In this document: in pieces, positions 1 through 64,000 of the stretch
Layout: every line of letters begins with the position of its first letter
How positions within the stretch are numbered: position 1 is the first letter of the stretch
Assembly (NCBI GenBank): GCA_964196275.1
Contig: CAXMSN010000092.1
Location: 1,296-65,295, forward strand
Direction: 5' to 3'
DNA: 64,000 nucleotides
DNA from: an uncultured Kiloniellales bacterium
Lineage (GTDB): Bacteria; Actinomycetota; Acidimicrobiia; Spongiisociales; UBA5794
Position numbers and translations under genes: made by a program
The notes under the pieces: generated by a model
The model's input: the letters and a program-made list of their open reading frames with translations, nothing else
What the model was told of the DNA's origin: nothing
The model's database searches: none

Positions 1-443
1 ACGTGGACACCATGTTCGAGTTCGACGGTGCCGTTGAGCATCTCACGCACCTCGATCGTCGTCTGTGGCGGCTCGAGAGGATGCCCGAGCGCCCAATCCT
101 CGGCGATCCTGAACTCGATATCCCGCGTGTACACATGGTCGAAGAGTCCAGCGATTATCTCTTTGGTGCCGAGCGGGCCGATGACAGTCAACGGCTCCGT
201 GCGACCGTTGTTCCACGACGCCATCAGCAGGTCTCCAAGCCCGCCGATGTGATCGAAGTGGTGATGGGTGATGAAGACCGCATCGAGGTCTTCTGTGCGC
301 ACTCCACAGCGAGCGAGTTGGGTAGCAACTCCTCGGCCGGCATCGAAGAGGAGTCGCAACCCGCCTGCCTCAACGAGTGTCGCGGGACCTTGGCGGGTGG
401 GGTCCGGGCGCGGTCCGCCTGTTCCGAGAAGAGTGATGCGCAT
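1..443 (-). CDS. MBL-fold metallo-hydrolase (RNase Z / beta-lactamase-like). The 5' end is complete; the 3' end runs off the window.
   Basis: Manual minus-strand translation from ATG at 443-441 gives MRITLLGTGGPRPDPTRQGPATLVEAGG... and contains the HxHxDH motif (FITHHHFDHIGG). It is absent from the ORF track because no stop lies inside the window. Confidence 0.8.
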   Translation of the reverse strand, partial: MRITLLGTGGPRPDPTRQGPATLVEAGGLRLLFDAGRGVATQLARCGVRTEDLDAVFITHHHFDHIGGLGDLLMASWNNGRTEPLTVIGPLGTKEIIAGLFDHVYTRDIEFRIAEDWALGHPLEPPQTTIEVREMLNGTVELEHGVH

Positions 444-471
444 GTCCCAACATTAGAGCTGAGGCGGCAGA

Positions 472-1389
472 TCAACCAGCGTGGACGAGTTCGACGACGT
501 CAGCCATGGCCTCAACGGCTTCTGACGCCTTGTTCGTGAGATCGCACCGGACTTCCGAGATACCGATATCGCCCAGCGCGAGTAGGAACTGCGAGATCTG
601 CTCTGCTGATCCGGCCGGGATGTTCTCGAAGCCTGATTCCGGTCGGTCATACCCGGGTGGAGCGACGGAGTACAGGTCGAGGGTCCGATCGAGGGAGGTT
701 GGATCGCGGTCTTCAGCCTCGCAGGCCCGATCAAGCGTTGCTGTGATCGAACCGACGCGTTCCTTGATCTCGTCCAGGGTCTCGTTGTACGCCCACCAGT
801 TCCAGGCATCGCCGAACCTGGCGGCGAGCGTCAGCATCTTGGTGCCCCCGGCGGCGATGTTGATACGAGGACCCTCCGTGCGGGGGCCCCGGAGTACCAA
901 CGCTGACTCCTTGGCTGTGTAGAACTCGCCGGCGTGGTCAACGCCGCCTGTCTTCAGCAGTCCGTGGATGATCTCGATCGCCTCGGCGAATCGTGAGTAA
1001 CGCCTGTCCGTGGGGAATCCGAAGGCCTCGTAGTCCGAATCCGCGGTGTTCCCAGCACCGATACCAAGGACGTATCGTCCTTCGGAGATCTCGTCGAGCG
1101 TTGTGGCGATACTCGCCACCATTGCTGGTGATCGGTACGGCGTATTGACGACGGACTGACCGAACCCAATTCGCTCCGTCGATGCGGCGATCGCACCGGC
1201 GATGGCTACGGACTCCCAAACGCCGTCGGAGGTCTCCTCTCCCTTGTAGAGCAGTGCGTCCTCGAAGACGAACATGTCGAACCCGACTGACTCGGCCGTG
1301 GCCGCGAGATCCCGAATCGAGTCCCAGGTCGGGGCGGGCGCCTCTGCTCCGGGTCGGCCGTGCAAACCAGCGATGAGTCCGATGTCCAT
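472..1389 (-). CDS. LLM-class (luciferase-like) flavin/F420-dependent oxidoreductase
   Basis: ORF 472..1545, trimmed to the internal ATG (MDIGLIAGLHGRPG...). Family-typical segments: GFDMFVFEDAL, RYVLGIGAGN, GPRINIAAGG. The upstream extension is Arg/Ser-rich and non-protein-like. Confidence 0.8.
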   Translation of the reverse strand: MDIGLIAGLHGRPGAEAPAPTWDSIRDLAATAESVGFDMFVFEDALLYKGEETSDGVWESVAIAGAIAASTERIGFGQSVVNTPYRSPAMVASIATTLDEISEGRYVLGIGAGNTADSDYEAFGFPTDRRYSRFAEAIEIIHGLLKTGGVDHAGEFYTAKESALVLRGPRTEGPRINIAAGGTKMLTLAARFGDAWNWWAYNETLDEIKERVGSITATLDRACEAEDRDPTSLDRTLDLYSVAPPGYDRPESGFENIPAGSAEQISQFLLALGDIGISEVRCDLTNKASEAVEAMADVVELVHAG

Positions 1390-1432
1390 GGTGAGGAAAC
1401 TAGCCGAAGTCGTATGAGCGGTGCGCTGGGAG

Positions 1433-1648
1433 TCAGGCGAAGATGCTGACCGCACCCCAGACCGCAATGAAGATCCCAACGCCGAGCAGCCAATATGCGC
1501 GACCGGCACGGAACTCGCCGGTCTCACCCTTGGGTGTGACGCCACGCCTGTGCTGGATGATCGCGTAGACGTTGCCGATCACCATGGCGAGGCCCAGCGC
1601 CAATGCGATCTGCTTGATGAGGATGTTGAGGTCAAGGATCTCTTCCAC
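1433..1648 (-). CDS. Small two-TM membrane protein, hypothetical
   Basis: 71-aa ORF with two hydrophobic helices and strong GC3 codon bias. No family recognised. Confidence 0.5.
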   Translation of the reverse strand: MEEILDLNILIKQIALALGLAMVIGNVYAIIQHRRGVTPKGETGEFRAGRAYWLLGVGIFIAVWGAVSIFA

Positions 1649-1705
1649 GGATCGGACGGTACATCGGTGTGGGCATATACCCGTGTGGTCTTAGCCTTGG
1701 CCGTT

Positions 1706-2635
1706 ATGCGCACGGAAGACCGATCTACAAACACCGATCTGAGGGCCTCGACTCGTCGGGGAACCCTCTCGGTGGTGATGTGGGTATTCGGCCTGTCGAC
1801 GACGCTCCTGCTGGTCGGGCTGTGGGGCCGTGCCGTCACGGTCGATGAGGCGACCATTGTGGAGTCGGCGAGGGCGGTTGTTGACGCGGAGGTGGCCCAA
1901 GACCGGATCTACGACTGGATCGGCGACGCGATCGCTGAGACCCAGAACGTCGGCGGCGAAGAGGTGTCTGCTGTTGTCGCTCGCCTCCGGAATCGACCCG
2001 AGATCGGTGCGGCGATCGATGTCATCGTGGAACAGTTCGTCGTGGCGTTGTTCGCACCAGAGGGTGGCTCAACCGTCGTGGACATCCAAGAGGCGGTCAC
2101 GCCCGTCATGCCCGTCGTGGTCGCCGAGTTGTCTGCCGAGAGTGTCGTTGTCGATGAGAGTCTCCTTGTGGCCGCGCTTGGGGATGCATCGGAGATCGAG
2201 TTCGATACCGGCGGGGTCGCAGGTGTCGCCGCCGTCGTCAGAGATGCGAAGGCACTCGTTTCACGAGTCGTCTTGTTCGCACTCGTGTCGATGGTTCTGT
2301 CGGCCACGACTGCCTTGGCGCTTGCAGAGAGACGCTATGCAATGGTGAGGACGCTGTCGTCGCGAGTGCTGTTGTCTGCCCTGTCGTTTGCGGTGCTGTT
2401 CAGGCTGGGATCGTGGGCGCTCGACCCGGAGCGCGGCGGGACGCCGGTTGCATCCGGTGGATCGATCATCCTCGGGTCGAACGGCCACATCTTCATCGTG
2501 ATCGCCGTGATCGCGGCAGCCGTCGGAATCGCAGGAGGCTGGGTTGCGTGGACGCGACAGCGCACCCGTCTCGAGCCACCAACCGCCGAGTCGGACCTAT
2601 CGGATGACGATACGAAGGAACTCGTCGCCGTCTGA
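1706..2635 (+). CDS. Hypothetical multi-pass membrane protein
   Basis: ORF 1421..2635, trimmed to ATG 1706 (MRTEDRST...). It has an N-terminal TM, an acidic/Val-rich ectodomain and several C-terminal TM helices. The start is uncertain. Confidence 0.55.
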   Translation: MRTEDRSTNTDLRASTRRGTLSVVMWVFGLSTTLLLVGLWGRAVTVDEATIVESARAVVDAEVAQDRIYDWIGDAIAETQNVGGEEVSAVVARLRNRPEIGAAIDVIVEQFVVALFAPEGGSTVVDIQEAVTPVMPVVVAELSAESVVVDESLLVAALGDASEIEFDTGGVAGVAAVVRDAKALVSRVVLFALVSMVLSATTALALAERRYAMVRTLSSRVLLSALSFAVLFRLGSWALDPERGGTPVASGGSIILGSNGHIFIVIAVIAAAVGIAGGWVAWTRQRTRLEPPTAESDLSDDDTKELVAV

Positions 2636-2690
2636 CGGCTGGGTTCCTCTTCCCTGTCGGCTCGACCATCGTGCGAGTACGCTCATCGTC

Positions 2691-3482
2691 ATGCCGAGGC
2701 CGTGCCATGTCGTTCGCGTATTCACCCGGGGTGAGCTTGGGGGAAACCATCTGGGTGTCGTCACCGACCTGGAGGGGCTGGACTCCGACTCGATGCAGGA
2801 GATCGCCAGCGATCTGAATTTCTCGGAGACGATCTTCGTGGATTCGGACGGCTCGGCCGACGCTGTAGTCCGCATCTTCACTCCGGTAAGTGAACTTCCG
2901 TTCGCCGGGCACCCGCTGGTTGGAGCCGCATGGATCTTGGCGAACCTTGGCGCCGGGTCAGCGGGCAGGATCATCGCCGAAGTCGGGCCCGTGGAGTACA
3001 CGGTGAGCGGAGCCAGCGTATCGGTTCGGTGCAGCATCCCGATCACCACTATCGAGCCGAACATCGTCCAGGAGGCTGTTGCAGGCGCTGGAATGCCCCA
3101 GCCGATCGCCACGAGCATTCTCGGCCTTCCCAAGGAGTACCTGATCGCTGAGTACGCAACCTTTGCTGATGTCGCCGCCCTCAGCCCCAACTTCGACGCG
3201 CTACTTGATCACTTCGGCCTGCTGTGCTTTGCGAGAGACGGCGACCTCGTCAAATCCAGGTTCTTCGTTCCCGAGGAGGGGATCCCAGAGGATCCTGCGA
3301 CGGGATCTGCCGCGGTGGCCCTCGCCAGGGAGTTCGTGCTGCGGGGGGAGACGGAAGGATCGGTCAGCGTCAGCCAGGGGGATGAGATCGGGCACCCATC
3401 GACGATCGAACTCTCTTGGGATGTTCGCGGCACCACGATCGGTGGCACGGTTGTGCGGGACGAGGTTCGTCTTGTCGGCTGA
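2691..3482 (+). CDS. PhzF-family isomerase
   Basis: VFTRGELGGNHLGVV..., FSETIFV, IFTPVSELPFAGHPLVGAAW and PEDPATGSAA are typical PhzF-fold motifs. Start set at ATG 2691. Confidence 0.8.
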   Translation: MPRPCHVVRVFTRGELGGNHLGVVTDLEGLDSDSMQEIASDLNFSETIFVDSDGSADAVVRIFTPVSELPFAGHPLVGAAWILANLGAGSAGRIIAEVGPVEYTVSGASVSVRCSIPITTIEPNIVQEAVAGAGMPQPIATSILGLPKEYLIAEYATFADVAALSPNFDALLDHFGLLCFARDGDLVKSRFFVPEEGIPEDPATGSAAVALAREFVLRGETEGSVSVSQGDEIGHPSTIELSWDVRGTTIGGTVVRDEVRLVG

Positions 3483-3537
3483 CTGCGCACGGTGGCCGCT
3501 CGTTCCCTAGGCTCGAATACAGACCAAGGGGAAACAC

Positions 3538-5325
3538 ATGCAGACGTTCACCACACCGGGCGAAAGAGCCGTCGCACCAGGCACCAACGCCGTATCGCTG
3601 TTGCGTGCTGTCGCTACTGACTCGCCGAAGACGGCGTCGCTTGCGTATCGGGACGGTGGCGCCTTCGTCGATGTCAGCGCTGCCGAGATGTGGGAGTCGG
3701 TGAAGGAGATCGCAGCGGGCCTCGTGGCGGCGGGAATCAACAAGGGCGACAGAGTTGCCCTGCACACCGCCACCCGCATCGAATTCACCCTCTTTGACTA
3801 TGCGATCTGGGCTGCAGGCGCTGCGACGACGACGATCTACGAGACTTCCTCAGCTGAGCAGATCAAATGGATCGTGTCCGACTCTGCGTCCGTGGCGATC
3901 ATCACCGAGAACGCAGAGACGGCGGCTGTCTTCCGATCCGTCGCAGATGACCTCCCCGATTGCAGGCAGACGTTCGTGATCGAAGACGGAGCGGTAGAGA
4001 CCCTCAAGTCGCTGGCAAGCGACGAAAGTCGCGCAGAGACCGCTCGACGGATCGATGGCATCGCGCACGGTGATCTCGCGACACTCGTCTACACGTCGGG
4101 GACGACCGGCATGCCGAAGGGGTGCGAGCTCACCCACTACAACTTTGCGTGGGAGGTCACGCAACTCGACGACTCGGTCGCCGAGCTCATGTCTGCGGGC
4201 AACCGCACGCTCATGTTCCTGCCACTCGCTCACATCTTCGCAAGAGCAGTCCAGTCGGCGTGTGTAGCGAAGGGCGTCACGATCGCCTACTCGACGGGAA
4301 TACCCAACCTCATCGAAGAGATGGCGATGGTGAAGCCGACGTGGATCTTTTCGGTGCCGAGAGTGTTCGAGAAGATCTACAACGGCGCAAAACAGAAAGC
4401 CGACGCCGACGGGAAGGGCAAGATCTTCGATAGGGCGGTGTCGACGGCGATCGCATACTCACAAGGTATCCAGCGGGGCAAGATCGGTATCGGGACGAGA
4501 GCGGAGCATGCCCTCTTCGACAAACTCGTGTACGGAAAGCTGAGGGCTGCGTTCGGCGGCGAGTTGCGATACGCGATCTCCGGCGGTGCCGCGCTCGGAT
4601 CGCGGCTCGGCCATTTCTTCCGAGGGATCGGAGTCACGCCTCTTGAGGGATACGGCCTGACAGAGACCACGGCAGGTGCGACGATCAACCGGCCCGATGC
4701 GATCCGAATCGGCACCGTCGGGCGGCCGTTGCAGGGAGCATCGGTCAGGATCGCTGAAGATGGGGAGGTTCTCATCAAGGGAGGACACGTGTTCTCCGGG
4801 TACTGGAACAACGAGACAGCAACCTCTGAGGCCCTGACAAGCGACGGTTGGTTCCACACGGGCGACATCGGTGTGCTCGATGGGGATGGGTTCCTTTCGA
4901 TCACCGGGCGCAAGAAGGAGATCATCGTCACCGCGTCCGGGAAGAACGTGGCTCCAGCCGTGCTCGAAGACCGCATGCGGTCAAACGCTCTGATCTCCCA
5001 GGTCATGGTTGTCGGCGATGCGCGTCCGTTCGTGGCTGCTCTGGTCACCCTCGATGAGGAGTCGCTCCCCGGTTGGGCATCGGCGAACGATCTCGGTGAC
5101 CTGTCACCGGACGATCTGCGGAGCCACGAGAAGGTGCGCGCCGAGGTGGACAAGGCTGTCACGTTTGCGAACGAGATGGTGTCGAAGCCCGAGTCGATCA
5201 GGGAGTATCGGATCCTTCCAAGCGACTTCAGCATCGAGGGAGGCGAGTTGACCCCAACGCTCAAGGTGAAGCGGTCGGTCGTTGCGAGCCGGAACGCGGC
5301 CTACATCGAGGACATGTACGGCTGA
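3538..5325 (+). CDS. Long-chain fatty-acid-CoA ligase (AMP-dependent synthetase)
   Basis: 595 aa. AMP-binding signature LVYTSGTTGMPKG, then GYGLTET, TGDIG...GFLSITGRKKE and the C-terminal ELTPTLKVKR. Confidence 0.9.
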   Translation: MQTFTTPGERAVAPGTNAVSLLRAVATDSPKTASLAYRDGGAFVDVSAAEMWESVKEIAAGLVAAGINKGDRVALHTATRIEFTLFDYAIWAAGAATTTIYETSSAEQIKWIVSDSASVAIITENAETAAVFRSVADDLPDCRQTFVIEDGAVETLKSLASDESRAETARRIDGIAHGDLATLVYTSGTTGMPKGCELTHYNFAWEVTQLDDSVAELMSAGNRTLMFLPLAHIFARAVQSACVAKGVTIAYSTGIPNLIEEMAMVKPTWIFSVPRVFEKIYNGAKQKADADGKGKIFDRAVSTAIAYSQGIQRGKIGIGTRAEHALFDKLVYGKLRAAFGGELRYAISGGAALGSRLGHFFRGIGVTPLEGYGLTETTAGATINRPDAIRIGTVGRPLQGASVRIAEDGEVLIKGGHVFSGYWNNETATSEALTSDGWFHTGDIGVLDGDGFLSITGRKKEIIVTASGKNVAPAVLEDRMRSNALISQVMVVGDARPFVAALVTLDEESLPGWASANDLGDLSPDDLRSHEKVRAEVDKAVTFANEMVSKPESIREYRILPSDFSIEGGELTPTLKVKRSVVASRNAAYIEDMYG

Positions 5326-5396
5326 GCGAGGATCCTGCGGGAACCAACCAGACGTTCTGATCGTCGTATAGGTGTCTGATCGAACGCTGGGGTTAC

Positions 5397-6560
5397 ATGC
5401 GCCGCCACATTCTCATAACGCTCTCGCTGCTCGCGCTCACTGTCGTGGGGATGCCGTCCGCGCTGGGGTACGTCACACCGCTCGGAGAGGTGCTGCCGGA
5501 TGGAGACGAACGGCCTGTCGTCGTGTCTGCGTCGCTCGCATTGCCGCAGCGCCACAACGACATCCTTGAAGCCGATCTCACAATCGAAGCATCGGACAAC
5601 AACCATGTCGTGGGCTACGAGTACCGCTGGATAGGTTTGAGCGTCGGCTCGACATTCGGGACCGATGTCGAATCACCCACCGTGAGCTACCGGTCCGTGA
5701 AGCCCGACAGTCACCAGGTCCTGCAGGTGAGAGCCATTGACTCGAACGGATGGAGGTCAACCTGGTTTCATGCATGGAGCGGGACCACACCCCCTCGGCC
5801 GAACCTGATCGTTGCGGGCGACTCGATCGCGTCCGGTTACACGCGGCAATGGTTCACCTCGAAAGGTACATGCGTTGATGCCAATGCCTCGTACGGGAGC
5901 ACGATCCGGACTTCGATCGCATCGTCACTCCCTTCCCAGTGGTCGCCGACGTACCGCAACGTCGCGTGGGCTGGAGCCGGAGTACACGCGATGGCAGATG
6001 GAGGCGTTGACTCGTGCGGGGTTTCGCACGGGAGCCAGGTGGAGGCGATCGACGCTGCAGCGGACGCGACAACGTGGAACATCGTGGTCGTAACTGCAGG
6101 CATCAACTCCACCAATTGGAGCAGCGTGATCGTGGACCTGACGAAGGACACAGCGTTCTCGTTCACCGATCGAGGGGACAGGGCCTGGTGTGAGTTCGGA
6201 GTGAGTCAGCGATGGAACATCTCAGAGCGTGCGCCGGGGATCACGACGGCCGTACGCGGCATCAGTACAACTCTGCGTACGGAGACCAATGCGGACGTCT
6301 ACTGGACCAGTTACTACGGGATCACCGACACCAAGCTCGCCCCCGGCTGGACACCGATCGGGTCCGAGTGCGATGAGGAGATGTCCGGTGCACTCGACCG
6401 ACTTCACTCAGCTATCAGAACCGGACTCCACAGTTCGGTGACATGGGTTGATGTCGACGGCTCCGTAGTGCCCACACAGGGCTGGGCGGGTTGGCCACAT
6501 CCGAATGATGATGGGCATCGGGTTATCGGACAACGGGTGGCCGCGACCATCGTCGGCTGA
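5397..6560 (+). CDS. Secreted SGNH/GDSL hydrolase with an N-terminal beta-rich (Fn3-like?) module
   Basis: Signal peptide MRRHILITLSLLALTVVGMPSALG. SGNH blocks: LIVAGDSIASGY (block I), VTAGINS (block III), HPNDDGH (block V). Confidence 0.7.
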   Translation: MRRHILITLSLLALTVVGMPSALGYVTPLGEVLPDGDERPVVVSASLALPQRHNDILEADLTIEASDNNHVVGYEYRWIGLSVGSTFGTDVESPTVSYRSVKPDSHQVLQVRAIDSNGWRSTWFHAWSGTTPPRPNLIVAGDSIASGYTRQWFTSKGTCVDANASYGSTIRTSIASSLPSQWSPTYRNVAWAGAGVHAMADGGVDSCGVSHGSQVEAIDAAADATTWNIVVVTAGINSTNWSSVIVDLTKDTAFSFTDRGDRAWCEFGVSQRWNISERAPGITTAVRGISTTLRTETNADVYWTSYYGITDTKLAPGWTPIGSECDEEMSGALDRLHSAIRTGLHSSVTWVDVDGSVVPTQGWAGWPHPNDDGHRVIGQRVAATIVG

Positions 6561-6584
6561 CCTCGACTCGTTTCTGTCGCTGCG

Positions 6585-7835
6585 GTGTGTCACGATGGAG
6601 ACATGGACGTACCCGGCATTCTGCACGCAGATCTCGATGCGTTCTATGCAGCGGTAGCGGTCCAGGAGGATCCTTCGCTTGCGGGAAAGCCGATGGCGGT
6701 CGGCGGCGGCGTTGTCCTGTCGTGTACCTATGAGGCACGTGCATACGGCGTCCGTGGCGGGATGCCCGTGCGCGAGGCTCGAACGCTGTGCCCGAACCTC
6801 ATCGTCGTCGATGGCACGTTCGGGGCGTACGTCGAGTTCTCCCGCAAGGTGTTCGACATCTTCGAGTCGTACACGCCGATGGTCGAGCGCCTCTCGATCG
6901 ACGAGGCTTTCCTCGACGTAACCGGTTCGGTCCACCTCTTTGGCTCGCCAGCCGACATCGCGAGGTCGATCCGGTCGGACGTGCATGCGACCACTGGCCT
7001 CAACGTGTCTGTCGGGGCCACAGCCAGGAAGTTCCTCTCCAAGATCGCAAGCCAGGTCGCCAAGCCGGATGGTCTCATCGTCGTGAGCCCTGGGGAGGAG
7101 TTGGAGTTCCTCCACCCGCTTTCGGTCTCGTATCTGTGGGGCGTGGGCCCTGTGACGAAGCGCAAGCTCAACGAACTCGGTATCCGAACGATCGGAGACA
7201 TCGCGGACACGGATGAGGACGCGCTTATCTCGATGCTCGGCCGAGGTGCAGCCTCACATTTGCATGCGCTTGCGAACAACATCGACCCGCGCCCCGTCCA
7301 GTCACGTGGGAAGGCGAAGTCGGTCAGCGCCCAGTCAGCGATGCGAGCCAAGGTGCGCTCTCTCGATGAACTCACCCCGACGCTCTTCCGGCTCACGGAC
7401 AAGGTTGCCTCGCGCCTCAGAGCGAAGGACCGATCGGCACGCACCGTCACGATCCGAGTCCGGTTCGGTGACCTGTCTGCGATCACGAGGTCATCCACAA
7501 TGCCAACGCCGACTGCTTCGACCGGTGCGCTCGTCGAGGTTGCGACCCGATTGCTTGTCGGCGTGCTTGACGAGTTCCCCAATCACGAGACCACACTGCT
7601 GAGCTTTGCCACATCTGGCATCGGCATCGATGAGCCGACACAGCTTGCGTTCGGCGTCGATGACGACGATGTCTCGGGAGGATCGCCGAAGGAACTTGAA
7701 CTCGAAGCCCTCGACGAGTCGGTCGATGAACTTCGAAAGCGTTACGGCGACGACGCGGTCACCCACGGCTCTGATCTCTTATCGGGCAGAACCGACCACA
7801 CCGACGGCCTCTCCGACATCATGACGAACGACTGA
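6585..7835 (+). CDS. dinB: DNA polymerase IV (Y-family)
   Basis: ILHADLDAFYAAV, YEARAYGVRGGMP and SIDEAFLDVTG are canonical DinB motifs. An alternative start lies at ATG 6603. Confidence 0.9.
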   Translation: MCHDGDMDVPGILHADLDAFYAAVAVQEDPSLAGKPMAVGGGVVLSCTYEARAYGVRGGMPVREARTLCPNLIVVDGTFGAYVEFSRKVFDIFESYTPMVERLSIDEAFLDVTGSVHLFGSPADIARSIRSDVHATTGLNVSVGATARKFLSKIASQVAKPDGLIVVSPGEELEFLHPLSVSYLWGVGPVTKRKLNELGIRTIGDIADTDEDALISMLGRGAASHLHALANNIDPRPVQSRGKAKSVSAQSAMRAKVRSLDELTPTLFRLTDKVASRLRAKDRSARTVTIRVRFGDLSAITRSSTMPTPTASTGALVEVATRLLVGVLDEFPNHETTLLSFATSGIGIDEPTQLAFGVDDDDVSGGSPKELELEALDESVDELRKRYGDDAVTHGSDLLSGRTDHTDGLSDIMTND

Positions 7836-7863
7836 CCACTGGACGTCGGGCTGTGTACGACCA

Positions 7864-9216
7864 TCACACGACGCTGCCGCTGCGCTCCTGGATGACGAAT
7901 CGCTCGAGTCTGTCCATTGCTGTGGCTAGCGCGTGCTTGTCGACCCCTGCGTAGACGATGCGGAACATGCCGTACTTGGTATGGCCGAATCCTTCGCCAG
8001 GGGTTAGAAGAACGCTCGTGCTCGAGTAGATCTTCTGCCAGAGATCATGGGCTGCTTCAGCGGTGTCATGTTCGAGAAGTCCCGAGAAATCTGTCCACAC
8101 GAACAGGCCTCCCCGTGACGGAACGTACGGAATGCTGCATCGTCGAAGTACGCGGATGACATCCACATAGGCCTCGGTCAATCTCGAGCTGTTGTCATCG
8201 ATGAACGATGTCACGAATGCATCATCCTCGAGGATGCTCTGCACCACCCACTGGGTGAGATTGGATGTCATGCTGAACGTGTTGAGCAGGCCGAATGCAG
8301 CTATGAACTCTTCATTGCGCGAATACATCAGCCCGACTCGGAAGCCAGACACGCCGAAGTCTTTCGAGAGCGCGTAGCCGTAGTGCAGATAGTCGCTGGA
8401 CCTGTCTTCGAGTGTCTGGGCAAAGGAGGCGAAGACCGGGTTGACCCGGTAGTCCCCGACCAGTTCGGGATGTTCCGTGTCGATGCGTGACAACCCGTAG
8501 ATCTCGTTCACGATGAGGTGGATTCGATGTCCTGTGCACCAATCAGCGATCGCTTCGAGGGATGGACGGTCGTACATGCCGCCCGTCGGATTGTCCGGCG
8601 TCGTCAAGATGAGCAGGCGGAACCTCTGACCCGTGGATTCGATGTCAGCAAGGGCATCGTCGAGGTGGCCGGTCGTCAGGAGTGGCCCGTCACTGATCTC
8701 TGCGACGTCATGGTGCGTGATCAGGTCGTATCGAATCAATTCGGCTCTGGCCCCCACATCATGGGTGTACACCGGATATGACGGTGAGGGGATCACCACC
8801 ACGTCACCGGGATCGCCGAGGACGTGGGCTGAGATGTCTATCGCCGACATCGCTCCGGAAGTGAGCACAAGCAGATCAGGGTCGATCGGGCAACCGGTGA
8901 GGTGTCTCCTCATGAACGTGGCGACTGCCTGCCGCACGTCCGGGTGGCCAGCGAAGTTCGTGTACTTCGCCAACCAGTCAGGAAGGGGTTGACTAGCGGT
9001 GACTTCCTCGATCTTGAGCTTGAGCGCCGCCCACCCGAGCGTGTTCTCCGCGACGTTGAGGGTGATGGCACCATCAGGGTTGTCGGTCGCGTGGTACTGG
9101 TTCTGCTGCGCCTCGTTGAAGGCCTCCTGGTCTGGGCGCGAAGTGGACTCAGCCGCTCTCGCTCCCCGTCGCGAGAGAGCCGCCGTCTCCACCGTCGTAT
9201 TGTCCTGACTTTCCAT
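7864..9216 (-). CDS. Class I/II PLP-dependent aminotransferase (ACC-synthase-like subgroup)
   Basis: 450 aa. Contains NVAENTL, PDNPTG and the PLP-lysine motif SKDFGVSGFRVG. Confidence 0.85.
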   Translation of the reverse strand: MESQDNTTVETAALSRRGARAAESTSRPDQEAFNEAQQNQYHATDNPDGAITLNVAENTLGWAALKLKIEEVTASQPLPDWLAKYTNFAGHPDVRQAVATFMRRHLTGCPIDPDLLVLTSGAMSAIDISAHVLGDPGDVVVIPSPSYPVYTHDVGARAELIRYDLITHHDVAEISDGPLLTTGHLDDALADIESTGQRFRLLILTTPDNPTGGMYDRPSLEAIADWCTGHRIHLIVNEIYGLSRIDTEHPELVGDYRVNPVFASFAQTLEDRSSDYLHYGYALSKDFGVSGFRVGLMYSRNEEFIAAFGLLNTFSMTSNLTQWVVQSILEDDAFVTSFIDDNSSRLTEAYVDVIRVLRRCSIPYVPSRGGLFVWTDFSGLLEHDTAEAAHDLWQKIYSSTSVLLTPGEGFGHTKYGMFRIVYAGVDKHALATAMDRLERFVIQERSGSVV

Positions 9217-9237
9217 CGGCTCCCCTCTCAGAGATTT

Positions 9238-10920
9238 CTACACGGCGAGATCACGGGTCTCGAAGCGCCACATGGCGATTGCCAGGCCGATGACCGCACC
9301 CACGGCAAGGAAGAGGTAGCCAACACCGAACCCTCTGGCGAGGGGGGCCGTGTCTCCGAGGTACCAGAAGAACGGCGACAATGGACGCACCGGTTCGAGT
9401 ACATCGACGATCGCACCGAGGCCGTTCAAGAAATACGAAGCGACGGCGAAGGCAATGGTGATTCCGATCGCTGGCCCCGCTGACTTGAGGAGCCCCCACA
9501 GTGCCAGCGCGATGCCGCCGAAGAACAGGCCGAGCAGGCCGATGCCGACGTTTGCGGCGACGATGTGGCCCAACTCGAGTTCGGTGTCCCACGTGAGATC
9601 CCCGAAGATCCCCACGACGGTCAGCGTCGTGATGATCACGCCGACGAGCAGGGCGATCGCCATCGCCTTCCTTGCGAGAACGAAACGACGCGGGCGTGGT
9701 GTCGACAACACCATGTCCATCTGTCCGGTGGATTCCTCTTTCGTGATCGTTGAGGAAACGGCACCGATCACGAACACGATCATGACGACAGGGCCGATCG
9801 CTTGGTACGTCCGTGATGAGATGAATCCCGCAGGCGTCGCCAATCCGGCTGGATCCGTCATTCCGAAGATCGCGAGCATCTCTTTCGGCATCGCGTTCAC
9901 TAGACCCTCAAGAGCGTCGGGATCCGCCGAGAGGGCAGGCCAGGCGGCGAACGTGACAAGAAGGAGTGCTCCGAGGCCTCCGGCCCATGCCCAAATGGAT
10001 CGTCGCTTGTCCCACACCGACTTCCAAAGCACCGAGCGGAGGAGGACGACCCGCCGCGGGGAGACAGTCTTCGACTTCCTCCGCTTTGCCGCGACCTCCG
10101 GGACGACTGCTGCTTCGGTTGCGATATCTCTGCGATCGAACAGATACACGGCTACCGCGATGAAACCCAGAGTGGCGATGGCGAGCCACGCGATCCCGGA
10201 GCTGATGCCGTTGATGAGTGGTGTGTCATGCAGGTACCACGAAAAGGGGCTCGCTTTCGACGGAATCTCAAGCCATGAAAACAGAGCCTCAAATGCATTA
10301 GCGAACCAGGCCAGAACAGCGAGGGCAAGTGTGAGCCCCAGGGCGATCGACGGCTTCCCGGTGAACGCTCCGATGGCCATAGCGATCGCTGCGAATACGA
10401 GTCCGAGAAGGTACAAGCCCAGATTGGCCCCAAGTACGGCCGGTACGTTCAGTTTGAGATCGATCAACGGGTTGGCGGCGATGAGCGTGAAAGCGAAGCC
10501 CGAGACAACGACCGCGGTCGAGACCAGCACAGCGGCCGCTTTCTGGAGTGTGACCGCTGTGCGTGAAATCGGCATCGACAAGAGCATGTCGATCGTCCCG
10601 TTGTGCTCCTCTCTCGTCGTGATCGCAACCGCGGTGCTTACCGCGAACCCGACCACCATGATGGGAGCCATGAGGGAGTACAGCTGCGCTTGCAGGTATC
10701 CCGCACCGGTGAGAAACGTTGCAGGATCGATGCCCGCAATGGCCATCATCTCTGGGGGGATCTGGTCGATGAAGGACTGCATGTCTACGGAGTCCCTGAG
10801 CACCGGATAGACGGAAACGATCCACGCCGTGATCGCGATGGCGCCGATCGTCCACCACAGGAGCGATTTCCTCCGGTCCCAGATCGTCTTCGTGAGGACG
10901 TTACGAAGCATCCTCATCAC
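9238..10920 (-). CDS. ABC-2 type transporter permease (internally duplicated, about 12 TM)
   Basis: 560 aa and highly hydrophobic, with two similar halves. It overlaps the upstream ATPase gene by 20 nt. Confidence 0.75.
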   Translation of the reverse strand: MMRMLRNVLTKTIWDRRKSLLWWTIGAIAITAWIVSVYPVLRDSVDMQSFIDQIPPEMMAIAGIDPATFLTGAGYLQAQLYSLMAPIMVVGFAVSTAVAITTREEHNGTIDMLLSMPISRTAVTLQKAAAVLVSTAVVVSGFAFTLIAANPLIDLKLNVPAVLGANLGLYLLGLVFAAIAMAIGAFTGKPSIALGLTLALAVLAWFANAFEALFSWLEIPSKASPFSWYLHDTPLINGISSGIAWLAIATLGFIAVAVYLFDRRDIATEAAVVPEVAAKRRKSKTVSPRRVVLLRSVLWKSVWDKRRSIWAWAGGLGALLLVTFAAWPALSADPDALEGLVNAMPKEMLAIFGMTDPAGLATPAGFISSRTYQAIGPVVMIVFVIGAVSSTITKEESTGQMDMVLSTPRPRRFVLARKAMAIALLVGVIITTLTVVGIFGDLTWDTELELGHIVAANVGIGLLGLFFGGIALALWGLLKSAGPAIGITIAFAVASYFLNGLGAIVDVLEPVRPLSPFFWYLGDTAPLARGFGVGYLFLAVGAVIGLAIAMWRFETRDLAV

Positions 10921-11806
10921 TTTCGTAATACGAGAGGAAGACCTCTTCGAGCTCGTCGTCCCGCGTCGACACGGACTCGACCTGGTACTCCCCGGCCTTC
11001 TTGATCACCGGATCGATCGAACCTGAGACCGTGACGACGAGCACGTGACCCTCGTTGCGAACGGCCACTGAACTGACTCCCTCAAGCGACTCGAACGCCG
11101 CGGCGTCGGCTGTGGCCCCGAAGCGTATGGATATCGTCGCTTCGGCAGCGGCCTTGAAGGCTTCGACGGTGTCGACTGCGATGAGTTTGCTCTTTCGCAC
11201 GATTCCTACGCGGTCGGCTACGCGATCGACCTCGGACAGGATGTGCGATGACAGGAAGATGGTTCTGCCCTGGGCCCTCGTCTCGTTCACGAGGCCCTGG
11301 AACTCCTGTTGCATCAATGGGTCGAGGCCAGCCGTCGGTTCGTCCAGGACCAGCAACTCCGGCTCGTGCATGAACGCGTTCACAAGCCCGACCTTCTGGC
11401 GGTTGCCTGTCGAGTAGTCGCTGATCTTGCGGTCAAGGTCGAGCTCGAACCGGTCCGCCAACTCTGCTGCTCGTGTCCTCGTATCGGTCTTCCTCAGGTT
11501 CGAGAAGTAGAGGAGGAACTCCCTGGCGGTCATGGTGTTGTACAAGGCGAGATCTCCGGGGAGATAGCCGGTACGGCGCCTGATCTCCACGGTGTCCTTC
11601 TCGATGTCGAGCCCGAGCACCGTCGCTGATCCTCGGGTGGCGTAGAGGAAGTTCAAGAGGGTCCGGATGGTCGTGGACTTCCCGGATCCGTTCGGGCCGA
11701 GGAAGCCGAATACCTCTCCCTCAGCGATGTCGAGGTCCAGGTCGATGATCCCAGGCGAATCACCGTAGAACTTGGTCAGCCCACGGGCTGTGATTGCAGA
11801 TCCCAT
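10901..11806 (-). CDS. ABC transporter ATP-binding protein
   Basis: ORF trimmed to MGSAITARGLTKFYG. Walker A GPNGSGKST, signature YSTGNRQKV, Walker B LLVLDEPTAGLD. Confidence 0.9.
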   Translation of the reverse strand: MGSAITARGLTKFYGDSPGIIDLDLDIAEGEVFGFLGPNGSGKSTTIRTLLNFLYATRGSATVLGLDIEKDTVEIRRRTGYLPGDLALYNTMTAREFLLYFSNLRKTDTRTRAAELADRFELDLDRKISDYSTGNRQKVGLVNAFMHEPELLVLDEPTAGLDPLMQQEFQGLVNETRAQGRTIFLSSHILSEVDRVADRVGIVRKSKLIAVDTVEAFKAAAEATISIRFGATADAAAFESLEGVSSVAVRNEGHVLVVTVSGSIDPVIKKAGEYQVESVSTRDDELEEVFLSYYESDEDAS

Positions 11807-11885
11807 CGCACTCCTTGGTCGAGATGGCAGGGTAATGGGACGCTGAAGGGATGAGGAAGGCGGTCCGGCGTACAATCCCGTTCGC

Positions 11886-12788
11886 ATGGCAGGCGAATCC
11901 AGACGACTCATACTTCTTGCGCTGACAGCGAACGTGGCGATAGCGATCACCAAGTTCATCGCGGCCGGGATCTCTGGCAGTACAGCGATGTTCGCCGAAG
12001 CCATCCACTCGGTCGCGGACTCCGGCAATCAACTGTTCCTCCTACGCGGTGAAGCCGTGTCCCGGTACGGGGCGACCGTGACGCATCCGTACGGACGCGG
12101 AAAGGCTCTCTACTTCTGGTCGTTCATGGTTGCCGTCATGCTGTTCGTCGGCGGTGCGGTGTGGTCGATCTACAACGGCTGGCAGCGGATCATCCACTCC
12201 GGCGAGCACGATGGCGACGGTCTCATCTTTTCGCTCGTTGTGCTCGCGATCGCAGCTTTTTTCGAACTGTTCATCGCATTCCGCCCGGCCGTAAAGGAGT
12301 TCAACGCCGTGCGGGGCTCGCTCGGTGTCTGGAAGACGATCAAGGACTCGAAGGATCCCACGCTGATCATCGTCGTGTTCGAGGACGCTGCCGCGGTTGT
12401 GGGCCTGGCAATCGCCGCGGCAGGCCTGATCGTGACCGAATTGACCGGCAACGACATATGGGACGGCATCGCATCCGTGCTCATCGGCGTCGTGCTCGGC
12501 CTGGTTGCCTGGGTCATCGCGAGAGAGATGAAAGCTCTACTCGAAGGCGAGTCTGCCTCGCGGGATGATCGCACCGCGATACGGGTCGCCATTCTCTCCG
12601 TCGGAGAGGTCAACCACGTGGACCAGATCCTGACCATGCAACTCTCGCCGCACGAGATCCTGGTGACGGCAGATGTGGCGTTCGACGAAGGCATCGACGA
12701 AGTCGCAGCGATCGAAGCCGTAGAACTATCCATCGTCGGTGTCGTGCCAACAGCAACGCGCATCTTTATCGAACCGACCAGGCGATGA
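11886..12788 (+). CDS. Cation diffusion facilitator family transporter
   Basis: N-terminal TM region with AEAIHSVADSGNQ, a six-TM profile and a C-terminal cytoplasmic domain. Confidence 0.85.
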   Translation: MAGESRRLILLALTANVAIAITKFIAAGISGSTAMFAEAIHSVADSGNQLFLLRGEAVSRYGATVTHPYGRGKALYFWSFMVAVMLFVGGAVWSIYNGWQRIIHSGEHDGDGLIFSLVVLAIAAFFELFIAFRPAVKEFNAVRGSLGVWKTIKDSKDPTLIIVVFEDAAAVVGLAIAAAGLIVTELTGNDIWDGIASVLIGVVLGLVAWVIAREMKALLEGESASRDDRTAIRVAILSVGEVNHVDQILTMQLSPHEILVTADVAFDEGIDEVAAIEAVELSIVGVVPTATRIFIEPTRR

Positions 12789-13627
12789 TCGGCTCTGCAT
12801 CCGCTCCCGCGTCCTCGGGCAATCTCGGTCCTGGATTCGACGCGGTGGCTCTCGCTCTCTCACTTCGATGTTCAGCATCGGCAGAGCCAGCCGACGAGAT
12901 GATGCTTACGGAGCACGGGGCGAGCACGCCGCTTGATTCAGGCGACATGATCTACAGAGCAGCCGATCTTGCAGCTGGACGTCCGATGCACATAACGCTG
13001 GACAATCAGGTTCCAAGGACGCGCGGGCTCGGATCGTCATCCGCAGTTACCGCTGCGGTCGCCGGGGCTGCGTTGAAGGCAGCTGTGAAGTCAGGTGGGC
13101 GCGCCAGGGCGTTCGAGATCGTGAGTGAGATTGAGGGATTCGGTGACAATGCCGCAGCGGCAGTGTTCGGTGGGTTGGTTGCCGTCTCCGGGACGGGGGT
13201 TCAGCGTCTGCACCTCCACGAGTCGTTGCTTCCCGTTGTCGGGATTCCGCACGAGCATCTCCCGACAGGCGAAGCCCGGGCGGTCCTCCCTGCACAGGTG
13301 AGCCACGGCGCCGCTTCGCGCACACTCGGTCGTCTGATCTTCCTCATCGAAGGACTGCGCGAGGGCAACGCTGAGACACTGTCCCACGCAGCGGGTGACG
13401 AACTTCAGGAAGAGCAGAGGGCCCCGCTGTCACCGAAGACCGGGGAACTGATGGAGGCCGCAAGGGCGGCCGGGGCTGTGCACGTGTGCCGCTCGGGTGC
13501 CGGTCCGACTGCACTCGCCTTTGCGACAGCCGAAACCAGAGGCCGCGTGATCGGAGCCATGGCCGGTGTACTCGGTACCGACGGTGAGGTTCTGGCGCTT
13601 TCGGTCGATGAAGACGGACTGCTCTGA
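12785..13627 (+). CDS. thrB: Homoserine kinase (GHMP kinase)
   Basis: APASSGNLGPGFD and the GHMP motif PRTRGLGSSSAVTAA. Its start overlaps the CDF gene stop (ATGA). Confidence 0.8.
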   Translation: MIGSASAPASSGNLGPGFDAVALALSLRCSASAEPADEMMLTEHGASTPLDSGDMIYRAADLAAGRPMHITLDNQVPRTRGLGSSSAVTAAVAGAALKAAVKSGGRARAFEIVSEIEGFGDNAAAAVFGGLVAVSGTGVQRLHLHESLLPVVGIPHEHLPTGEARAVLPAQVSHGAASRTLGRLIFLIEGLREGNAETLSHAAGDELQEEQRAPLSPKTGELMEAARAAGAVHVCRSGAGPTALAFATAETRGRVIGAMAGVLGTDGEVLALSVDEDGLL

Positions 13628-13631
13628 TTCG

Positions 13632-13659
13632 ATATCCGATATCCGATATCCGAAGTCCG
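13632..13659. repeat. Heptanucleotide tandem array H1
   Basis: Reads ATATCCG x3 then AAGTCCG, equivalent to CGATATC x3 then CGAAGTC. It begins 5 nt after the thrB stop, between the convergent genes thrB and yhhN-like. Confidence 0.85.
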
Positions 13660-13689
13660 GGCTGGCCAGTGGGAAGTCGAACCTCGATA

Positions 13690-14316
13690 TCAGGTGGCAA
13701 CCGACAGGGCGAGTAGGACCTGGGCTGTGTAGTAGAGGGGGAGGCCCAGGCTGCGGTTCATGATCCCGGGCGCAACGAATCGGTTTCTTGCGACGAACAG
13801 ATCGGACACGAAGAAGAGCGTTGCCCCGATCGGGATCAGCCAGTTTGTCGCTCCGTCGATCGTCCCGAACGCGAGGATGACCATCACGGATATGACCGCG
13901 ATGTAGGCGACCACGGGAATCTTCATATCGCCTATGTGCGGTGAGAGCCAAAGCCAGACGAGGCCACCGATGATCGCAACAGCGAGCGCGGCCATCACGA
14001 GTGATATCGGGTCAGCGCGAAGCGTGACGAACCCGACGGAGTAGGCAACATGCCCGAGCAGGAACGCCACAAGCCCGCCAAGGAATGCACGACGCGACTC
14101 GAACGTGAGGAGCAGATCGCCGAGCCATGAAAGCCCAAGAGCAACAAGGACGATCCTGCCGTAGGAACTCGAGGCTGCCCCTGCAGATAGCGCAACGGCT
14201 AGAAACCCGCTCGAACTGACCATCTTGAGCCAACGGGCGATCGTGGAGTCTGTTGTCACCGCCCAAACGAGAGCGGATGTCGAAGCGATGACGATGAGGA
14301 TGGTGAATGCGGTCAT
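13690..14316 (-). CDS. YhhN-family membrane protein (lysoplasmalogenase-like)
   Basis: 208 aa with about 7 TM helices. Contains GDLLL...LLGHVAYSVGF, typical of YhhN/TMEM86. Confidence 0.7.
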   Translation of the reverse strand: MTAFTILIVIASTSALVWAVTTDSTIARWLKMVSSSGFLAVALSAGAASSSYGRIVLVALGLSWLGDLLLTFESRRAFLGGLVAFLLGHVAYSVGFVTLRADPISLVMAALAVAIIGGLVWLWLSPHIGDMKIPVVAYIAVISVMVILAFGTIDGATNWLIPIGATLFFVSDLFVARNRFVAPGIMNRSLGLPLYYTAQVLLALSVAT

Positions 14317-14338
14317 CGCGAATCAGGCTATCGCCGAG

Positions 14339-14359
14339 GAGTCCGTGGTCCGTGGTCCG
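14339..14359. repeat. Heptanucleotide tandem array H2
   Basis: Reads AGTCCGT GGTCCGT GGTCCGA (phase CGTGGTC x2). It lies between the PTP stop and the yhhN-like start. Confidence 0.7.
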
Positions 14360-14363
14360 AATC

Positions 14364-14786
14364 TCAGCTGCCCGGCAGCTCCATTGCTTCGATGCCTCTG
14401 ATGATGAGGGCAGCACTTCGCTGATACGCATCCATGGGTCGGCGGTACGGATCGCCGACACCGGTGGCAACGAGCAGTCTGATCGCCCCATCTGGCAGAT
14501 CGGGAAAGGCCTGCATCGCGGCATCGACATGGTGCTGCTCCATGCACAAGATGAGGTCCGGCGAGTCGGCCGACCCAAGCGGGCGTGCGCGATGCGGAGT
14601 GAGGTCGAGTCCATTGTCTGCACCGACCGTGACCATGTCTTCAGTCGACTTGTTGCCGATCATGGCCCATGTGCCGGCGCTCGACGTGATGACGTCGCGG
14701 TCCGTCCAAAAGGCACGGGCGTAGTACTCGGCGAAGGGGGAGCGACAGATGTTCCCTGTGCATACGAACAGGACGTGAGTGGCCAC
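14364..14786 (-). CDS. Low-molecular-weight protein-tyrosine phosphatase
   Basis: N-terminal P-loop VLFVCTGNICRS. 140 aa. Confidence 0.85.
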   Translation of the reverse strand: MATHVLFVCTGNICRSPFAEYYARAFWTDRDVITSSAGTWAMIGNKSTEDMVTVGADNGLDLTPHRARPLGSADSPDLILCMEQHHVDAAMQAFPDLPDGAIRLLVATGVGDPYRRPMDAYQRSAALIIRGIEAMELPGS

Positions 14787-14788
14787 GG

Positions 14789-15529
14789 CTATCGGTCGGC
14801 GCGGTATTTCGCTGCGGAATCAACGAATGCCTGGAAAAGGGAGTGCGACGGCCCGTGGTCACGCATGCCAAGGAATTCAGGATGCCACTGCACGGCGAGC
14901 AGAGGCCAGTCGACATCCTCATGCTCGATTGCTTCGATGGTGCCGTCGGGTGCCGATGCCACGACGCGAAGGCCGTCACCGAGTTCCCCTACCGCCTGGT
15001 GGTGGATGGAGTTGATGTCCTGAAGTCCTGATCCCAGCACGGCGGCGATCCGGCAGTCCGGTTCGATCAGCGCCTGAGAGTGTGGTTCGTATGCGGCGTC
15101 GCCGATGATGTCGTGCCCGTGCGCCCCCGTGTGGGACGGGAGGTCCTGGATCAGGGTTCCACCGAGAGCAACATTGACGATCTGAAGTCCTCGACAGATC
15201 GCAAAGACGGGCATACGTCGTTCTTTCGCCCTGAGAGCAACTTCGAGTTCGAACCCGTCGCGCTCCTCGCTGACTCCTCGTGCAGTTTCGTGGCGACTGT
15301 CGGCGTATCGCATCGGGTCGATGTCTCCACCGCCAGGGATGAGCACTCCATCGAGCCTGTCGAGCACATCGTCGACGTGCTCGTCCGGGACGGGGATCAG
15401 CATGACCGGCAGACCGCCGACGGATGCAACGCTGTCGAAGTAGGTGTGATGGACGAGGTATCCGCCGATGTCCCCACCCGCGGAAGCGTTCAGATTCGGT
15501 CGGCCTGTGATTCCGATGACGGGGAGCAT
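14789..15529 (-). CDS. Class I glutamine amidotransferase / gamma-glutamyl-GABA hydrolase family (peptidase C26)
   Basis: GGGDIDP, the nucleophile motif FAICRGLQ, and SIHHQAV...QWHPE. Confidence 0.85.
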   Translation of the reverse strand: MLPVIGITGRPNLNASAGGDIGGYLVHHTYFDSVASVGGLPVMLIPVPDEHVDDVLDRLDGVLIPGGGDIDPMRYADSRHETARGVSEERDGFELEVALRAKERRMPVFAICRGLQIVNVALGGTLIQDLPSHTGAHGHDIIGDAAYEPHSQALIEPDCRIAAVLGSGLQDINSIHHQAVGELGDGLRVVASAPDGTIEAIEHEDVDWPLLAVQWHPEFLGMRDHGPSHSLFQAFVDSAAKYRADR

Positions 15530-15663
15530 GCTGGCATGTTACCGATGTGACCGCGAGAATCGACGGCCGTCAGCGACAGAAAACACCTATCCTTGCGTGG
15601 CACGTGCGGCCCGGAGTACCGATGTTCCGCACGGAACATCCCGATTCCAAGTGAGGGGCACGT

Positions 15664-15756
15664 ATGAGTGGGCTGATCAAGAAGCGACGCAAGAAGATGA
15701 GCAAGCACAAGTACCGGAAGCGCCTCAAGGCGAACCGGCACAAGCGCAAGAGATAG
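15664..15756 (+). CDS. bS22-like mini ribosomal protein (30 aa, AURKAIP1/COX24-like)
   Basis: Not in the ORF track (<60 aa). ATG 15664 gives MSGLIKKRRKKMSKHKYRKRLKANRHKRKR, stopping at TAG 15754-15756. It closely resembles the actinobacterial bS22 pattern (xxVIKKRRKRMSKKKHRK). A hairpin terminator follows. Confidence 0.75.
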   Translation: MSGLIKKRRKKMSKHKYRKRLKANRHKRKR

Positions 15757-15764
15757 TTCTACAG

Positions 15765-15800
15765 GCACCCTCGCCCCTCGGGCGGGGGTGCTGTTTATAT
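15765..15800 (+). terminator. Intrinsic terminator after the bS22-like ORF
   Basis: GCACCCTCGCC / loop CCTCG / GGCGGGGGTGC gives an 11-bp stem with one G-U pair, followed by TGTTTATATT. Confidence 0.5.
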
Positions 15801-15808
15801 TCGGCACC

Positions 15809-16936
15809 ATGCTCTCTGATCAATCGCACCTCTTCGATGTTCCTGAAGATGTCACGTATCTGAATTCGGCGTACTTCGGGCCGAGGCTCCATTCCGTCGG
15901 GCGGGCGGCAGCTGACTCGGTGGCTTTGACCGGTCGTCCGTGGGAAGTGGCGCCTCAGCAGTTCTTCGAACCCGTGGAGACGCTCCGCGGCCTCGTCGCA
16001 TCAGCCATGAACGCGGATGCCGAGGGCATTGCCCTCATCCCTGGGATCTCCTATGGAGCAGGGGTAGCCGCTGCCAACCTCACCGTTGGGCCAGGCAGGA
16101 CCGTTGTCATGGTGGCTGAACAGTTCCCGTCCAATGTGTATCCGTGGCGAGCGAAGGTCGAGGGGGACGGGGGCGAGATCATCACGGTGAAGCGCACACC
16201 CGATGGCTGGACATCAGGGCTCTTGGAAGCCATCGACGACCGCACCGCTGTTGTTGCGGTCCCCAACTGTCACTGGACAGACGGGTCTCTCGTGGATCTG
16301 GTTGCCGTCGGTGAGGCAGTTCGGTCGGTCGGGGCTGCGCTGGCGATAGACGCATCCCAGTCGTTCGGTGCCATGCCCCTTGATGTTGAGGCGATCCAAC
16401 CGGACTTCGTGTACTCGGTTGGATACAAGTGGCAGCTGGGCTTTTATGGGCTTGCCTACCTCTGGGTCGGCGAGGCGCACCGTTCAGGCACGCCGCTTGA
16501 GGAGGGGTGGGCGAACCGGAAGGAAGCGGATGATTTCGCTGGTCTGGTCGATTACACCGATGTATATGAGCCGGGCGCCCGCCGATTCGACGTCGGCGAG
16601 CGGTCGAACTTCATCGGTGTGGCAATGAGCCTTGCGGCCATGGAGCAGGTCAACGACTGGGGTGTTGAGAACGTGGCTGAAGCACTCGGCTCGGTGACCA
16701 GCAGGATCGCTGTTGGTGCCGCCGAACGGGGTTGGCTCACCGCGTCAGAGGAGCACCGTGCACCGCATCTGATCGGGATCAGGCGGCCTGATGGGCTGCC
16801 GGCTGGGATATCAGACAGGTTCGAAGCGGCTCGTGTGTCTGTCAGCGTGCGTGGGGATTCGATCAGGATCGCACCCCATCTCCACACCACAGATGCCGAC
16901 ATCGATCGACTCCTTGGCGTGCTTGCGATCTCCTAG
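15809..16936 (+). CDS. Class V PLP-dependent aminotransferase (cysteine desulfurase / epimerase-like)
   Basis: ORF 15788.., start set at the second ATG (MLSDQSHLFDVPEDVTYLNSAYFGP). Contains VYSVGYKW (PLP Lys region). Confidence 0.8.
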   Translation: MLSDQSHLFDVPEDVTYLNSAYFGPRLHSVGRAAADSVALTGRPWEVAPQQFFEPVETLRGLVASAMNADAEGIALIPGISYGAGVAAANLTVGPGRTVVMVAEQFPSNVYPWRAKVEGDGGEIITVKRTPDGWTSGLLEAIDDRTAVVAVPNCHWTDGSLVDLVAVGEAVRSVGAALAIDASQSFGAMPLDVEAIQPDFVYSVGYKWQLGFYGLAYLWVGEAHRSGTPLEEGWANRKEADDFAGLVDYTDVYEPGARRFDVGERSNFIGVAMSLAAMEQVNDWGVENVAEALGSVTSRIAVGAAERGWLTASEEHRAPHLIGIRRPDGLPAGISDRFEAARVSVSVRGDSIRIAPHLHTTDADIDRLLGVLAIS

Positions 16937-16946
16937 CTGAAACGAG

Positions 16947-17339
16947 CTACACGGGTAGTTGGACCGCGGCGACGAAGATGCCGATGGCAAGCACGATGAT
17001 GATGAGTTGTGTGATTCCCCTGATCGCTGGTTGGGTGCGTCTTGCCGTGAGCTGATGGCCGAGAGCGATGACGATCGAAAGGCCGATCAGGGCCCACTTC
17101 ACACTCAGGTCTGATGCCTGCAGGTTCCAGAACATGTACAGCCACACTCCTGAAACCACAGCCACACCCATCGCGACCCACGAGACTCTTGCGAACATGC
17201 GTGCGACGGACCGGAGAACTTCAGTGTCGTCGGTGGTCTGTCGAATGGCAGTGACGGAGAAGGCGAGGACGAGAAGCCCACCCGTCCACACGGCGGCAGC
17301 AATCAAGTGGATCGCCTTGACGATCTCGAGATCACTCAA
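16947..17339 (-). CDS. CopD-like 4-TM membrane protein
   Basis: 130 aa with four TM helices. N-terminal HLIAAAVWTGG is reminiscent of CopD-family domains. The assignment is tentative. Confidence 0.5.
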   Translation of the reverse strand: MSDLEIVKAIHLIAAAVWTGGLLVLAFSVTAIRQTTDDTEVLRSVARMFARVSWVAMGVAVVSGVWLYMFWNLQASDLSVKWALIGLSIVIALGHQLTARRTQPAIRGITQLIIIVLAIGIFVAAVQLPV

Positions 17340-17342
17340 GGC

Positions 17343-18242
17343 TCAGGAGTCGCCTTCGAGGAACTTGACGATCTCTTCGACGAGATCGTCCGTGTGCTCG
17401 GGGTCGAGCGATGGTGGAGGGAAGTCGATCGGCTGGCCGTTCGCTGTCAGCGATCCGAGCAGCGGCTCGTCGTACGTCTCTATCTCCTCGAGGAAATCGC
17501 TGACGTCGGAACCGGCGTCTTCAAGGGCGGCGTCGACGCGTTGTGTGTATTCAGCGTCGATCGCGATGAGCTCGGAGGTGTCGATGTGAAGGTTCGTGAT
17601 GTCCGAGATCTTCTCGACCATCGCAAGCACTGCCTTCGGGAACGGGTTGCCGCTGAGGTAGGGAGGCGTGGCGGCCCAGATCGATATCGAGCGGATGCCT
17701 GCCTCCTTGCATGCTCCCTGCACGGCGCCAACGATGCCCGTCGGTCCGACGTAGTTCGCAGCCTCAAGGCCACTCCGAATGACGCTCACAGAATCGGTTC
17801 CTACGCCAGAGAGCGAGATGGGCTGGTGGTGGTCGGTGGCCCCAACGTACGCACCGATGAGGATGACTTCCTCGACGCCTATGTCGTTGAGCACCTCGAC
17901 GAGGGACCGTGCGAACGTCTTCCATCGATAGTTCGGCTCAGGGCCCGAGACGATGACGAGATCGCGGTCATCGTTCAGTCTGCTCGCTGCCGTGAAGCCG
18001 ACGGTTGGCCACTGCATCGAGCGGGACACACCATCGCGGATCTCAATGGTCGGCCGGTGCTGTTGGAAGTCGTAGAACGGGTCAGGTTCGATCTCAGCGA
18101 AGAGCGTTGTCTCGTCGTGGGACTTGATGATGTATTGGGCTGTCGCCGACGCCACGTCGCATGCGTCGTTCCACCCTCCGAATGCGACCAACGCGATCGG
18201 TCGCCGCATCGGCGGCTGCTGCTGTCGTCTGATGACATCCAT
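17343..18242 (-). CDS. PAC2 (proteasome assembly chaperone 2) family protein
   Basis: 299 aa. ALVAFGGWNDACDVA..., IVSGPEPNYRWK and GATPPYL are typical of actinobacterial PAC2 proteins. Confidence 0.8.
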   Translation of the reverse strand: MDVIRRQQQPPMRRPIALVAFGGWNDACDVASATAQYIIKSHDETTLFAEIEPDPFYDFQQHRPTIEIRDGVSRSMQWPTVGFTAASRLNDDRDLVIVSGPEPNYRWKTFARSLVEVLNDIGVEEVILIGAYVGATDHHQPISLSGVGTDSVSVIRSGLEAANYVGPTGIVGAVQGACKEAGIRSISIWAATPPYLSGNPFPKAVLAMVEKISDITNLHIDTSELIAIDAEYTQRVDAALEDAGSDVSDFLEEIETYDEPLLGSLTANGQPIDFPPPSLDPEHTDDLVEEIVKFLEGDS

Positions 18243-18302
18243 CTTGGAAGCGTAACCACTGAAGCGATTTGAATGCCTCGCGTTCTCCCGCGGATTTCGC
18301 GC

Positions 18303-20327
<2,025 letters not shown>

Positions 20328-20418
20328 GCCGGCATGGTACCGCTGGCTGAACCATCCGAGCGGGTCGACTGCCTACAGAACCGCATCGTGTCTCGGTCCC
20401 GCCGTCGTTCGCATCGGT

Positions 20419-20443
20419 GTGGGAATAGTATTCTCACTCCCAC
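20419..20443. promoter_or_regulatory. Nested palindrome upstream of vapB (candidate autoregulatory operator)
   Basis: GTGGGAATAGTATTCTCACTCCCAC has outer arms GTGGGA/TCCCAC and an inner GAATA-G-TATTC. A half-site GTGGGAGAATAC recurs at about 20474. A TTGACA hexamer lies at 20455-20460. Confidence 0.4.
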
Positions 20444-20488
20444 GAACAGAAATATTGACACTATCACTCTGAGGTGGGAGAATACGGC

Positions 20489-20782
20489 ATGTCCACTATC
20501 TCAATGGTCGCTCTCGGTGACAAGGGTCGCGTCGTAGTGCCAAAGAGCATCAGAGACGAGATTGGGCTTGAAGAGGGTGATCGGTTTGCGATCTTCGTTG
20601 ACGAACTCGGGCGTGTGATCCTCGAGACGCCGGCGGCAGTCAAGGCGCGAATCCGACGAAGGGCGTCACGGGGAAACGATCTGGATGGCAGCGCAGTACA
20701 TGGCAACGCAGTCGACCAGCTTCTCGAGGAGAGACGGCGGGACTCCTCACTTCTGGAGTCCGAGCCAGACTCATCGCGGTGA
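20489..20782 (+). CDS. vapB: AbrB/SpoVT-fold antitoxin (VapB-type)
   Basis: MSTISMVALGDKGRVVVPKSIRDEIGLEEGDRF is a swapped-hairpin SpoVT/AbrB motif. GGGAGAA Shine-Dalgarno sequence upstream. Its stop overlaps the next gene's start (GTGA). Confidence 0.8.
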   Translation: MSTISMVALGDKGRVVVPKSIRDEIGLEEGDRFAIFVDELGRVILETPAAVKARIRRRASRGNDLDGSAVHGNAVDQLLEERRRDSSLLESEPDSSR

Positions 20783-21183
20783 CTGCTGGAGACGATTTGC
20801 GTGCCGTTGTGGATGCATCGGCCGTGCTTGCCTGGATCTTCGATGAACAGGGCGCCGATGCCGTCGAGGAAGTACTGGGCGTTTCCGGAATCTCAGCGGT
20901 GAACTTCGCCGAAGTGCTCCACATCGCAAGAGGCCGTAGGTACGACCCGAACGACCTCGAGGCAGACCTCGCCGCCTACGGGCTGGTGCTTCTACCGTTC
21001 GGAGCGGACGAAGCTCGTTCCGTCGTTGATGTGAGGCGCGCCGAGGAGCGAGCAGGGGTGCTGCTGAGCCTCGCGGATCGGTGCTGTCTGGCTACGGCGA
21101 TCGTGTACGGCCTGCCCGCCGTCGTGAGCGATGGTGAATGGGAACTGCTCGAACTTCCGGTGGACGTCGCCCCGTTCCGCTGA
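20779..21183 (+). CDS. vapC: PIN-domain ribonuclease toxin (VapC-type)
   Basis: 134 aa. N-terminal VVDASAVLAW (first acidic residue) plus later acidic residues. GTG start overlaps the vapB stop. Confidence 0.8.
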   Translation: MTAGDDLRAVVDASAVLAWIFDEQGADAVEEVLGVSGISAVNFAEVLHIARGRRYDPNDLEADLAAYGLVLLPFGADEARSVVDVRRAEERAGVLLSLADRCCLATAIVYGLPAVVSDGEWELLELPVDVAPFR

Positions 21184-21244
21184 TGGCGGCCGATGTAGAG
21201 GCCAACCAACAACGGCTCAACACCTCACAGCGCTTCTCGCGAAT

Positions 21245-21274
21245 GATCGCCGCTAGCTGAATCGCCGCTAGCTG
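21245..21274. repeat. 15-bp tandem duplication spanning the copA stop codon
   Basis: ATCGCCGCTAGCTGA occurs twice on the plus strand. On the minus strand it reads ...CGG AGA TTC AGC TAG CGG CGA TTC AGC TAG, that is RRFS* duplicated in frame. Confidence 0.8.
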
Positions 21275-23460
21275 AATCTCCGCAAGCGAAGCGAGTTCAG
21301 CACTACCGAGACTGACGAGAAGGCCATCGCGCCCGCAGCGACCATTGGGCTGAGGAAGCCCAGCACTGCCAACGGAATCGCAGCGGTGTTGTAGCCGAAC
21401 GCCCAGAACAGGTTCTGGCGGATCGTCTTGAAGGTCCTTCTTGCAAGCGCTAGGGCGGTCACGATGCGCTCGGGATCCCCGGACATCAGGACGACGTCTC
21501 CGGCTTCGATAGCGACATCGGATCCTGTCCCGACGGCGATGCCCAGATCCGCTGTGGCGAGCGCGGGTGTGTCGTTGATCCCGTCTCCGACGAAGGCGAC
21601 CGATCGACCCTCTGTTTGAAGAGTGGTGATGGCATCTGCCTTCTGTCCTGGAAGAACCTCGGCGGTGACCCTGCTGATGCCGATCTCGGCCGCTATCGCG
21701 TCGGCTGTGGCCTGCGCATCTCCGGTGAGCATGGCGGTCGTGATCCCTTGCTCCTCCAATGCAGCGACAGCGATCTTCGAGTTGTCCCTGATCGTGTCTG
21801 CAACGGCAAGAACCCCTCGCACTTGGCCTTCCCAACCTGCGAGGAATGCGGTGTGACCCGCAGCTCCGAACGTGTTGAGTTGCTCCTCCCACGTATCGGC
21901 TCCCGGCCACCCCAACTCGTCGAACCATCGTGCCGAACCGACGCCGACGGTGATGCCGTCAACTATCCCGGTTGCTCCCATGCCGCGCTCGGCAGTGAAG
22001 GAGGTCGGCGCGACGAGTTCGATGTCCTTCTCCTCGGCTCCGAGAACTACGGCTCTTCCGATCGGGTGCTCGGACCCGAGTTCGAGAGATGCGACACGTT
22101 TGAGGAAGATGTGCTCATCTTGTTCGGTTGCGACGTTGGTGAGCGTCATGGCACCTCGAGTGAGCGTCCCTGTCTTGTCGAACACCACGGTGTCCACTGA
22201 GTGGGCGGTCTCGAACACCTGTGCGTTCTTGAACAGGACACCCATCGACGCCCCCCGACCCGACCCGACCATGATCGCCGTGGGCGTCGCAAGACCGAGC
22301 GCACAGGGGCATGCGATGATCAGGACGGCGACAGCGTTGGTCACCGCGATACCGATGTCACCGTCGATGAGCCACCAGATGATGCCGGTGAGGGCGGCGA
22401 TGACCATGACCGTCGGGACGAAGATGCCGGAGACCCGATCAGCGAGTTTCTGGACGGGAGCCTTGGTCGCCTGCGCATCCTCGACGAGGCGTGAGATCTG
22501 AGCGAGGGCGGTGTTCGGGCCCACATGGACAACTTCGATCTCAAGCCTTCCGTGCAGGTTCACGGTCGCGGCGAAGACCTCGCTCCCAGCCTCTTTGGCG
22601 ACGGCTGCACTCTCTCCGGTGAGCATCGACTCGTCGATCGCCGATTCGCCCTGTGTGACGGTGCCATCAGCGGGTATCCGCTCGCCGGGGAGCACCACAA
22701 CGGTGTTGCCCGGCGCCAGTTCGAGTGGATCGACGAGCGTTTCAACGCCATTGACAACCAGCCGTGCCTGCTTTGCGCCGAGTTCGGCGAGGCGGGCGAT
22801 CGCTTGTGAGGCTTGGCCCTTGGCCCGTGCCTCGAAGAATCTGCCGACAAGGATCAACGTCACGATCATCGCGGCGCTCTCGAAGAAGACGTGTGCTCCG
22901 CCGGATTCGAGGTGGTCGGCATGCACGATCGCTTCTGCACCCTGTGTGAGCAGTACGACGGTCGAGTATCCCCACGCGGCGAGGGTTCCCACCGATATGA
23001 GCGAGTCCATGGCGGGTGAGAGCGATGTCAGCTGCTTCCACGCGGCCGTGTGGAACTGCCACCCGAAGTAGAACACGATGATCGTCGTGAGGACCAGTTG
23101 AAGCCAGGGATTCCAGAGCTCCTCGGGACCGAGCATCGCGAGCAGCATGACGGGTGTCGCGAGCACCGCACTTCCGATGACGAGCCGCAGTTGCTTCTTC
23201 GCCTCGTCGTTGTACTTGTCTGTGACCGACCGGCGATCGTCATCCGGCCCGATCTCGACGATGTCATATCCGATCTTGGCGACGGCGGCATGCAACGCTT
23301 CGACATCCACCCCGTCGGCAACGGTTGCACGCGCCTCCTGGCTTGCGAAGTTGACGACGGCGAGGTCGACGCCCTCTTGTTTGCCGAGGACGCGCTCGAT
23401 CCTGACGGCGCACGAGGCACACGTCATCCCGTCGACGTCGAAGCGGATCGTGTCTGTCAT
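21268..23460 (-). CDS. copA: Copper-translocating P1B-type ATPase
   Basis: N-terminal HMA domain GMTCASCAVRIE, TGES, the CPC motif IACPCALGLATP, DKTGTLT and GDGINDTPAL. Confidence 0.95.
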   Translation of the reverse strand: MTDTIRFDVDGMTCASCAVRIERVLGKQEGVDLAVVNFASQEARATVADGVDVEALHAAVAKIGYDIVEIGPDDDRRSVTDKYNDEAKKQLRLVIGSAVLATPVMLLAMLGPEELWNPWLQLVLTTIIVFYFGWQFHTAAWKQLTSLSPAMDSLISVGTLAAWGYSTVVLLTQGAEAIVHADHLESGGAHVFFESAAMIVTLILVGRFFEARAKGQASQAIARLAELGAKQARLVVNGVETLVDPLELAPGNTVVVLPGERIPADGTVTQGESAIDESMLTGESAAVAKEAGSEVFAATVNLHGRLEIEVVHVGPNTALAQISRLVEDAQATKAPVQKLADRVSGIFVPTVMVIAALTGIIWWLIDGDIGIAVTNAVAVLIIACPCALGLATPTAIMVGSGRGASMGVLFKNAQVFETAHSVDTVVFDKTGTLTRGAMTLTNVATEQDEHIFLKRVASLELGSEHPIGRAVVLGAEEKDIELVAPTSFTAERGMGATGIVDGITVGVGSARWFDELGWPGADTWEEQLNTFGAAGHTAFLAGWEGQVRGVLAVADTIRDNSKIAVAALEEQGITTAMLTGDAQATADAIAAEIGISRVTAEVLPGQKADAITTLQTEGRSVAFVGDGINDTPALATADLGIAVGTGSDVAIEAGDVVLMSGDPERIVTALALARRTFKTIRQNLFWAFGYNTAAIPLAVLGFLSPMVAAGAMAFSSVSVVLNSLRLRRFS

Positions 23461-23466
23461 GGGGTC

Positions 23467-23679
23467 TTAGCCAGCGGCTACTTCGTAGCCCTGCTCATCG
23501 ATAGCTGCAACGAATGCGTCGATGTCAACGGAGGAGTCGTCATAGCTGATGGCAACGTTTCGGTCCTCGATCGAGACCTGGGCCGATTCGACGCCTTCGA
23601 GAGGCTCGAGCGCTCCCTCGATGGATGACTTGCAGTGGCCACATGAGATGTCTGGCACGGAGAGTGTTATCTGGGTCAT
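23467..23679 (-). CDS. copZ: Copper chaperone (HMA domain)
   Basis: Trimmed to MTQITLSVPDISCGHCKSSIEGAL (CxxC metal site). 70 aa. Confidence 0.9.
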   Translation of the reverse strand: MTQITLSVPDISCGHCKSSIEGALEPLEGVESAQVSIEDRNVAISYDDSSVDIDAFVAAIDEQGYEVAAG

Positions 23680-23966
23680 GGTGAACCTTTCGTACTGGAG
23701 AGACTCGGTGCATATCGCAACGTCTCGAGGAGCTCGTCGACGACCTGCTCGGAGCGGCCTTCCTTGATGTGCTCCAAGACGCACGTCTCAACATGGTTCT
23801 GCAGGAGTACCCGGTTGACACCTTCAAGTGATCCCTGCAATGCGGAGACCTGCTTCATGATGTCCGGGCAGTACTGCTCCTCGTCGACCATGCGGATGAC
23901 GGCATCGAGATGCCCTCGCACGGTCTTGAGCCGGTTGAGCGCCGATGTCTTGTGTTCTATCTTCAT
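23676..23966 (-). CDS. csoR: CsoR-family copper-sensing repressor
   Basis: RLKTVRGHLDAVIRMV..YCPDIMKQV...H..C carries the W-X-Y-Z Cys/His/Cys fingerprint. Its stop overlaps the copZ start. Confidence 0.9.
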   Translation of the reverse strand: MKIEHKTSALNRLKTVRGHLDAVIRMVDEEQYCPDIMKQVSALQGSLEGVNRVLLQNHVETCVLEHIKEGRSEQVVDELLETLRYAPSLSSTKGSP

Positions 23967-23977
23967 GCAGGTGAGTA

Positions 23978-24002
23978 TACCCCACCCCGGGTGGGGTGGG
24001 TA
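23978..24002. promoter_or_regulatory. Candidate CsoR operator
   Basis: TACCCCACCCCGGGTGGGGTGGGTA is a GC-rich imperfect inverted repeat 12 nt upstream of the csoR ATG. It has the same TACCC..GGGTA style as described CsoR boxes. Confidence 0.55.
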
Positions 24003-24114
24003 CCCGTTTCTCAGATTTCCTCACGGGTGCTCTCCCGCCGCTCCCCATGACCGTTCTGTGGGCCGTAATGCACCGAGGGGTGCACTGGAACCCTGGGTAC
24101 GGAGTTCCTGGTGG

Positions 24115-24918
24115 TCAGACGCGGAGCATGCGTCCTATGCGACGGGCTGTCACGACGGAGCCGATGATGCCGAGGGCCAACAGGTACGTGACGTTGATCA
24201 GCATGGTCCATGACAGGATCCCGAGTGTCAGGCCTCGCACGAGAACCACGCCGTGGTAGAGGGGGGAGAACCAGGCCACGACCTGGAGAAACGGTGGGTA
24301 GACGTCGAGTGGGTAGAAGGTTGCGGAGAACAGGAACAGCGGCAGCGAGATGAATCCCACGAAGTCGAGATCTTGCCAGGTACGCATCCACGTGACCCCT
24401 GCGGTCGCGACCGCTCCGAAGGCGAAGCCAATGAGGATCGCTGCCGGGAACGCGAGGATCCCGAGCGGAGATTCGATCAGTCCCATCACCGCCATCACGA
24501 GCAGGAAGGCAGCCGAGTACATCGCTCCTCTGGTCAGCGTCCAGCCGATCTCGCCCGAGGCGACATCTACCGGCTCGACCGGGGTCGCAAGCACTCCCTC
24601 GTAGATCTTGCCGTACTTGAGCTTGAAGAAGATGTTGGTCGATTCGAAGATCGCTCCGTTCATCGCCGAAGCTGCGAGCATCGCCGGGGCGACGAAGGCC
24701 GTGTACTCGACGGAGACGCCTGCGAACTCAACATCGCCTGCGAGTTGCCCGATACCGATTCCGATCGCAAAGAGGTAGAAGATCGGCTCGAAGAATCCCG
24801 AAACGAGCACCGGCCAGAACGTCTTGGTCGCCAGCAGGTTGCGCTCGAGCAGATACCTGCCGCGCCACTTCTTGCGCAGCGGCGGCACCACCCTGGAAAC
24901 CAACACGTCCTGTGTCAT
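24115..24918 (-). CDS. ABC-2 type transporter permease
   Basis: Trimmed to MTQDVLVSRVV.... Six TM helices, DrrB/NodJ-like. ATGA overlap with the upstream permease. Confidence 0.8.
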   Translation of the reverse strand: MTQDVLVSRVVPPLRKKWRGRYLLERNLLATKTFWPVLVSGFFEPIFYLFAIGIGIGQLAGDVEFAGVSVEYTAFVAPAMLAASAMNGAIFESTNIFFKLKYGKIYEGVLATPVEPVDVASGEIGWTLTRGAMYSAAFLLVMAVMGLIESPLGILAFPAAILIGFAFGAVATAGVTWMRTWQDLDFVGFISLPLFLFSATFYPLDVYPPFLQVVAWFSPLYHGVVLVRGLTLGILSWTMLINVTYLLALGIIGSVVTARRIGRMLRV

Positions 24919-25691
24919 GGCGTCAACCTCTTGCGCATGGGAGCGATGATGATGAACGCTCCGACGATGATCCATGCGAGCAGGTACAACACGCTGATCC
25001 ACCACACGACGTCGGGCGGTACACCGAGCGCGATGCTCCGTGCGAGTTCGACGCCGTGGAACACCGGTGTGACGAACGCCACAGGCTGGAGCCAACCGGG
25101 TAGCTGGCTGATCGGAAAGAACACCCCCGAGAAGAGGAACATTGGGATCACAACGAACCGGAAGAACATCGGTAGCCCGGCGACTTCCTTGAGGCGGACC
25201 GTGAAGGCCGTAGTCGCCGAGATCATCGCCATGCCGACGAGCATCGCCGGAACGAGTGCACCGAGAGCTTCAAGAGGTGTGGCTACCTGGAACGCGACCA
25301 TCACGATCGAGAACGACAGGGAGACCATGAAGACGCGTGCTGTCGACCACAGGATGTGGCCGAGCATCAGGCTCGGTATGCCGATCGGCGTCGAGAGACG
25401 CGCGTGCCATGTGTTCTGCCACTCGATCCCCGCCATGACCTTCCACGATCCCTCGCCGGCCCCCGTCTGCATCGCGGTGGCAACGAGGAGACCGGGAGCC
25501 AGATAGGCCAGGTACGAGAACCCTTCCAAGCCCTGGGGGATGTTGCTGTCGACGAGAGATCCCAAGCCGAGGCCCATCGCGACGAGGTACAGGACCGGGT
25601 TGAGGAAACTGGTGAATACCGAGCCCCGCCACGTTCGGCGGTAGATCCTTGCCTCTGCCTCGAAGACGCGGATGGCGAGCGGCGTAACCAT
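24915..25691 (-). CDS. ABC-2 type transporter permease
   Basis: 258 aa with six TM helices. Paralogous to the downstream permease. Confidence 0.8.
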   Translation of the reverse strand: MVTPLAIRVFEAEARIYRRTWRGSVFTSFLNPVLYLVAMGLGLGSLVDSNIPQGLEGFSYLAYLAPGLLVATAMQTGAGEGSWKVMAGIEWQNTWHARLSTPIGIPSLMLGHILWSTARVFMVSLSFSIVMVAFQVATPLEALGALVPAMLVGMAMISATTAFTVRLKEVAGLPMFFRFVVIPMFLFSGVFFPISQLPGWLQPVAFVTPVFHGVELARSIALGVPPDVVWWISVLYLLAWIIVGAFIIIAPMRKRLTP

Positions 25692-26617
25692 CAGTCGACC
25701 AGTGTGCGGCCGGTGAGGCGGAGGAAGACGTCCTCGAGTGACGACCGCCGCTCGAGAATAGTCTCGGGTTCCAGCCCCAGTTCGTGGACGCGAGCGACGG
25801 TGCGCTCCGCGTCATCGGCGTACACGAGCGCCCGGTCAGCCAAGATCTCGGTCTGATCCGATAGCTCGTTGACCTTGTCGGTGACGGTCTCGAGAACGTC
25901 GATCGGGAAACGGAGTTCGACCACATCTCTTGGCGTGTAATCCTCGATGAGCGAGCGCGGCGACCCCTCTGCGACGATCTTTCCGTTGTCCATCACCACG
26001 AGCCGGTCACACAGTTGCTCCGCCTCGTCCATGTAATGGGTCGTGATGATCAGCGTGACCCCCCGCTGCTTCAGGCGATAGAGGCGGTCCCACAGAACGT
26101 GCCTCGCCTGCGGGTCGAGCCCTGTCGTCGGCTCATCCAGGATGTACAGGTCCGGCTCATTGATCAGCCCACGGGCGATCGTCACGCGACGCTTCATACC
26201 CCCGGACAGCGCAGACACCTTGGAGTTCGCCTTATCGGTGAGTTGGACGAAGTCGAGCAATTCGGCAACGCGGTCCTTGATCTCTGTTCGTGAGAGGTCG
26301 AAGTACCTGCCGTACATCATGAGGTTGTCGTAGACCGTGAGTTCCTCGTCGAGATTGTTCTCTTGCGGCACGACACCGAGGCGTGCCCTGAGTCTCGGAC
26401 CCTCGGTCATCGGGTCGAGGCCGAGCACCGACAACTCACCACCGCTGATCGGGCTGACCGCACCGATCATCTTCATCGTCGATGTCTTGCCCGCGCCGTT
26501 CGGCCCGAGAAAGCCGAACGCCTCGCCCTGGTGAACCTCGAAGTTGATGTCGTCAACCGCAACGAAGTCATCAAACGTCTTTCGGAGCGCGCGTGCGGTG
26601 ATCAATGCCTCTGCCAT
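25691..26617 (-). CDS. ABC transporter ATP-binding protein (DrrA/NodI-like)
   Basis: Trimmed to MAEALITARALRKTF. Walker A GPNGAGKTST, signature LSGGMKRRV, Walker B LYILDEPTTGLD. Confidence 0.9.
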   Translation of the reverse strand: MAEALITARALRKTFDDFVAVDDINFEVHQGEAFGFLGPNGAGKTSTMKMIGAVSPISGGELSVLGLDPMTEGPRLRARLGVVPQENNLDEELTVYDNLMMYGRYFDLSRTEIKDRVAELLDFVQLTDKANSKVSALSGGMKRRVTIARGLINEPDLYILDEPTTGLDPQARHVLWDRLYRLKQRGVTLIITTHYMDEAEQLCDRLVVMDNGKIVAEGSPRSLIEDYTPRDVVELRFPIDVLETVTDKVNELSDQTEILADRALVYADDAERTVARVHELGLEPETILERRSSLEDVFLRLTGRTLVD

Positions 26618-26633
26618 CCGGAGGAGAGTAACG

Positions 26634-26694
26634 GTCGCCCGCTTCGCTCGCTGCAGAAGACGGATCTGTCGGTTCGCTCCCTGTCGTCGTCTGG
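26634..26694. repeat. Short dispersed intergenic motif, copy M1
   Basis: GTCGCCCGCTTCGCTCGCTGCAGAAGACGGATCTGTCGGTTCGCTCCCTGTCGTCGTCTGG aligns over most of its length with copy M2 (30291) and over the first about 40 nt with M3 (50266). Confidence 0.6.
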
Positions 26695-26714
26695 TTGCCA
26701 TTAGCCTCATCGGC

Positions 26715-27665
26715 ATGGAGATCAAGGACAGCATTGTTGATTCGATCGGTGGAACGCCACTGGTTCGGCTGTCGAGGCTGCATCCTGGCGGGAATCTTGT
26801 TGCCAAGATCGAGTACATGAATCCTGGCGGGTCGATCAAGGACCGCATCGGGACAGGGATGATCGATCGTGCCGAGGAGAACGGGTGGCTGAAGCCGGGG
26901 GACACGATCGTGGAGCCCACGTCGGGGAACACCGGAGTCGGGCTGGCGATGGTCGCTGCCATCAGGGGCTACAAGCTCATCTGTGTGATGCAGGATAAGC
27001 AGTCGAAGGAGAAGCAGGACCTTCTCCGCGCCTACGGTGCGGAAGTTGTGCTGTGTCCGACCGATGTTGCGCCCGAGGATCCCCTCTCCTACTACTCGGT
27101 CGCAAACGATCTCGCTGGACGTCCTGGCCACTACAGGCCGGACCAGTATTCCAACCCAGCGAACCCGCAAGCCCACGTCGACTCGACGGGCCCTGAGATA
27201 TGGGATGCGACAGACGGCACCGTCGACATCTTCGTCGCTGGCGTCGGGACCGGTGGGACGATCTCCGGCAATGCGAGGTACCTGAAGTCCATGAATCCCG
27301 ACATCGTGGTCGTGGGCGTCGACCCCGAGGGCTCGATCTATACCGCAGCAACAGATGAGGACATCACGACCTATCTGATCGAGGGTGTCGGCGAGGACTT
27401 CTGGCCTGAGACCTATGACCCCTCGCTCACGGACAGCTACGAGATGGTGTCAGACATGGAGGCTTTCGAGATGACACGCAGGCTCGCCGTCGAGGAGGGC
27501 GTGCTCGTTGGCGGGTCGTGCGGCATGGCCGTCGTCGGTGCTCTGCGCGTCGCCGAGGAGAACCCGGACAAGCTCGTGGTGGTGATCCTCCCGGATTCGG
27601 GGCGAAGCTATCTCTCGAAGATCTTCAATGATGAGTGGATGGCAGATCAGGGGATGGGCGCATGA
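26715..27665 (+). CDS. Cystathionine beta-synthase / cysteine synthase family PLP enzyme (no CBS-domain tail)
   Basis: Trimmed to MEIKDSIVDSIGGTPLVRL. Contains NPGGSIKDR (PLP Lys) and TSGNTGVGLA. 316 aa. Confidence 0.85.
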   Translation: MEIKDSIVDSIGGTPLVRLSRLHPGGNLVAKIEYMNPGGSIKDRIGTGMIDRAEENGWLKPGDTIVEPTSGNTGVGLAMVAAIRGYKLICVMQDKQSKEKQDLLRAYGAEVVLCPTDVAPEDPLSYYSVANDLAGRPGHYRPDQYSNPANPQAHVDSTGPEIWDATDGTVDIFVAGVGTGGTISGNARYLKSMNPDIVVVGVDPEGSIYTAATDEDITTYLIEGVGEDFWPETYDPSLTDSYEMVSDMEAFEMTRRLAVEEGVLVGGSCGMAVVGALRVAEENPDKLVVVILPDSGRSYLSKIFNDEWMADQGMGA

Positions 27666-27675
27666 GGACACGGCG

Positions 27676-28827
27676 ATGACCGAGGACCGATTCGAGACGG
27701 TCGCGATCCATGCCGGTCAGGACCCGGACCCGGCAACGGGGGCAGCCGTTGTACCGATCTATGCAACGTCGACCTATGTTCAGGAGGCGCCCGGCGTCCA
27801 CAAAGGCTATGAATACTCTCGGACCGACAACCCAACCCGGACAGCGCTGCAGACGCAGATCGCTGCACTCGAAGGTGTGGATCTTGGGACTGACGGAGGC
27901 TGTGTGGCCACAGCATCCGGTCTCGCCGCGACCGCTCTCATCGGGTACCTGCTCGCCCCTGGAGACCACATCGTGCTTCCCGACGATGCCTACGGCGGCA
28001 CGTTCAGGCTGATCGCACAGGTGCTCGCGAGCCATGGCATCCTGTGGACGGCGGCAGATCTCACCACGAGCGCTGGTATCCAGTCCGCGGTGAGACCTGA
28101 AACGAAGCTCATCTGGATCGAGACGCCGACGAATCCACTCCTTCGAATCGTCGACATCGGAGCAGCCGTCGCCGCAGCGAAGAGCGTCGGGGCCAAAGTC
28201 GTGGTCGACAACACGTTCGCCACGCCATACCTGCAGCAACCATTGGCACTCGGGGCTGACATGGCGATGCACTCATCGACCAAGTATCTCGGTGGGCACT
28301 CGGACGCTGTTGGCGGTGCGATCGTTACGAACGACCAGGACCTGTACGAGCGGCTTCGATTCCTCCAGAACGCCACTGGGCCGGTGCCGGGGCCGTTCGA
28401 TTCGTATCTGATGCTCCGTGGGATCAAGACGCTCGGTGTGCGGATGGACCGCCACTGCTCGAATGCGGAAGCCATCGCTGCGTTCCTTGCATCCGATGAC
28501 AGGGTCGACCAGGTTTGGTACCCCGGTCTCGAATCAGATCCCGGCCACGCACTGGCGAGGAACCAGATGTCACAGTTCGGAGGGATGGTGTCGTTCACGC
28601 CAAAGGCTGGCGTCGAGGCTGCGAACGAGCTCGTCACTAGGACGAGGCTGTTCTTCCTTGCGGAGTCGCTTGGCGGTGTCGAATCGCTGATCGAGGTACC
28701 GGCCGTGATGACCCACCTGTCCGTTGAGGGCACAGATCTTGAGGTCCCGGCCTCGCTTGTTCGTCTCTCCGTTGGCATCGAGCACGTGGACGACCTCATC
28801 TCCGACCTCGATCGAGCACTTGGCTGA
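27676..28827 (+). CDS. Cystathionine gamma-lyase / gamma-synthase (Cys/Met metabolism PLP family)
   Basis: Trimmed to MTEDRFETVAIHAGQ. Contains YSRTDNPT and HSSTKYLGGHSD (PLP Lys). Confidence 0.9.
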   Translation: MTEDRFETVAIHAGQDPDPATGAAVVPIYATSTYVQEAPGVHKGYEYSRTDNPTRTALQTQIAALEGVDLGTDGGCVATASGLAATALIGYLLAPGDHIVLPDDAYGGTFRLIAQVLASHGILWTAADLTTSAGIQSAVRPETKLIWIETPTNPLLRIVDIGAAVAAAKSVGAKVVVDNTFATPYLQQPLALGADMAMHSSTKYLGGHSDAVGGAIVTNDQDLYERLRFLQNATGPVPGPFDSYLMLRGIKTLGVRMDRHCSNAEAIAAFLASDDRVDQVWYPGLESDPGHALARNQMSQFGGMVSFTPKAGVEAANELVTRTRLFFLAESLGGVESLIEVPAVMTHLSVEGTDLEVPASLVRLSVGIEHVDDLISDLDRALG

Positions 28828-29857
28828 CGCCGACTCGTCCTCGCTGCCGGTCGCGGCCCTCGGATGGTCGAGTGAGTGGGACGTCAAACGCGCTGAGGCA
28901 CAGTCGTCTGGCAGCCCCGCTCGAGTAGTGCGCCATGATGGCGTCAAGGTGCTTGTCGCTGATGGGGTATCAGTGGCACACGCCGGATTCCCCAGATCGA
29001 TGAACCTCGCGGTCGGCGACTGGGTGCTCATTGAGAACGAGACCGTCACCTCAGCGCTCGACAGATCTACGGTGCTCGAGCGAGATTCTGTCGAATCGGG
29101 GAAGCAGGTGATCGCCGCCAACGTCGACATCGTCCTCGTGATGTTCGGTGCTGACCGCCCACTCAGGAGAAGGAAGGTGCTTCGGTTCGTCGCGTTCGCC
29201 GGCGACATCGGCGCCCAGCCGGTGGTCGTCTTGGCCAAAGCGGATCTCGCTCCCGACGCCTCTGCGCTGGCCGAAGAACTTCGATCGTGGATCGGCGATA
29301 TATCCGTTGTCGCCACATCAGTGGAGACAGGTCAGGGCCTCGACGAGATCTTCGGAAGGCTGTCCGGGGCGACAGGGACGTTGATCGGCGAGTCCGGCGC
29401 AGGGAAGTCCTCGCTTGTCAATGCCCTGATGGAGGACGAGGTCGCATGGATCGGCGACGTACGCGAGGGAGATGCCAAAGGGCGCCACACGACGACACAC
29501 CGGGAACTGCATCTCCTCCCCGGCGGCGGGATGATCATCGACAACCCCGGCATCAGGGCGCTGGGGCTGTCGAGCGAAGGTGAAGGCGTCGAGGCGCTCT
29601 TCGCTGAGTTGGAGGAACTTGCGCTGACGTGTCGCTTCAGGGACTGCAGCCATCGAACCGAGCCGGGCTGTGCGATCCTCGGTGGCGTCTCAGACGGAAC
29701 GATCGAGCGTGACCACTGGAGCGCTTATCTCCTCTTCACGGCCGAGCAGGCCGCCGCTGGCAAGAGGGCAGAGGATGCTGAACGTGCCGAGAAGGCGCGA
29801 CAGGACGCTGCCTCTGCGAGGAAGGCGAGAGAGGGCTACGAGCCGAAGACCCCGTAG
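28820..29857 (+). CDS. rsgA: Ribosome small-subunit-dependent GTPase A
   Basis: AANVDIVLVM, VVLAKADL, GESGAGKSSLVNAL and the zinc knuckle CRFRDCSHRTEPGC. No in-frame ATG lies after the upstream gene, so a TTG at 28820 is proposed. The start is uncertain. Confidence 0.8.
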   Translation: MADADSSSLPVAALGWSSEWDVKRAEAQSSGSPARVVRHDGVKVLVADGVSVAHAGFPRSMNLAVGDWVLIENETVTSALDRSTVLERDSVESGKQVIAANVDIVLVMFGADRPLRRRKVLRFVAFAGDIGAQPVVVLAKADLAPDASALAEELRSWIGDISVVATSVETGQGLDEIFGRLSGATGTLIGESGAGKSSLVNALMEDEVAWIGDVREGDAKGRHTTTHRELHLLPGGGMIIDNPGIRALGLSSEGEGVEALFAELEELALTCRFRDCSHRTEPGCAILGGVSDGTIERDHWSAYLLFTAEQAAAGKRAEDAERAEKARQDAASARKAREGYEPKTP

Positions 29858-29869
29858 AGAACCTCGCGG

Positions 29870-30256
29870 TCAGTCCCAGCCGCCGATGCTCTCGACCGTG
29901 ATCTCGTAGTTGACCCGGATCTGACCCGCGGGGAGCGGATACACCGGGTTTCCCTTGTATTTCAAGTTGAGCGCATCGATCAGCCATGTGCCGTCCTGTG
30001 CGCTCTTCGTGACTGTGCCTTGCATGACGACGTTCTCGTATGGCTTCGATGGCGGAGAGAACGAGATCGCGACGCGCTGGTCGACAGCGATGTTGCGTGT
30101 CTTGATGCGCCCTGTGGCTGTCGAAACGAGCACCGTGTCGCCATCGCGTCCTACCCATACGATGGAGACCTGCGGTGAACCGTCGGGATTGAGTGTCGCA
30201 AGGTGTGCGAACACTTTCTCGTCCAACGCGTCCTTGATGTCCTGTGACAGTTGCAT
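29870..30256 (-). CDS. PPOX-class (pyridoxamine 5'-phosphate oxidase-like) probable F420-dependent enzyme
   Basis: Trimmed to MQLSQDIKDALDEKVFAHLATLNPDGSPQVSIVWV, a split-barrel family signature. 128 aa. Confidence 0.75.
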   Translation of the reverse strand: MQLSQDIKDALDEKVFAHLATLNPDGSPQVSIVWVGRDGDTVLVSTATGRIKTRNIAVDQRVAISFSPPSKPYENVVMQGTVTKSAQDGTWLIDALNLKYKGNPVYPLPAGQIRVNYEITVESIGGWD

Positions 30257-30290
30257 CCGGTCTCCTTCTGGTTGAAACGAGGCTACCGCG

Positions 30291-30353
30291 GTCGCTCGGC
30301 TCCGCCTCGCTCTGGACGACGGATCGGTCGCTGCGCTCCCTGACGGACGACGG
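30291..30353. repeat. Short dispersed intergenic motif, copy M2
   Basis: GTCGCTCGGCTCCGCCTCGCTCTGGACGACGGATCGGTCGCTGCGCTCCCTGACGGACGACGG lies in the divergent PPOX/SDR intergenic region. It is related to M1 and M3, and its TCGCTGCGCTCC segment also occurs in the large repeat. Confidence 0.6.
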
Positions 30354-30462
30354 AGCCAGAAGCTCACAACCACTGGCCACTTCGCAGAGTGCCTATTGCC
30401 CTCTGCTCCGTCGTCGTTCGCTGACACGACCGACCGTGGCGTCGACCGTTAGCCTCCTGTCC

Positions 30463-31233
30463 ATGGATCTTGGGCTTAATGGCACCAGAGTGCTTGTCAC
30501 GGGCGGCGCCGGTGGAATCGGCGCAGAGATCTGTCGTGCCTTCGCACGCGAGGGTGCGTCTGTTGCAGTCCACTATCTGTCGAGCCGTGACGCCGCCGTC
30601 GAATTGGCATCCGGGATCGGCGGAATCGCCGTCTCCGCTGATCTGACGGACGGGGACGCGACCGACACGATGTTCGATTCGGTCGTTGAGCAATTTGGCG
30701 GCATCGACGTATGCGTCGCAAACGCAGGTCGATACCCCGGCGAAGACGTTCCCATTTGGGAAATCTCGTCCAAACGGTGGAGGAGGACGCTCGATGAGAA
30801 CCTCACAACCACATTCCACACAGCCCGCGCCTTCCTTCGCCACGCAAGCGGAACCAAGAGAGGCTCCCTTGTCCTGGTTGGCTCCACGGCTGGCCAGTTC
30901 GGCGAGGCCGGAAGCTCCGACTACGCAGCGGCAAAGGGTGCGATCAACACGGGTCTCTTGCTTTCGCTCAAGAACGAGGCCGCACGCATCGGCGATGGCG
31001 TGAGGGTCAACGCCGTTGCTCCGGGCTGGACCGTCACGCCAAGGCGGCAGGAAGCCGGTATCGATGACGAGCAGGTGGAGCGTGCCACGGCGACGATGGC
31101 TCGCAAGCACCTCGGCACACCGAAGGATGTCGCACATCAGGTGCTGGTTGTGGCATCCGATCGGGTTTCGGCGCACCAGACCGGTCAGATCGTCACTGTC
31201 GCAGGCGGTATGGAAGGCCGGCTGATCCCTTGA
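30463..31233 (+). CDS. SDR-family oxidoreductase
   Basis: Trimmed to MDLGLNGTRVLVTGGAGGIGAEI (TGxxxGxG). Catalytic YAAAK. Confidence 0.85.
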   Translation: MDLGLNGTRVLVTGGAGGIGAEICRAFAREGASVAVHYLSSRDAAVELASGIGGIAVSADLTDGDATDTMFDSVVEQFGGIDVCVANAGRYPGEDVPIWEISSKRWRRTLDENLTTTFHTARAFLRHASGTKRGSLVLVGSTAGQFGEAGSSDYAAAKGAINTGLLLSLKNEAARIGDGVRVNAVAPGWTVTPRRQEAGIDDEQVERATATMARKHLGTPKDVAHQVLVVASDRVSAHQTGQIVTVAGGMEGRLIP

Positions 31234-32414
31234 TCGACGTTGCGGCGCTCAGACGGGACACGCCGGGAACAGAACACGTGGTGCACCTCAACAACGCCGG
31301 AGCGGCGCTGATGCCGACACCCGTTGTTGATGCGATTCGGGGATACCTGGATTTCGAGACTCGCAACGGTGGATACGAGGCACAGAAGATGCACGCTGAT
31401 CAAGTGGCTGACACGTACGGGTCGATCGCCTCGCTTGTGAAGGCTGATCCGTCGGAGATAGCGATCATGGACTCGGCGACACGTGCGTGGGACATGGTCC
31501 TCTACTCCCTGCCCCACCGAAAGGGTGGTCGGATCCTCACCACGACGACTGAGTACGGATCGAACTGGGCCGCGTACCTGCAACTCGAACAGCGGTTCGG
31601 CATAGAGACGGTCGTGGTTCCCGACACCGACGCTGGCGAGTTCGACGTCGAGGCGCTCGAGTCTCTCATCGACGACCGGACAACGTTGATCACCTTGAAC
31701 CACATGCCGACGCACAATGGGGTCGTGAACCCAGCTGCCGATGTCGGCGCGGTTGCGGCGCGCCATGGAGTGCCTTATCTCCTCGATGCGTGCCAAACCG
31801 CCGGGCAGATGCCGATCGATGTCGACGCCATAGGGTGCGATTTCCTGACAGCAACGTCCCGCAAGTATCTGCGTGGTCCACGGGGGTTGGGGTTCGCCTA
31901 CGTGAGGACTTCGTCGCTTGGTCTTCTCGATCCCGTGTTCGTCGACAACTTCTCATCGGCCGTGACCGATACCGGTTTCGAGTTCCTGGACGGCGCAGCA
32001 CGGCTCGAGACGTGGGAGAAGTCGTACGCCAACATCGTGGGCCTCGGCGCTGCTGTTGATTACGCGATGGCGACAGGCATCGACGACATCTGGTCTCGGA
32101 TCCGCGGCCTTGCCGCACACGCCAGAAGTGGACTCGCCGACATAGACGGCGTTTCGCTCGCTGACAGGGGGACAGAGAAGGGCGGAATCGTGACCTTCTT
32201 CCTTGACAGTGTCGGTGCGCCGGAGGTGCAGAGTGCCCTTGCGGAGCGGCGGATCAACGTGTCGTATTCAACGGTCAATTCTGCACCGGTCGACATGCGG
32301 TTGAGGCACCTCGACGGTGTGGTCCGGGCCTCGTTCCACGCGTACAACACCGAGGAAGAGATCGACCTGTTCGTGGATGTCGTCCGGGGGCTTTGTTTGG
32401 GGTCTACGGGGTGA
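31230..32414 (+). CDS. Class V PLP-dependent aminotransferase (cysteine desulfurase / selenocysteine-lyase-like fold)
   Basis: 394 aa. Contains LNNAGAALMP, LDACQTAGQMPIDV and TATSRKYLRGPRG (PLP Lys). TTG start overlaps the SDR stop. Confidence 0.8.
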   Translation: MIDVAALRRDTPGTEHVVHLNNAGAALMPTPVVDAIRGYLDFETRNGGYEAQKMHADQVADTYGSIASLVKADPSEIAIMDSATRAWDMVLYSLPHRKGGRILTTTTEYGSNWAAYLQLEQRFGIETVVVPDTDAGEFDVEALESLIDDRTTLITLNHMPTHNGVVNPAADVGAVAARHGVPYLLDACQTAGQMPIDVDAIGCDFLTATSRKYLRGPRGLGFAYVRTSSLGLLDPVFVDNFSSAVTDTGFEFLDGAARLETWEKSYANIVGLGAAVDYAMATGIDDIWSRIRGLAAHARSGLADIDGVSLADRGTEKGGIVTFFLDSVGAPEVQSALAERRINVSYSTVNSAPVDMRLRHLDGVVRASFHAYNTEEEIDLFVDVVRGLCLGSTG

Positions 32415-33447
32415 GCGGTGTTCCAGCGAGGAACGCCTCGAGCACAAGGCGCGTGTCGTCGATGGGCACGACGTAGCTGCGCCCATCTTCACCGAGGGCT
32501 GTCTTCACTGGAAGCGTCCTCGCATCGATGAATTTCGAATCCATGGAGAGGACATCGCGTCCGAGTTGGGCCATGAGCGCCAGCGTGAGCCCTTCATCCG
32601 CCGTGATCTGATCTGCGAACGTTGGGAGGAACGAGGGAAGGTTGAATGCGCTCGACGGTGATGTTGCCTGTCCGAACAGTGCGATGAGGATCTCCTGTTG
32701 TCTCCCGGTTCGTGAGATGTCGCCGCCTCCGGTCGACTGCCAGGAGCCGTCCTTGAGGATCTCGTAGTGCCGTGACCTGGCGTAGGCGACCGCTTGCTCA
32801 CCGTTGAGCGTGTGCCGTCCAGGTTCGATCGTGAACCCAGACGTCGTGTCCCTGCCCGCATACGTGAAGTCCAACGTGACACCCCCAAGAGAGTCAACGA
32901 CCGCCCCCACACCGCCGAAGTCGATCTCGACGTAGTGGTGGATTGGGATCCCCGTCTCCGATTGGATCGTCTCTACGAGGAGATCCGGCCCCCCGAAGAC
33001 GTAGGAAGCGTTGACTCTGTTCGTCCCGTGCCCTGGGATGTTCGCTCTGAGGTCTCGCGGGATGCTGAGAAGTTGGATGCCAGATTCGGGGGTGACGTGG
33101 GCGATCATCATCACATCGGTCCGGCGTCCGCTGAAGTTCCCGAACGTGTCGTCCCAGCCGTCAGGGATCTTCGACCGATCATCGACACCGACGATCAGGA
33201 AGTTGGTTGCGGCGCCTGCTGGAATCGGAGCGGAGTTGAGCGATGTCAGGTCGCTCGCTTCGATTCTTTCGATCTTCCCCTCCGCGTACGAAAGGAATCC
33301 GTACCCGGCGAACACGGCGACGACTCCAAGGACGAGAACGACCAGAAGCATCTTCTGGGGCGCGCTCCACCGCCGCTTGGGTGGCTCTCCCTGCGGTTGG
33401 CTGGAGACTTGGGGTATCTCCGGAAAGGTCTCGGTGACGCTCGGCAT
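32404..33447 (-). CDS. LCP (LytR-CpsA-Psr) family cell-envelope phosphotransferase
   Basis: N-terminal TM anchor, then FLIVGVDDRS...RTDVMMIAHV...SIPRDL. Confidence 0.85.
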   Translation of the reverse strand: MPSVTETFPEIPQVSSQPQGEPPKRRWSAPQKMLLVVLVLGVVAVFAGYGFLSYAEGKIERIEASDLTSLNSAPIPAGAATNFLIVGVDDRSKIPDGWDDTFGNFSGRRTDVMMIAHVTPESGIQLLSIPRDLRANIPGHGTNRVNASYVFGGPDLLVETIQSETGIPIHHYVEIDFGGVGAVVDSLGGVTLDFTYAGRDTTSGFTIEPGRHTLNGEQAVAYARSRHYEILKDGSWQSTGGGDISRTGRQQEILIALFGQATSPSSAFNLPSFLPTFADQITADEGLTLALMAQLGRDVLSMDSKFIDARTLPVKTALGEDGRSYVVPIDDTRLVLEAFLAGTPLTP

Positions 33448-33536
33448 GACCGTGGGAGGTTAGAAGTGAGGGTTCGATAGCGACCGTGATCTGTGTGCGT
33501 GGAGTCCGACCGATGTCGACGCGGTACGCTGCTTTC

Positions 33537-35204
33537 ATGTCGAAGAAGATCCACTCCCAAGATGTAACGATCGGTCCTGCTCGGGCCGGTGCCAGGGCGA
33601 TGCTGCGAGCAGTCGGCCTCAGCGAGGACGATTTCGCCAAGTCACAGATCGGCGTTGTCTCAGCGGGCAACGAGGTCACGCCGTGCAACGTGACCGGGCC
33701 CAAGCTTGCAGGCTTCGCAAAGATCGGCGTCAGAGAGGCCGGCGCTGTGGGCCTCGAGTTCGCGACGATCGCCGTCTCGGACGGTATTTCCATGGGTCAC
33801 GAGGGGATGCGGGCTTCTCTGGTGTCGCGTGAAGTCATCGCCGACAGCGTGGAACTGGTCATGCATGCGGAGCGCTTCGACGGGATGGTGTCGATCGCAG
33901 GGTGCGACAAGTCGCTTCCAGGCATGCTCATGGCTGCAGCACGGCACAATCTGCCATCCGTCTTCCTCTACGGAGGTTCGAGCTTGCCCGGCAACCTCGA
34001 TGGCAAGGACATCTCGATCGTCGACGTGTTCGAAGGGATCGGTGCCCACTCCGAAGGCTCGATCTCAGACGAGCAACTGCTCCGCATCGAGCAAGCAGCA
34101 TGCCCGGGGGTTGGGTCATGTGCCGGCATGTTCACCGCAAATACGATGGCTTCGGTTGGCGAGGCGATCGGTATGTCTCTGCCAGGGTCGGCCTCGGTGC
34201 CAGCGGTCGATCCAAGGCTTGATGATTACGCCCACCAGTCCGGCGAGGCGGTCGTTGCGCTCCTGGAGGCTGGCATTACGCCCCGCGACATCATGACGCG
34301 TGAGGCTTTCGAGAACGCGATCACGACGGTGATGGCACTCGGTGGCTCGACGAATGCCGTTCTTCACCTGATGGCCGTTGCCTACGAAGCCGGCGTCGAC
34401 CTTACGCTCGAAGATTTCGACGCGATCTCGCGCAGAACGCCGCACATCGGAGACATGAAACCGTTCGGGAAGTACCACATGGTCGACCTCGACCGCATCG
34501 GCGGCGTTCCGGTCGTGCTGAGGGTGTTGCTGGACGCCGGGCTTCTCCACGGTGATGTGATGACCGTTACGGGAAGAACGATGGCCGAGAATCTCGCCGA
34601 CGTGGTGGTTCCTGAGGATCAGGACGTTCTTCTCCCGATCTCAGATCCGCTCGCTACCGAGGGAGGCATCGCTGTACTGCGCGGCTCGCTTGCGCCAGAA
34701 GGTGCGGTTGTCAAGATCGCCGGAGTCGAACTCGATGTGTTCGAGGGCAAGGCGCGGGTGTTCAACGATGAACAGCACGCCCTCGAGGCTCTCTACGCGC
34801 ACGATCTCAAGCATGGTGACGTTGTGATCATCCGCTACGAGGGCCCGAAGGGCGGCCCTGGCATGCGCGAGATGCTCGCCATCACTGCGGCGATCAAGGG
34901 TGCGGGACTCGGCAAGGACGTGCTGTTGATCACCGACGGGCGGTTCTCCGGTGGAACGACCGGTTTGTGTGTCGGACATGTGGCGCCCGAGGCCGCAAAC
35001 GGTGGCCCGATGGGCCTCATCGAGGAAGGCGACACAGTCCGAATCGACATCCCGAACCGCAAACTCGACATCCTCATCGATGACGATGAACTCGCTCAGC
35101 GCAGAGAAACATGGGAACCAATCCCACCGCGTTACACAAGGGGCGCGCTCGCCAAGTACGCCAAGCTCGTTGGATCAGCTGAATCGGGCGCGGTTCTGTC
35201 CTAG
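33537..35204 (+). CDS. ilvD: Dihydroxy-acid dehydratase
   Basis: [27 protein letters not shown] and similar motifs. Alternative starts lie at 33513 and 33486. Confidence 0.95.
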
Positions 35205-35225
35205 GCAGACGGCGGGCAACGCTTC

Positions 35226-35426
35226 GTCCTCCCTGAGAGGGAGGACGGGCGAGCGTAGCGAGCCAGGAGGGTGTTGGTTACCGGAGAACATTGGACCTGC
35301 AACATCCCCCTGCATCGTCCCTGCGCTTCTCTGCCGCCCGATATCCAGCCGCTCCGGGTTCGCAGGCTCACAGTCCCCCCTGCATCGTCGCTGCGCTCCT
35401 CTGCCGTCCCCCCTAAAGGGAGGACG
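35226..35426 (+). repeat. Structured intergenic repeat, copy A (contains an internal duplication)
   Basis: Opens with hairpin GTCCTCCCT-GAG-AGGGAGGAC, then GGGCGAGCGTAGCGAGCCAGGAGGGTGTTGG. Two copies of CCCCCTGCATCGTC(C/G)CTGCGCT(T/C)CTCTGCCG follow. It ends with hairpin CGTCCCCCC-TAAA-GGGAGGACG. Homologous to copies at 50312 (inverted) and 52027. Confidence 0.85.
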
Positions 35427-35485
35427 AACGGAGTGCTGGTCGGCGGTCCGTGGAATATCGCCCCCTTCACGCCTACGCTTCCACC

Positions 35486-35749
35486 ATGCATCTATCGATT
35501 GAATACTGCGCCTCTTGAGGCTACACAGACCGTGCCGTGCGCATGGCTGAAGCGATACTCGGCAAGTTCGAGCATTACATACAGGACGTCACCTTGATCC
35601 CGTCGAAAGGCGGAGTCTTCGAGGTGATCGCTGGAGACGAGCTCGTGTTCTCGAAGAAGGAACTCGGACGGCACGCTGAGATCGATGAGGTGCTCGACGC
35701 TGTCGACGCCGTCGTCGGCCCAGTGCCGGCCCCACAAGCTTCTTCCTGA
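35486..35749 (+). CDS. SelW/Rdx-family protein, candidate selenoprotein (in-frame TGA at 35516-35518)
   Basis: The ORF track starts at GTG 35537. The same frame upstream reads ATG-MHLSIEYCAS-[TGA]-GYTDRAVRMAEAILGKF..., which restores the family CxxU/CxxC motif. Downstream, LIPSKGGVFEV..DELVFSKKELGRH matches the Rdx fold. Confidence 0.7.
35526..35549 (+). promoter_or_regulatory. Candidate bacterial SECIS stem-loop
   Basis: CAG(A)CCGUGC - loop CGUGC - GCAUGGCUG gives 9 bp with one bulged A. The apical loop contains GU about 20 nt 3' of the UGA. Confidence 0.4.
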
Positions 35750-35810
35750 CACGTTCGGCGGGCTGGTCTGCGGATGAGCAGTACCGGCGGTCGCGCATAT
35801 CCTTTGGGCC

Positions 35811-36002
35811 ATGCCGATCGGCCATTCCAACACCATCCTCGTTACCGACCTTCTTTCGCATGACGGTCCGTACGTCCATGTAGCAGACAACTTCGTTGCT
35901 GCCTCATGTGCGGGCTGTGGCGTGGCGCTGGCTCATGATCCGCGATATGGCGAGTGGGGTGCGTTCTGCTCCGACTGTTGGCCAGAGGTTCGATCGGCGT
36001 AG
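35811..36002 (+). CDS. Small hypothetical protein with a CxxC...CxxC zinc-ribbon-like motif
   Basis: 63 aa. Contains SCAGCGVAL...FCSDCWPEV. No family recognised. Confidence 0.4.
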   Translation: MPIGHSNTILVTDLLSHDGPYVHVADNFVAASCAGCGVALAHDPRYGEWGAFCSDCWPEVRSA

Positions 36003-36007
36003 CCCGG

Positions 36008-37576
36008 TCAGTCGACCCAGACCGGCAATTCCCGGTCCACAGCGACAGCGTTTCCGTCGACGAACGTCTCGATCACCTGTGCGTCCCGTACTTCTTGGGG
36101 TGAAGCGGCAGTGATATTGGTGTCGACAACCACGAGGTCAGCCGCGCTGCCTATCGCCATTGGCGGACGTTCTCGGATCGAACCAGCAGCGCCTTCGGTG
36201 AACAAGCCAAGCGCCTGCCTGCCCGATAGTGCCTCGTTCGGGTTGATGCCATGTCGGTCCATCGCGGCGGCGATACCCCACAGCGGATGTGGTGGCTCCA
36301 CGATGCAGTCTGAAGAACCTGCGACCTTGATGCCTGAATCGAGCATGGCCTTGAACGGGTAGACCCACTCCATCCGTTCCTCCCCAACTCTCGCCTCGAT
36401 CCACTCCGACTCTGAAGCAAGGAAAGCCGGTTGGACGACTGCCGTGGCACCTGATGCGGCGAATCGTGCGATAACCGAAGGGCTCGCCATCGAAACATGC
36501 TCCATTCGGAGATCCTCAGAATGGGAACCAGCCGCGATGAGCCCTTCGAAGACATCGAGCACACTGCTCACTGCTCGGTCACCTATCGCATGGATGGCGA
36601 CCATGCCTCCGAGAGCGAGGCTGTGTCGTGAGACCTCGATGTCGGCGTCCGTGAGCCGATATGTGCCGGTGGTCCCGCTATCGGAAAACGGGTCGCACAT
36701 GGCGGCCGTGTGTCCACCGAGGCTGCCATCGGCGAATCGCTTCACCCCGAGCCACCGCAGACGCTGACCTGCTCCGGTCATCATCTGGGCGGATGCAGTC
36801 AGATCGTCAGGCGTGGATGCGATCGATAACGCGTGCACCTTGATCGGAAGGTCAGGGGCGACTTCCCTCCACAGCTGAGATTCCGCAGCGAGCTTCTCGA
36901 ACGGGCTCTCCCCGTAGCCGACCATCGCCCCGATCGAGGTGATGCCGAGACCCGCGAGCTTGGTCATGCCGTCGACCAGCCTGTTCGGTGCGAGCGCATC
37001 ACCCCGAGCAAGCGCTGAAGAGATCAAACCTGTGGCCGTCTCCCTGAGCACTCCGGTTGGTTCCCCTCGCTCATCCCTGTCGATGAGCCCACCATCGGGA
37101 TCAGGAACGGATTCGTCGATATGCGATGCCGCAAGTGCCTTGCTGTTCGCAACGGCGACATGGCCGCAGTACCGGTAGATGACTGCCGGGCGGTCCGGAA
37201 CGGCCCGGTCGAGGTCCTCCCTCGTTGGAAGTCTGTGCTCGCGCAGCGACTCGTCGTCGAATCGGGTGGCGACAATCGGGTATCCGGGACGAACTGATCT
37301 GGCGAACGTTGCGAGTCGGTCCACCAGATCGTCGATGGAAACCGCAGATTTCAAAGAGCAGCCAGAGAGGAGAGCGGCATACGGAATCGCATGGATGTGG
37401 GCATCTCTGAATCCAGCGCTTACAAAAGCGCCATCGAATGCGAGGACGCGGTCGCCACTTCGCTCGATGTCGGATCGGTCCCCGATCGCTGCGATGAGCC
37501 CGTCGTCAATCGCGATCGCGTTCCCAACAGTCCCGGCTGCTGACACGACGGCGTCCGACGTGATCAGCGTCCTCAT
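36008..37576 (-). CDS. Amidohydrolase-family metallo-hydrolase (Amidohydro_3-like)
   Basis: Trimmed to MRTLITSDAVV. Contains GFRDAHIH (metal site) and later HAIGDRAV. The upstream extension is Arg-rich junk. Confidence 0.85.
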   Translation of the reverse strand: MRTLITSDAVVSAAGTVGNAIAIDDGLIAAIGDRSDIERSGDRVLAFDGAFVSAGFRDAHIHAIPYAALLSGCSLKSAVSIDDLVDRLATFARSVRPGYPIVATRFDDESLREHRLPTREDLDRAVPDRPAVIYRYCGHVAVANSKALAASHIDESVPDPDGGLIDRDERGEPTGVLRETATGLISSALARGDALAPNRLVDGMTKLAGLGITSIGAMVGYGESPFEKLAAESQLWREVAPDLPIKVHALSIASTPDDLTASAQMMTGAGQRLRWLGVKRFADGSLGGHTAAMCDPFSDSGTTGTYRLTDADIEVSRHSLALGGMVAIHAIGDRAVSSVLDVFEGLIAAGSHSEDLRMEHVSMASPSVIARFAASGATAVVQPAFLASESEWIEARVGEERMEWVYPFKAMLDSGIKVAGSSDCIVEPPHPLWGIAAAMDRHGINPNEALSGRQALGLFTEGAAGSIRERPPMAIGSAADLVVVDTNITAASPQEVRDAQVIETFVDGNAVAVDRELPVWVD

Positions 37577-38364
37577 TGCGGCGCGAGGTGCCCAGGAAGG
37601 TGGTTGTGGACGATCTTTCGTATGTCTTCGTGGATGGCGGCGTTGCCCGCGATGACGAGAGGATTGAATGGATCGGAAGGTGTGCCCCACGGGTCTGTGA
37701 CGATCCCGCCTGCCTCTCGCACCAGCAGCATTCCTGCCGCACCGTCCCACGGTGCGATACCGAGTTCCCAGTATGCGTCGAACCTTCCGGCCGCGACCCA
37801 GGCAAGGTCGAGCGCGGCTGATCCGAACCGTCTGAGCCCGTTGACTTCTCGCAGTACTTCACGGACGACGACACTCAGAGCATCGGCGTGAACGTCGTGG
37901 TCGTATGGGAAACCGGTTGCGACGACGGATTTCGACAGGTCGGAACTGTCCGAGACGGTGATCTTCTGACCGTTGAGGTTTGCTCCAGACCCGCTCTCAG
38001 CGATGAATACCTCGTTTCGGAGAACATCGATCACGACGCCAACGAGCGCCTGGCCTCCGTCCCACAGCGCAACCGATACGGAGACCTGGGGAATGTTGTG
38101 GACGAAGTTCACGGTCCCATCGAGCGGATCGATGATCCAGAACCTGCCCTCGTGCGACGTTCCCCCACCCTCTTCAGCGAGGATGCCGTCGGTTGGCTTC
38201 TCCGTTGAGATCACGTTGACGATCGCAGCCTCAGCGGCCTTGTCTGTCGTGGTCACCGGATCGAACTTGCGCTTGTACTCGGCGTCGTGCACCGCGCCGA
38301 AGGCTTCTCGTACGACGGCAGCGCCAGCGTGTGCGGCCTTGAGCGCCACAGCGAAATCATGCAT
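37573..38364 (-). CDS. Inositol monophosphatase family protein (SuhB/ImpA/HisN-like)
   Basis: Trimmed to MHDFAVALKAAH. Contains LAEEGG and WIIDPLDGTVNF. ATGA overlap with the downstream gene. Confidence 0.85.
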   Translation of the reverse strand: MHDFAVALKAAHAGAAVVREAFGAVHDAEYKRKFDPVTTTDKAAEAAIVNVISTEKPTDGILAEEGGGTSHEGRFWIIDPLDGTVNFVHNIPQVSVSVALWDGGQALVGVVIDVLRNEVFIAESGSGANLNGQKITVSDSSDLSKSVVATGFPYDHDVHADALSVVVREVLREVNGLRRFGSAALDLAWVAAGRFDAYWELGIAPWDGAAGMLLVREAGGIVTDPWGTPSDPFNPLVIAGNAAIHEDIRKIVHNHLPGHLAPQ

Positions 38365-38382
38365 TGGTGCGATGGTACTTGT

Positions 38383-38445
38383 GGGTTCCGGGTTCCGGGT
38401 TCTGGGTTCTGGCTCCGTGGTCCGTAGTCCGTGGTCCGTCATCTG
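38383..38445. repeat. Heptanucleotide tandem array H3 (9 units, the longest)
   Basis: GGGTTCC x2, GGGTTCT x2, GGCTCCG, TGGTCCG, TAGTCCG, TGGTCCG, TCATCTG. It lies in the divergent suhB-like / lnt intergenic region. Confidence 0.9.
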
Positions 38446-38470
38446 GCTTCCGTCCCTATCCTCCCGGCTC

Positions 38471-39958
38471 ATGATTCCCTTCGTTCTCATAGCCGCGAGT
38501 TCACTGATGATGTGGGCTGCCTTCCCGCCCATCGGGCTCGGCCCGCTCGCGTTCGTGGCCCCCATCCCGTTCTTCCTCGCCATCCGCGCTGTGGAGAAGG
38601 CCTCGGTCGCTGTGATGCTCGGGTTCGCGTGGGGAGCGCTGTTCTTCGGCCTACTCCTCACGTGGCTTATCACACTCGGCTACGTGGCATATCTGCCTGT
38701 GGTGGTATTGATGGCGGCATGGACCGCGTCGTATGCGTTCGTCGTCTGGATCTTCCGGCTGTGGGCGCCATGGCGGTGGTGGTACATCGTTGTTGGTGGG
38801 TGGGTGCTCATGGAGTGGCTTCGGGGAAGGATCCCGTTCGGTGGGTTTCCATGGGGAGACATCGGCTATCCGGCAGCGGCGCTTCCCGGCGCGGCTGGTT
38901 CGGTCCAGTGGATTGGACCCTCCGGATGGACCGTCCTGGTGGTGGCCGTCGCTGCTGGCTTTGCTCTTCTGATCGAGGACCGAGATCACTGGCGCATGGC
39001 CGTCGACGCTTCGGTGATCGTGCTCTTGCTGATGATCGCCGGTTGGCTGCTTCCACCGAACCCATCGGCACAACTGTGGAGGACGGCGATCGTTCAGGGC
39101 TCATCTCCCTGCCCACAGACCCACTGCCAGAACGAGAACCGTCGTATCTACGACTCCCATCTCGAACTCACGAAGACGATTCCCGTGGACTCGGTCGACT
39201 TCGTCATCTGGCCGGAGAACTCGACCGGTACGCCATACGAGCCTGAGAACAACGAGACGGTTCGTAACGAGATCATCGAACAAGCTCGCAGGCTGGACGC
39301 GTACATGCTGATCTCCGGAACCCGCATCGTGAGCGACACGGAGTTCGTGAACGTGAACGTTGTGTACTCACCCAACGGCGTGAAGATCGGCGAATACCTC
39401 AAACAACACCCGGTGCCGTTCGGTGAGATCGTTCCGCTGCGAGGCCTCCTCGGCTTCGTCCCGCAGCTCGACCAGGTTCCGCGAGACATGATCTCTGGAA
39501 CCGAGCCGGTGGTGTTCCCAACCGAGCAGGGGATTCTTGGGTCTGTAATCTCGTTTGAGGGCGCTTTTGCCCGGTCGATGAGGGAGATGGCACGGGCCGG
39601 CGCAGAGACGATGGTCATCGCCACGAACGAGTCGAGCTTCGGGCGATCGGTCGCCTCGGATCAACTGATCCTGCTCGCCCGTGTGAACGCAGCTGCGATC
39701 GGCCTCGACACGGCGCTCGGTGCGATCACCGGCAAGTCGACGTTCATCACGGGTGATGGGTCGGTCGGACCGAAAACAGAGCTGTTCACCGGTGTGGTGC
39801 ACTTCGGTTCGCAGCAGTTCAACGCAGAGGCAAGAACGCTCTGGGTGCGTCTCGGTGATTGGCTGGCGCTTCTGGCTGTGGCCGCTGCGCTGGTGGTCGC
39901 GCTGCTCCCGGGGGAGCGAACGGTGAGTCAAACATCCGTCACCGCAAGAAAGCCATGA
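38471..39958 (+). CDS. lnt: Apolipoprotein N-acyltransferase
   Basis: Trimmed to MIPFVLIAASSLMMWAAFPP. A multi-TM N-terminus with GGFPWG, and a C-terminal nitrilase-like domain (WPEN, ISFEG). Confidence 0.9.
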   Translation: MIPFVLIAASSLMMWAAFPPIGLGPLAFVAPIPFFLAIRAVEKASVAVMLGFAWGALFFGLLLTWLITLGYVAYLPVVVLMAAWTASYAFVVWIFRLWAPWRWWYIVVGGWVLMEWLRGRIPFGGFPWGDIGYPAAALPGAAGSVQWIGPSGWTVLVVAVAAGFALLIEDRDHWRMAVDASVIVLLLMIAGWLLPPNPSAQLWRTAIVQGSSPCPQTHCQNENRRIYDSHLELTKTIPVDSVDFVIWPENSTGTPYEPENNETVRNEIIEQARRLDAYMLISGTRIVSDTEFVNVNVVYSPNGVKIGEYLKQHPVPFGEIVPLRGLLGFVPQLDQVPRDMISGTEPVVFPTEQGILGSVISFEGAFARSMREMARAGAETMVIATNESSFGRSVASDQLILLARVNAAAIGLDTALGAITGKSTFITGDGSVGPKTELFTGVVHFGSQQFNAEARTLWVRLGDWLALLAVAAALVVALLPGERTVSQTSVTARKP

Positions 39959-39965
39959 TTTCACC

Positions 39966-39995
39966 TTGCGCGTTTGGGGATTCTCAGCGTACAAT
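39966..39995 (+). promoter_or_regulatory. Sigma-70-like promoter candidate
   Basis: TTGCGC - 18 nt - TACAAT, about 90 nt upstream of ATG 40087. Confidence 0.35.
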
Positions 39996-40086
39996 CTGCA
40001 TACCGAGATTTACCGGCCGGGCTGGCGCGTGTCCATAACCGCGTCACTCCGCCGTTTCGAGGACTGAAAGAAAGGCACATCGATAC

Positions 40087-40278
40087 ATGTCTGACATCCT
40101 GAAGGCATCCCGACCAAAGGGTCGGTCCCGCCGCCCGAAGACCTACGACGAAGACCGCGTATGCGGTGCAGGCGAATGCTCGACGAAGTTGTCAAAGTAC
40201 AACCGCGCCGACTTCTGCCACACGCATCGCCCTGTGCGGTACCCACGTCTCCGTGGCGTTCTCTCCACAGAGGAATAG
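40087..40278 (+). CDS. Small basic protein with a Cx4C-x12-CxH zinc-finger-like motif, hypothetical
   Basis: 63 aa. Contains CGAGECSTKLSKYNRADFCHTH. It forms its own unit between a promoter-like element and a perfect hairpin terminator. Confidence 0.5.
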   Translation: MSDILKASRPKGRSRRPKTYDEDRVCGAGECSTKLSKYNRADFCHTHRPVRYPRLRGVLSTEE

Positions 40279-40308
40279 CGGATCGGCCCACAAGGGCCAC
40301 ACCATTGA

Positions 40309-40336
40309 GAAGAGGGGCTCGTAAGAGCCCCTCTTC
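40309..40336. terminator. Bidirectional hairpin terminator
   Basis: GAAGAGGGGCTC-GTAA-GAGCCCCTCTTC is a perfect 12-bp stem between convergent genes. Confidence 0.7.
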
Positions 40337-40357
40337 CTCGTTCTACGTCGGTTCCGG

Positions 40358-41632
40358 TCAGGTGCCGGCCTCGTACGTTTCGATTGCATCGCTGAGGATG
40401 TCGATGCCCCGGTCGAGGTCGTCCTGGGACACGTTCAGCGGGGGAATGAATCGGATGATGTTCCCGTCCGGACCGCAGTTCAGGATGAACATCCCGCTGT
40501 CCAGCGCATGCGCGCTGATCGCGGCGAACGCATCGGGGTCCGGTGTGTTCCCATCCTTGACCAATTCGACCCCGATCATGAGCCCGAGACCGCGCACATC
40601 GCCGATCGTCGGGTACTCCGACTTGAGATCATTCCAGCGTGAGAACGCATGGGCGGAGAGTCCGTTGACACCGGGAACGACGGGGCGAAGACCCTCGACC
40701 GTTGCCGCTGCAGCGGCGCACGATACGGGGTTCCCTCCGAACGTGGTGCCGTGACTTCCCGGCAGCCATTGGTCAAGGAGTTCCGATGACGCCCCCACCG
40801 CGGACAGAGGCAACCCGTTGGCGATCGCCTTGCCCATGACCAGAACGTCCGGTCGGACGTCGTACACCTGGCTGGTGAACCAGTCGCCGGTCCTTCCGAA
40901 TCCGGTCTGGACTTCGTCGATGATCAGCAGGATCCCGTGCTCGTCGGCAAGCGACCTGAGCGCATCGAGGTAGGCCTTGGAGGCCGGGTAGTAGCCGCCC
41001 TCACCCTGAAGCGGTTCGACGAGGAACGCAGCAACCTCTTCGGGTGTGATCTGATAACGGAACAGGAACTCGAGTTCACGGAGTGCGTAGTCGTTCGCTT
41101 CGTCCTGTGACATACCCCAGCCGTATGGATGGGGGAACGGCACGACGAAGGTTGACGGCACAAGAGGGTGATAGCCCTGGCGGTACTTCGCCTTGGAGGT
41201 CGTGTACGTCACCGAGCCCATCGTGCGACCGTGGAACCCGCCGCGGAACGTGACGATCCCCTGTCGGCCGGTCACCTTCCGCGCCAGTTTCACGGAAGCC
41301 TCGACGGCCTCTGCACCCGAGTTCATGAATAGAACCTTGTCGATGCCAACTGGGGCGATATCCACGATCGCCTCAGCAGCAGTGACGATCGGCTCGTAGA
41401 GGAACGCACCACCTGCGTGCCACAGCTTGTTGAGTTGGGTTTGGGCTGCCTCGACGACGTTGTCTGGCCGGTGTCCAAGGTTGGTCACAGCGATGCCACA
41501 CGCGAAGTCGAGGTACTTCTTGCCGTCGGCACCGGTTACCCAGCTGCCTTTTCCGTCGACGATCTCGATTTCTGAGTCGAAGGCGATGACCGGGGCGATG
41601 ATGTCGTGAAACCGTGTCTGAAGGTCAGTCAT
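40358..41632 (-). CDS. Class III aminotransferase (GabT-like)
   Basis: 424 aa. Contains NSGAEAVE, LIIDEVQTGFGRTG and MGKAIANG (PLP Lys). Confidence 0.9.
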   Translation of the reverse strand: MTDLQTRFHDIIAPVIAFDSEIEIVDGKGSWVTGADGKKYLDFACGIAVTNLGHRPDNVVEAAQTQLNKLWHAGGAFLYEPIVTAAEAIVDIAPVGIDKVLFMNSGAEAVEASVKLARKVTGRQGIVTFRGGFHGRTMGSVTYTTSKAKYRQGYHPLVPSTFVVPFPHPYGWGMSQDEANDYALRELEFLFRYQITPEEVAAFLVEPLQGEGGYYPASKAYLDALRSLADEHGILLIIDEVQTGFGRTGDWFTSQVYDVRPDVLVMGKAIANGLPLSAVGASSELLDQWLPGSHGTTFGGNPVSCAAAAATVEGLRPVVPGVNGLSAHAFSRWNDLKSEYPTIGDVRGLGLMIGVELVKDGNTPDPDAFAAISAHALDSGMFILNCGPDGNIIRFIPPLNVSQDDLDRGIDILSDAIETYEAGT

Positions 41633-41844
41633 GATTCTGCTCCTGTTGTCTTGAGGTTGGTTGCTCGCTGAGGCAGAGCGGCACTACGGGGAGGCGAAGA
41701 GGTTCCGTCGTCGGCTGAGGGGTGTCGCGGACATGGGGGCAGGGTAGTCGATGCCGATGACCTGGGACCACGGACGACCATTGCTGCGAGTGTGATCTCG
41801 CTCGTCGTAGTGCCGAGGCCTGGCTCCTGGGATAGATTCAGTTC

Positions 41845-43341
41845 ATGGAGTTCGCGGAGTACGAGACATTCGACGCGGTGGGGCTTGCGCAGCTTGTCGA
41901 GCATCGCGATGTTCAGGCTGCCGAATTGATCGACGCGGCCGCATCCCGCATCGAGGCGGTCAACCCTGCTGTCAACGCCGTGATCTGGGAACGGCTCGAC
42001 GCGGCGAGACGCGAAGCGGAGGAACCTCGGGAAGGGCCCTTTGCTGGAGTGCCCATCCTGATCAAGGATCTCGTCGTCGAGGAAGGCATCCCTGTCACCT
42101 TCGGCTCGGTCTTCTTCCGCGACTTCCTTGGCGAAACGACGTCTGTGTTCCGCGATCGCATCCGCAATGCGGGCTTCATCGATCTTGGACGCACCAACAC
42201 TCCGGAGTTCGGGCTGCTGCCTACGACGGAGCCGATGCTCCACGGCCCAACGCGCAACCCGTAGAACCTCGATCACTCGGTTGGCGGTTCCAGTGGTGGA
42301 GCTGCGGCAGCCGTTGCTGCAGGCATGGTGCCTCTTGCCCAAGGAAGCGATGGCGGAGGCTCGATCAGGATCCCTGCTTCAGCCGCTGGCCTGTTCGGGC
42401 TCAAACCATCACGGGGTCGCAACCCGAGATACCCCGGCACGTCGATCGACTACCTCTCGGTGGAGCATGTCATCACTCGCTCTGTTCGTGATAGCGCGGT
42501 GTTCCTCGATGCCGTCCATGGTCCGATACCCGGTGACCACTATTGGGCGCCTGCGCCATCGGCACCGTTCGCCAGTGCAGTCGATCGCGACCCGAAGCAA
42601 CTCACGATCGCGTTCAGCACCAAGGACTTCCGAGGTGGCAGTGTCCATCCCGAATGTGAGGCGGCGGTCTTGAATACCGTGGAGCTCCTTGAGGCGCATG
42701 GGCACACTGTTGTCGAGGCCGAGCCCGCTGTTGATGGTGATCTCCTCGCAGAGTCTTTTCTCGAACTCTGGGCTGCCCTGGCCGCAAACGGCTTCGGTCT
42801 TGTCCTCGACGGTGCGACGGACCTCAAGCCATCGATTGGCCGCGTGCGACGTCTGATTGGGGACAGGGCAACCATGAAGCTCATCAGCCGGGTCGACAAA
42901 CGCAGCTCGGGCCATCCCGCGTTCGAGCCGTTCACATTCGAACTTGCGCGACGTTCCGGTGCACGCTCGCAAGCTGATCTGTTGGCAGCGGAAGTTGCTC
43001 TGCAGACGATCGCCCACCAAACGGCAGCCTTCCTCACCACCCACGACATATTCCTCACGCCGGTGCTCGGATCGCCGCCGGTGCCCATCGGTCACATCGA
43101 CCAGCGGATGCCGTGGGACGAGTTCATCGAGATGATCTTCGCCTATGTGGCGTTCACACCTCTTGGGAACTTCGCAGGACTCCCCGCCATGTCGGTCCCG
43201 CTGCACTGGACCGAAGACGGTCTACCGGTCGGATCGCACTTCCTCGGCCGCTTCGGCGCCGAAGAAACCTTGTTCTCGCTAGCCGCCCAACTAGAACGAG
43301 CGAATCCATGGTTCAACAAGAGGCCGCCACCACTCACCTGA
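41845..43341 (+). pseudogene. Amidase-signature family amidase interrupted by an in-frame TAG (42262-42264)
   Basis: ORFs 41845..42264 and 42325..43341 are in the same frame. Joined, they read ...GPTRNP-[TAG][39 protein letters not shown]. The stop occupies the NPW Trp position (TGG to TAG, one transition). Confidence 0.75.
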
Positions 43342-43343
43342 AC

Positions 43344-43378
43344 CGAAGTCCGAAGCCCGAAGTCCGAAGTCCGAGCGG
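43344..43378. repeat. Heptanucleotide tandem array H4
   Basis: CGAAGTC CGAAGCC CGAAGTC CGAAGTC CGAGCGG. It starts 3 nt after the amidase stop, between convergent genes. Confidence 0.9.
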
Positions 43379-43406
43379 AGGCGAAATCGGGGACTGCGCC
43401 AACGAC

Positions 43407-44270
43407 CTACTCGCCTGTGAACTCGGGGGGTCGCTTCTGCACAAAGGCTGTGATCGCTTCCATGAGGTCGTTCGACGTGACGAACGAGGAGTTCCAGACG
43501 GACACGTAGTCGAGGCCGTCCTCCACTGAGAGGTCCTCTGTCGCCTTTAGGACCGTCTTCGAACCCTGGACGACGAGAGGGGAATTGGCTGCGATGGCCT
43601 GTGCGATCTCCTGAGCGTGCGCTTGTACCGCTGCGGCATCGGCTGAGACATGCGTAACCAACCCCATTGCCAACGCCTCATCGGCGGTGACGTCGCGTCC
43701 GGTGTACACGAGTTCGGCAACGCTTCCGGGATCGATGATCCTCGGGAGGCGCTGCATGGTTCCCACGTCCGCGACGATGGCGATCTTCGTCTCTCTGGAT
43801 GAGATCACGGCGTCTTGCGAGGCGTACCTGATGTCGCACGCCGTGATGAGGTTGAGGCCTGCACCGATGCAGTAGCCGTGGATCGCAGCGATGACCGGCT
43901 TCGGGCAATCTGCGATCGAGGAGAACGTGTGTTGCAGGGTCTTGATGGACTTGCGAAGAGCCATGCGTCGGGCCACGTCCGAGCCGGGCTCCTCTGCATC
44001 CCGTTCGGGGAGCGCTGCTCCGCCAGACATGAACGCGGGTCCGAAGGCCTTCAGATCGATGCCGACAGTGAAGGCATCACCCCTGGCTGCGACGACCACC
44101 ACGCGAACGCCGCGGTCTTCGCCAAGTGCCTCCATGATCGGAGGAAGGTCCAGCCAGAACTCGGGAGCGAACGCGTTGCGCTGATCTGGCCTGTCGAGCC
44201 ACACCGTTGCGATGTGTTCCTGGATCTCGACGGTGATGACATCGGATGTCGGCATGGAGTTGGTGACCAT
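43407..44270 (-). CDS. Enoyl-CoA hydratase/isomerase (crotonase) family
   Basis: Trimmed to MVTNSMPTSDVITVEIQEHIATVWLDRPDQRNAF. Contains AAIHGYCIGAG. An alternative ATG lies at 44255. Confidence 0.85.
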   Translation of the reverse strand: MVTNSMPTSDVITVEIQEHIATVWLDRPDQRNAFAPEFWLDLPPIMEALGEDRGVRVVVVAARGDAFTVGIDLKAFGPAFMSGGAALPERDAEEPGSDVARRMALRKSIKTLQHTFSSIADCPKPVIAAIHGYCIGAGLNLITACDIRYASQDAVISSRETKIAIVADVGTMQRLPRIIDPGSVAELVYTGRDVTADEALAMGLVTHVSADAAAVQAHAQEIAQAIAANSPLVVQGSKTVLKATEDLSVEDGLDYVSVWNSSFVTSNDLMEAITAFVQKRPPEFTGE

Positions 44271-44382
44271 GTGGCGAGCGTAGCCACGCATGCATCTCTG
44301 GGACTGCGGAACCTGATCGGGGCGTTCGTGCGTCGTAGCTGCGAACCGGTTGGGGAACCGGTACGAAAAAGGGAGAGAGACA

Positions 44383-45378
44383 ATGAAGCACACGACCAAG
44401 ACACGCAGTCGGCGTGCGGTCAGGATCGGCGTCCTTGCGATCGTCGGACTCCTGGTCGTCAGCGCATGCTCGGGAAGCGACGACAGTTCAGCAGACACAA
44501 CGTCTGCGGCGTCAGCCGAGTACTTCGAGGGGGAAGACGGGTTCGAAGAGAAGTTCGAGGCCGCGAGTGCTCCGGCTGAAGCTCTTGCCGTCGTCCAGGA
44601 TGATGGATCCGTCGTGTTCACGTCGATCGGATCGAACCCGATCGATGCGAAGGTCATCCGCAACGGGCGTATCGACGTCAGGATCCCGATCGGGACATTC
44701 GATGCCAAGAGTTCGCAAGTACGAGCAATCGCCGCCGAACTCGGCGGGTACGTGTCCTCAGGCGAGTCCTATGTCGAGCAGTACGAGGACGGCCGCTATG
44801 CGGTCGGCTGGGTCACGCTGAGGATCCCGTCCGACAGGTTCGAGGATGCGGTTGACCGCGTCGAACGGCTGGGAGAGAGGGTCTCGTCCTCGCTTTCGAG
44901 CCAGGACGTGACCGAGGAATACATCGACCTCGAGGGCAGGCTCAACTACTGGGAGCAGCAGGAGGAGTTCTACTCGAAGCTTCTCAACGAAGCCGAGACG
45001 ATCGATGATCTCGTGACGATCCAGTCGCGAATGCAAGACGTGCTCCTCAACATCGAACAGATCGAGGGTCGGCTGAGGTATCTCGACGGCAAGACGTCGT
45101 TTGCGACGCTGACCGTTGGCCTTACAGAGGTTCCCGACATTCTTCAGCCACCGGACGAGGGTGAACCGAATCCGATCCAGGAAGCGTTCGAACAGGCTGG
45201 TGACGTCCTGCTGGCGACCGTCGGGTTCCTGATCATCGCGGCAGCGGTGGCGATTCCGATAGCGCTGCTCGTGCTGTTGGCTTGGCTGGTCTTCAAGCTC
45301 TTCACACCGAAGCGCAAGGAGCAATCCGAAGCCGCACCACCAACCGAAGAACCGACGAAAGAACTCGTCGACGCATAG
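44383..45378 (+). CDS. DUF4349-domain lipoprotein
   Basis: Start at ATG 44383 after GGGAGAGAGA. Lipobox VVSAC. Coiled-coil segment EEYIDLEGRLNYWEQQEEFY and a C-terminal TM helix. Confidence 0.8.
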   Translation: MKHTTKTRSRRAVRIGVLAIVGLLVVSACSGSDDSSADTTSAASAEYFEGEDGFEEKFEAASAPAEALAVVQDDGSVVFTSIGSNPIDAKVIRNGRIDVRIPIGTFDAKSSQVRAIAAELGGYVSSGESYVEQYEDGRYAVGWVTLRIPSDRFEDAVDRVERLGERVSSSLSSQDVTEEYIDLEGRLNYWEQQEEFYSKLLNEAETIDDLVTIQSRMQDVLLNIEQIEGRLRYLDGKTSFATLTVGLTEVPDILQPPDEGEPNPIQEAFEQAGDVLLATVGFLIIAAAVAIPIALLVLLAWLVFKLFTPKRKEQSEAAPPTEEPTKELVDA

Positions 45379-45400
45379 GCCGGCGATGTTCGCTGAGATC

Positions 45401-45422
45401 GGGGCGCCCTCACGGGTGCCCC
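45401..45422. terminator. Bidirectional hairpin terminator
   Basis: GGGGCGCCC-TCAC-GGGTGCCCC gives 9 bp with one G-U pair, between convergent genes. Confidence 0.55.
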
Positions 45423-45430
45423 ATCTCGCG

Positions 45431-46051
45431 TCAGGACTTCAAGGAGAACGGCGGGTAGACGTCGGTGAGCCCGGCGATCCACGCCCATGTGCGGGCCCAC
45501 CATCGGTGGAAACCGACGAAGTAGTAGTGCAGGGCTAGCGGCAGCGATCCGGTGAAGAGCACCATCACGAATCCGAACCATGCGATGAAGAGCGTCCCGA
45601 GTGTCAGCCAACCGAGGATGAACAGGTGCGGGAGAGCCATGATCGCGCGGATGAGCAGGATGCCGGCGATCGCTAGCAACCGGTTCTGTGGCTGGTGCGG
45701 TTCCGCCACCAACACCTGGGCGGGGTGGTTCTCATCGGTCCCGTAGGTTGGGTACACATCTGTTGTGCCGGTGAACCACGCGAACACCCGGCTCGTCCAC
45801 TCGAGGAAGATCATCTCGAGGTTCTCCACCCAGAACGGTTTGCCACCGGTAATCAGGATGTACCAGTAGCCGATCCACACAACCACCTGGACGACAATCG
45901 CGTACACCGCGAGAAGGAAGAGGTGGGGGATGAGAAGGATCGCCTTGGCGAAGAACACGGCGCCCAAAGCAGCGAGTCCACGATTCCTGTATTCATCGTC
46001 AACAGGGACGACGAAGTCAACGGGGTACGGCGCTTGGTCTGTCATTTCCAC
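45431..46051 (-). CDS. DUF4389-domain membrane protein (two repeats)
   Basis: 206 aa. The motif A(I/M)(L/M)xxPHLF(L/I)L...W..TG.TDVYP occurs twice. Confidence 0.75.
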   Translation of the reverse strand: MEMTDQAPYPVDFVVPVDDEYRNRGLAALGAVFFAKAILLIPHLFLLAVYAIVVQVVVWIGYWYILITGGKPFWVENLEMIFLEWTSRVFAWFTGTTDVYPTYGTDENHPAQVLVAEPHQPQNRLLAIAGILLIRAIMALPHLFILGWLTLGTLFIAWFGFVMVLFTGSLPLALHYYFVGFHRWWARTWAWIAGLTDVYPPFSLKS

Positions 46052-46821
46052 CTCGACTGTCGGTACGTTGCGAATTCATCTGTCAGGAGCTTCCTCGTTG
46101 AGTTTCCCATACGGACGTAAAAGTCGGCGGTTCGCGGACCCTTCGGCTCGTTGAGATATACAGGCCGGTCGGAGGGCCGCACGGCTACCACCGCAACGTC
46201 CGTTGTCTCCACGGGCTCGAATCGTATCGAGATGTGGGCGAGAGCAGGCTTCCCGAGGGCACCCTCGAGGTAGTCGGTGAGCCATAACTGGTATCGATCG
46301 TTGTCTGGCTGCTTCATGAGTTGGAGATCCGCAGCGAGTCCGATCGCCTTCCCTTCGTCGTTGACGCCGATGAGTAATGTTCCACCTTCGCCGTTGAGGA
46401 ATCCTGCGACGGTCTTTGCGATCACGAGCTCGATGCGATCGTCCCTCTCGCTTGTGTGGACGTTCCATCTCGCGGTCGACTTGAACTCGACCTCTGATGT
46501 CTCGCCCTGTCGGATGAGTTCAGCGATGGAGATCACAGGCTCTGTTCGGAGCCCCAACTTCGATGCGACGAACATCGCGAGGGCGAGAACGATCATCGAT
46601 CCGACCAGCGCGCCGAGTGCGGACGCGATACCCGGCGCAGCGACGGTGTTGTCCCGATCGAGGAGGTTGACGAGGACGCTGCCCACGCCAGCCCCTGCGA
46701 TGCCGATCAGCGTCGTTTCTGCCAGCGTGAGACGTTGGTCACCGGGAAGGAGGAAACGCGCAGCGCTGCCGAGGACGAGGCCGGCAAGAAGGATCCCGAA
46801 GATGAAGAGACTTGTTTCCAT
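46042..46821 (-). CDS. Membrane-anchored AlbA_2 (Schlafen-like) domain protein
   Basis: Three N-terminal TM helices (GlsB/YeaQ-like, Gly-rich). These are followed by GETSEVEFKST...IAKTVAGFLNGEGGTLLIGVNDEGKAIGL, typical of the AlbA_2 putative nucleic-acid-binding domain. It overlaps the DUF4389 gene by 10 nt. Confidence 0.7.
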   Translation of the reverse strand: METSLFIFGILLAGLVLGSAARFLLPGDQRLTLAETTLIGIAGAGVGSVLVNLLDRDNTVAAPGIASALGALVGSMIVLALAMFVASKLGLRTEPVISIAELIRQGETSEVEFKSTARWNVHTSERDDRIELVIAKTVAGFLNGEGGTLLIGVNDEGKAIGLAADLQLMKQPDNDRYQLWLTDYLEGALGKPALAHISIRFEPVETTDVAVVAVRPSDRPVYLNEPKGPRTADFYVRMGNSTRKLLTDEFATYRQSRWK

Positions 46822-46865
46822 CTGGTGCCGAGGTTAATGAGTAGTCGCTCGCCTTCGGCTCGCTC

Positions 46866-46900
46866 CGTATTACGTACTACGTACTACGTGATCCGTCGTC
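46866..46900. repeat. Heptanucleotide tandem array H5, flanked by short-motif arms (M4)
   Basis: CGTATTA CGTACTA CGTACTA CGTGATC CGTCGTC. The left flank GTCGCTCGCCTTCGGCTCGCTCC (46844-46866) and right flank GATCCGTCGTCTGCGAAGCC resemble the M1-M3 motif parts. Confidence 0.85.
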
Positions 46901-46910
46901 TGCGAAGCCT

Positions 46911-47927
46911 CTATCGGAGTTCTACGCCGCGGGTTCCCTCGGCGATCTCACCGATGACCGACGCTTGGAGGTCGCTGGACTCGAACGCTTTCAGCGCGGC
47001 TACTACGTCTGGCTCGCTGACGACTGCCGTGAATCCGATCCCCATGTTGAACGTGCGGAACATCTCCTCCAAGGGGACGTCGCCGAGACGTTGCAGCACG
47101 TTGAAGACATGCGGGATCTCCCACGTTGATCGATCGATGACCGCCCGGTGGCCTTCCGGGAGCATGCGAACCACGTTGCCAGGCAGTCCACCGCCGGTGA
47201 TGTGGGCGAGGCCGCTGGGTTTGACTCTGGCCAGCATGTTGATGATCGCGGGTGCGTAGACGATCGACGGCTGGAGCAACACTTCCGCGGTTGGCGTGGT
47301 CGTGTCTGGGAAGTCGGCTTCGAGCGGCAAGTGCTGGCGTGCGATGGCTCGCACGAGTGAGAAGCCGTTCGATCGCAGGTTCGGGCTCTTGACGCCCACG
47401 ATGACATCTCCCACGGTGACGGAGGACGTGCCGACTTCTTCGCCGAGTTCCACGATCCCAAGGGCGGTCGCCGACACATCGAACTGGTCGGCGCCCATTA
47501 CACCAGGGTGTTCAGCTGTCTCGCCTCCCAGAAGGGCGACGTCGGCATCGTTGCATGCATCGCATATCGATGCGATCAGGGTCTCGACGAGGTCCACATC
47601 GAGCGACCCCACTGCGATGTAATCGGTGAGTGCTATCGGTGTCGCTCCCGCGGCCGCGAGGTCATCAGCGACCATGGCGAGGAGGTCGTAGCCGAGGCCA
47701 TCGACGAGCCCGGTCTGTCGCGCAAGGTCGGCCTTGGTGCCGACACCGTCGGTCGACATCATGAGGACGGGACTCTCGTAGCCGATCGGCAGTCTCATCC
47801 CTGAGGCGAATCCACCGAACCCCCCGACGACATCGTCGGTCCAGGTCGAGGTTACGCGCCAGCCGATTCGCTCAACCAACTCATCTGCCGCATCGAGATT
47901 CACACCTGCTGCTTCGTAGTTCGTCAT
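46911..47927 (-). CDS. purM: Phosphoribosylformylglycinamidine cyclo-ligase (AIR synthetase)
   Basis: Trimmed to MTNYEAAGVNLDAADELV. Contains DGVGTK and GGETAEHPG. Confidence 0.95.
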   Translation of the reverse strand: MTNYEAAGVNLDAADELVERIGWRVTSTWTDDVVGGFGGFASGMRLPIGYESPVLMMSTDGVGTKADLARQTGLVDGLGYDLLAMVADDLAAAGATPIALTDYIAVGSLDVDLVETLIASICDACNDADVALLGGETAEHPGVMGADQFDVSATALGIVELGEEVGTSSVTVGDVIVGVKSPNLRSNGFSLVRAIARQHLPLEADFPDTTTPTAEVLLQPSIVYAPAIINMLARVKPSGLAHITGGGLPGNVVRMLPEGHRAVIDRSTWEIPHVFNVLQRLGDVPLEEMFRTFNMGIGFTAVVSEPDVVAALKAFESSDLQASVIGEIAEGTRGVELR

Positions 47928-49417
47928 GTCGTCCGTTCGAGAAGGAATTTGCTGTCTGTGGTCGGCACGTCTGTCGGATAGGCGCCGCTGAGGCATGCCG
48001 TGCAGAACGTTTCGGCATCCGACCCTGTCGCTTCGACCAGGTTGTCGAGGTCGAGATACACGAGTGAGTCGACGCCGAGGTGTTCCGCTACCTCGTCGAC
48101 TGATCTTCCTGCAGCGAGCAGTGTGGAGCGATCTCCGGTGTCCATCCCGTAGAAGCATGGCCATCGGTAAGGAGGAGACGAGATTCGGAGGTGCACCTCT
48201 GTCGCACCGGCCTCGCGCACCATCGCCACGAGTTGCCTGGTCGTTGAGCCCCTCACGATCGAGTCATCAACGAGCACGACGCGTTTGCCTGTGATGACGC
48301 CTTCCATAGCGTTGAGCTTCATGCGGACGCCTCGTTCCCGCATTGCCTGCGTGGGCTCGATGAACGTGCGCCCGACGTAGCGATTCTTCATGAGCCCATC
48401 GACGTAGGGAATACCTGAGACGGCTGCGAAGCCTTGGGCGGCAGGGATACCGGACTCTGGTACCGGCACGGTTATGTCTGCCTCGACAGGCGCCTGCGTC
48501 GCGAGCGCTCGCCCCATACGTTGACGGGTCGTGTGGATGGTCTCCCCAAGGAGCGTCGAATCGGGCCGTGCAAAGTAGACGAACTCGAAGATGCATAGGT
48601 TCGATGCCGTCTCTTCGAAGGGGAAGTAACTCCTTGGCCCCTCCTCGTCGATGATGACGACCTCGCCGGGACTGATCTGCCGCACGAACCGGGCACCGAC
48701 GATGTCGAGCGCGGCCGTCTCGGAGGCAATGACCCAGTTGTCGCCCAGAGAGCCGAGGCACAGTGGCCTGAAGCCATAGGGGTCGCGCACGCCGACGAGC
48801 GTGCTCTTGTCCATGATCGTGAGCGAGAATGCCCCGTCGAAGGTTGGGAGCACTCTCGTGAGGGCGTCCTCAAGGCTGAGATCATGTTCGACCATGGCCT
48901 GTGCAATGGCGTCGGTCATGAGTTCTGAGTCCGTCGTGGCGCCGAGCACATCAGCCTCAGCCTCAAGGGCGTGGGCATTGATGAGGTTCCCGTTGTGTGC
49001 CAAGGCAAGGCCATTCGATCCAACATGTCGGAAGATCGGCTGGGAGTTCTCCCAGTTGCTTGAGCCGGTTGTGGAATACCGATTATGTCCGATCGCGAGG
49101 GTGCCGTGAAGACCAGCCAGTGTTGACTCATCGAACACCTGGGCGACAAGACCGAGATCCTTGTAGATCGTCAGGTTCTCCCCGTCGCTGACAGAGATCC
49201 CTGCACTCTCCTGGCCCCGATGCTGGAGGGCGAACAGGCCGAAGTACGTGAGACGTGCAGCGTCGGCGTCAGGCCCGATGACGCCGAACACGCCACAGGC
49301 TTCGCCTGGTCGGTCGAGAGATGGAAATGCCAGCGACTGTTCGGTCACGGCGGCGAGTGTACCCGCTACCCGCACGGGTCCATCAGACCGCGAGAAATGC
49401 GAGAACGGTGACAGCAA
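47924..49417 (-). CDS. purF: Amidophosphoribosyltransferase
   Basis: A propeptide precedes the nucleophile CGVFGV, followed by the PRTase motif VVLVDDSIVRGST. The start is uncertain: ATG 49417 overlaps the rhomboid gene, and GTG 49348 is the alternative. Confidence 0.95.
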   Translation of the reverse strand: MLSPFSHFSRSDGPVRVAGTLAAVTEQSLAFPSLDRPGEACGVFGVIGPDADAARLTYFGLFALQHRGQESAGISVSDGENLTIYKDLGLVAQVFDESTLAGLHGTLAIGHNRYSTTGSSNWENSQPIFRHVGSNGLALAHNGNLINAHALEAEADVLGATTDSELMTDAIAQAMVEHDLSLEDALTRVLPTFDGAFSLTIMDKSTLVGVRDPYGFRPLCLGSLGDNWVIASETAALDIVGARFVRQISPGEVVIIDEEGPRSYFPFEETASNLCIFEFVYFARPDSTLLGETIHTTRQRMGRALATQAPVEADITVPVPESGIPAAQGFAAVSGIPYVDGLMKNRYVGRTFIEPTQAMRERGVRMKLNAMEGVITGKRVVLVDDSIVRGSTTRQLVAMVREAGATEVHLRISSPPYRWPCFYGMDTGDRSTLLAAGRSVDEVAEHLGVDSLVYLDLDNLVEATGSDAETFCTACLSGAYPTDVPTTDSKFLLERTT

Positions 49418-50231
49418 CGACGACCGATGAACCGATCATCGTCCGGATCTGTCTGGCGTTCGACTTGCCAACGGCGAGCACCGACCACAGCGCCGCGATC
49501 CCCACGCCTGCGATGAATCCCCCGAGGTGGCCCAGCCAGTCGATGTTCGGGTTGAGGAACGGCATCGCGATGTTGATCGCCATGAGGAATCCCAATTGGT
49601 TGAACATCGCTCTTCCGCCAGGGGTCTTGCGCATCTTCCAAGCGACGAACAGCCATGCTCCGAACAGGCCGAAGATCGCACCGGACGCTCCGACCGAGAA
49701 CCCTGCGCCACCAAGGACCATCGAAAGCAGACCGCCTGCTCCTGCAGCAGCGACGTAGAGAGACGCGAATGCCGGCCCACCAACCTGCTGCTCCAAGCGC
49801 GGTCCGAAGAGATAGAGGGCGTACATGTTGAAGAGGAGATGCATCAGGCTGCCGTGAAGGAGAGCCACCGTGAAGATCCGATAGGCGTCAGGATCGACGA
49901 ATGGCGTACCGGACCTTATCAGCGCGAAGTGTTCGAGCAACCAGATCTCGGCTTCGGGGACGAGCCACCCGAGGAGGAAGATGGCCGACGTCACCGCGAT
50001 GATCGACATCGAGACGGGCGAGGTCTGGAACGAAGGTCGCCCGATCGCGGACCGGCTGGTGACAACTCTTGTGCGGGCGTCTGTCTTGGCACAGTCCGGG
50101 CACTTCTGACCTACGGACGCGTCATGTGAACATTCGACACAGATCGGGTTTCCGCACGTCGTACATGACAAACGCGTTGCCCGGTCAGGATGCCGGTAGC
50201 AGGTGATCGTGGTCGATTCTTCCATGGTCAT
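49383..50231 (-). CDS. Rhomboid-family intramembrane serine protease with an N-terminal zinc ribbon
   Basis: Trimmed to MTMEESTTITCYRHPDRATRLSCTTCGNPICVECS. Contains HLLFNM and GASGAIFG (catalytic Ser) plus a downstream His. Confidence 0.85.
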   Translation of the reverse strand: MTMEESTTITCYRHPDRATRLSCTTCGNPICVECSHDASVGQKCPDCAKTDARTRVVTSRSAIGRPSFQTSPVSMSIIAVTSAIFLLGWLVPEAEIWLLEHFALIRSGTPFVDPDAYRIFTVALLHGSLMHLLFNMYALYLFGPRLEQQVGGPAFASLYVAAAGAGGLLSMVLGGAGFSVGASGAIFGLFGAWLFVAWKMRKTPGGRAMFNQLGFLMAINIAMPFLNPNIDWLGHLGGFIAGVGIAALWSVLAVGKSNARQIRTMIGSSVVVAVTVLAFLAV

Positions 50232-50265
50232 AGAAAGGTAACGACGAGGAGCGCAAAGCTGTTCC

Positions 50266-50308
50266 GTTCGCTCGGCTTCGCCTCGCTCCAGACGACGGAT
50301 CAGCGACG
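50266..50308. repeat. Short dispersed intergenic motif, copy M3
   Basis: GTTCGCTCGGCTTCGCCTCGCTCCAGACGACGGATCAGCGACG directly abuts the large repeat copy B. Confidence 0.6.
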
Positions 50309-50311
50309 TCT

Positions 50312-50441
50312 CCGTCCTCCTTTCAAGGGGGACGGCAGAGGAGCACAGCGACGATGCAGGGGGATGTCGCAGCCCCAAGATTCCAGGTTGCCAACACCCT
50401 CCTGGCTCGCAAGCTCGCCCGTCCTCGCTCGCAGGGAGGAC
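50312..50441 (-). repeat. Structured intergenic repeat, copy B (inverted relative to A and C)
   Basis: Its reverse complement aligns with copy C. The first about 54 nt (hairpin 1 through CCAGGAGGGTGTTGG) has 1 mismatch, and the last about 58 nt (ACATCCCCCTGCATCGTCGCTG..GTCCCCCTTGAAAGG.GGACGG) has 2 mismatches. The central 20-30 nt differs. Confidence 0.9.
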
Positions 50442-50535
50442 AGAAGCTTCGAGGCGACCGCCCTCGACTGGTCCGTGGTCTTCTTCGGGAACATCTTGTT
50501 CCCGTTGTTCGTTATCTCGTAACTGTCTCTGAGGG

Positions 50536-51996
50536 TTGATGATCATGCGAATGCGGCTTGCGATTGGTGCCATCGGGGCTGCCGCTCTCTTTCTCGCCGC
50601 GTGCTCGAGCGTCGATGAGGAGGTCGCCCCTTCCACGACGGTGCAACCTGCCGCCGAGGGGATCGCCATCGCACCCTCCGAATCCGCTGCGTTGCGAAAT
50701 CAAGCGGGTTACGAGTTCCCTCCTGCACCTTCCGTGCCGGAAGGCCCACTTCCTGATCTGGTTCAGGAGAACTTCGATGTCTTGTTCGGCAGCCTCGCCG
50801 CAGGTATTGGCGCTGATGTTTCCGTGATCAGGGAGATTGGGGAAGCTGGCGATGCTCGAGCGGCTTGGCTGCTGTCTGACCTACTCCGATTGATCGGTGC
50901 GAGTGAAGCACGGAACATGACGATCCAGGCGTTCCAGACCCTTACGGGAGCGAACCTCAGCGACGATCCCATCTCGAGGCGGAGTATCGCACTGTCATCA
51001 GCCGATCACCTGATCGCCTGGGATCTTCCTGCGCACCCTGACTATGAGAAGTGGAAGGGCCAGCTATTCCTCATCCTCGAGTCGCGGTGGGAGCCGTTCT
51101 TCGCCGACACCGAGGCAGACATCGATTGGAGACTCATCGGATGGGGTGGTGTGCGACTCGACGACCGGCCGCTCGGTACAGCTGAGGGCTGTGTGGGTGG
51201 CTGTATTCCGGCGCTCGACGACCCAGCCGTGACCGATGCGTCTGGTGGCGACTGGTACCCGGATGATCGTCTGGTGTTCGGCGTCACCGTGAACGGGGAG
51301 TCGCGGGCGTATCCGAAGAACATCATGGAGATCCACGAGATGATCAACGACACGCTCGGTGATCGAAGGCTCGGCATCCCGTATTGCACGCTGTGTGGAT
51401 CGGCTCAGGCGTACTTCACCGACAGTGTTCCCGATGGCGTCGAGATCCCACTGCTCCGCACGTCCGGATTGCTGTCGCGGTCGAACAAGGTGATGTTCGA
51501 TCTCAATACGTTCTCGGTCGTCGACACGTTCAATGGCACGGCCCTTTCCGGGCCGCTCCGTGAGGCAGGTGTCGTACTCGAGCAAACCTCTGTAGTCGTC
51601 TCAACCTGGGCCGATTGGAAGCAAGCCCACCCTGACACGACGATTGTTGCCGAGGATGGCGGCATTGGTCGGGCGTACGCTCTCGATCCGCTCAGTGACA
51701 GAGACGCCGATGGCCCGATCTTCCCTGTCGGCGATGTTGACGACCGGCTGCCCATCCAGGAGCAGGTGCTCGGTGTCTTCGCTGCCGACGGCACGCCGAT
51801 CGCGTTCCCGGTTGCTGCAGCCCGTGAGGTACTCGAGGGCGGCGGCGATGTGCTCCTGCTCGGTGTCAACGTCGTGACGAACGGCTCGGGCCTCCAGGCA
51901 CTCGATGCTGACGGTGGTGAGATCGTCGGCCATCAGTCCTTCTGGTTCGCATGGAGCCAGTTCAACCCCGAAACCGTCGTCTGGACAGCTCCGTAG
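50536..51996 (+). CDS. DUF3179-domain lipoprotein
   Basis: Signal/lipobox LFLAAC. Contains VNGESRAYPKNIMEIHEMIND...IPYCTLCGSAQAYF, typical of DUF3179. Confidence 0.8.
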   Translation: MMIMRMRLAIGAIGAAALFLAACSSVDEEVAPSTTVQPAAEGIAIAPSESAALRNQAGYEFPPAPSVPEGPLPDLVQENFDVLFGSLAAGIGADVSVIREIGEAGDARAAWLLSDLLRLIGASEARNMTIQAFQTLTGANLSDDPISRRSIALSSADHLIAWDLPAHPDYEKWKGQLFLILESRWEPFFADTEADIDWRLIGWGGVRLDDRPLGTAEGCVGGCIPALDDPAVTDASGGDWYPDDRLVFGVTVNGESRAYPKNIMEIHEMINDTLGDRRLGIPYCTLCGSAQAYFTDSVPDGVEIPLLRTSGLLSRSNKVMFDLNTFSVVDTFNGTALSGPLREAGVVLEQTSVVVSTWADWKQAHPDTTIVAEDGGIGRAYALDPLSDRDADGPIFPVGDVDDRLPIQEQVLGVFAADGTPIAFPVAAAREVLEGGGDVLLLGVNVVTNGSGLQALDADGGEIVGHQSFWFAWSQFNPETVVWTAP

Positions 51997-52026
51997 TAGG
52001 AAGGTCGGAGTCGCCCCGATACTTCT

Positions 52027-52210
52027 GTCCTCCCTGCGAGGGAGGACGGGCGAGCTTGCGAGCCAGGAGGGTGTTGGGGGGGAAGTGCCTTGGCACCGTG
52101 ACTCTGCAACATCCCCCTGCATCGTCGCTGCGCTCCTCTGCCGTCCCCCTTGAAAGGGGGACGGAGGTATAGCGGTCTTCTGAAAGGGGGACGAAGGTAT
52201 AGCGGTCTTC
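52027..52210 (+). repeat. Structured intergenic repeat, copy C, with a 30-nt tandem duplication at its 3' end
   Basis: Opens with hairpin GTCCTCCCT-GCG-AGGGAGGAC, runs through ...CAACATCCCCCTGCATCGTCGCTGCGCTCCTCTGC, and ends with hairpin CGTCCCCCT-TGAA-AGGGGGACG. TGAAAGGGGGACG(G/A)AGGTATAGCGGTCTTC then occurs twice (52151-52180 and 52181-52210). Confidence 0.9.
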
Positions 52211-52212
52211 GG

Positions 52213-54372
52213 CTACCTCATTCTTCTTGGGATCGCCTCGCGCCAGATGGATGTGGCCTCAGTGAGGTCGATGGATCCCGCTGCTCCGAAGTCGATGCTG
52301 GTTCCTGCCACAGTTCCGATTCTCGTGTGAGGCTCGACCGTGTCGAGGTCGTTGCCGTGGGATACGGCCAGAAATCGGAGCGGGGTTTCATCGAGGAGCT
52401 CCGGGCCAGACATGGCTGTGATCTTGATTCCGATTCCCGATGCGATCGCGATCTCTGCGAGGGCGACCGCTGCTCCACCGATTGATATGTCATGGAGCAC
52501 CGGTGTCTCGAATGCGAGCGTTGCGGCAGCTGCCACCGCTCTTCTTGCGGAATCACCATCGACGTCGGCAGGCCGGCCGCCGAGATTCTTGTTGATGATC
52601 CGGTCGTATGCAGATCCGGCGAAGTCTCCCTTCGCTTCGCGACCGACAAGCCAGATCGACATGCCTTCCTCGGCTCGGTCGAGGCGGGGTGGACTGTCTG
52701 GCATCGGATCGCAGAACCCGAGCATTCCGACCACCGGAGTCGGGTAGATGTCGACACCGTCTGTCTGGTTGTAGAACGAGACGTTGCCTCCGACCACCGG
52801 GACGTCGAGTTCCTCGCACGCCCACGCCATTCCTTCGACTGACTCGACGAATTGCCACATGACGTCAGGGTTCTCCGGGTTCCCGAAGTTGAGATTGTCG
52901 ACGAGGGCGTACGGCCGGGCACCGGTGACAGCGACGTTCAGAGCGGACTCGAAAACGATTCGGGCGCTTGTGCGTCTTGGATCGAGGTAGGTGCGGAGCG
53001 AGTCTCCGTCGGTCGATGCGGCGAGGCCTTTCTGCGTTCCTTTGATCCTCATCAGCGACCCGTCATGCCCAGGCTCGATGACGGTGTTGAGGAACAGCAT
53101 GTGGTCGTACTGGCTCGAGATCCACGACCTGTCTCCGATCGCAGGGTCATCGAGCAGAACCGCGAGCACAGCCCCAACATCAATGTCCTCCGGGATGTGG
53201 GGCTCAGACGCCCAGACGTCGTCGAGGTACGAAGGCCGCTCGTACGGCCGGTGGTACAGCGGCGCATCGTCGGCAAGTGATGCTGCGGGGACCTCAGCGA
53301 CGAGTTCATTGTCGGCGTAAACGGTGAGGTCTGGTCCAGCCGTGACCGTTCCGATCGTCGATGCCTCGATCTCCCACCGCTGGGCAAGCTCAAGCACCGC
53401 GCTCTCGTTCTCAGGTGTCACGATGGCGAGCATCCGCTCCTGGGATTCCGACATGAGGATCTCTCCGGGAGTCATGTCACTCTCGCGGAGGTGGACGCTG
53501 TCGAGGTCGACCTCCATGCCCATTCCGCCGTTCCCCGCCGTCTCGGATGTCGCACACGAGATCCCTGCTGCGCCGAGGTCCTGTATCGCGACGACGAGGT
53601 TGCGTTGGTAGAGATCAAGACACGCCTCGATCAGTTTCTTCTCTTCGAACGGATCACCGACCTGGACGTTCGGCCGCTTCGCCTCGTCGCCCTCTTCGAA
53701 GGATGCCGAAGCAAGGATCGAAGCCCCTCCGATCCCATCCCTGCCTGTGGCGTTTCCGAGCAGGATCGCCTTGTTCCCTTCCCCCGATGCGGCAGACAGC
53801 ACGAGTTGTTCCTTCTTCAAGAGGCCGAGCGCCATGACATTGACAAGAGGGTTCTTGGAGAACCGGTCTGCGAACTCGACTTCTCCGCCGAGCGTCGGCA
53901 CACCGACGGCGTTCCCATAACCGGCGATTCCGGAGACGACCCCCTCGAACAGGTAGCGGTTCTGAGGCTCGTCGAGGGGCCCGAAGCGCAGCGGATCCCA
54001 CACCGCAACCGGTCGAGCACCCATGGTGAATATGTCCCTGAGGATCCCGCCAACACCCGTGGCAGCACCTTGATAGGGCTCGACATAAGAGGGGTGATTG
54101 TGGCTTTCGATGCGTACGGCGGCGAGCCACCCATCGCCGATGTCGACGACGCCGGCGTTCTCGCCCGGTCCGACGACGACCCACGGCTGGTCTGACGAGA
54201 ACTTCCCGAGATGTGCACGAGACGACTTGTACGAGCAGTGCTCGGACCACATCACCGAGTACATCGCGAGTTCTGCGTCCATGGGCTCGCGCCCAAGGAT
54301 CTCGATGACCTGCTGGTACTCGTCATCCGTCATGCCGAGTTGAATGTGGGCGGGCGCCTCCGTATCTGTCAT
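52213..54372 (-). CDS. purL: Phosphoribosylformylglycinamidine synthase subunit II
   Basis: 719 aa. Contains [17 protein letters not shown] and two PurM-like repeats. Confidence 0.95.
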
Positions 54373-55061
54373 GCGTTCACGCTGAGCACCGACGATACGA
54401 ACCCCTCGATCAGCACCATCCCGTCGGCGGAGCCGAGGACCGCCTCGGAGGCGCGTTCGGGGTGTGGCATCAGGCCGACAACGTTGCCTTTGGCGTTCAT
54501 CACTCCCGCGATGGAATCTGTCGACCCGTTCGGGTTGGATGCGGCGTCGTTGATGCCCTCGGCGTTCGAGTAGGTGAGAACAACCTGTCCGGCCCTCTCG
54601 ACGTCATCCACGTTCTCACTCACGTAGTTGCCCTCGTACGAGTTCAGCGGGATGCGAAGTACCTGGCCGACGGTCGCGGCGCGGGTCAGAACCGAGTTGG
54701 TCGACTCGACACGGACATCGATCGGTTTGCAGATGAACTTCAGGTCGCGGTTGGCGACGAGCGCGCCGGGCAGCAGTCCCGCTTCGCACAGGATCTGGAA
54801 CCCGTTGCAGATCCCGAGAACCGGTGCCCCTTCCTGTGCGAGCCGTTCGACGTCAGCCATGACGGGCGAGAAACGGGCGATCGCTCCTGTCCGGAGGTAG
54901 TCGCCGTGTGCGAATCCGCCGGGGAGAACGACACCATCTGCACCTTCAAGGCTCTCGTCCGTGTGCCATACGAGTTCCGCATCTGCACCAGCGAGGTTGA
55001 GTGCGTGGACGATGTCGTGTTCGCAGTTCGTGCCAGGGAACACGACCACCGCAATGGTCAC
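54369..55061 (-). CDS. purQ: Phosphoribosylformylglycinamidine synthase subunit I (glutaminase)
   Basis: GTG start giving [16 protein letters not shown]. Contains GICNGFQ (nucleophile Cys) and HPER. GTGA overlap with the purS stop. Confidence 0.95.
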
Positions 55062-55306
55062 GATGCATGCTCGATCGTGTAGTGCTCGATGACCGGGTTG
55101 GCCAGCAACTGTTGGCACATCGCATCGAGTTCGTCGCGTGCGGTCGCCTCGTCGGGTGCGTCGATCGAGACAGTGATGACGCGTCCGAAGCTCACTCCCT
55201 GGACGGAGGAGAATCCAAGGTCTGTCAGCGCCTTGTGTGTCGTGGCGCCCTCAGGATCCGAGAGCCCTGGCTTGCGTGCGATCGTTACGGTGAACGTGTG
55301 GCTCAT
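55058..55306 (-). CDS. purS: Phosphoribosylformylglycinamidine synthase subunit PurS
   Basis: 82 aa. MSHTFTVTIARKPGLSDPEGATTHKAL...NPVIEHYTIE. ATGA overlap with the purC stop. Confidence 0.9.
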   Translation of the reverse strand: MSHTFTVTIARKPGLSDPEGATTHKALTDLGFSSVQGVSFGRVITVSIDAPDEATARDELDAMCQQLLANPVIEHYTIEHAS

Positions 55307-56223
55307 TGCGCCCCCATAGTGGTGAGGTAGTCGTCGAAGGATCGTCCGGTTAACCGCTCGTATGCCTCGATGTAGCGATTGCTTGTTTCGGCGATCACGG
55401 CAGCTGGCATCTCGGGTGCTGGCGGCGTCTTGTCCCATCCCGGCTGATCCTCGAGCCAGTCGCGCACAGGCTGCTTGTCGAACGAAGGCATCGTGGCCCC
55501 TTCGTGCCACGCATCGGCTGGCCAATATCGGGAACTGTCAGGCGTGAGGACCTCGTCGATCAGGATGACCTCCTCACCGACCATGCCGAACTCGAATTTG
55601 GTGTCGGCGAGGATGATCCCCTTGGATGACGCATGTTCGGCGCCCCTCCGATAGATGGCGAGCGAAAGGTCGCGCAGTTGCTCGTACAGATCGTTTCCCA
55701 CGAAGTCCCTCGCCCTGGCCTCGGTGAGGTTCTCGTCGTGACCACTCTCAGCCTTGGTTGCTGGTGTGAAGATCGGCTCGTCGAGTTTGCTTGCCATCGA
55801 GAGGCCGTCTGGTAGGTGCTCCGTCGTCGGTCCACCACCTGATGCGTACTCCTTCCAACTCGACCCGTAGAGGTACCCCCTGATGACGCACTCCATGGGG
55901 ATGACGTCGGCGGCATGGACGAGCATGGAGCGCCCCGCGTAGGTCCGCTGTTCGTCTGCGTCGAGAAAGCCCATCTCTGATGTATCTGCAGTGATGAGAT
56001 GGTGGGGAGTGTCCAGCATCTCGAACCAATCAAGCGACACGCCGGTCAGCACTGCGCCTTTGTACGGAATGTCTTCCCCGAGGACGACGTCGAACGCCGA
56101 GATGCGGTCCGTCGCAACGATCAGAAGCCGGTTGGCGTCGACACGGAAGATCTCGCGAACCTTGCCCGATTCAAGGTGTTCCAGCGCTGTCACGAGGGCG
56201 ATGGTAGCAATCGCCCCGACCAC
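55303..56223 (-). CDS. purC: Phosphoribosylaminoimidazole-succinocarboxamide synthase
   Basis: SGKVREIF...VATDRISAFD...ILADTKFEFG. GTG start at the ORF limit; a shorter start is possible. Confidence 0.95.
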   Translation of the reverse strand: MVGAIATIALVTALEHLESGKVREIFRVDANRLLIVATDRISAFDVVLGEDIPYKGAVLTGVSLDWFEMLDTPHHLITADTSEMGFLDADEQRTYAGRSMLVHAADVIPMECVIRGYLYGSSWKEYASGGGPTTEHLPDGLSMASKLDEPIFTPATKAESGHDENLTEARARDFVGNDLYEQLRDLSLAIYRRGAEHASSKGIILADTKFEFGMVGEEVILIDEVLTPDSSRYWPADAWHEGATMPSFDKQPVRDWLEDQPGWDKTPPAPEMPAAVIAETSNRYIEAYERLTGRSFDDYLTTMGAQ

Positions 56224-56252
56224 TCTGATCTTCCTCGGCAGACGAATCCTCG

Positions 56253-57569
56253 TCAGGATCGATCGAAGTCTGGGATGTCTCTTTCGAGGTTTCTGAGCGG
56301 TCCGTACAGCCAGCCACCGATTCCTGCCGCCATCGTCAGCAGACCCGCGAATCCGATGAACGCACGATACGGGGCCGCATCGCCTTCACCGAACCACGTT
56401 CGGAGCACGGAGCCGACGCCTGATTTCGACTGCGTTAGAGGTACGAAGACATGGTCCATGAGTGGTCCCGCCAACGCGAAGGCCAGAGGCATGGCAAGCA
56501 GCACGATCATCATGCGCGCCGAGAAGACCCGACCCTGGACGTCCGGCTCCACCTTCGCCTGCCATAGAGCCCGATATGTGGCGTTCTGAGCCACACGCGT
56601 CAGACCTCCGGCGAAGAGGAAGGCTGTGGCGATCCACAGGGTGGATGCAAGCCCGAAGAGGACATCGAGGAGACCTGAAGCGACGACGACGACGACGATC
56701 ATCATGACCTTGCGAGCAGTGGCTCCCTTCCACACCATCATGAACGCGGCGCCGGCGAGACTCCCAAGGGCTCCGACGGACATGATGATGCCGAGCGTCT
56801 GTTCGTTTGAGATCGTCAACACGTAGCCGGTGATCAGCAGGAAGAAGAATCCTGACGCGGTGTTCATTACGAACTGAACGCTCAGAAGGCCTCGCCAGGC
56901 TGGGCGCCGATGGATATATATGAAGCCGAACGCGGCATCGGACCAAACGGTGCTCCCACTCGCTTCCGCTCCAACCGCCGACTCGGGCGGGGTAGGGAAC
57001 GTAACGATCAACAGCGTTCCCACCGCGATGAGGAACGTAAGGATGTCTATAGCAATGACCATCGCGACGCCGCCGATCGCGAGCACGGCTGCAGCGAGCA
57101 TCGGCGGAAGCAAGGTGCCGGCAGCGCCACTCAGCTGGATGAGACCCTGAGCGCGCGAGTACTGCTCCTTGGGCACAAGCAGCGATGTTGTGGCTTGATA
57201 TGCAGGCCACTGCAGGGAGGAGAAGGCCGAGCTCACGGCCAAGACTCCCGCTATTCCAATGAGGGATGGCTGCCCGAAAAGGAACATCAACGCCAGCGCG
57301 ACGGTTGCCGCGCCGGCCCCAGCGTCGGATACGATCATCGCGGTCCTTCTGTCCCATCGGTCCACATACGCGCCTGCAAACGGAGCGAGAAGCGAGCGGG
57401 GGAGGACAGCTGCGAAGCCAACTACCGCAAGCGCCGTGATCGAACCGGTTTCGAGGAACACCCAAACGGTCACGCCAAAGCTGGTGAGTCCCGTGCCGAG
57501 GATCGAGATCGTTTGTCCGAACCACACGATCAGGAACGTGCGATAGCTGTGTGTGGTTGCGGTTGTCAC
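56253..57569 (-). CDS. MFS transporter (EntS/macrolide-efflux-like)
   Basis: About 12 TM helices. Start set at GTG 57569 (VTTATTHSYRTF...), preceded by GGGAGGG. Confidence 0.85.
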   Translation of the reverse strand: MTTATTHSYRTFLIVWFGQTISILGTGLTSFGVTVWVFLETGSITALAVVGFAAVLPRSLLAPFAGAYVDRWDRRTAMIVSDAGAGAATVALALMFLFGQPSLIGIAGVLAVSSAFSSLQWPAYQATTSLLVPKEQYSRAQGLIQLSGAAGTLLPPMLAAAVLAIGGVAMVIAIDILTFLIAVGTLLIVTFPTPPESAVGAEASGSTVWSDAAFGFIYIHRRPAWRGLLSVQFVMNTASGFFFLLITGYVLTISNEQTLGIIMSVGALGSLAGAAFMMVWKGATARKVMMIVVVVVASGLLDVLFGLASTLWIATAFLFAGGLTRVAQNATYRALWQAKVEPDVQGRVFSARMMIVLLAMPLAFALAGPLMDHVFVPLTQSKSGVGSVLRTWFGEGDAAPYRAFIGFAGLLTMAAGIGGWLYGPLRNLERDIPDFDRS

Positions 57570-57654
57570 TGACCCTCCCGTGCGTACCGTAGCCCGCCGC
57601 ACTTTTGGGATTCGAAGCCACACCGAAGCCAAAGCTGCTCCTACCCTCGCATCG

Positions 57655-58053
57655 ATGGAACAGACCGAACAGCCGTGGGGGAACGAGCCGACGCCTTTCG
57701 ACGCTTTGGGTGGCGAGGCGCGGATTCGCTCAATCGTTGAACGGTTCTATGACCTGATCGATGCTGACGCCCCAACGCTTCGAGCGATGCTTCCGAAGGA
57801 CGACTCGGTATCGAGACAGAAGCTGTTCATGTATCTCGTGGAATGGACGGGTGGGCCTGAGCTCTACACGCCCGAGCGCGGGCATCCGATGATGAGGAGG
57901 CGGCATCTGCCTTTTGCGATCGGACAGGACGAGGTCGAAACGTGGCTGGCGTGTATGGGGCAATCCCTCGACGAGAACGAGGTTGCCGGCCCCGTCAGGA
58001 CCTTCCTCGATGAAAAATTCACCGCGCTCGCCCGGCACATGCAAAACGTCTAA
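57655..58053 (+). CDS. Group II truncated hemoglobin (YjbI/GlbO-like)
   Basis: Trimmed to MEQTEQPWGNEPTPFDALGGEARIRSIVERFYD. Contains MRRRHLPFAIG (proximal His region). Confidence 0.8.
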   Translation: MEQTEQPWGNEPTPFDALGGEARIRSIVERFYDLIDADAPTLRAMLPKDDSVSRQKLFMYLVEWTGGPELYTPERGHPMMRRRHLPFAIGQDEVETWLACMGQSLDENEVAGPVRTFLDEKFTALARHMQNV

Positions 58054-58128
58054 TCGACGGGGCACCCAAGGTTCTCCATCTGGGAGATTCGGCTCAAGTT
58101 TTGGTGGCGGATCTGACGATGACTAGGC

Positions 58129-58377
58129 ATGCAGTACACATACGAACTAGATACCCGCCTTACCGATGAGCGCACCTCGGTGCTCTCAGTGGGAACCGGC
58201 CGATTCGTCCGCAGCTTTGCGATCGTTGGGTGGATCCTGAACGCAGTGTTCATCATCACGGTGCTCCTCGTCTTCCCTGGGACCCTTCAGAGTCCAGTCG
58301 CATGGACGCCGTTCGCGATGATCGCGGTAGTAGCGGGCCTCACCTTCCAGGCTGGACGCCAAGTCACACACCGATAG
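58129..58377 (+). CDS. Hypothetical small two-TM membrane protein
   Basis: 82-aa ORF with two hydrophobic helices. No family recognised. Confidence 0.4.
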   Translation: MQYTYELDTRLTDERTSVLSVGTGRFVRSFAIVGWILNAVFIITVLLVFPGTLQSPVAWTPFAMIAVVAGLTFQAGRQVTHR

Positions 58378-58458
58378 TCGGCGGGTGGTCCTCGATCACC
58401 GATCTCTGCGTTTGCCCCACCTCCGTGCCCCTCTATCGTGGGCAGTCGTGGAGGTCGC

Positions 58459-59109
58459 ATGCACGACGCGTACTTTTCCGATCGAATCGAAGCAGGTCGG
58501 GCGCTCGCTGAGACGCTCCACGATTTGTCTGACCGCGACGACGTAGTCGTTCTTGCACTGCCCAGAGGGGGAGTGCCTGTTGGGTTCGAGGTCGCTCGAC
58601 GACTGAACGCACCGCTGGATGTCATCGTCGTCCGCAAGATCGGCACGCCCGGACAGCAAGAGTTGGCGATGGGGGCGGTCGCATCGGGTGGAGCGCTTGT
58701 TCGCAACGAGTGTGTCATCAACAGCATGCGCGTCGACGAAGCGACGTTCGACCGTGTGGCAGATCAGAAACGGCGCGAGGTTCGAGATCGAGAACAGCTC
58801 TTCCGTGGTGATAGTGAACCGCTTGCGGTGAAAGAGAAGGTTGTGATCGTCGTTGATGACGGTGTTGCGACGGGATCGACGATCATCGCCGCACTTCGGG
58901 CGCTCAGGCAACTCGGGCCGGCGCGTGTGATTGTGGCCGTCCCGGTCGCACCGCCAGACACGGTCGCCGCCCTTTCCGAGATCGCCGACGAGGTAGTAGC
59001 CCTGAAGATGCCAACACCCTTCATGGCAGTGGGCGCCTGGTACGGCTCCTTCCCTCAGGTCCCCGACAAGGAAGTAATACGCCTCCTCAAGAAGCTACGC
59101 AATACGTAG
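58459..59109 (+). CDS. Phosphoribosyltransferase-domain protein
   Basis: Trimmed to MHDAYFSDRIEAGRALA. Contains VVLALPRGGVPVG and the PRPP loop VVIVVDDGVATGST. Confidence 0.8.
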   Translation: MHDAYFSDRIEAGRALAETLHDLSDRDDVVVLALPRGGVPVGFEVARRLNAPLDVIVVRKIGTPGQQELAMGAVASGGALVRNECVINSMRVDEATFDRVADQKRREVRDREQLFRGDSEPLAVKEKVVIVVDDGVATGSTIIAALRALRQLGPARVIVAVPVAPPDTVAALSEIADEVVALKMPTPFMAVGAWYGSFPQVPDKEVIRLLKKLRNT

Positions 59110-59139
59110 TACGTATTACGTGGTCTGTGGCCTGTGGTC
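59105..59139. repeat. Heptanucleotide tandem array H6
   Basis: CGTAGTA CGTATTA CGTGGTC TGTGGCC TGTGGTC. It begins inside the PRTase stop codon and ends 5 nt before the purB stop (convergent genes). Confidence 0.85.
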
Positions 59140-59143
59140 GTCT

Positions 59144-60439
59144 CTAGAGTTCCGTGCTCTCCAGGCGTTCGAACACGACGGCCGCGTTTCCCAGGAACCT
59201 CTCGAAGGTGAAACAGGCATCGAGGGTTTCGCTGTCCAGTGTCACTTCCGGATCTGCCGCCAGGCGGTCCTTGAGATTGCCGCCGTTATCCCATGTCTCC
59301 ATAGCGCTTCGCTGCACGATCGCGTAGGCCTCGTCTCGCGTCAGGCCCGTGTCTATCAGTGCAAGCAGTACGGCTTGGGAGTAGACGAGCCCACGGGTGG
59401 ACTCGAGGTTCTCGAGCATGCGCTCTGCATCGACTACCAAGTTGGCGACCAACCCATTCATTCGTCGGAGCGCGTAGTGAAGGAGTCCTGTGGCATCGGG
59501 GATGATGATTCGTTCGACCGATGAGTGCGAGATATCTCTCTCGTGCCAGAGTGCGACGTTCTCAAGTCCCGCTGACGCATAGCCACGGAGCACCCGTGCG
59601 ACGCCCGTGAGGTTCTCGGATGCGATGGGATTCCGCTTGTGGGGCATCGCGGAAGAGCCCTTCTGGCCCTTCCGGAACGCCTCGCGCGCTTCGCCGACCT
59701 CGGAGCGCTGGAGGTGTCGGATCTCGGTGGCGAACCGCTCAACGGATGCGCCTACTCCAGCGATCACAGACAGGTAATGAGCGTGTCGATCGCGAGGTAT
59801 GACCTGCGTGCTTGCCGGCTCGACCCCGAGGCCGAGCGCACTGCACACGTACGTCTCAACGAACGGAGGTGTGTGGGCATAGGTGCCGACAGCGCCTGAG
59901 ATCTTGCCGAACGAGACCCCAGCGACGGCATCGGTGAGCCGCTCGTAGTCGCGCTGGATCTCGAACGCCCAGTTCGCGAGTTTCAGTCCGAAAGATGTGG
60001 GCTCTGCCCAGATGCCGTGCGTACGGCCGATGGTCGGTGTGTCCTTCAACTCCAGGGCTCGTGACTTGACGGTCTCGAAGAGGTCAGCAAGTGCGCCGAG
60101 CAGCAGCCCGCCTGACTCCATGAGCAGCACGCCGCTGGCGGTGTCGAGTACATCGGACGAGGTGAGTCCGAAGTGGACCCACTCGCCGCCCTCGGTGACG
60201 GACTCCGCAAGCAGGTCGACGAATGCAGCGACGTCGTGATTCGTTACCTGTTCGCGCTCCTTCCACGCATCGATGTCAACTTCTGGTGCGTGTCTGGCGG
60301 CGGCAGCAGCCGACGACGGCGCCTTGCCGAGCTCTGCCCATGCTTCGACGACGAGGGTCTCGACCTCCTTCCACACAGCGAGCTTCCTGGTGTCAGACCA
60401 GATCGCTGCCATCTCTGGCGTGGAGTACCGTTCGATCAT
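59144..60439 (-). CDS. purB: Adenylosuccinate lyase
   Basis: 431 aa. Contains the fumarate-lyase signature GSSAMPHKRNP. Confidence 0.95.
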   Translation of the reverse strand: MIERYSTPEMAAIWSDTRKLAVWKEVETLVVEAWAELGKAPSSAAAAARHAPEVDIDAWKEREQVTNHDVAAFVDLLAESVTEGGEWVHFGLTSSDVLDTASGVLLMESGGLLLGALADLFETVKSRALELKDTPTIGRTHGIWAEPTSFGLKLANWAFEIQRDYERLTDAVAGVSFGKISGAVGTYAHTPPFVETYVCSALGLGVEPASTQVIPRDRHAHYLSVIAGVGASVERFATEIRHLQRSEVGEAREAFRKGQKGSSAMPHKRNPIASENLTGVARVLRGYASAGLENVALWHERDISHSSVERIIIPDATGLLHYALRRMNGLVANLVVDAERMLENLESTRGLVYSQAVLLALIDTGLTRDEAYAIVQRSAMETWDNGGNLKDRLAADPEVTLDSETLDACFTFERFLGNAAVVFERLESTEL

Positions 60440-60882
60440 TCGGCGAGCCCTCTCCTATACGTGTCGAGTTTGCGAGCCAGGTCTTCGTCCGCGACGCTCA
60501 GGATCGCGATGGCAAGGTATGCGGCGTTGGCCGATGAATCGATTGCGACGGTGGCCACCGGTATGCCCGTCGGCATCTGCACCGTCGAGTAGAGAGCGTC
60601 GACGCCACCGAGGCCACCGGCTGATACAGGGATGCCGATAACGGGCAGCGTCGAGTGTGCTGCGACTGCCCCGGCAAGGTGTGCTGCCTTGCCTGCACCG
60701 CAGATGATCGCTCCGAAACCGTTATCCCTTGCCGAAGAAGCGAACTCCGCGACCTTCGCAGGTGTGCGGTGTGCCGACATCACATGAACCTCATGCTCGA
60801 CCCCGAACTCTTCGAGCACGGCGGCACTCGGTTCCATCTTCGACATGTCCTTATCGGACCCCATCAAGATGGCGACCTTCAT
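60436..60882 (-). CDS. purE: 5-(carboxyamino)imidazole ribonucleotide mutase
   Basis: [14 protein letters not shown]...MSAHRTP...AGKAAHLAG...PVIGIPV. Confidence 0.95.
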
Positions 60883-62147
60883 GGTGCGTTCCCTTCCTTC
60901 AGCGCACCGATGTCGGTGCGGTATTGCTTTCCATTGAACGTAACGGCCTCGACTGCTCTGTAGGCCGTGGCCCGTGCCTCCCCGATTGTGCCAGCTTCGC
61001 CGACGACATTGAGGACGCGACCCCCCGAGGTCTCGAGGTGGTCATCAGAGTGTTGCGTCCCTGCGTGGAACACGATCGTGCCAGCAGGAAGATCGTGGAT
61101 CGTGATCAGGTCGCCCTTGCGCGGCGCATCCGGGTATCCACTCGCCGCGAGAACCACATTCACCGTCACCTTGTCTGCCCACTCGAGTTTGATGCCAGCG
61201 AGTCCGTTCATCGTGGCTTCGTATATGGCGTGCAGAAGATCCGACTTGAGTCGGGGCAGGACCACTTGGGTCTCTGGATCGCCGAGCCTGCAATTGAATT
61301 CGACGACCCGCGGGCCCGTATCGGTCAACATGAGACCCACGTAGAGGAAGCCCGTGTAGTCGATGCCCATCGAGGCGAGTTGAGTAAGTGTTGGCTTTGC
61401 GACGTGCGTCGTTGTCCACTGCACCAGATCGTCCGGGAGGTCGTCAACGGGTGAGTACGCTCCCATCCCTCCGGTGTTCGGGCCGAGGTCGCCATCCGAA
61501 AGCCGCTTGTAATCGCGTGCTGGCTCGAGCGGAACCGCAACACCATCGGCGCAGAGATAGAAGACGGAGACCTCGTCTCCCTCCATGTACTCCTCTATTA
61601 CGACGGATGACCCGGCGCTGGCGAACCGACCACCGAGACAGTCGTCAACCCAGGCATTTGCAGCGGCAACGTCGTCGGTGACGAGTACTCCCTTGCCAGC
61701 GGCGAGCCCGTCAGCTTTCACTACGTACGGACCGCCAAACGAACCTAGGTGTTCCCGTGCGCTCGACCGATCCGTGAAGGTCCGGGCTGCAGCCGTCGGG
61801 ACACCGGCTTGGTCCATGATCAGCTTCGCAAACGTCTTCGAGGACTCCAGCTGTGCTCCATCGGCTCCAGGGCCGAACACGGCGATGCCGGCAGAGCGCA
61901 AGACATCTGCGACTCCCGCTGCAAGGGGGGCCTCGGGGCCGATCACCACGAGATCTGCCGACGATCTGGCGGCAAGGTCAAGGACGGCGTCGGGATCCAT
62001 GATGTCTACATCGTCGACGATGTCTCCAAGCTCGCGCAGACCCGGGTTCCCTGGGCACGAAATCAGTGCTTCAAGTAGAGGGCTCTGTGTGAGCTTCCAT
62101 CCGATCGCATGTTCCCTGCCGCCACCACCTAGGAGGAGAACACGCAT
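60879..62147 (-). CDS. purD: Phosphoribosylamine-glycine ligase
   Basis: MRVLLLGGGGREHAIGWKL..., an ATP-grasp core, and GGRVLNV. Confidence 0.95.
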   Translation of the reverse strand: MRVLLLGGGGREHAIGWKLTQSPLLEALISCPGNPGLRELGDIVDDVDIMDPDAVLDLAARSSADLVVIGPEAPLAAGVADVLRSAGIAVFGPGADGAQLESSKTFAKLIMDQAGVPTAAARTFTDRSSAREHLGSFGGPYVVKADGLAAGKGVLVTDDVAAANAWVDDCLGGRFASAGSSVVIEEYMEGDEVSVFYLCADGVAVPLEPARDYKRLSDGDLGPNTGGMGAYSPVDDLPDDLVQWTTTHVAKPTLTQLASMGIDYTGFLYVGLMLTDTGPRVVEFNCRLGDPETQVVLPRLKSDLLHAIYEATMNGLAGIKLEWADKVTVNVVLAASGYPDAPRKGDLITIHDLPAGTIVFHAGTQHSDDHLETSGGRVLNVVGEAGTIGEARATAYRAVEAVTFNGKQYRTDIGALKEGNAP

Positions 62148-62154
62148 GCTCCCA

Positions 62155-63459
<1,305 letters not shown>

Positions 63460-63565
63460 TTACCTGTATCGGGCGGCACCCATGAATCCGTCGAAGCGAA
63501 TGTCGAGCGGTGTTTGATTTCATCGGCGCTAGTCTTTCGCTTCGGATAGCGTGCCCGCTAGATCG

Positions 63566-64000
63566 ATGAACGGAGCGGCTGTGGACGAGCAAATCGTCAC
63601 CCGAAAAGCGACAAAGGATCCCGTCAACGAGCCGGTGGTTCTTGCCGTGTCAGACACCCCACCGATTCGTACGGAGGCCCTGCACATCCACTCCACGGAA
63701 ACGATGGAGTTCTGGGATGTCACACAGGTTGTCCGAGATGTTGTCAAGAGGTCCGGTGTCACACACGGCCAGGTGACGGTGTATTCACCGCACACGACCA
63801 CGACCGTCGTGATCAACGAATCAGAGACCGGCTTCCTCAACGATTTCCGTCGCGTCATCGAGGGGCTCGTGCCCACGGATGTGTACTACGAGCACGACGA
63901 TCACGATGTCCGTACCGAGAACCTCCCAGAGGACGAGTTCGAGAACGGGCAAGCGCATGTGCGTCAACTTCTGACGGGTCAGCCGTCGGTCAACGTGCCG
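63566..64000 (+). CDS. YjbQ/UPF0047 family protein (secondary thiamine-phosphate synthase-like). The 3' end runs off the window.
   Basis: Manual translation gives ...EALHIHSTETMEFWDVTQVVRDVVKRSGVTHGQVTVYSPHTTTTVVINESE...YEHDD...NGQAHVRQLL. The start is uncertain: ATG 63566, with in-frame GTG alternatives downstream. Confidence 0.8.
   Translation, partial: MNGAAVDEQIVTRKATKDPVNEPVVLAVSDTPPIRTEALHIHSTETMEFWDVTQVVRDVVKRSGVTHGQVTVYSPHTTTTVVINESETGFLNDFRRVIEGLVPTDVYYEHDDHDVRTENLPEDEFENGQAHVRQLLTGQPSVNVP

Follow-up and report, generated by a model that had tools for sequence, protein, structure and literature searches.

The spacer between ilvD, whose stop codon lies at 35204, and a SelW-like gene carries copy A of a structured repeat at 35226-35426 of the window, by which we mean the whole 64,000-nt stretch of DNA that was analysed. 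Four parts had been described for this element in the original prediction (a hairpin, a conserved arm, two tandem versions of CCCCCTGCATCG and a second hairpin), and all four were found. Copy A was resolved as a composite unit made of an M1 half-unit, a spacer, a truncated M2 arm, an M3 module and a complete M2 half-unit, all on the plus strand; on the contig this reads M1+, M2+(1-41), M3+, M2+(9-59) at C92:36522-36721. The unit starts with hairpin H1, GTCCTCCCT-GAG-AGGGAGGAC (35226-35246), with the perfect 9-bp stem that had been claimed for it, and the sequence of this stem covaries across genera. The conserved arm GGGCGAGCGTAGCGAGCCAGGAGGGTGTTGG (35247-35277) consists of a small hairpin, SL2, and a purine tail. 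SL2, GGGCGAGCGTAGCGAGCC (35247-35264), reads GGC / GA / GCGTAGC / GA / GCC: its three closing pairs covary, it contains a tandem G·A, and its apex corresponds to the GCGNAGC mini-hairpin. The purine tail AGGAGGGTGTTGG (35265-35277) has the C-rich tract CAACATCCCCCTG as its pairing partner, and 96% of cells were paired between the two (columns 48-57 with 110-119).

Behind the tail lies a variable spacer of 22 nt, apical in the long hairpin (35278-35299), followed by the first C-rich tract CAACATCCCCCTG with an M2 arm that lacks the terminal hairpin (35300-35336), the 37-nt M3 module CCCGATATCCAGCCGCTCCGGGTTCGCAGGCTCACAG (35337-35373) and the complete M2 half-unit (35374-35426), which is the reverse-oriented counterpart of M1. 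The latter contains the second C-rich tract TCCCCCCTG and arm (35374-35405), with a local stem GCA..TGC, and hairpin H2, GTCCCCCCTAAAGGGAGGAC (about 35405-35426), with arms CGTCCCCCC-TAAA-GGGAGGACG. H2 is present as described, with one C·A mismatch in its stem. The sequence CCCCCTGCATCGTCNCTGCGCTNCTCTGCCG occurs twice (35306-35336 and 35376-35406), and the 31-nt arm pattern has a chance expectation of 0.00 in the window. The two versions of CCCCCTGCATCG were confirmed as copies but not as neighbours, because their starts are 70 nt apart and M3 stands between them. Folded as ssDNA, copy A reached -49.2 kcal/mol (z = -3.9), and none of 200 shuffled sequences was equally stable.

Homology of copy A to two further copies in the window was confirmed by repeat search and three-way alignment, with 83-97% identity over the shared modules and unrelated centres. 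Copy B (50310-50458, minus strand, 139.9 bits) is a simple M1-spacer-M2 unit in the spacer between a rhomboid gene on the minus strand and a DUF3179-like gene on the plus strand. Copy C (52010-52166, plus strand, 148.2 bits) is also a simple unit, with H1 at 52027-52047 and H2 at 52143-52162, and a 30-nt tandem duplication behind it (52151-52180 and 52181-52210, plus strand) extends the copy to 52210. The duplicated segment, TGAAAGGGGGACGRAGGTATAGCGGTCTTC, comprises the 3′ arm of H2 and flanking sequence, and the duplication stops 2 nt short of the purL stop codon. Copies B and C bracket a single gene, the DUF3179-like one, in mutually inverted orientation. This bracketing was the sole reason for considering attC sites of an integron cassette array, which would share one orientation behind each cassette and adjoin an intI gene. 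A composite transposon formed by B, this gene and C was considered and rejected, since the rhomboid-DUF3179(-purL) order is kept without any element in G004, G005 and G010. This order is ancestral and element-free; therefore B and C are separate insertions rather than the ends of a composite transposon. A 110-aa ORF at 50190-50522 (plus strand) overlaps copy B and the upstream region of the rhomboid gene, is mostly repeat-derived and in all likelihood spurious; for annotation, small ORFs should not be called in spacers that hold these units.

The source MAG (G000; 2.09 Mb, 139 contigs, 82.75% complete) was searched as a whole by blastn-short and then by iterated nhmmer. The nhmmer search returned 140 module matches (35 M1, 75 M2 and 30 M3) at 65 loci on 39 contigs, so the element is far from being confined to the three copies of the window; such confinement was what the original prediction had named as speaking against it. 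M1 stands for H1, SL2 and the purine tail, and M2 for the C-rich tract, the arm and H2. M2 is in essence the reverse complement of M1, so the unit consists of two inverted half-units of about 50 nt around a variable spacer. Each half-unit has a 9-bp hairpin whose 5′ arm is pyrimidine and whose 3′ arm is purine. A smaller hairpin comes next, in which three pairs covary, the GAs form a tandem GA/GA and the apex is either GCGNAGC or GC-YY-GC, and the AGGAGGG tail comes last. Two such half-units placed inversely around a spacer of 20-45 nt give a unit of about 135 nt that forms a long hairpin. About 20 loci in G000 carry simple units and about 30 carry single half-units. M3 is present at about 13-17 loci, the units that bear it including copy A and units on C36, C117, C56, C67 and C69, and it also occurs reverse-complemented in units of other genera. 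Tandem arrays were found on C70 (three units with a period of 141) and on C113, and an array of four in G105 (contig C7).

All 65 loci lie between called genes, partly by construction, because the elements were masked before gene calling; the flanking genes end close to the elements. Among 62 loci, 18 were convergent, 15 divergent and 29 co-directional, compared with 314, 306 and 1240 in the genome background, so that convergent gene pairs flank 29% of the loci versus 17% of the background. Eight of the 65 loci were within 500 nt of a contig end, where 6.6% would be expected. In a widespread group of uncultured aquatic actinobacteria, assemblies are broken up and spacers filled by this repeat, for which a name and a model are now available. 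Within 5-50 nt downstream of three units in G000 (C70:2256-2340, C76:1895-1975 and C93:7309-7389), among them the triple tandem array of C70, there is sequence resembling tRNA; GGATTTGAACCC, GGATTCGAACCC and GGAATCGAACC beside these units look like reverse complements of T-arms.

The distribution of the repeat among relatives was then determined. By BLAST, eight of the ten other genomes of the genus and one other genus carry the family; G002 alone holds at least 30 units with their own consensus, at 75-78% identity to those of G000. A covariance model, R1, was built from 34 units of G000 and G002 (alignment A2). With R1, full-length units were detected in 43 of the 101 genomes sampled from this taxonomic family, spread over 11 of 30 genera, and many of the positive genomes hold 10-30 or more copies and tandem arrays. 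In a sample of 151 genomes of the class, R1 matched four: G000, two further members of its taxonomic family and a single genome from a sister family; outside the taxonomic family the model therefore matched one of 146 genomes in that sample. The congeners G006 and G010, each at least 95% complete, contain no copies, and copy number across genomes ranges from 0 to over 30.

The folding of the units was examined next. As RNA, the plus strands of 34 simple units of about 135 nt (copy A not among them) gave folding energies of -63 to -86 kcal/mol, with a mean advantage of 4.4 kcal/mol over the minus strands. Both the stable folds of these units and the ssDNA fold of copy A bear out the earlier suggestion that the arms are complementary and that the whole unit could form one long hairpin. 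In the long-range helices of the G000 and G002 units 92.6% of cells were paired, no better than in shuffles; covariation beyond shuffles is not seen here because the columns hardly vary within these two genomes. From genus to genus the sequences differ but the architecture persists. Six H1 variants were recorded (GTCCTCCCT/AGGGAGGAC, GTCCCCCTT/AAGGGGGAC, GCCCTCCCT/AGGGAGGGC, ATCCCCCTT/AAGGGGGAT, GTCTCTCCC/GGGAGAGAC and CTCCCCCC/GGGGGGAG), and the closing stem of SL2 appeared as GGC/GCC, GAC/GTC, AAT/ATT, GCC/GGC, GCG/CGC or CCC/GGG, every one of these stems enclosing the invariant GA...GA and a GCGNAGC or GC-YY-GC apex. About half of the G000 and G002 copies have GC-YY-GC in place of GCGNAGC.

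Covariation was quantified in an alignment of half-units (A4; 46 sequences from 20 genomes) against 500 shuffles and slid controls. Paired cells amounted to 89.6%, compared with 81.3% in shuffles, and cells changed on both sides numbered 49 versus 16.1. The covariation score was 0.325, against 0.201 for shuffles and 0.11-0.15 for slid controls. None of the 500 shuffles reached the observed values. Because the copies of any one genome are mutually related, these counts overstate the number of independent events; several of the stem variants are confined to different genera. The covariance analysis that had been proposed as a check thus revealed structure-preserving covariation in both hairpins of the half-unit, and at least 11 genera have kept the architecture, with compensatory changes. 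A perfect long hairpin, GAGTGATTTCGCC-TTT-GGCGAAATCACTC, directly upstream of a G004 unit (G004:C8:357120-357165, locus L276) is unrelated to the family.

Conserved folding of this kind could mean that the half-unit or the whole unit is primarily a functional RNA, either a multicopy sRNA of the Whalefall-1 type or a cis-acting 3′-UTR element that stabilises or terminates the upstream mRNA, with repeats that exist because the RNA is useful. The two-hairpin layout with its compensatory changes and the greater stability of the plus strand are in favour of this explanation. So is the orientation of the full units in G000, where seven of the eight located between co-directional genes were sense (7 to 1), and so are five G000 copies that begin 10-11 nt past a stop codon. 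At C28:12210, C29:1069, C70:1846, C117:1830 and C4:1058, a TGA or TAG stop lies exactly 10 nt before H1; this 10-nt pattern was absent from the other genomes examined, and the left flank of the element may sometimes supply or overlap the stop codon. When the same orientation test was applied to five to six other genomes (G002, G105, G058, G085, G065 and G118), however, 10 units were sense and 8 antisense, and the contexts of units in these genomes were 15 convergent, 18 co-directional and 7 divergent. Single half-units in G000 also showed no bias (18 to 15 and 16 to 13, sense versus antisense). The sense bias was accordingly discarded as evidence for a 3′-UTR role, as the 7 to 1 ratio of G000 was not repeated elsewhere. 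Apart from those full G000 units, the element has no strand preference relative to neighbouring genes.

An intrinsic terminator was likewise rejected. Neither hairpin of copy A is followed by a T-run, since GAACGGAG comes after H2 and GAAGCGTT after the reverse complement of H1, neither of which would give a U-tract, and 15 of the 62 loci lie between divergent gene starts. With no orientation bias beyond the full units of G000 and no T-run, a cis-acting role in mRNA is therefore probably not what maintains the family. The flanks contain no conserved promoter-like sequence, and their positional conservation vanishes about 4 nt away from the hairpins; flanks so devoid of conservation speak against the existence of about 65 independent sRNA genes.

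Rfam was searched with the whole window, and no match was obtained at the gathering thresholds, in keeping with the original prediction, in which the family was not recognised. Searches by E-value gave just miRNA-precursor noise, that is, generic long hairpins, and sub-threshold matches to Whalefall-1 (RF01762). Whalefall-1 is an orphan, a candidate ncRNA for which a whale-fall metagenome is the sole known source; on the question of being RNA it received a 'Y' from its authors (Weinberg et al., 2010, PMC2864571), and the Rfam curators class it as RNA. The order of its parts is that of our half-unit, with a pyrimidine/purine hairpin (UCUCUCC..GGAGAGA), a second hairpin and a CAGGGUGAGG tail; the two hairpins and purine-rich tail that define it have their counterparts in H1, SL2 and AGGAGGG. 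Half-units of the congeners G004 and G003 scored 33-36.6 bits over the full 56-position model, and at E <= 0.01 the model matched 42 of the 101 genomes of the taxonomic family versus 1 of 14 control genomes. The gathering cutoff of 37 bits was reached in none of the 101 genomes, the best score being the 36.6 bits of G004, and copy A itself scored 16.4 bits. The Whalefall-like half-units of G004 occupy the M1 position of units of about 200 nt, the other end of which is an M2 like that of copy A, and another G004 unit has the tandem-GA SL2 instead of the Whalefall-like form.

There are also differences. The SL2 of copy A belongs to the tandem-GA/GCGNAGC type, whereas the second hairpin of Whalefall-1 is plain Watson-Crick, and Whalefall-1 was described as a stand-alone noncoding RNA whereas the repeat here is dispersed. 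The flanking 5′-CGAG-3′ contexts of SL2 are of a kind that would favour tandem sheared G·A pairs in DNA, and GCGNAGC together with a tandem GA placed in CGAG is characteristic of DNA hairpins, which speaks against the RNA explanation. A review of the extraordinarily stable 'mini-hairpin DNA' of Hirao and colleagues (PMC13037366) gives GCGNAGC as the consensus; the apex of copy A, GCGTAGC, fits that consensus exactly, as do those of most genera (GCGAAGC, GCGCAGC and GCGGAGC). In contrast to the bare mini-hairpin, the SL2 apex sits in a longer stem with tandem G·A. Since the plus strand is 4.4 kcal/mol more stable and Whalefall-1 is classed as RNA, an RNA-level function of the element is possible; as the reason for the existence of the repeats, we regard it as unlikely.

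Comparison of orthologous spacers showed that copies are gained and lost between species. The ilvD-SelW spacer measures 9 nt in G006 and about 40 nt in G002, holds inverted heptamer arrays in G009, G004 and G003, and contains the element in G000 only among the genomes compared. When the element-bearing loci of G002, G105 and G085 were mapped back onto G000, nine syntenic spacers filled in G105 or G085, which belong to other genera, had no element in G000, the empty gaps being 4-985 nt long (five of them at most 88 nt). Three syntenic G002 spacers were likewise without an element in G000. Sites occupied in both genomes amounted to about four for G002 and G000 and one for G085 (g6) and G000 (g1). 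The relatives compared are all different species with spacers that cannot be aligned, and an exact insertion junction is not definable among them; a metagenome scan for strain-level empty sites gave no contig above 77% identity.

Such presence/absence polymorphism could also be produced by a classical MITE, an internally deleted DDE transposon whose terminal inverted repeats are recognised by a transposase encoded elsewhere, for example one of the IS481/IS3 type. The palindromic ends TTCGTCCTCCCT ... AGGGAGGACGAA, the size of 130-200 nt and the intergenic dispersal agree with this, and transposases of the rve family occur in the genus. However, no target-site duplication was detected, the direct-repeat score being 6.3 for a copy's own flanks versus 6.1 for flanks of different copies, and flank pairing was not copy-specific either (complementarity 7.1 versus 7.0). 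The ends of the unit had been called TIR-like. They do resemble each other in inverted order, yet with neither target duplication nor flank pairing they are better described as two inverted half-units of about 50 nt, similar to BIMEs, than as TIRs. The free half-units (about 30 loci) and the shuffling of modules are also a better match to BIME-type mosaics.

A candidate autonomous partner was looked for among the transposases. Genes of the rve, DDE_Tnp_1 and IS110 groups occur in low numbers in the incomplete genomes G000, G002 and G004, and none of those found there was bounded by ends like H1 or H2. G000 has a single rve gene, of the IS3 type, and the 3.1-kb contig on which it lies gave no match to the hairpin arms except for one 9-mer with one mismatch far from the gene. 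No TnpB-type (Cas12f/TnpB) zinc ribbon was found in G000. The Y1 transposase domain of RAYTs (Y1_Tnp, PF01797) had no match at E <= 0.001 in 14 genomes (the 11 of the genus, G105, G058 and G085), which include element-rich, near-complete ones but are not all complete; the PF01797 control search gave matches in 6 of 14 reference genomes. For Y2_Tnp, the control itself had no match anywhere. With no target-site duplication and no matching autonomous element, membership among MITEs fails, and we consider this origin quite improbable.

IS elements were instead found within the repeat. At three sites in G002, an IS481-like element with a single-ORF HTH+rve transposase lies inside the H1 loop, in both orientations. 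At the left junction GTCCTCCCTYRA is joined to GG-TGATCTGTCGCGG, and at the right junction GAAATGCAACA is joined to CCTCGAGGGAGGAC; the IS ends (TGATCTGTCGCGG... and ...GAAATGCAACA) are unrelated to the repeat, and the IS is inside the hairpin rather than bounded by it, which is a further point against the MITE explanation. Another, different IS, which passes the cutoff of the IS481 family, was mapped at one end, where it adjoins a half-H1 (CCCTCGAGGGAGGAC). The sites at which IS481-family elements meet H1 are on G002 contigs C29 (L141, 2100-3260), C89 (L119), C91 (L126) and C146 (L140/L113). IS481-family elements thus use the hairpin loop as an insertion site, and their target is apparently the palindromic CCCTYGAGGG loop.

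Of the known systems, REP/BIME is the closest both functionally and architecturally. As with REPs, BIMEs and REPINs, the repeat consists of short GC-rich imperfect palindromes in tens to hundreds of intergenic copies, often between convergent genes, and like the BIME and REPIN doublets it forms inverted pairs with a variable linker and tandem clusters. Species-specific consensus sequences are a further shared trait, and REPs are targets into which IS elements insert (PMC1525189), in parallel with the insertions in H1. On the other hand, no Y1/RAYT gene was present in the 14 genomes searched, unlike the case of RAYT-linked REPs, whose cognate transposase gene typically has REPs on its flanks; there is no GT[AG]G tetranucleotide 5′ of the hairpin, the left-flank consensus being tTC followed at the boundary by GTCCTCCCTG; the repeat unit has two hairpins and a purine tail (about 50 nt) and not the one hairpin of a REP; and the host is a family of uncultured actinobacteria rather than Enterobacteria or Pseudomonas. 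Without RAYT and GTAG, membership in the RAYT-linked REP class fails. BOX of Streptococcus pneumoniae and MITEs of the Correia/ERIC type are modular mosaics of 100-200 nt, with a long-hairpin fold and intergenic dispersal. Our repeat is similar to them in having end modules and a repeatable middle module, with sequences that are probably unrelated. In Correia and ERIC the terminal inverted repeats are well defined and the target is duplicated, whereas no target duplication was seen at copies of the repeat.

A full-text search of a limited set of papers found no description of such repeats in this bacterial group, and the family appears to be a set of hairpin repeats of one actinobacterial family not described before. 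That it is a multicopy intergenic palindromic repeat, as a MITE/REP-type reading had proposed, was borne out by the 65 loci, the tandem arrays and the filled and empty orthologous sites. We conclude that copy A is probably a composite member of a lineage-specific, REP/BIME-like mosaic repeat family that operates at the DNA level.

A different reading at the DNA level is that the units are host-domesticated sites, bound by a nucleoid, topoisomerase or replication/repair protein and kept by selection rather than by transposition. Conservation of the architecture over at least 11 genera, the neutral orientation and the few shared orthologous sites (one between the two genera of G085 and G000 and about four between the congeners G002 and G000) are compatible with it, and E. 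coli BIMEs bind IHF, gyrase and Pol I (PMC2817692). Nevertheless, the lack of copies in G006 and G010, the difference of most orthologous sites between species and a copy number that varies from none to more than 30 are against selection for a host site, and no candidate binding protein was identified. We assign little probability to this reading.

For a mosaic repeat acting at the DNA level, the following course may be proposed. The unit of about 135 nt could be extruded as a cruciform in duplex DNA or, when single-stranded, form one long hairpin, and the element would act and spread at the DNA level. Both hairpins would probably be recognised as folded ssDNA by a putative trans-acting enzyme other than RAYT/Y1. 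In transcribed copies, a probable side effect of the very stable hairpins is that 3′ exonucleases are stopped or transcription pauses, as happens at REPs of E. coli. The most likely activity of the element is hairpin or cruciform recognition by a putative factor at the DNA level, with effects on mRNA 3′ ends being secondary; most likely, the elements also serve as safe landing sites for IS elements.

A more far-reaching proposal joins these points into a RAYT-independent REP-type system of the whole taxonomic family, in which the half-unit is the folded-ssDNA target of an enzyme family not so far connected with repeats, Whalefall-1 is such a half-unit and not an RNA gene standing alone, and the hypervariable heptamer arrays flanking or filling the units are a by-product of this machinery. 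We put it forward as a speculative idea that may well turn out otherwise. If it were true, an entire bacterial family would have inherited the system and preserved its structure, and a GCGNAGC mini-hairpin closed by tandem G·A would be part of the recognised half-unit. REP/BIME-style doublets may persist and turn over without a Y1 transposase, to judge from 14 genomes that are not all complete, and the lack of a Y1 match in these genomes reopens the question of what moves such elements. The findings also offer a concrete re-reading of the orphan Rfam family Whalefall-1. The covariance model, together with about 100 diverse sequences, is a basis for seeking the trans-acting factor by phylogenetic profiling.

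Tandem heptamer arrays were observed around the units as a separate feature. They flank copy A on both sides (window positions 35205-35225 and 35427-35455) and also occur at G002 loci L111-L130. In G000, a heptamer array lies within 80 nt of 22 of the 65 loci, compared with 76 of 845 spacers overall. The C-rich strand predominates in arrays upstream (13 to 6) and the G-rich strand in those downstream (12 to 1), which makes the arrays an inverted pair enclosing the unit. In G085 and G003, heptamer arrays are situated within the central spacer of the unit, and orthologous spacers without a unit often contain heptamer arrays alone.

Follow-up and report, generated by a model that had tools for sequence, protein, structure and literature searches.

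A predicted SelW-like selenoprotein gene with an in-frame TGA and a SECIS-like hairpin in an uncultured member of the Acidimicrobiia

Bacterial SelW-like selenoproteins of the CXXU type have been known since 2005, and the gene described here adds one in an uncultured lineage, leaving established knowledge on selenoproteins and recoding unchanged. The protein has in common with mammalian SELENOW the Rdx fold family, the motif YC-x-x-U-GY (VVYCGAUGYK in the human protein) and, later in the chain, an FEV...SKK stretch. Eukaryotic SECIS elements are located in the 3' UTR and have a different structure (PMC1088965, Figure 7), whereas the element of our gene lies inside the coding sequence, directly after the UGA. 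The prokaryotic SelW-like selenoproteins were catalogued by Zhang and Gladyshev (PMC1088965, PMC1794560 and, for GOS, PMC2398784). In the Sargasso Sea, CXXU SelW-like proteins formed the most abundant selenoprotein family with 48 genes, and SECIS-like hairpins were described for them (PMC1088965); a survey of bacterial genomes added ten more SelW-like selenoproteins and put forward Sec as the ancestral state of the SelW-like family (PMC1794560).

The gene was detected in a stretch of uncultured bacterial DNA with a length of 64 kb, referred to as the window in the following. It resembles the catalogued prokaryotic CXXU proteins in several features, namely the same domain with a CxxU at the N-terminus, the same arrangement of a UGA and, directly behind it, a small stem-loop whose apical loop contains a G, the same scarcity of Cys forms among close relatives and the same misannotation by gene callers. 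It differs from them in its host, which belongs to the uncultured Acidimicrobiia, a class absent from the lists of PMC1088965, PMC1794560 and PMC2398784, although SelW-like selenoproteins were reported from Actinobacteria in the definition of that time. Further differences are the clade-specific register of the SECIS-like hairpin and a conserved neighbourhood consisting of ilvD, the Rdx gene and a small ORF with four cysteines. In comparison with the E. coli fdhF-type SECIS and the bSECIS consensus (PMC13188914, Fig. 2), our hairpin is likewise a stem-loop within the coding sequence, 3' of the UGA, with a small loop carrying G and then U, but it shows no sequence resemblance and its stem is short (6 + 3 bp); it represents a candidate SelB site. 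Taken as a whole, the sequence data make it very probable that the gene encodes an 87-residue Rdx/SelW-like selenoprotein with a CASU redox centre, the decoding of Sec being aided by the hairpin at 35526-35549. The features of the locus are as follows.

35486..35749, plus strand: coding sequence of the predicted SelW-like/Rdx selenoprotein, 87 codons including Sec11, plus stop (from translation, Pfam Rdx and TIGR02174)
35486..35488, plus strand: start codon ATG, shared by 60 of 81 copies at the corresponding position
35507..35509, plus strand: TGC, encoding Cys8 of the CxxU redox motif; Cys in 79 of 79 unique copies
35516..35518, plus strand: in-frame TGA, the predicted Sec11 codon; TGA in 82 of 82 copies, aligned to Cys in the homolog P0119 and in Rdx proteins of the PDB
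35526..35549, plus strand: SECIS-like hairpin, -10.8 kcal/mol, in agreement with the bSECIS model
35537..35545, plus strand: false starts GTG 35537 and ATG 35543, used by ORF finders and gene callers, both within the hairpin
35747..35749, plus strand: true stop, again TGA (from translation of the frame)
35811..36002, plus strand: 63-aa ORF located 61 nt past the Rdx stop, with four conserved Cys (CxxC...CxxC) and the sequence MPIGHSNTILVTDLLSHDGPYVHVADNFVAASCAGCGVALAHDPRYGEWGAFCSDCWPEVRSA

Read from ATG 35486, the frame gives MHLSIEYCAS, passes the TGA at 35516-35518 and goes on with GYTDRAVRMAEAIL; its complete post-TGA part, up to the second TGA at 35747-35749, is GYTDRAVRMAEAILGKFEHYIQDVTLIPSKGGVFEVIAGDELVFSKKELGRHAEIDEVLDAVDAVVGPVPAPQASS. 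The redox motif IEYC-A-S-U-GY corresponds to residues 5-13 of the translation and is thus N-terminal. Translation confirmed the frame MHLSIEYCAS-TGA-GYTDRAV that the original prediction had read upstream of the annotated start, and also its statement that the ORF track begins at GTG 35537 and loses the redox centre, the mechanical ORF list giving a gene of 70 aa from this GTG. In public assemblies, an identical Rdx gene is called from ATG 35543 with 68 aa, so that automatic callers drop the first 17-19 codons of this gene. Over 12.9 kb the window shows 99.86% identity to contig CAXMUF010000032.1 of the MAG GCA_964196555.1. A truncation by gene callers had likewise been foreseen, and it extends to the relatives: the best approximately 118 of 190 database homologs all have 61-70 aa and are called downstream of the motif, several of them carrying the name "selenoprotein W-related protein". 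Fragments devoid of the catalytic centre are thus what the databases contain for the Rdx gene and virtually every close relative, in about 118 clusters and in no fewer than 434 genomes at the species level.

Translation would initiate at ATG 35486. At the UGA (35516-35518) termination would not occur; the hairpin at 35526-35549 would recruit SelB-GTP-Sec-tRNA(Sec), leading to insertion of Sec, and translation would continue until the ordinary stop, TGA 35747, is reached. The protein would probably act as a thiol/selenol oxidoreductase via a Cys-Sec selenenylsulfide, with Cys8-Ala-Ser-Sec11 as its redox centre.

For profile searches, the U of the read-through product was written as C. The product aligned with positions 2-73 of the 74 positions of Pfam Rdx (PF10262), scoring 75.1 bits (E = 5e-21, cutoff 22.6), while the called, truncated ORF covered only positions 18-73 and scored 45.5 bits. 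The proposed match to the Rdx/SelW N-terminus hence holds over a nearly complete profile. The protein also passed the NCBIfam model TIGR02174 (CXXU_selWTH) with 56.5 bits against a cutoff of 34.2. With 79.7 bits it did not reach the cutoff of 88 of the NCBIfam equivalog NF041051 (SelTWH_Campy), and judged by these scores it is a relative of NF041051 outside that specific equivalog. Six solved bacterial Rdx structures (3DEX, 2FA8, 2OJL, 2P0G, 2OKA, 2OBK) align from residue 3 onwards, and their IxYC-xx-C falls on IEYC-AS-U. In these Cys-form proteins, which include SAV_2001 of Streptomyces (3DEX) and Atu0228 (2FA8), the similarity spans residues 3 to about 65 with E-values of 1e-8 to 3e-4; they differ from our protein in having Cys in place of Sec and a length of about 100-108 aa. 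A thioredoxin-like fold is predicted for the 87-residue protein from its similarity to the solved Rdx structures.

A scan with one genome per species revealed 434 loci with a gene for a relative, of which the best 80 were fetched. The patterns used for retrieval sit downstream of the TGA and thus did not select for it. All of the 82 copies compared (80 other genomes, the best of the 434 loci) display TGA at this position, and never TGC, TGT or TGG. The hosts are mostly Acidimicrobiia, together with other Actinomycetota, Chloroflexota and one Kroppenstedtia; the genomes most similar to the window are labelled Acidimicrobiia or Actinomycetota. In the proposed check of the TGA column against Cys-form relatives and the six solved Rdx structures, the column aligned to Cys in both. 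One such relative, P0119, reads CAPCGY with TGC at this codon and is 53% identical, forming a Sec/Cys pair with our protein.

The reading frame upstream of the TGA is conserved as well, [I/L]EYCxx-TGA-[G/N]Y being kept in all 80 related genomes. Homologs lacking the upstream frame, which the original prediction had named as evidence against itself, were looked for in these genomes, as were disruptions of that frame, and neither was found. The codon equivalent to Cys8 is TGC in 71 and TGT in 8 of the 79 unique copies, the Ser codon at -7 is represented by six and the Ala codon at -2 by four synonymous codons, and the equivalent of the start codon lies 10 codons upstream of the TGA in most copies. 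Among 37 clade members, the entropy by codon position between ATG and TGA was 0.44/0.08/1.00, compared to 1.72/1.78/1.61 before the ATG, where the sequence is unconserved and shows no codon periodicity. The former pattern is the signature of a translated sequence under purifying selection, and codon periodicity is seen on both sides of the conserved TGA. An in-frame stop occurs within 20 codons upstream of the ATG equivalent in 35 of the 80 loci.

Two minor observations concern the set of homologs. In locus L017 (1662-1799), the Rdx frame ends at a TAG 138 nt past the Sec codon, the usual distance being 204-234 nt, and this copy may be a pseudogene or the result of an assembly error. Four loci (L008, L028, L059 and L067) carry near-identical Rdx genes of the Acidimicrobiia type in MAGs labelled as Armatimonadetes, Acidobacteria, Gemmatimonadales and Bacteroidota; these labels are probably due to binning or labelling errors.

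Genes for selA, selB, selD and tRNA-Sec were found neither in the 64-kb window, which contains no tRNA of any kind, nor on the contig (39 kb) of the MAG that is 99.86% identical. ARAGORN detected no tRNA-Sec in 1.2 Mb comprising the window plus the loci, and phmmer searches of the window and the loci with SelA, SelB and SelD of E. coli gave a single match, a selD gene in L038 (404-1456, minus strand), located about 9 kb from the Rdx gene on the same contig. This selD reads SHGAG-TGA-ACKLGP, its TGA at 1418-1420 corresponding to a predicted Sec at the position of the catalytic Cys17, and a hairpin with a GUU loop follows. The database entry for this selD, P0121, is a fragment of 322 aa. Among its 120 best database relatives, most are 322-329 aa long, with a query coverage of about 92-94%; being short at the N-terminus, they point to the same truncation, and Sec-form SelD thus appears to be widely miscalled in these lineages. 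According to a 2026 preprint, selA/B/C/D and a Sec-form SelD are present in all 84 complete genomes of the Actinomarinales, an order of the Acidimicrobiia. The Rdx gene itself predicts a full Sec-insertion machinery in this organism, and its presence in the genome is plausible. A correction of the Rdx and SelD gene calls would bear on how selenium use is estimated in uncultured Acidimicrobiia and Chloroflexota.

A scan of the window for TGA read-through ORFs near Cys, combined with coding statistics, yielded no credible second selenoprotein gene. One CxxU-like ORF (29051-29653, minus strand) was rejected; it is antisense to a longer ORF (28712-29857, plus strand), which is called as a Cys/Met-metabolism PLP gene in L001.

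Apart from its predicted recoding, TGA is the commonest ordinary stop in the window, where it ends 25 of the 38 long genes; it also ends this Rdx gene, and it serves as the terminal stop in 41 of the 82 homologous Rdx genes. A reassignment of TGA in the genetic code was rejected on account of its being the commonest stop codon of the window, and since TGA ends ordinary genes as well as this one, the way in which the internal TGA is decoded must be set by its local context. The UGA might be read without selenocysteine, either by near-cognate Trp or Cys tRNAs or by Cys carried on tRNA-Sec, giving CxxW or CxxC. The DNA of this genome examined here, the 64-kb window, in which no Sec machinery was seen, would agree with this; however, a change from TGA to TGG, TGC or TGT would then be neutral or better, and yet every copy from three phyla keeps TGA. 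As the column is also the catalytic Cys/Sec position of the family, a Sec-form selD is present in relatives, and the window uses TGA as its principal stop, read-through of this kind is highly improbable. It is hardly credible either that the TGA is a real stop, with a functional product of 68-70 aa from GTG 35537 or ATG 35543 and the upstream 10 codons left as a remnant or acting as a leader peptide. Every public gene call has the truncated form, but the truncated product would have neither the redox motif nor the first strand, its Rdx score is 30 bits lower, and the 10 upstream codons are in frame and under purifying selection at the protein level in 80 genomes. Moreover, homologs do not keep the downstream Met as a start codon, and the column of GTG 35537 is Ser in most homologs (AGC or AGT in 41 of 79), as in the recurring RAVSMV.

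For the preferred reading, insertion of Sec at the UGA, the structure of the RNA downstream is of particular importance. Positions 35526-35549 fold as (((.((((((.....))))))))) with 9 bp, including one G-U pair, and the same hairpin, with its energy of -10.8 kcal/mol, is obtained as the MFE structure when the 45 nt following the UGA are folded. The lower stem is formed by 35526-35528 and 35547-35549, followed by the bulged A35529 and an upper stem of 35530-35535 and 35541-35546; the apical loop CGUGC (35536-35540) presents its G-U at 35537-35538. The stem starts 7 nt and the loop 17 nt after the UGA. Folding thereby reproduced the 9-bp stem, bulged A and CGUGC loop that had been described from the letters. 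The bSECIS model demands a loop of 3-9 nt whose first or second position is a G, an upper stem of 4-16 bp, a distance of 16-37 nt from the UGA and an MFE of no more than -7.5 kcal/mol (PMC13188914). With a loop of 5 nt, an upper stem of 6 bp, a G at loop position 2, a distance of 17 nt and the energy given above, the window hairpin conforms to the model throughout. The bacterial SECIS geometry originally claimed for it therefore stood, in agreement with all four criteria of the PMC13188914 model and accompanied by constraint at the RNA level.

The model was passed by 50 of 78 real sites, compared to a rate of 14% both for synonymous shuffles (223 of 1560) and for random TGA triplets of the window (38 of 275), and the loop is located 17-22 nt past the UGA in 77 of the 78 real hairpins. 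The 45 nt following the UGA did not fold more stably than synonymous-codon shuffles (mean z -0.5, with -0.3 for a control segment). Against dinucleotide shuffles, the window hairpin reached z = -1.6, 19 of 200 shuffles folding as well. Taken on its own, the stability of the hairpin is unremarkable; with the whole-segment MFE test being non-significant, tests specific for geometry and for silent sites were used in its place. Rfam gave no match at gathering thresholds for the whole window and none up to E = 10 for 35450-35650, as expected from the fact that Rfam has no general bacterial SECIS family.

An ungapped alignment starting from the UGA (window 35516-35569 plus homologs) revealed the hairpin in two registers that differ by clade. 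Register A comprises the core Acidimicrobiia including the window, with stem columns 14-20 pairing with 26-32. Its stem is 96.7% paired among 47 clade members and shows two compensatory pairs; it is nearly invariant, and its covariation is accordingly thin (2 pairs, 4 cells). In this register, codons +4 to +10 have a mean third-position entropy of 0.23, compared to 1.13 for the other codons of these sequences (Mann-Whitney p = 5.5e-4), and the Arg codon at +5 is CGT in 51 of 77 copies, though among the CGN codons of the window CGT is the least used. Register B includes other Actinomycetota, Thermoflexus and other Chloroflexota, and Kroppenstedtia, with stem columns 20-24 pairing with 30-34. 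Here, 99.2% of the cells pair, three of the five pairs are compensatory, and none of 500 shuffles reached the covariation score. Its columns 21 and 33 join third codon positions in the combinations GCC..ACG (10), GCG..ACC (8), GCC..GCG (5), GCU..GCA (2) and GCC..GUG (1), all of which are Watson-Crick. The swap from C-G to G-C is silent on both sides and can therefore not be produced by selection at the protein level. Together, these alignments indicate that the hairpin at 35526-35549 is under selection at the RNA level. Counted in columns after the UGA, the loop occupies 21-25 or 25-29 depending on the register, with G22-U23 lying in the loop or in the stem, respectively. The two registers would fit a clade-specific co-evolution with SelB.

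As a control, eight Cys-form Rdx genes were used, consisting of P0119 and seven genes from plasmids or chromids, mostly of Alphaproteobacteria, while three haloarchaeal loci that did not match the motif regex were left out. The expectation that Cys forms lack the hairpin turned out to be true for P0119, which has no qualifying hairpin (best -3.8 kcal/mol), but false for five of the eight, which passed the bSECIS model at the same place (11.5% for their own shuffles); these five are closely related, so that the sample is small and non-independent. In L093-L098 (Azospirillum, Shinella, Methylobacterium, Sinorhizobium and Microvirga), a stable hairpin is found 18-19 nt past the TGC or TGT at the Sec-equivalent codon, formed by the codons of a conserved R-A..M-A peptide (R-A-G-W-M-A). 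It may be the relic of a former SECIS, a side effect of protein coding at high GC content or a structure of another kind. With five of eight Cys forms carrying a hairpin, its presence alone does not separate Sec from Cys forms, and the SECIS assignment is based on the specificity tests of the bSECIS model and on RNA-level selection, not on the Cys-form control.

These Cys-form hairpins, located at the equivalent place, are also a reason to consider that the selenoprotein is real while its hairpin is mainly a by-product of coding for R-A-V-x-M-A, or has another role, with SelB recognising a different or more extended element. An overall MFE no better than that of synonymous shuffles and a register that varies among clades would suit this as well. 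We nevertheless regard it as unlikely, given that in the clade of the window silent third positions are frozen over exactly the hairpin codons, that silent sites covary in the other register, that real sites pass the model 4.5 times as often as synonymous shuffles of the same protein, and that the distance between loop and UGA is kept in all copies but one. In GC-rich coding sequence, a match to the bSECIS model is by itself weak evidence, and it is the frozen silent sites and the silent-site covariation that are informative. The hairpin is accordingly retained in our preferred reading as the putative element for Sec insertion, a function that would involve binding of SelB.

The gene order around the locus is LytR-family (minus), ilvD (plus, 33486-35204), Rdx (plus), the 63-aa ORF (plus), Amidohydro_3 (minus), inositol monophosphatase (minus) and an Lnt-like gene (plus). 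Within 1.5 kb of the Rdx gene, ilvD is found in 33 loci and the amidohydrolase in 35. Homologs of the 63-aa ORF were identified in 42 loci, in all cases within 1.5 kb of Rdx and in 39 of the 42 on the same strand, the gap between the two genes being 28-91 nt where the ORF follows directly. No Pfam or NCBIfam family was found above threshold for the 63-aa protein; its own family has 30 representative clusters among 1.84 billion proteins, two distant members not adjoining an Rdx gene, and an AlphaFold2 model was unreliable (pLDDT 53). It is conceivable, if rather doubtful, that in the core Acidimicrobiia the Sec-containing SelW-like gene and the four-Cys protein form a two-gene unit, the latter being a dedicated redox partner or substrate; if true, this would open a way towards the function of SelW/Rdx proteins. 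The linkage is equally well accounted for by general synteny, since ilvD and the amidohydrolase are conserved neighbours too and the distant members of the family do not lie beside Rdx.

A promoter and terminator scan of 35150-36100 found nothing. The spacer between ilvD and the Rdx gene displays some repeats. An intergenic repeat of about 30-60 nt with the core CTGCATCGTCGCTGCGCTCCTCTGCCGTCC, which resembles a REP or MITE element, occurs in four copies in the 64 kb, where none would be expected by chance (35306-35339, 35376-35409, 50330-50359 on the minus strand and 52117-52146). Two tandem copies lie just upstream of the predicted selenoprotein gene, and three of the copies are followed by a hairpin of the CCGTCCCCC..GGGGGACGG type. 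At 35223-35247, 20 nt past the ilvD stop, a perfect 10-bp hairpin, CGTCCTCCCT-GAG-AGGGAGGACG, is present, which is terminator-like and carries no T-run. A 12-nt arm of this hairpin recurs in inverted orientation at 35417-35428, the arms thus bracketing the repeat-rich spacer.

Follow-up and report, generated by a model that had tools for sequence, protein, structure and literature searches.

Heptanucleotide tandem arrays of variable unit number in intergenic spacers of an uncultured Acidimicrobiia clade

Heptanucleotide repeats described in other bacteria

The STRR sequences of the cyanobacteria Calothrix, Nostoc and Anabaena consist of tandem 7-nt units, a few families of which occur at many dispersed intergenic loci. 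The units of STRR1–3 are CCCCAGT, TTGGTCA and CAACAGT. Simple sequence repeats are also found in the contingency loci of host-adapted pathogens, where units of 1–5 nt lie within ORFs or between the -35 and -10 elements of surface or virulence genes. To our knowledge, the question of why a unit of 7 nt is favoured in scattered bacteria dates back to the STRR papers of 1990 and the 2007 survey by Mrazek, and no function or mechanism has been established.

As relayed in two later papers (PMC4679880, PMC4692102), the survey of Mrazek, Guo and Shah (2007) identified 7-nt units as by far the dominant class of long simple sequence repeats (LSSRs), with a bias towards non-coding DNA, and proposed as their cause a slippage linked to how much DNA the polymerase holds. 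LSSR-rich genomes were found to be phylogenetically scattered, the top genomes including those of three Actinobacteria, and the newness of kind that was implied by an initial annotation of the present locus is therefore over-stated. No report of heptamer repeats in Acidimicrobiia was found in the literature searched.

Two further systems have previously been characterized. The heptamers of Xanthomonas (GGGAATC) and Nostoc (GGGGA(C/T)T) are intergenic, located close to ORF ends, and neighboured by housekeeping genes from every class (Rehm et al. 2015, PMC4692102). They are under-represented between divergent genes, and at a given spacer close relatives differ widely in the length and sequence of their repeats, with occasional inverted pairs; these G-rich repeats form G-quadruplexes (G4) in vitro, with four units being favoured, while a regulatory role was not demonstrable even in Xanthomonas (PMC4692102). 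For the Nostoc repeats, a preprint reports modest promoter effects only, and a binder is speculated upon (bioRxiv 10.1101/2022.06.06.494920). Direct repeats of TAACTGA, as present in Beggiatoaceae, cyanobacteria and Bacteroidetes, are lineage-restricted and occur in 2–6 copies at >100 intergenic loci, mostly a few nt upstream of start codons, with one unit carrying stop codons in all frames (MacGregor 2015, PMC4679880). An RNA-binding regulator (S1, Csp or Csr) has been proposed, not shown, to recognize these sets, and in the case of CspB one protein is bound per heptamer (PMC4679880).

The arrays described here are heptanucleotide LSSRs of the STRR type, i.e., they are tandem, favour a period of 7, lie in non-coding DNA, reuse their units and behave as VNTRs. 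As in STRR, a few tandem 7-nt unit families are reused at dispersed intergenic loci, and the analogy to cyanobacterial STRR as intergenic heptanucleotide tandem arrays, which had been drawn in the initial annotation, stands, although the unit sequences and the phylum are different, the G+C content is higher (62%) and the arrays are mostly short (3–11 units). In the respects relayed from the 2007 survey, the LSSRs exhibit the same dominant 7-nt period, non-coding bias and scattered, lineage-specific abundance, whereas the Acidimicrobiia host, the patchiness within one family-level clade and the many unit families per genome are distinct. Nearly all properties of the Xanthomonas and Nostoc heptamers are common to the present arrays, and the array half designated site 3a (Table 1) is G4-capable as those repeats are; however, those systems use essentially one G-rich unit with a copy number of four, while most units here are neither G-rich nor G4-capable. 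Short, intergenic and lineage-restricted heptamer sets are also seen for TAACTGA, yet the present arrays mostly follow stop codons, avoid the segment from -10 box to ATG and use many units. No unit in the window, i.e., the whole 64-kb stretch of DNA that was analysed, matched those of STRR1–3, TAACTGA, GGGAATC or the Nostoc heptamers, nor was a tandem copy of STRR1–3 present. Slippage-driven copy-number change is a likeness to the contingency-locus repeats, and the promoter-spacer array at site 3 could in principle alter expression, but the neighbours here are genes for purine biosynthesis, lnt, IMPase and the like, and most arrays are downstream of genes.

Period-7 arrays in the window and their placement

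Period-7 arrays were returned by Tandem Repeats Finder (TRF) at all six places where the initial annotation had named them, namely the longest array and five further intergenic sites (Table 1), the blocks having 2.7–4.6 copies, 84–100% matches and 0% indels. Outside these six sites only two period-7 matches were obtained in the window, at 2.1 copies each, which is chance level. A lag-match scan of the window identified five strong arrays at period 7, compared to a mean of 0.1 in dinucleotide-preserving shuffles and to 0–1 arrays at each other period among 4–13, and the possibility that such arrays are no commoner than in shuffled sequence is therefore not borne out for the window. Autocorrelation at lags 7 and 14 amounted to 0.302 and 0.298, respectively, in intergenic DNA of the window, versus 0.249 in coding DNA. 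Masking of the six arrays returned the signal at both lags to background, i.e., no cryptic decayed arrays were found in the other spacers, and the six sites thus represent the entire phenomenon in the window, where 6 of the 32 short spacers bear an array.

Since all flanking genes are confirmed by Pfam, every array in the window is intergenic. The same applies to each of the 32 arrays found across 155 kb from the clade, the coding share being 87–90%, in agreement with the intergenic location that had initially been claimed; three clade arrays that a crude gene caller placed in coding DNA were attributable to over-extended start codons.

Table 1. Coordinates of heptanucleotide arrays in the window, and of genes and promoter-like boxes around the longest of them
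Feature	Coordinates	Strand	Basis or remark
Site 1, CGATATC x3 + CGAAGTC + CG	13630–13659	no strand	TRF, 100% match
Site 2, GTCCGTG x2.7	14341–14359	no strand	TRF
Inositol monophosphatase (IMPase) family gene (suhB-like), divergent neighbour of array	37573–38364	-	Pfam PF00459, E 7.7e-67
-10-like box TACCAT, 7 nt before IMPase ATG	38372–38377	-	array begins 5 nt past box
Site 3a, (C/T)GGGTTC x4	38383–38412	no strand	TRF (38382–38412); 4 units
Site 3b, GCTCCGT GGTCCGT AGTCCGT GGTCCGT CATCTG	38413–38445	no strand	TRF (38414–38439)
-10-like box TATCCT, 8 nt before lnt ATG	38457–38462	+	array end 11 nt upstream of box
lnt, apolipoprotein N-acyltransferase, divergent neighbour of array	38471–39958	+	Pfam LNT_N + CN_hydrolase
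Site 4, CCGAAGT x4.6	43343–43374	no strand	TRF; flanking genes by Pfam
Site 5, CGTACTA x3.4	46866–46889	no strand	TRF
Site 6, TACGTAG-type x3, then GTGGTCT-type x3	59103–59139	no strand	TRF (59103–59121 and 59120–59139); Pfam

The longest array (site 3, 38383–38445) occupies 63 of the 106 nt of the spacer between the IMPase start codon (38364, minus strand) and the lnt ATG (38471). Direct reading of the sequence confirmed exactly the nine in-register 7-nt units that had been reported there, letter by letter and in the order GGGTTCC x2, GGGTTCT x2, GGCTCCG, TGGTCCG, TAGTCCG, TGGTCCG and TCATCTG. Site 3a is the young, hypervariable half of this array, while site 3b is its older, degenerate half. 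A CG at a fixed phase (CGNNNTM) had also been put forward as a common trait of the arrays; on the plus strand this holds over the six window sites, although within the 38383 array the CG moves by one position, and it fails for the units GAAAGCT, ACTGTGA, CAAAGAC and AAGTACC of relatives. The fixed CG phase is consequently a trait of the unit repertoire of this genome, not of the whole family.

The IMPase and lnt genes are preceded, in most relatives, by conserved TANNNT boxes located 7–9 nt before the ATG (TACCAT and TATCCT, respectively). The IMPase box reads TACCAT or TAGCAT in most of 17 relatives' orthologous spacers, with few variants (TACTAT, TACCCT), and the complement of the lnt box is kept as GGATAGG/CATAGG in most, with GGATATC in relatives L093 and L095 and GGTTAGG in L001. 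Similar boxes precede the YhhN gene and the SLFN gene. Judged from sequence, TACCAT and TATCCT are putative promoters of the leaderless actinobacterial type. The arrays end 5–12 nt short of the TANNNT boxes, and at site 3 the array is flanked by two of them, arranged back to back.

Stop codons are abutted by five of the six window arrays, and an array lies ≤11 nt from a stop codon in 12 of the 19 array-bearing spacers of the clade; the stop codon itself is part of the array at site 6 and L002 8045. Convergent spacers harbour three of the window arrays: site 1 begins 2 nt after the stop codon of a GHMP kinase gene, in a 62-nt spacer between this gene (left) and YhhN (right); site 4 begins 1 nt after an amidase stop codon, in a 65-nt spacer between the amidase (left) and enoyl-CoA hydratase (right) genes; and site 6 fills a 34-nt spacer between the phosphoribosyltransferase gene (left), whose TAG stop codon is within the array, and the adenylosuccinate lyase gene (right). 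At sites 2 and 5 the flanking genes are codirectional. Site 2, with YhhN on its left (start side) and an LMW phosphatase gene on its right (stop side), lies 4 nt from the stop codon of the latter and 10 nt upstream of the YhhN -10-like box TAGCCT, while site 5 lies between the stop codon of the AIR-synthase-family gene (right, stop side) and the -10-like box of the SLFN_AlbA_2 gene (left, start side). Across the clade, the enrichment of arrays in convergent spacers was not significant (8/21 vs 11/52), and divergent promoter spacers with arrays are represented by site 3, by L169 1160–1295 and by the ilvD-lytR spacer of L002 and L003. According to Pfam, the neighbour genes are housekeeping genes with no common theme. 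A phase-variation contingency locus was rejected on the basis of these housekeeping neighbours and of the location of the arrays outside ORFs and outside -10-to-ATG segments.

A terminator consensus scan revealed no terminator-like site in any array-bearing spacer, and ten folds of array spacers produced z-scores of -1.8 to +1.6, mostly positive, i.e., no excess structure over shuffles. The view that the arrays lack hairpins and are not classical terminators is thereby upheld. In L002 a stop codon is followed first by an array and then by a canonical bidirectional terminator. Rut-like C-rich tracts were rejected, as C did not consistently exceed G on the mRNA strand and sites 5 and 6 are G-rich. 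The whole window gave 0 matches to Rfam 15 at the gathering threshold. The window also contains a dispersed hairpin element of ~125 nt, which is distinct from the arrays and not associated with them. In a G4 motif scan, 38383–38406 within site 3a was the only canonical G3-N4 x4 on the plus strand in 64 kb, and no G-tracts are present in the other five window arrays.

Strain variation, distribution among relatives and unit repertoire

The strain comparison drew on contigs with identical YhhN, IMPase or PurB proteins. These came from the NCBI MAG GCA_964196555.1, from two Logan runs and from two JGI metagenomes, counted as four independent assemblies of one species; searches for exact copies of the SLFN_AlbA_2 and AIR-synthase proteins returned no match. 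Arrays were present in all compared contigs of the same species, and this recurrence in independent assemblies sets aside the concern that they are assembly artefacts. At site 1, three units are present in the window and in L081–L083 and four GGATATC units in the JGI contig L084, the distance between fixed anchors being 24 versus 31 nt (+7). At site 3, the four units of the window compare to nine (A/G)GAACCC units in the JGI contig L086, with 56 versus 91 nt between fixed anchors (+35), and site 3b is unchanged in L086. Both length differences are exact multiples of 7. Site 2 was invariant in four other assemblies, as was site 6 in L087 and L088. The MAG contig L085 has a different unit mix at site 3a, departs from the window inside the array and ends 229 nt beyond the IMPase start, which reflects a rearrangement or else a chimeric assembly at the repeat. 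The arrays are thus shown to be real and hypervariable and to gain or lose whole units between conspecific strains, and the whole-unit differences in copy number at sites 1 and 3 demonstrate one of the roles initially suggested, that of a replication-slippage hotspot (VNTR).

In the 95%-identical relative L089, CAAAGAC x3 is found where the window has GGAACCC x4, while older NNCGGAC units are common to both. Related NNCGGAC units are located at the same IMPase/lnt position in L089, L005 and L093/L095/L096, and units of this type occur at the IMPase/lnt spacer in relatives down to ~63% protein identity, a persistence that could reflect a constraint. The length of this spacer is ~70 nt in array-free relatives, 106 nt in the window and 141 nt in L086; in L171 it is just 22 nt, without an array. 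Any effect on the expression of IMPase and lnt would be a by-product of altered promoter separation.

The best genome matches to the window are uncultured Acidimicrobiia, with an IMPase identity of up to 68%; a metagenome scan added relatives at 95% and 83%, and an ilvD search added syntenic contigs at 90–92%. Three sub-lineages of one Acidimicrobiia clade carry 0.09–0.28 arrays per kb, compared to 0.002 per kb in ~2 Mb of other loci, with dense period-7 arrays found in the window lineage (L089, L090, L169, L171), in L002/L003 and in L005. Five relatives, together 50 kb, contained 14 period-7 arrays and 0 at periods 4–6 and 8–11, while 153 other loci (2042 kb) contained five, on a par with other periods (1–5 each). 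No period-7 arrays were found in the interleaved relatives L007, L093, L095 and L096 (62 kb), nor in L092, L006 and L094. The heptamer arrays are lineage-specific, and patchy even inside one family-level clade, a distribution that points to a lineage-specific factor. Arrays also differ between orthologous spacers: that of site 5 measures 41 nt without an array in L170, 89 nt in the window and 288 nt with three arrays in L171. The composite array at L169 1160–1295 (136 nt, 19 units) takes up 73% of its divergent spacer, and inverted array pairs are present in L002/L003, L090 and L171. Between species, the unit sequence turns over while the period stays at 7.

The arrays are composite, being made up of sub-blocks whose units differ by 1–3 substitutions, for example the series GGGTTCC, GGGTTCT, GGCTCCG, TGGTCCG, TAGTCCG at site 3 and TACGTAG, TACGTAT, TACGTGG, TCTGTGG at site 6. 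Units are furthermore reused between arrays. GTCCGTR is the unit of both site 2 and site 3b and appears three times in L169, TACGTAG is present at sites 5 and 6, CGATATC is common to the window genome and L002, ACGTCAG is common to L002 and L003, and AACTGTG occurs three times in L005. An identical canonical unit is found in 9 of 210 array pairs, compared to 0.33 expected; for the present genome reuse was seen across 64 kb, and a genome-wide count is an extrapolation. The flanks of same-unit arrays have no common sequence, terminal inverted repeats or target duplications, which argues that the arrays are not carried by a larger element. A dispersed element of the MITE/REP type was rejected because these flanks are unrelated, and the suggestion in the initial annotation that the arrays are remnants of a mobile module is, on the same grounds, not supported.

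A CCGA core is kept, with three other positions variable, in L002 14726, L003 9486 and L003 7766 (heterogeneity p = 0.001–0.035), while in the arrays of the window itself the heterogeneity of the core is not significant. A 7-nt distance from one CCGA to the next, and likewise from one ACGT to the next, is enriched in this clade alone, and the unit families GAAAGCT, ACTGTGA, AAGTACC, AGAGCAC and GGAACCC are without any common core. Units that consist of a 6-nt palindrome plus one nucleotide (GATATC+C, TACGTA+C/G, GACGTC+N) account for ~4 of 14 families versus ~11% expected, an excess that is suggestive only, the families being related to one another. TCCG-type units are all on the plus strand, the leading strand by GC skew, in the window and L169; a uniform strand orientation was rejected for the arrays at large, as relatives show both orientations within a single spacer. 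Units with stop codons in all frames, as in TAACTGA, were likewise rejected, since the TACGTAG family alone has a stop codon.

Origin and possible roles of the arrays

The arrays are probably slippage-driven, near-neutral VNTRs that occupy those parts of spacers that are free of constraint and undergo homogenisation between loci. Replication slippage would duplicate and delete units, and the preference for 7 nt would stem from the machinery of replication or repair, in line with the proposal of Mrazek. New unit variants would arise by point mutation and would then be amplified into sub-blocks, a course of events that may be read directly in the arrays. Ectopic conversion or template switching between arrays, as suggested by units common to loci without common flanks, would spread a small genome-specific unit set to unrelated spacers, while the positional pattern of the arrays suggests that selection would purge them only at coding sequence or core promoter elements, so that free spacer parts become filled and inflated. 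The Xanthomonas and Nostoc heptamer repeats behave alike, and the slippage hypothesis has been cited for them (PMC4692102, PMC4679880). Slippage alone does not explain the identical units at unrelated loci, nor the CCGA core kept in the long arrays of L002 and L003.

This core, the spacing of CCGA and ACGT by 7, the choice of 7 and the restriction to some sub-lineages leave as the main rival, albeit an unlikely one, that an oligomeric protein which binds nucleic acid with a 7-nt footprint uses the arrays as functional multi-site platforms, either in RNA (3' or 5' UTR) or in single- or double-stranded DNA. Such a binder might place a cold-shock/OB-fold domain on each heptamer, as CspB does (PMC4679880), or might be a HutP-like ring that reads a core of 3–4 nt once per 7 nt, with the unit repertoire of each genome co-evolving with it. 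Reuse of a small genome-specific repertoire at unrelated loci, the three variable positions around CCGA in L002 14726, L003 9486 and L003 7766, the clade-only enrichment of the 7-nt CCGA and ACGT spacings, the unstructured and hence accessible state of the arrays, the persistence of related units at the IMPase/lnt spacer and the binder speculated for Nostoc (bioRxiv 10.1101/2022.06.06.494920) are all in keeping with this reading. Set against it are the many unit families without a common core, the presence or absence of arrays at orthologous spacers of close relatives and the variation in copy number within the species, as well as the occurrence of both orientations with no consistent position relative to transcripts, the lack of a theme among flanking genes and the lack of significant core heterogeneity in the window's own arrays. 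It is also conceivable, though rather improbable, that a clade-specific factor actively makes or maintains arrays in a 7-nt register, and that the cell would then employ them as evolvable spacers to set how far apart promoters lie and how long 3' UTRs are. Candidates for this factor are a variant of replication or repair whose slippage step is 7 nt and an oligomeric protein that recognizes, on RNA or DNA, a YCCGR-type core at 7-nt intervals.

The frequent contact with stop codons (five of six window arrays, 12 of 19 clade spacers), the convergent array-bearing spacers without intrinsic terminators and the unstructured nature of the arrays would fit elements of transcript 3' ends, such as Rho-dependent terminators, rut-like loading sites or 3'-UTR stabilisers. 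This we consider very doubtful: the mRNA strand has no consistent C>G bias and sites 5 and 6 are G-rich, arrays also occupy divergent promoter spacers (site 3, L169 1160–1295, L002/L003 ilvD-lytR), the L002 array precedes a good canonical terminator, orthologous spacers manage without arrays and the convergent enrichment is not significant (8/21 vs 11/52). A role of 38383–38412 as a G-quadruplex or i-motif element upstream of the divergent IMPase and lnt promoters, with copy number tuning transcription, is highly improbable, even though (GGGTTCY)x4 forms the sole canonical G3-N4 x4 on the plus strand in 64 kb and the Xanthomonas/Nostoc G-rich heptamers fold into G4 in vitro with four units favoured (PMC4692102), since just one array out of six contains G-tracts, nine units are present in the strain variant, L089 carries CAAAGAC, which is not a G4 unit, in the same position, ordinary pairing is preferred when G4 energy terms are included in folding, and no regulatory role was shown even in Xanthomonas (Rehm et al., PMC4692102). 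Identical units at dispersed loci, together with a ~125-nt hairpin element that shows small mobile repeats to exist in this genome, might be taken to indicate remnants or cargo of a small MITE- or REP-like element, or footprints of insertion and excision; in view of the absence of common flanks, terminal inverted repeats and target duplications, of in-situ change by single 7-nt units and of the lack of association between that element and the arrays, this origin is hardly credible.

The arrays have practical consequences for work on this uncultured marine group, for which they represent ready-made VNTR strain markers. Spacers may be inflated several-fold, as at site 5 (41 to 288 nt), and start-codon calling beside arrays can be misled. 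The arrays furthermore appear to break or scramble short-read assemblies, as contig ends and N-gaps fall within arrays of L005 and L169, and the divergence of L085 inside an array, near its contig end, is a further apparent effect of this kind. More broadly, the Acidimicrobiia clade represents a new lineage for a known bacterial heptamer repeat phenomenon that is itself still unexplained, and array-rich relatives beside relatives with none in tens of kilobases provide a useful comparison for the question "why seven?". Because the array-rich lineages are interleaved with array-free sisters, a clade factor, if it exists, would be identifiable by comparative genomics, and comparing the replication, repair and RNA-binding gene content of array-rich and array-free relatives could reveal the cause.

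Array orientation and contig structure

Almost the entire window shows positive GC skew, and its + strand is thus probably the leading strand. All TCCG-type arrays (heptamer arrays with TCCG-containing units) of the window and of L169, a syntenic contig from a clade relative, share a single orientation on the + strand; in L002 and L003, two further contigs of relatives, both array orientations occur inside one spacer.

In L085, a MAG contig of the same species (GCA_964196555.1, CAXMUF010000032.1), the sequence of its start (positions 1-229) parts from that of the window within the array of site 3, located between the divergent IMPase and lnt genes, and beyond the divergence point an inverted pair of GGGTTCT/AGAACCC arrays is found in place of lnt. 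The cause of this divergence at the repeat is either an inversion or a chimeric assembly. The N-gap of L005, also from a relative, and the contig ends of L005 and L169 are likewise located in arrays.

Among the unrelated loci taken as controls, three also contain heptamer arrays: ATGAGTG arrays in both orientations in L035, from a Chlamydiales MAG, as well as ACTGATT x6 and AGTGAGC arrays. Their presence agrees with a scattered distribution of heptamer repeats.

Coordinates of promoter-like boxes, repeats and leader
Feature	Locus	Position	Strand	Remark
TANNNT box	window	38372-38377	-	before IMPase start codon
TANNNT box	window	38457-38462	+	before lnt start codon
TANNNT box	window	14325-14330	-	before YhhN start codon
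TANNNT box	window	46831-46836	-	before SLFN_AlbA_2 gene start codon
Heptamer arrays	L035	774-798; 7792-7818		control
Heptamer array	L137	7899-7941		control
Heptamer array	L129	5100-5124		control
Conserved leader, ~100 nt	L002 / L003	6700-6790 / 1492-1600
Hairpin element	window	35221-35339		plus partial copy 35376-35426
Hairpin element	window	50313-50447		inverted
Hairpin element	window	52022-52163
30-nt unit x2	window	52151-52210		TRF; 96% match, score 113
Period-15 repeat, ATCGCCGCTAGCTGA x2.8	window	21246-21287		TRF
Pentamer CCCGA x3.4	window	22241-22266	-	TRF

Other repeats and an apparently split gene in the window

A second dispersed repeat family, unrelated to the heptamer arrays, is represented by a hairpin-bearing element of ~120-130 nt, which occupies three window spacers with 81-94% identity among copies and looks like a REP/MITE-type element. 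Its layout is CGTCCTCCC-TGAGA-GGGAGGACG ... CCCCCTGCATCGTCSCTGCGCTYCTCTGCCG ... CGTCCCCC-TTGAAA-GGGGGACG. The element is also found in L169, downstream of ilvD, and the corresponding spot in L171, from another relative, holds a different, duplicated module of ~130 nt. The 30-nt double repeat is located at the tail of the hairpin element at 52022-52163, immediately ahead of the stop codon of gene 52213-54372.

The period-15 repeat overlaps the P-type ATPase gene (21268-23460, - strand) at its 3' end and extends into the neighbouring convergent spacer. The CCCGA repeat falls within the coding region of this gene and was returned by a G4 motif scan as the sole canonical G4 motif of the window's - strand.

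The amidase gene beside site 4 is seemingly split between 41845-42264 and 42325-43341: the Pfam Amidase profile match of the 338-aa ORF begins only at position 142, and immediately upstream, in the same orientation, is an ORF of 139 aa. Such a gene may be frameshifted or a pseudogene, or the split may come from an error in sequencing.

A conserved leader and possible leaderless mRNAs

In both L002 and L003 an orthologous gene is preceded by the array and then by a well-conserved leader, which is arranged as CTAGAATCTCGGCATGC.GTGCGCACCACG.ATCGATCG...AAGGAGCAGA.ATG and is a candidate cis-regulatory RNA.

At the IMPase, lnt, YhhN and SLFN_AlbA_2 genes of the window, a TANNNT box is positioned 7-9 nt before the start codon, and those of IMPase and lnt are kept in most relatives. 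This arrangement suggests that the organism commonly produces leaderless mRNAs.
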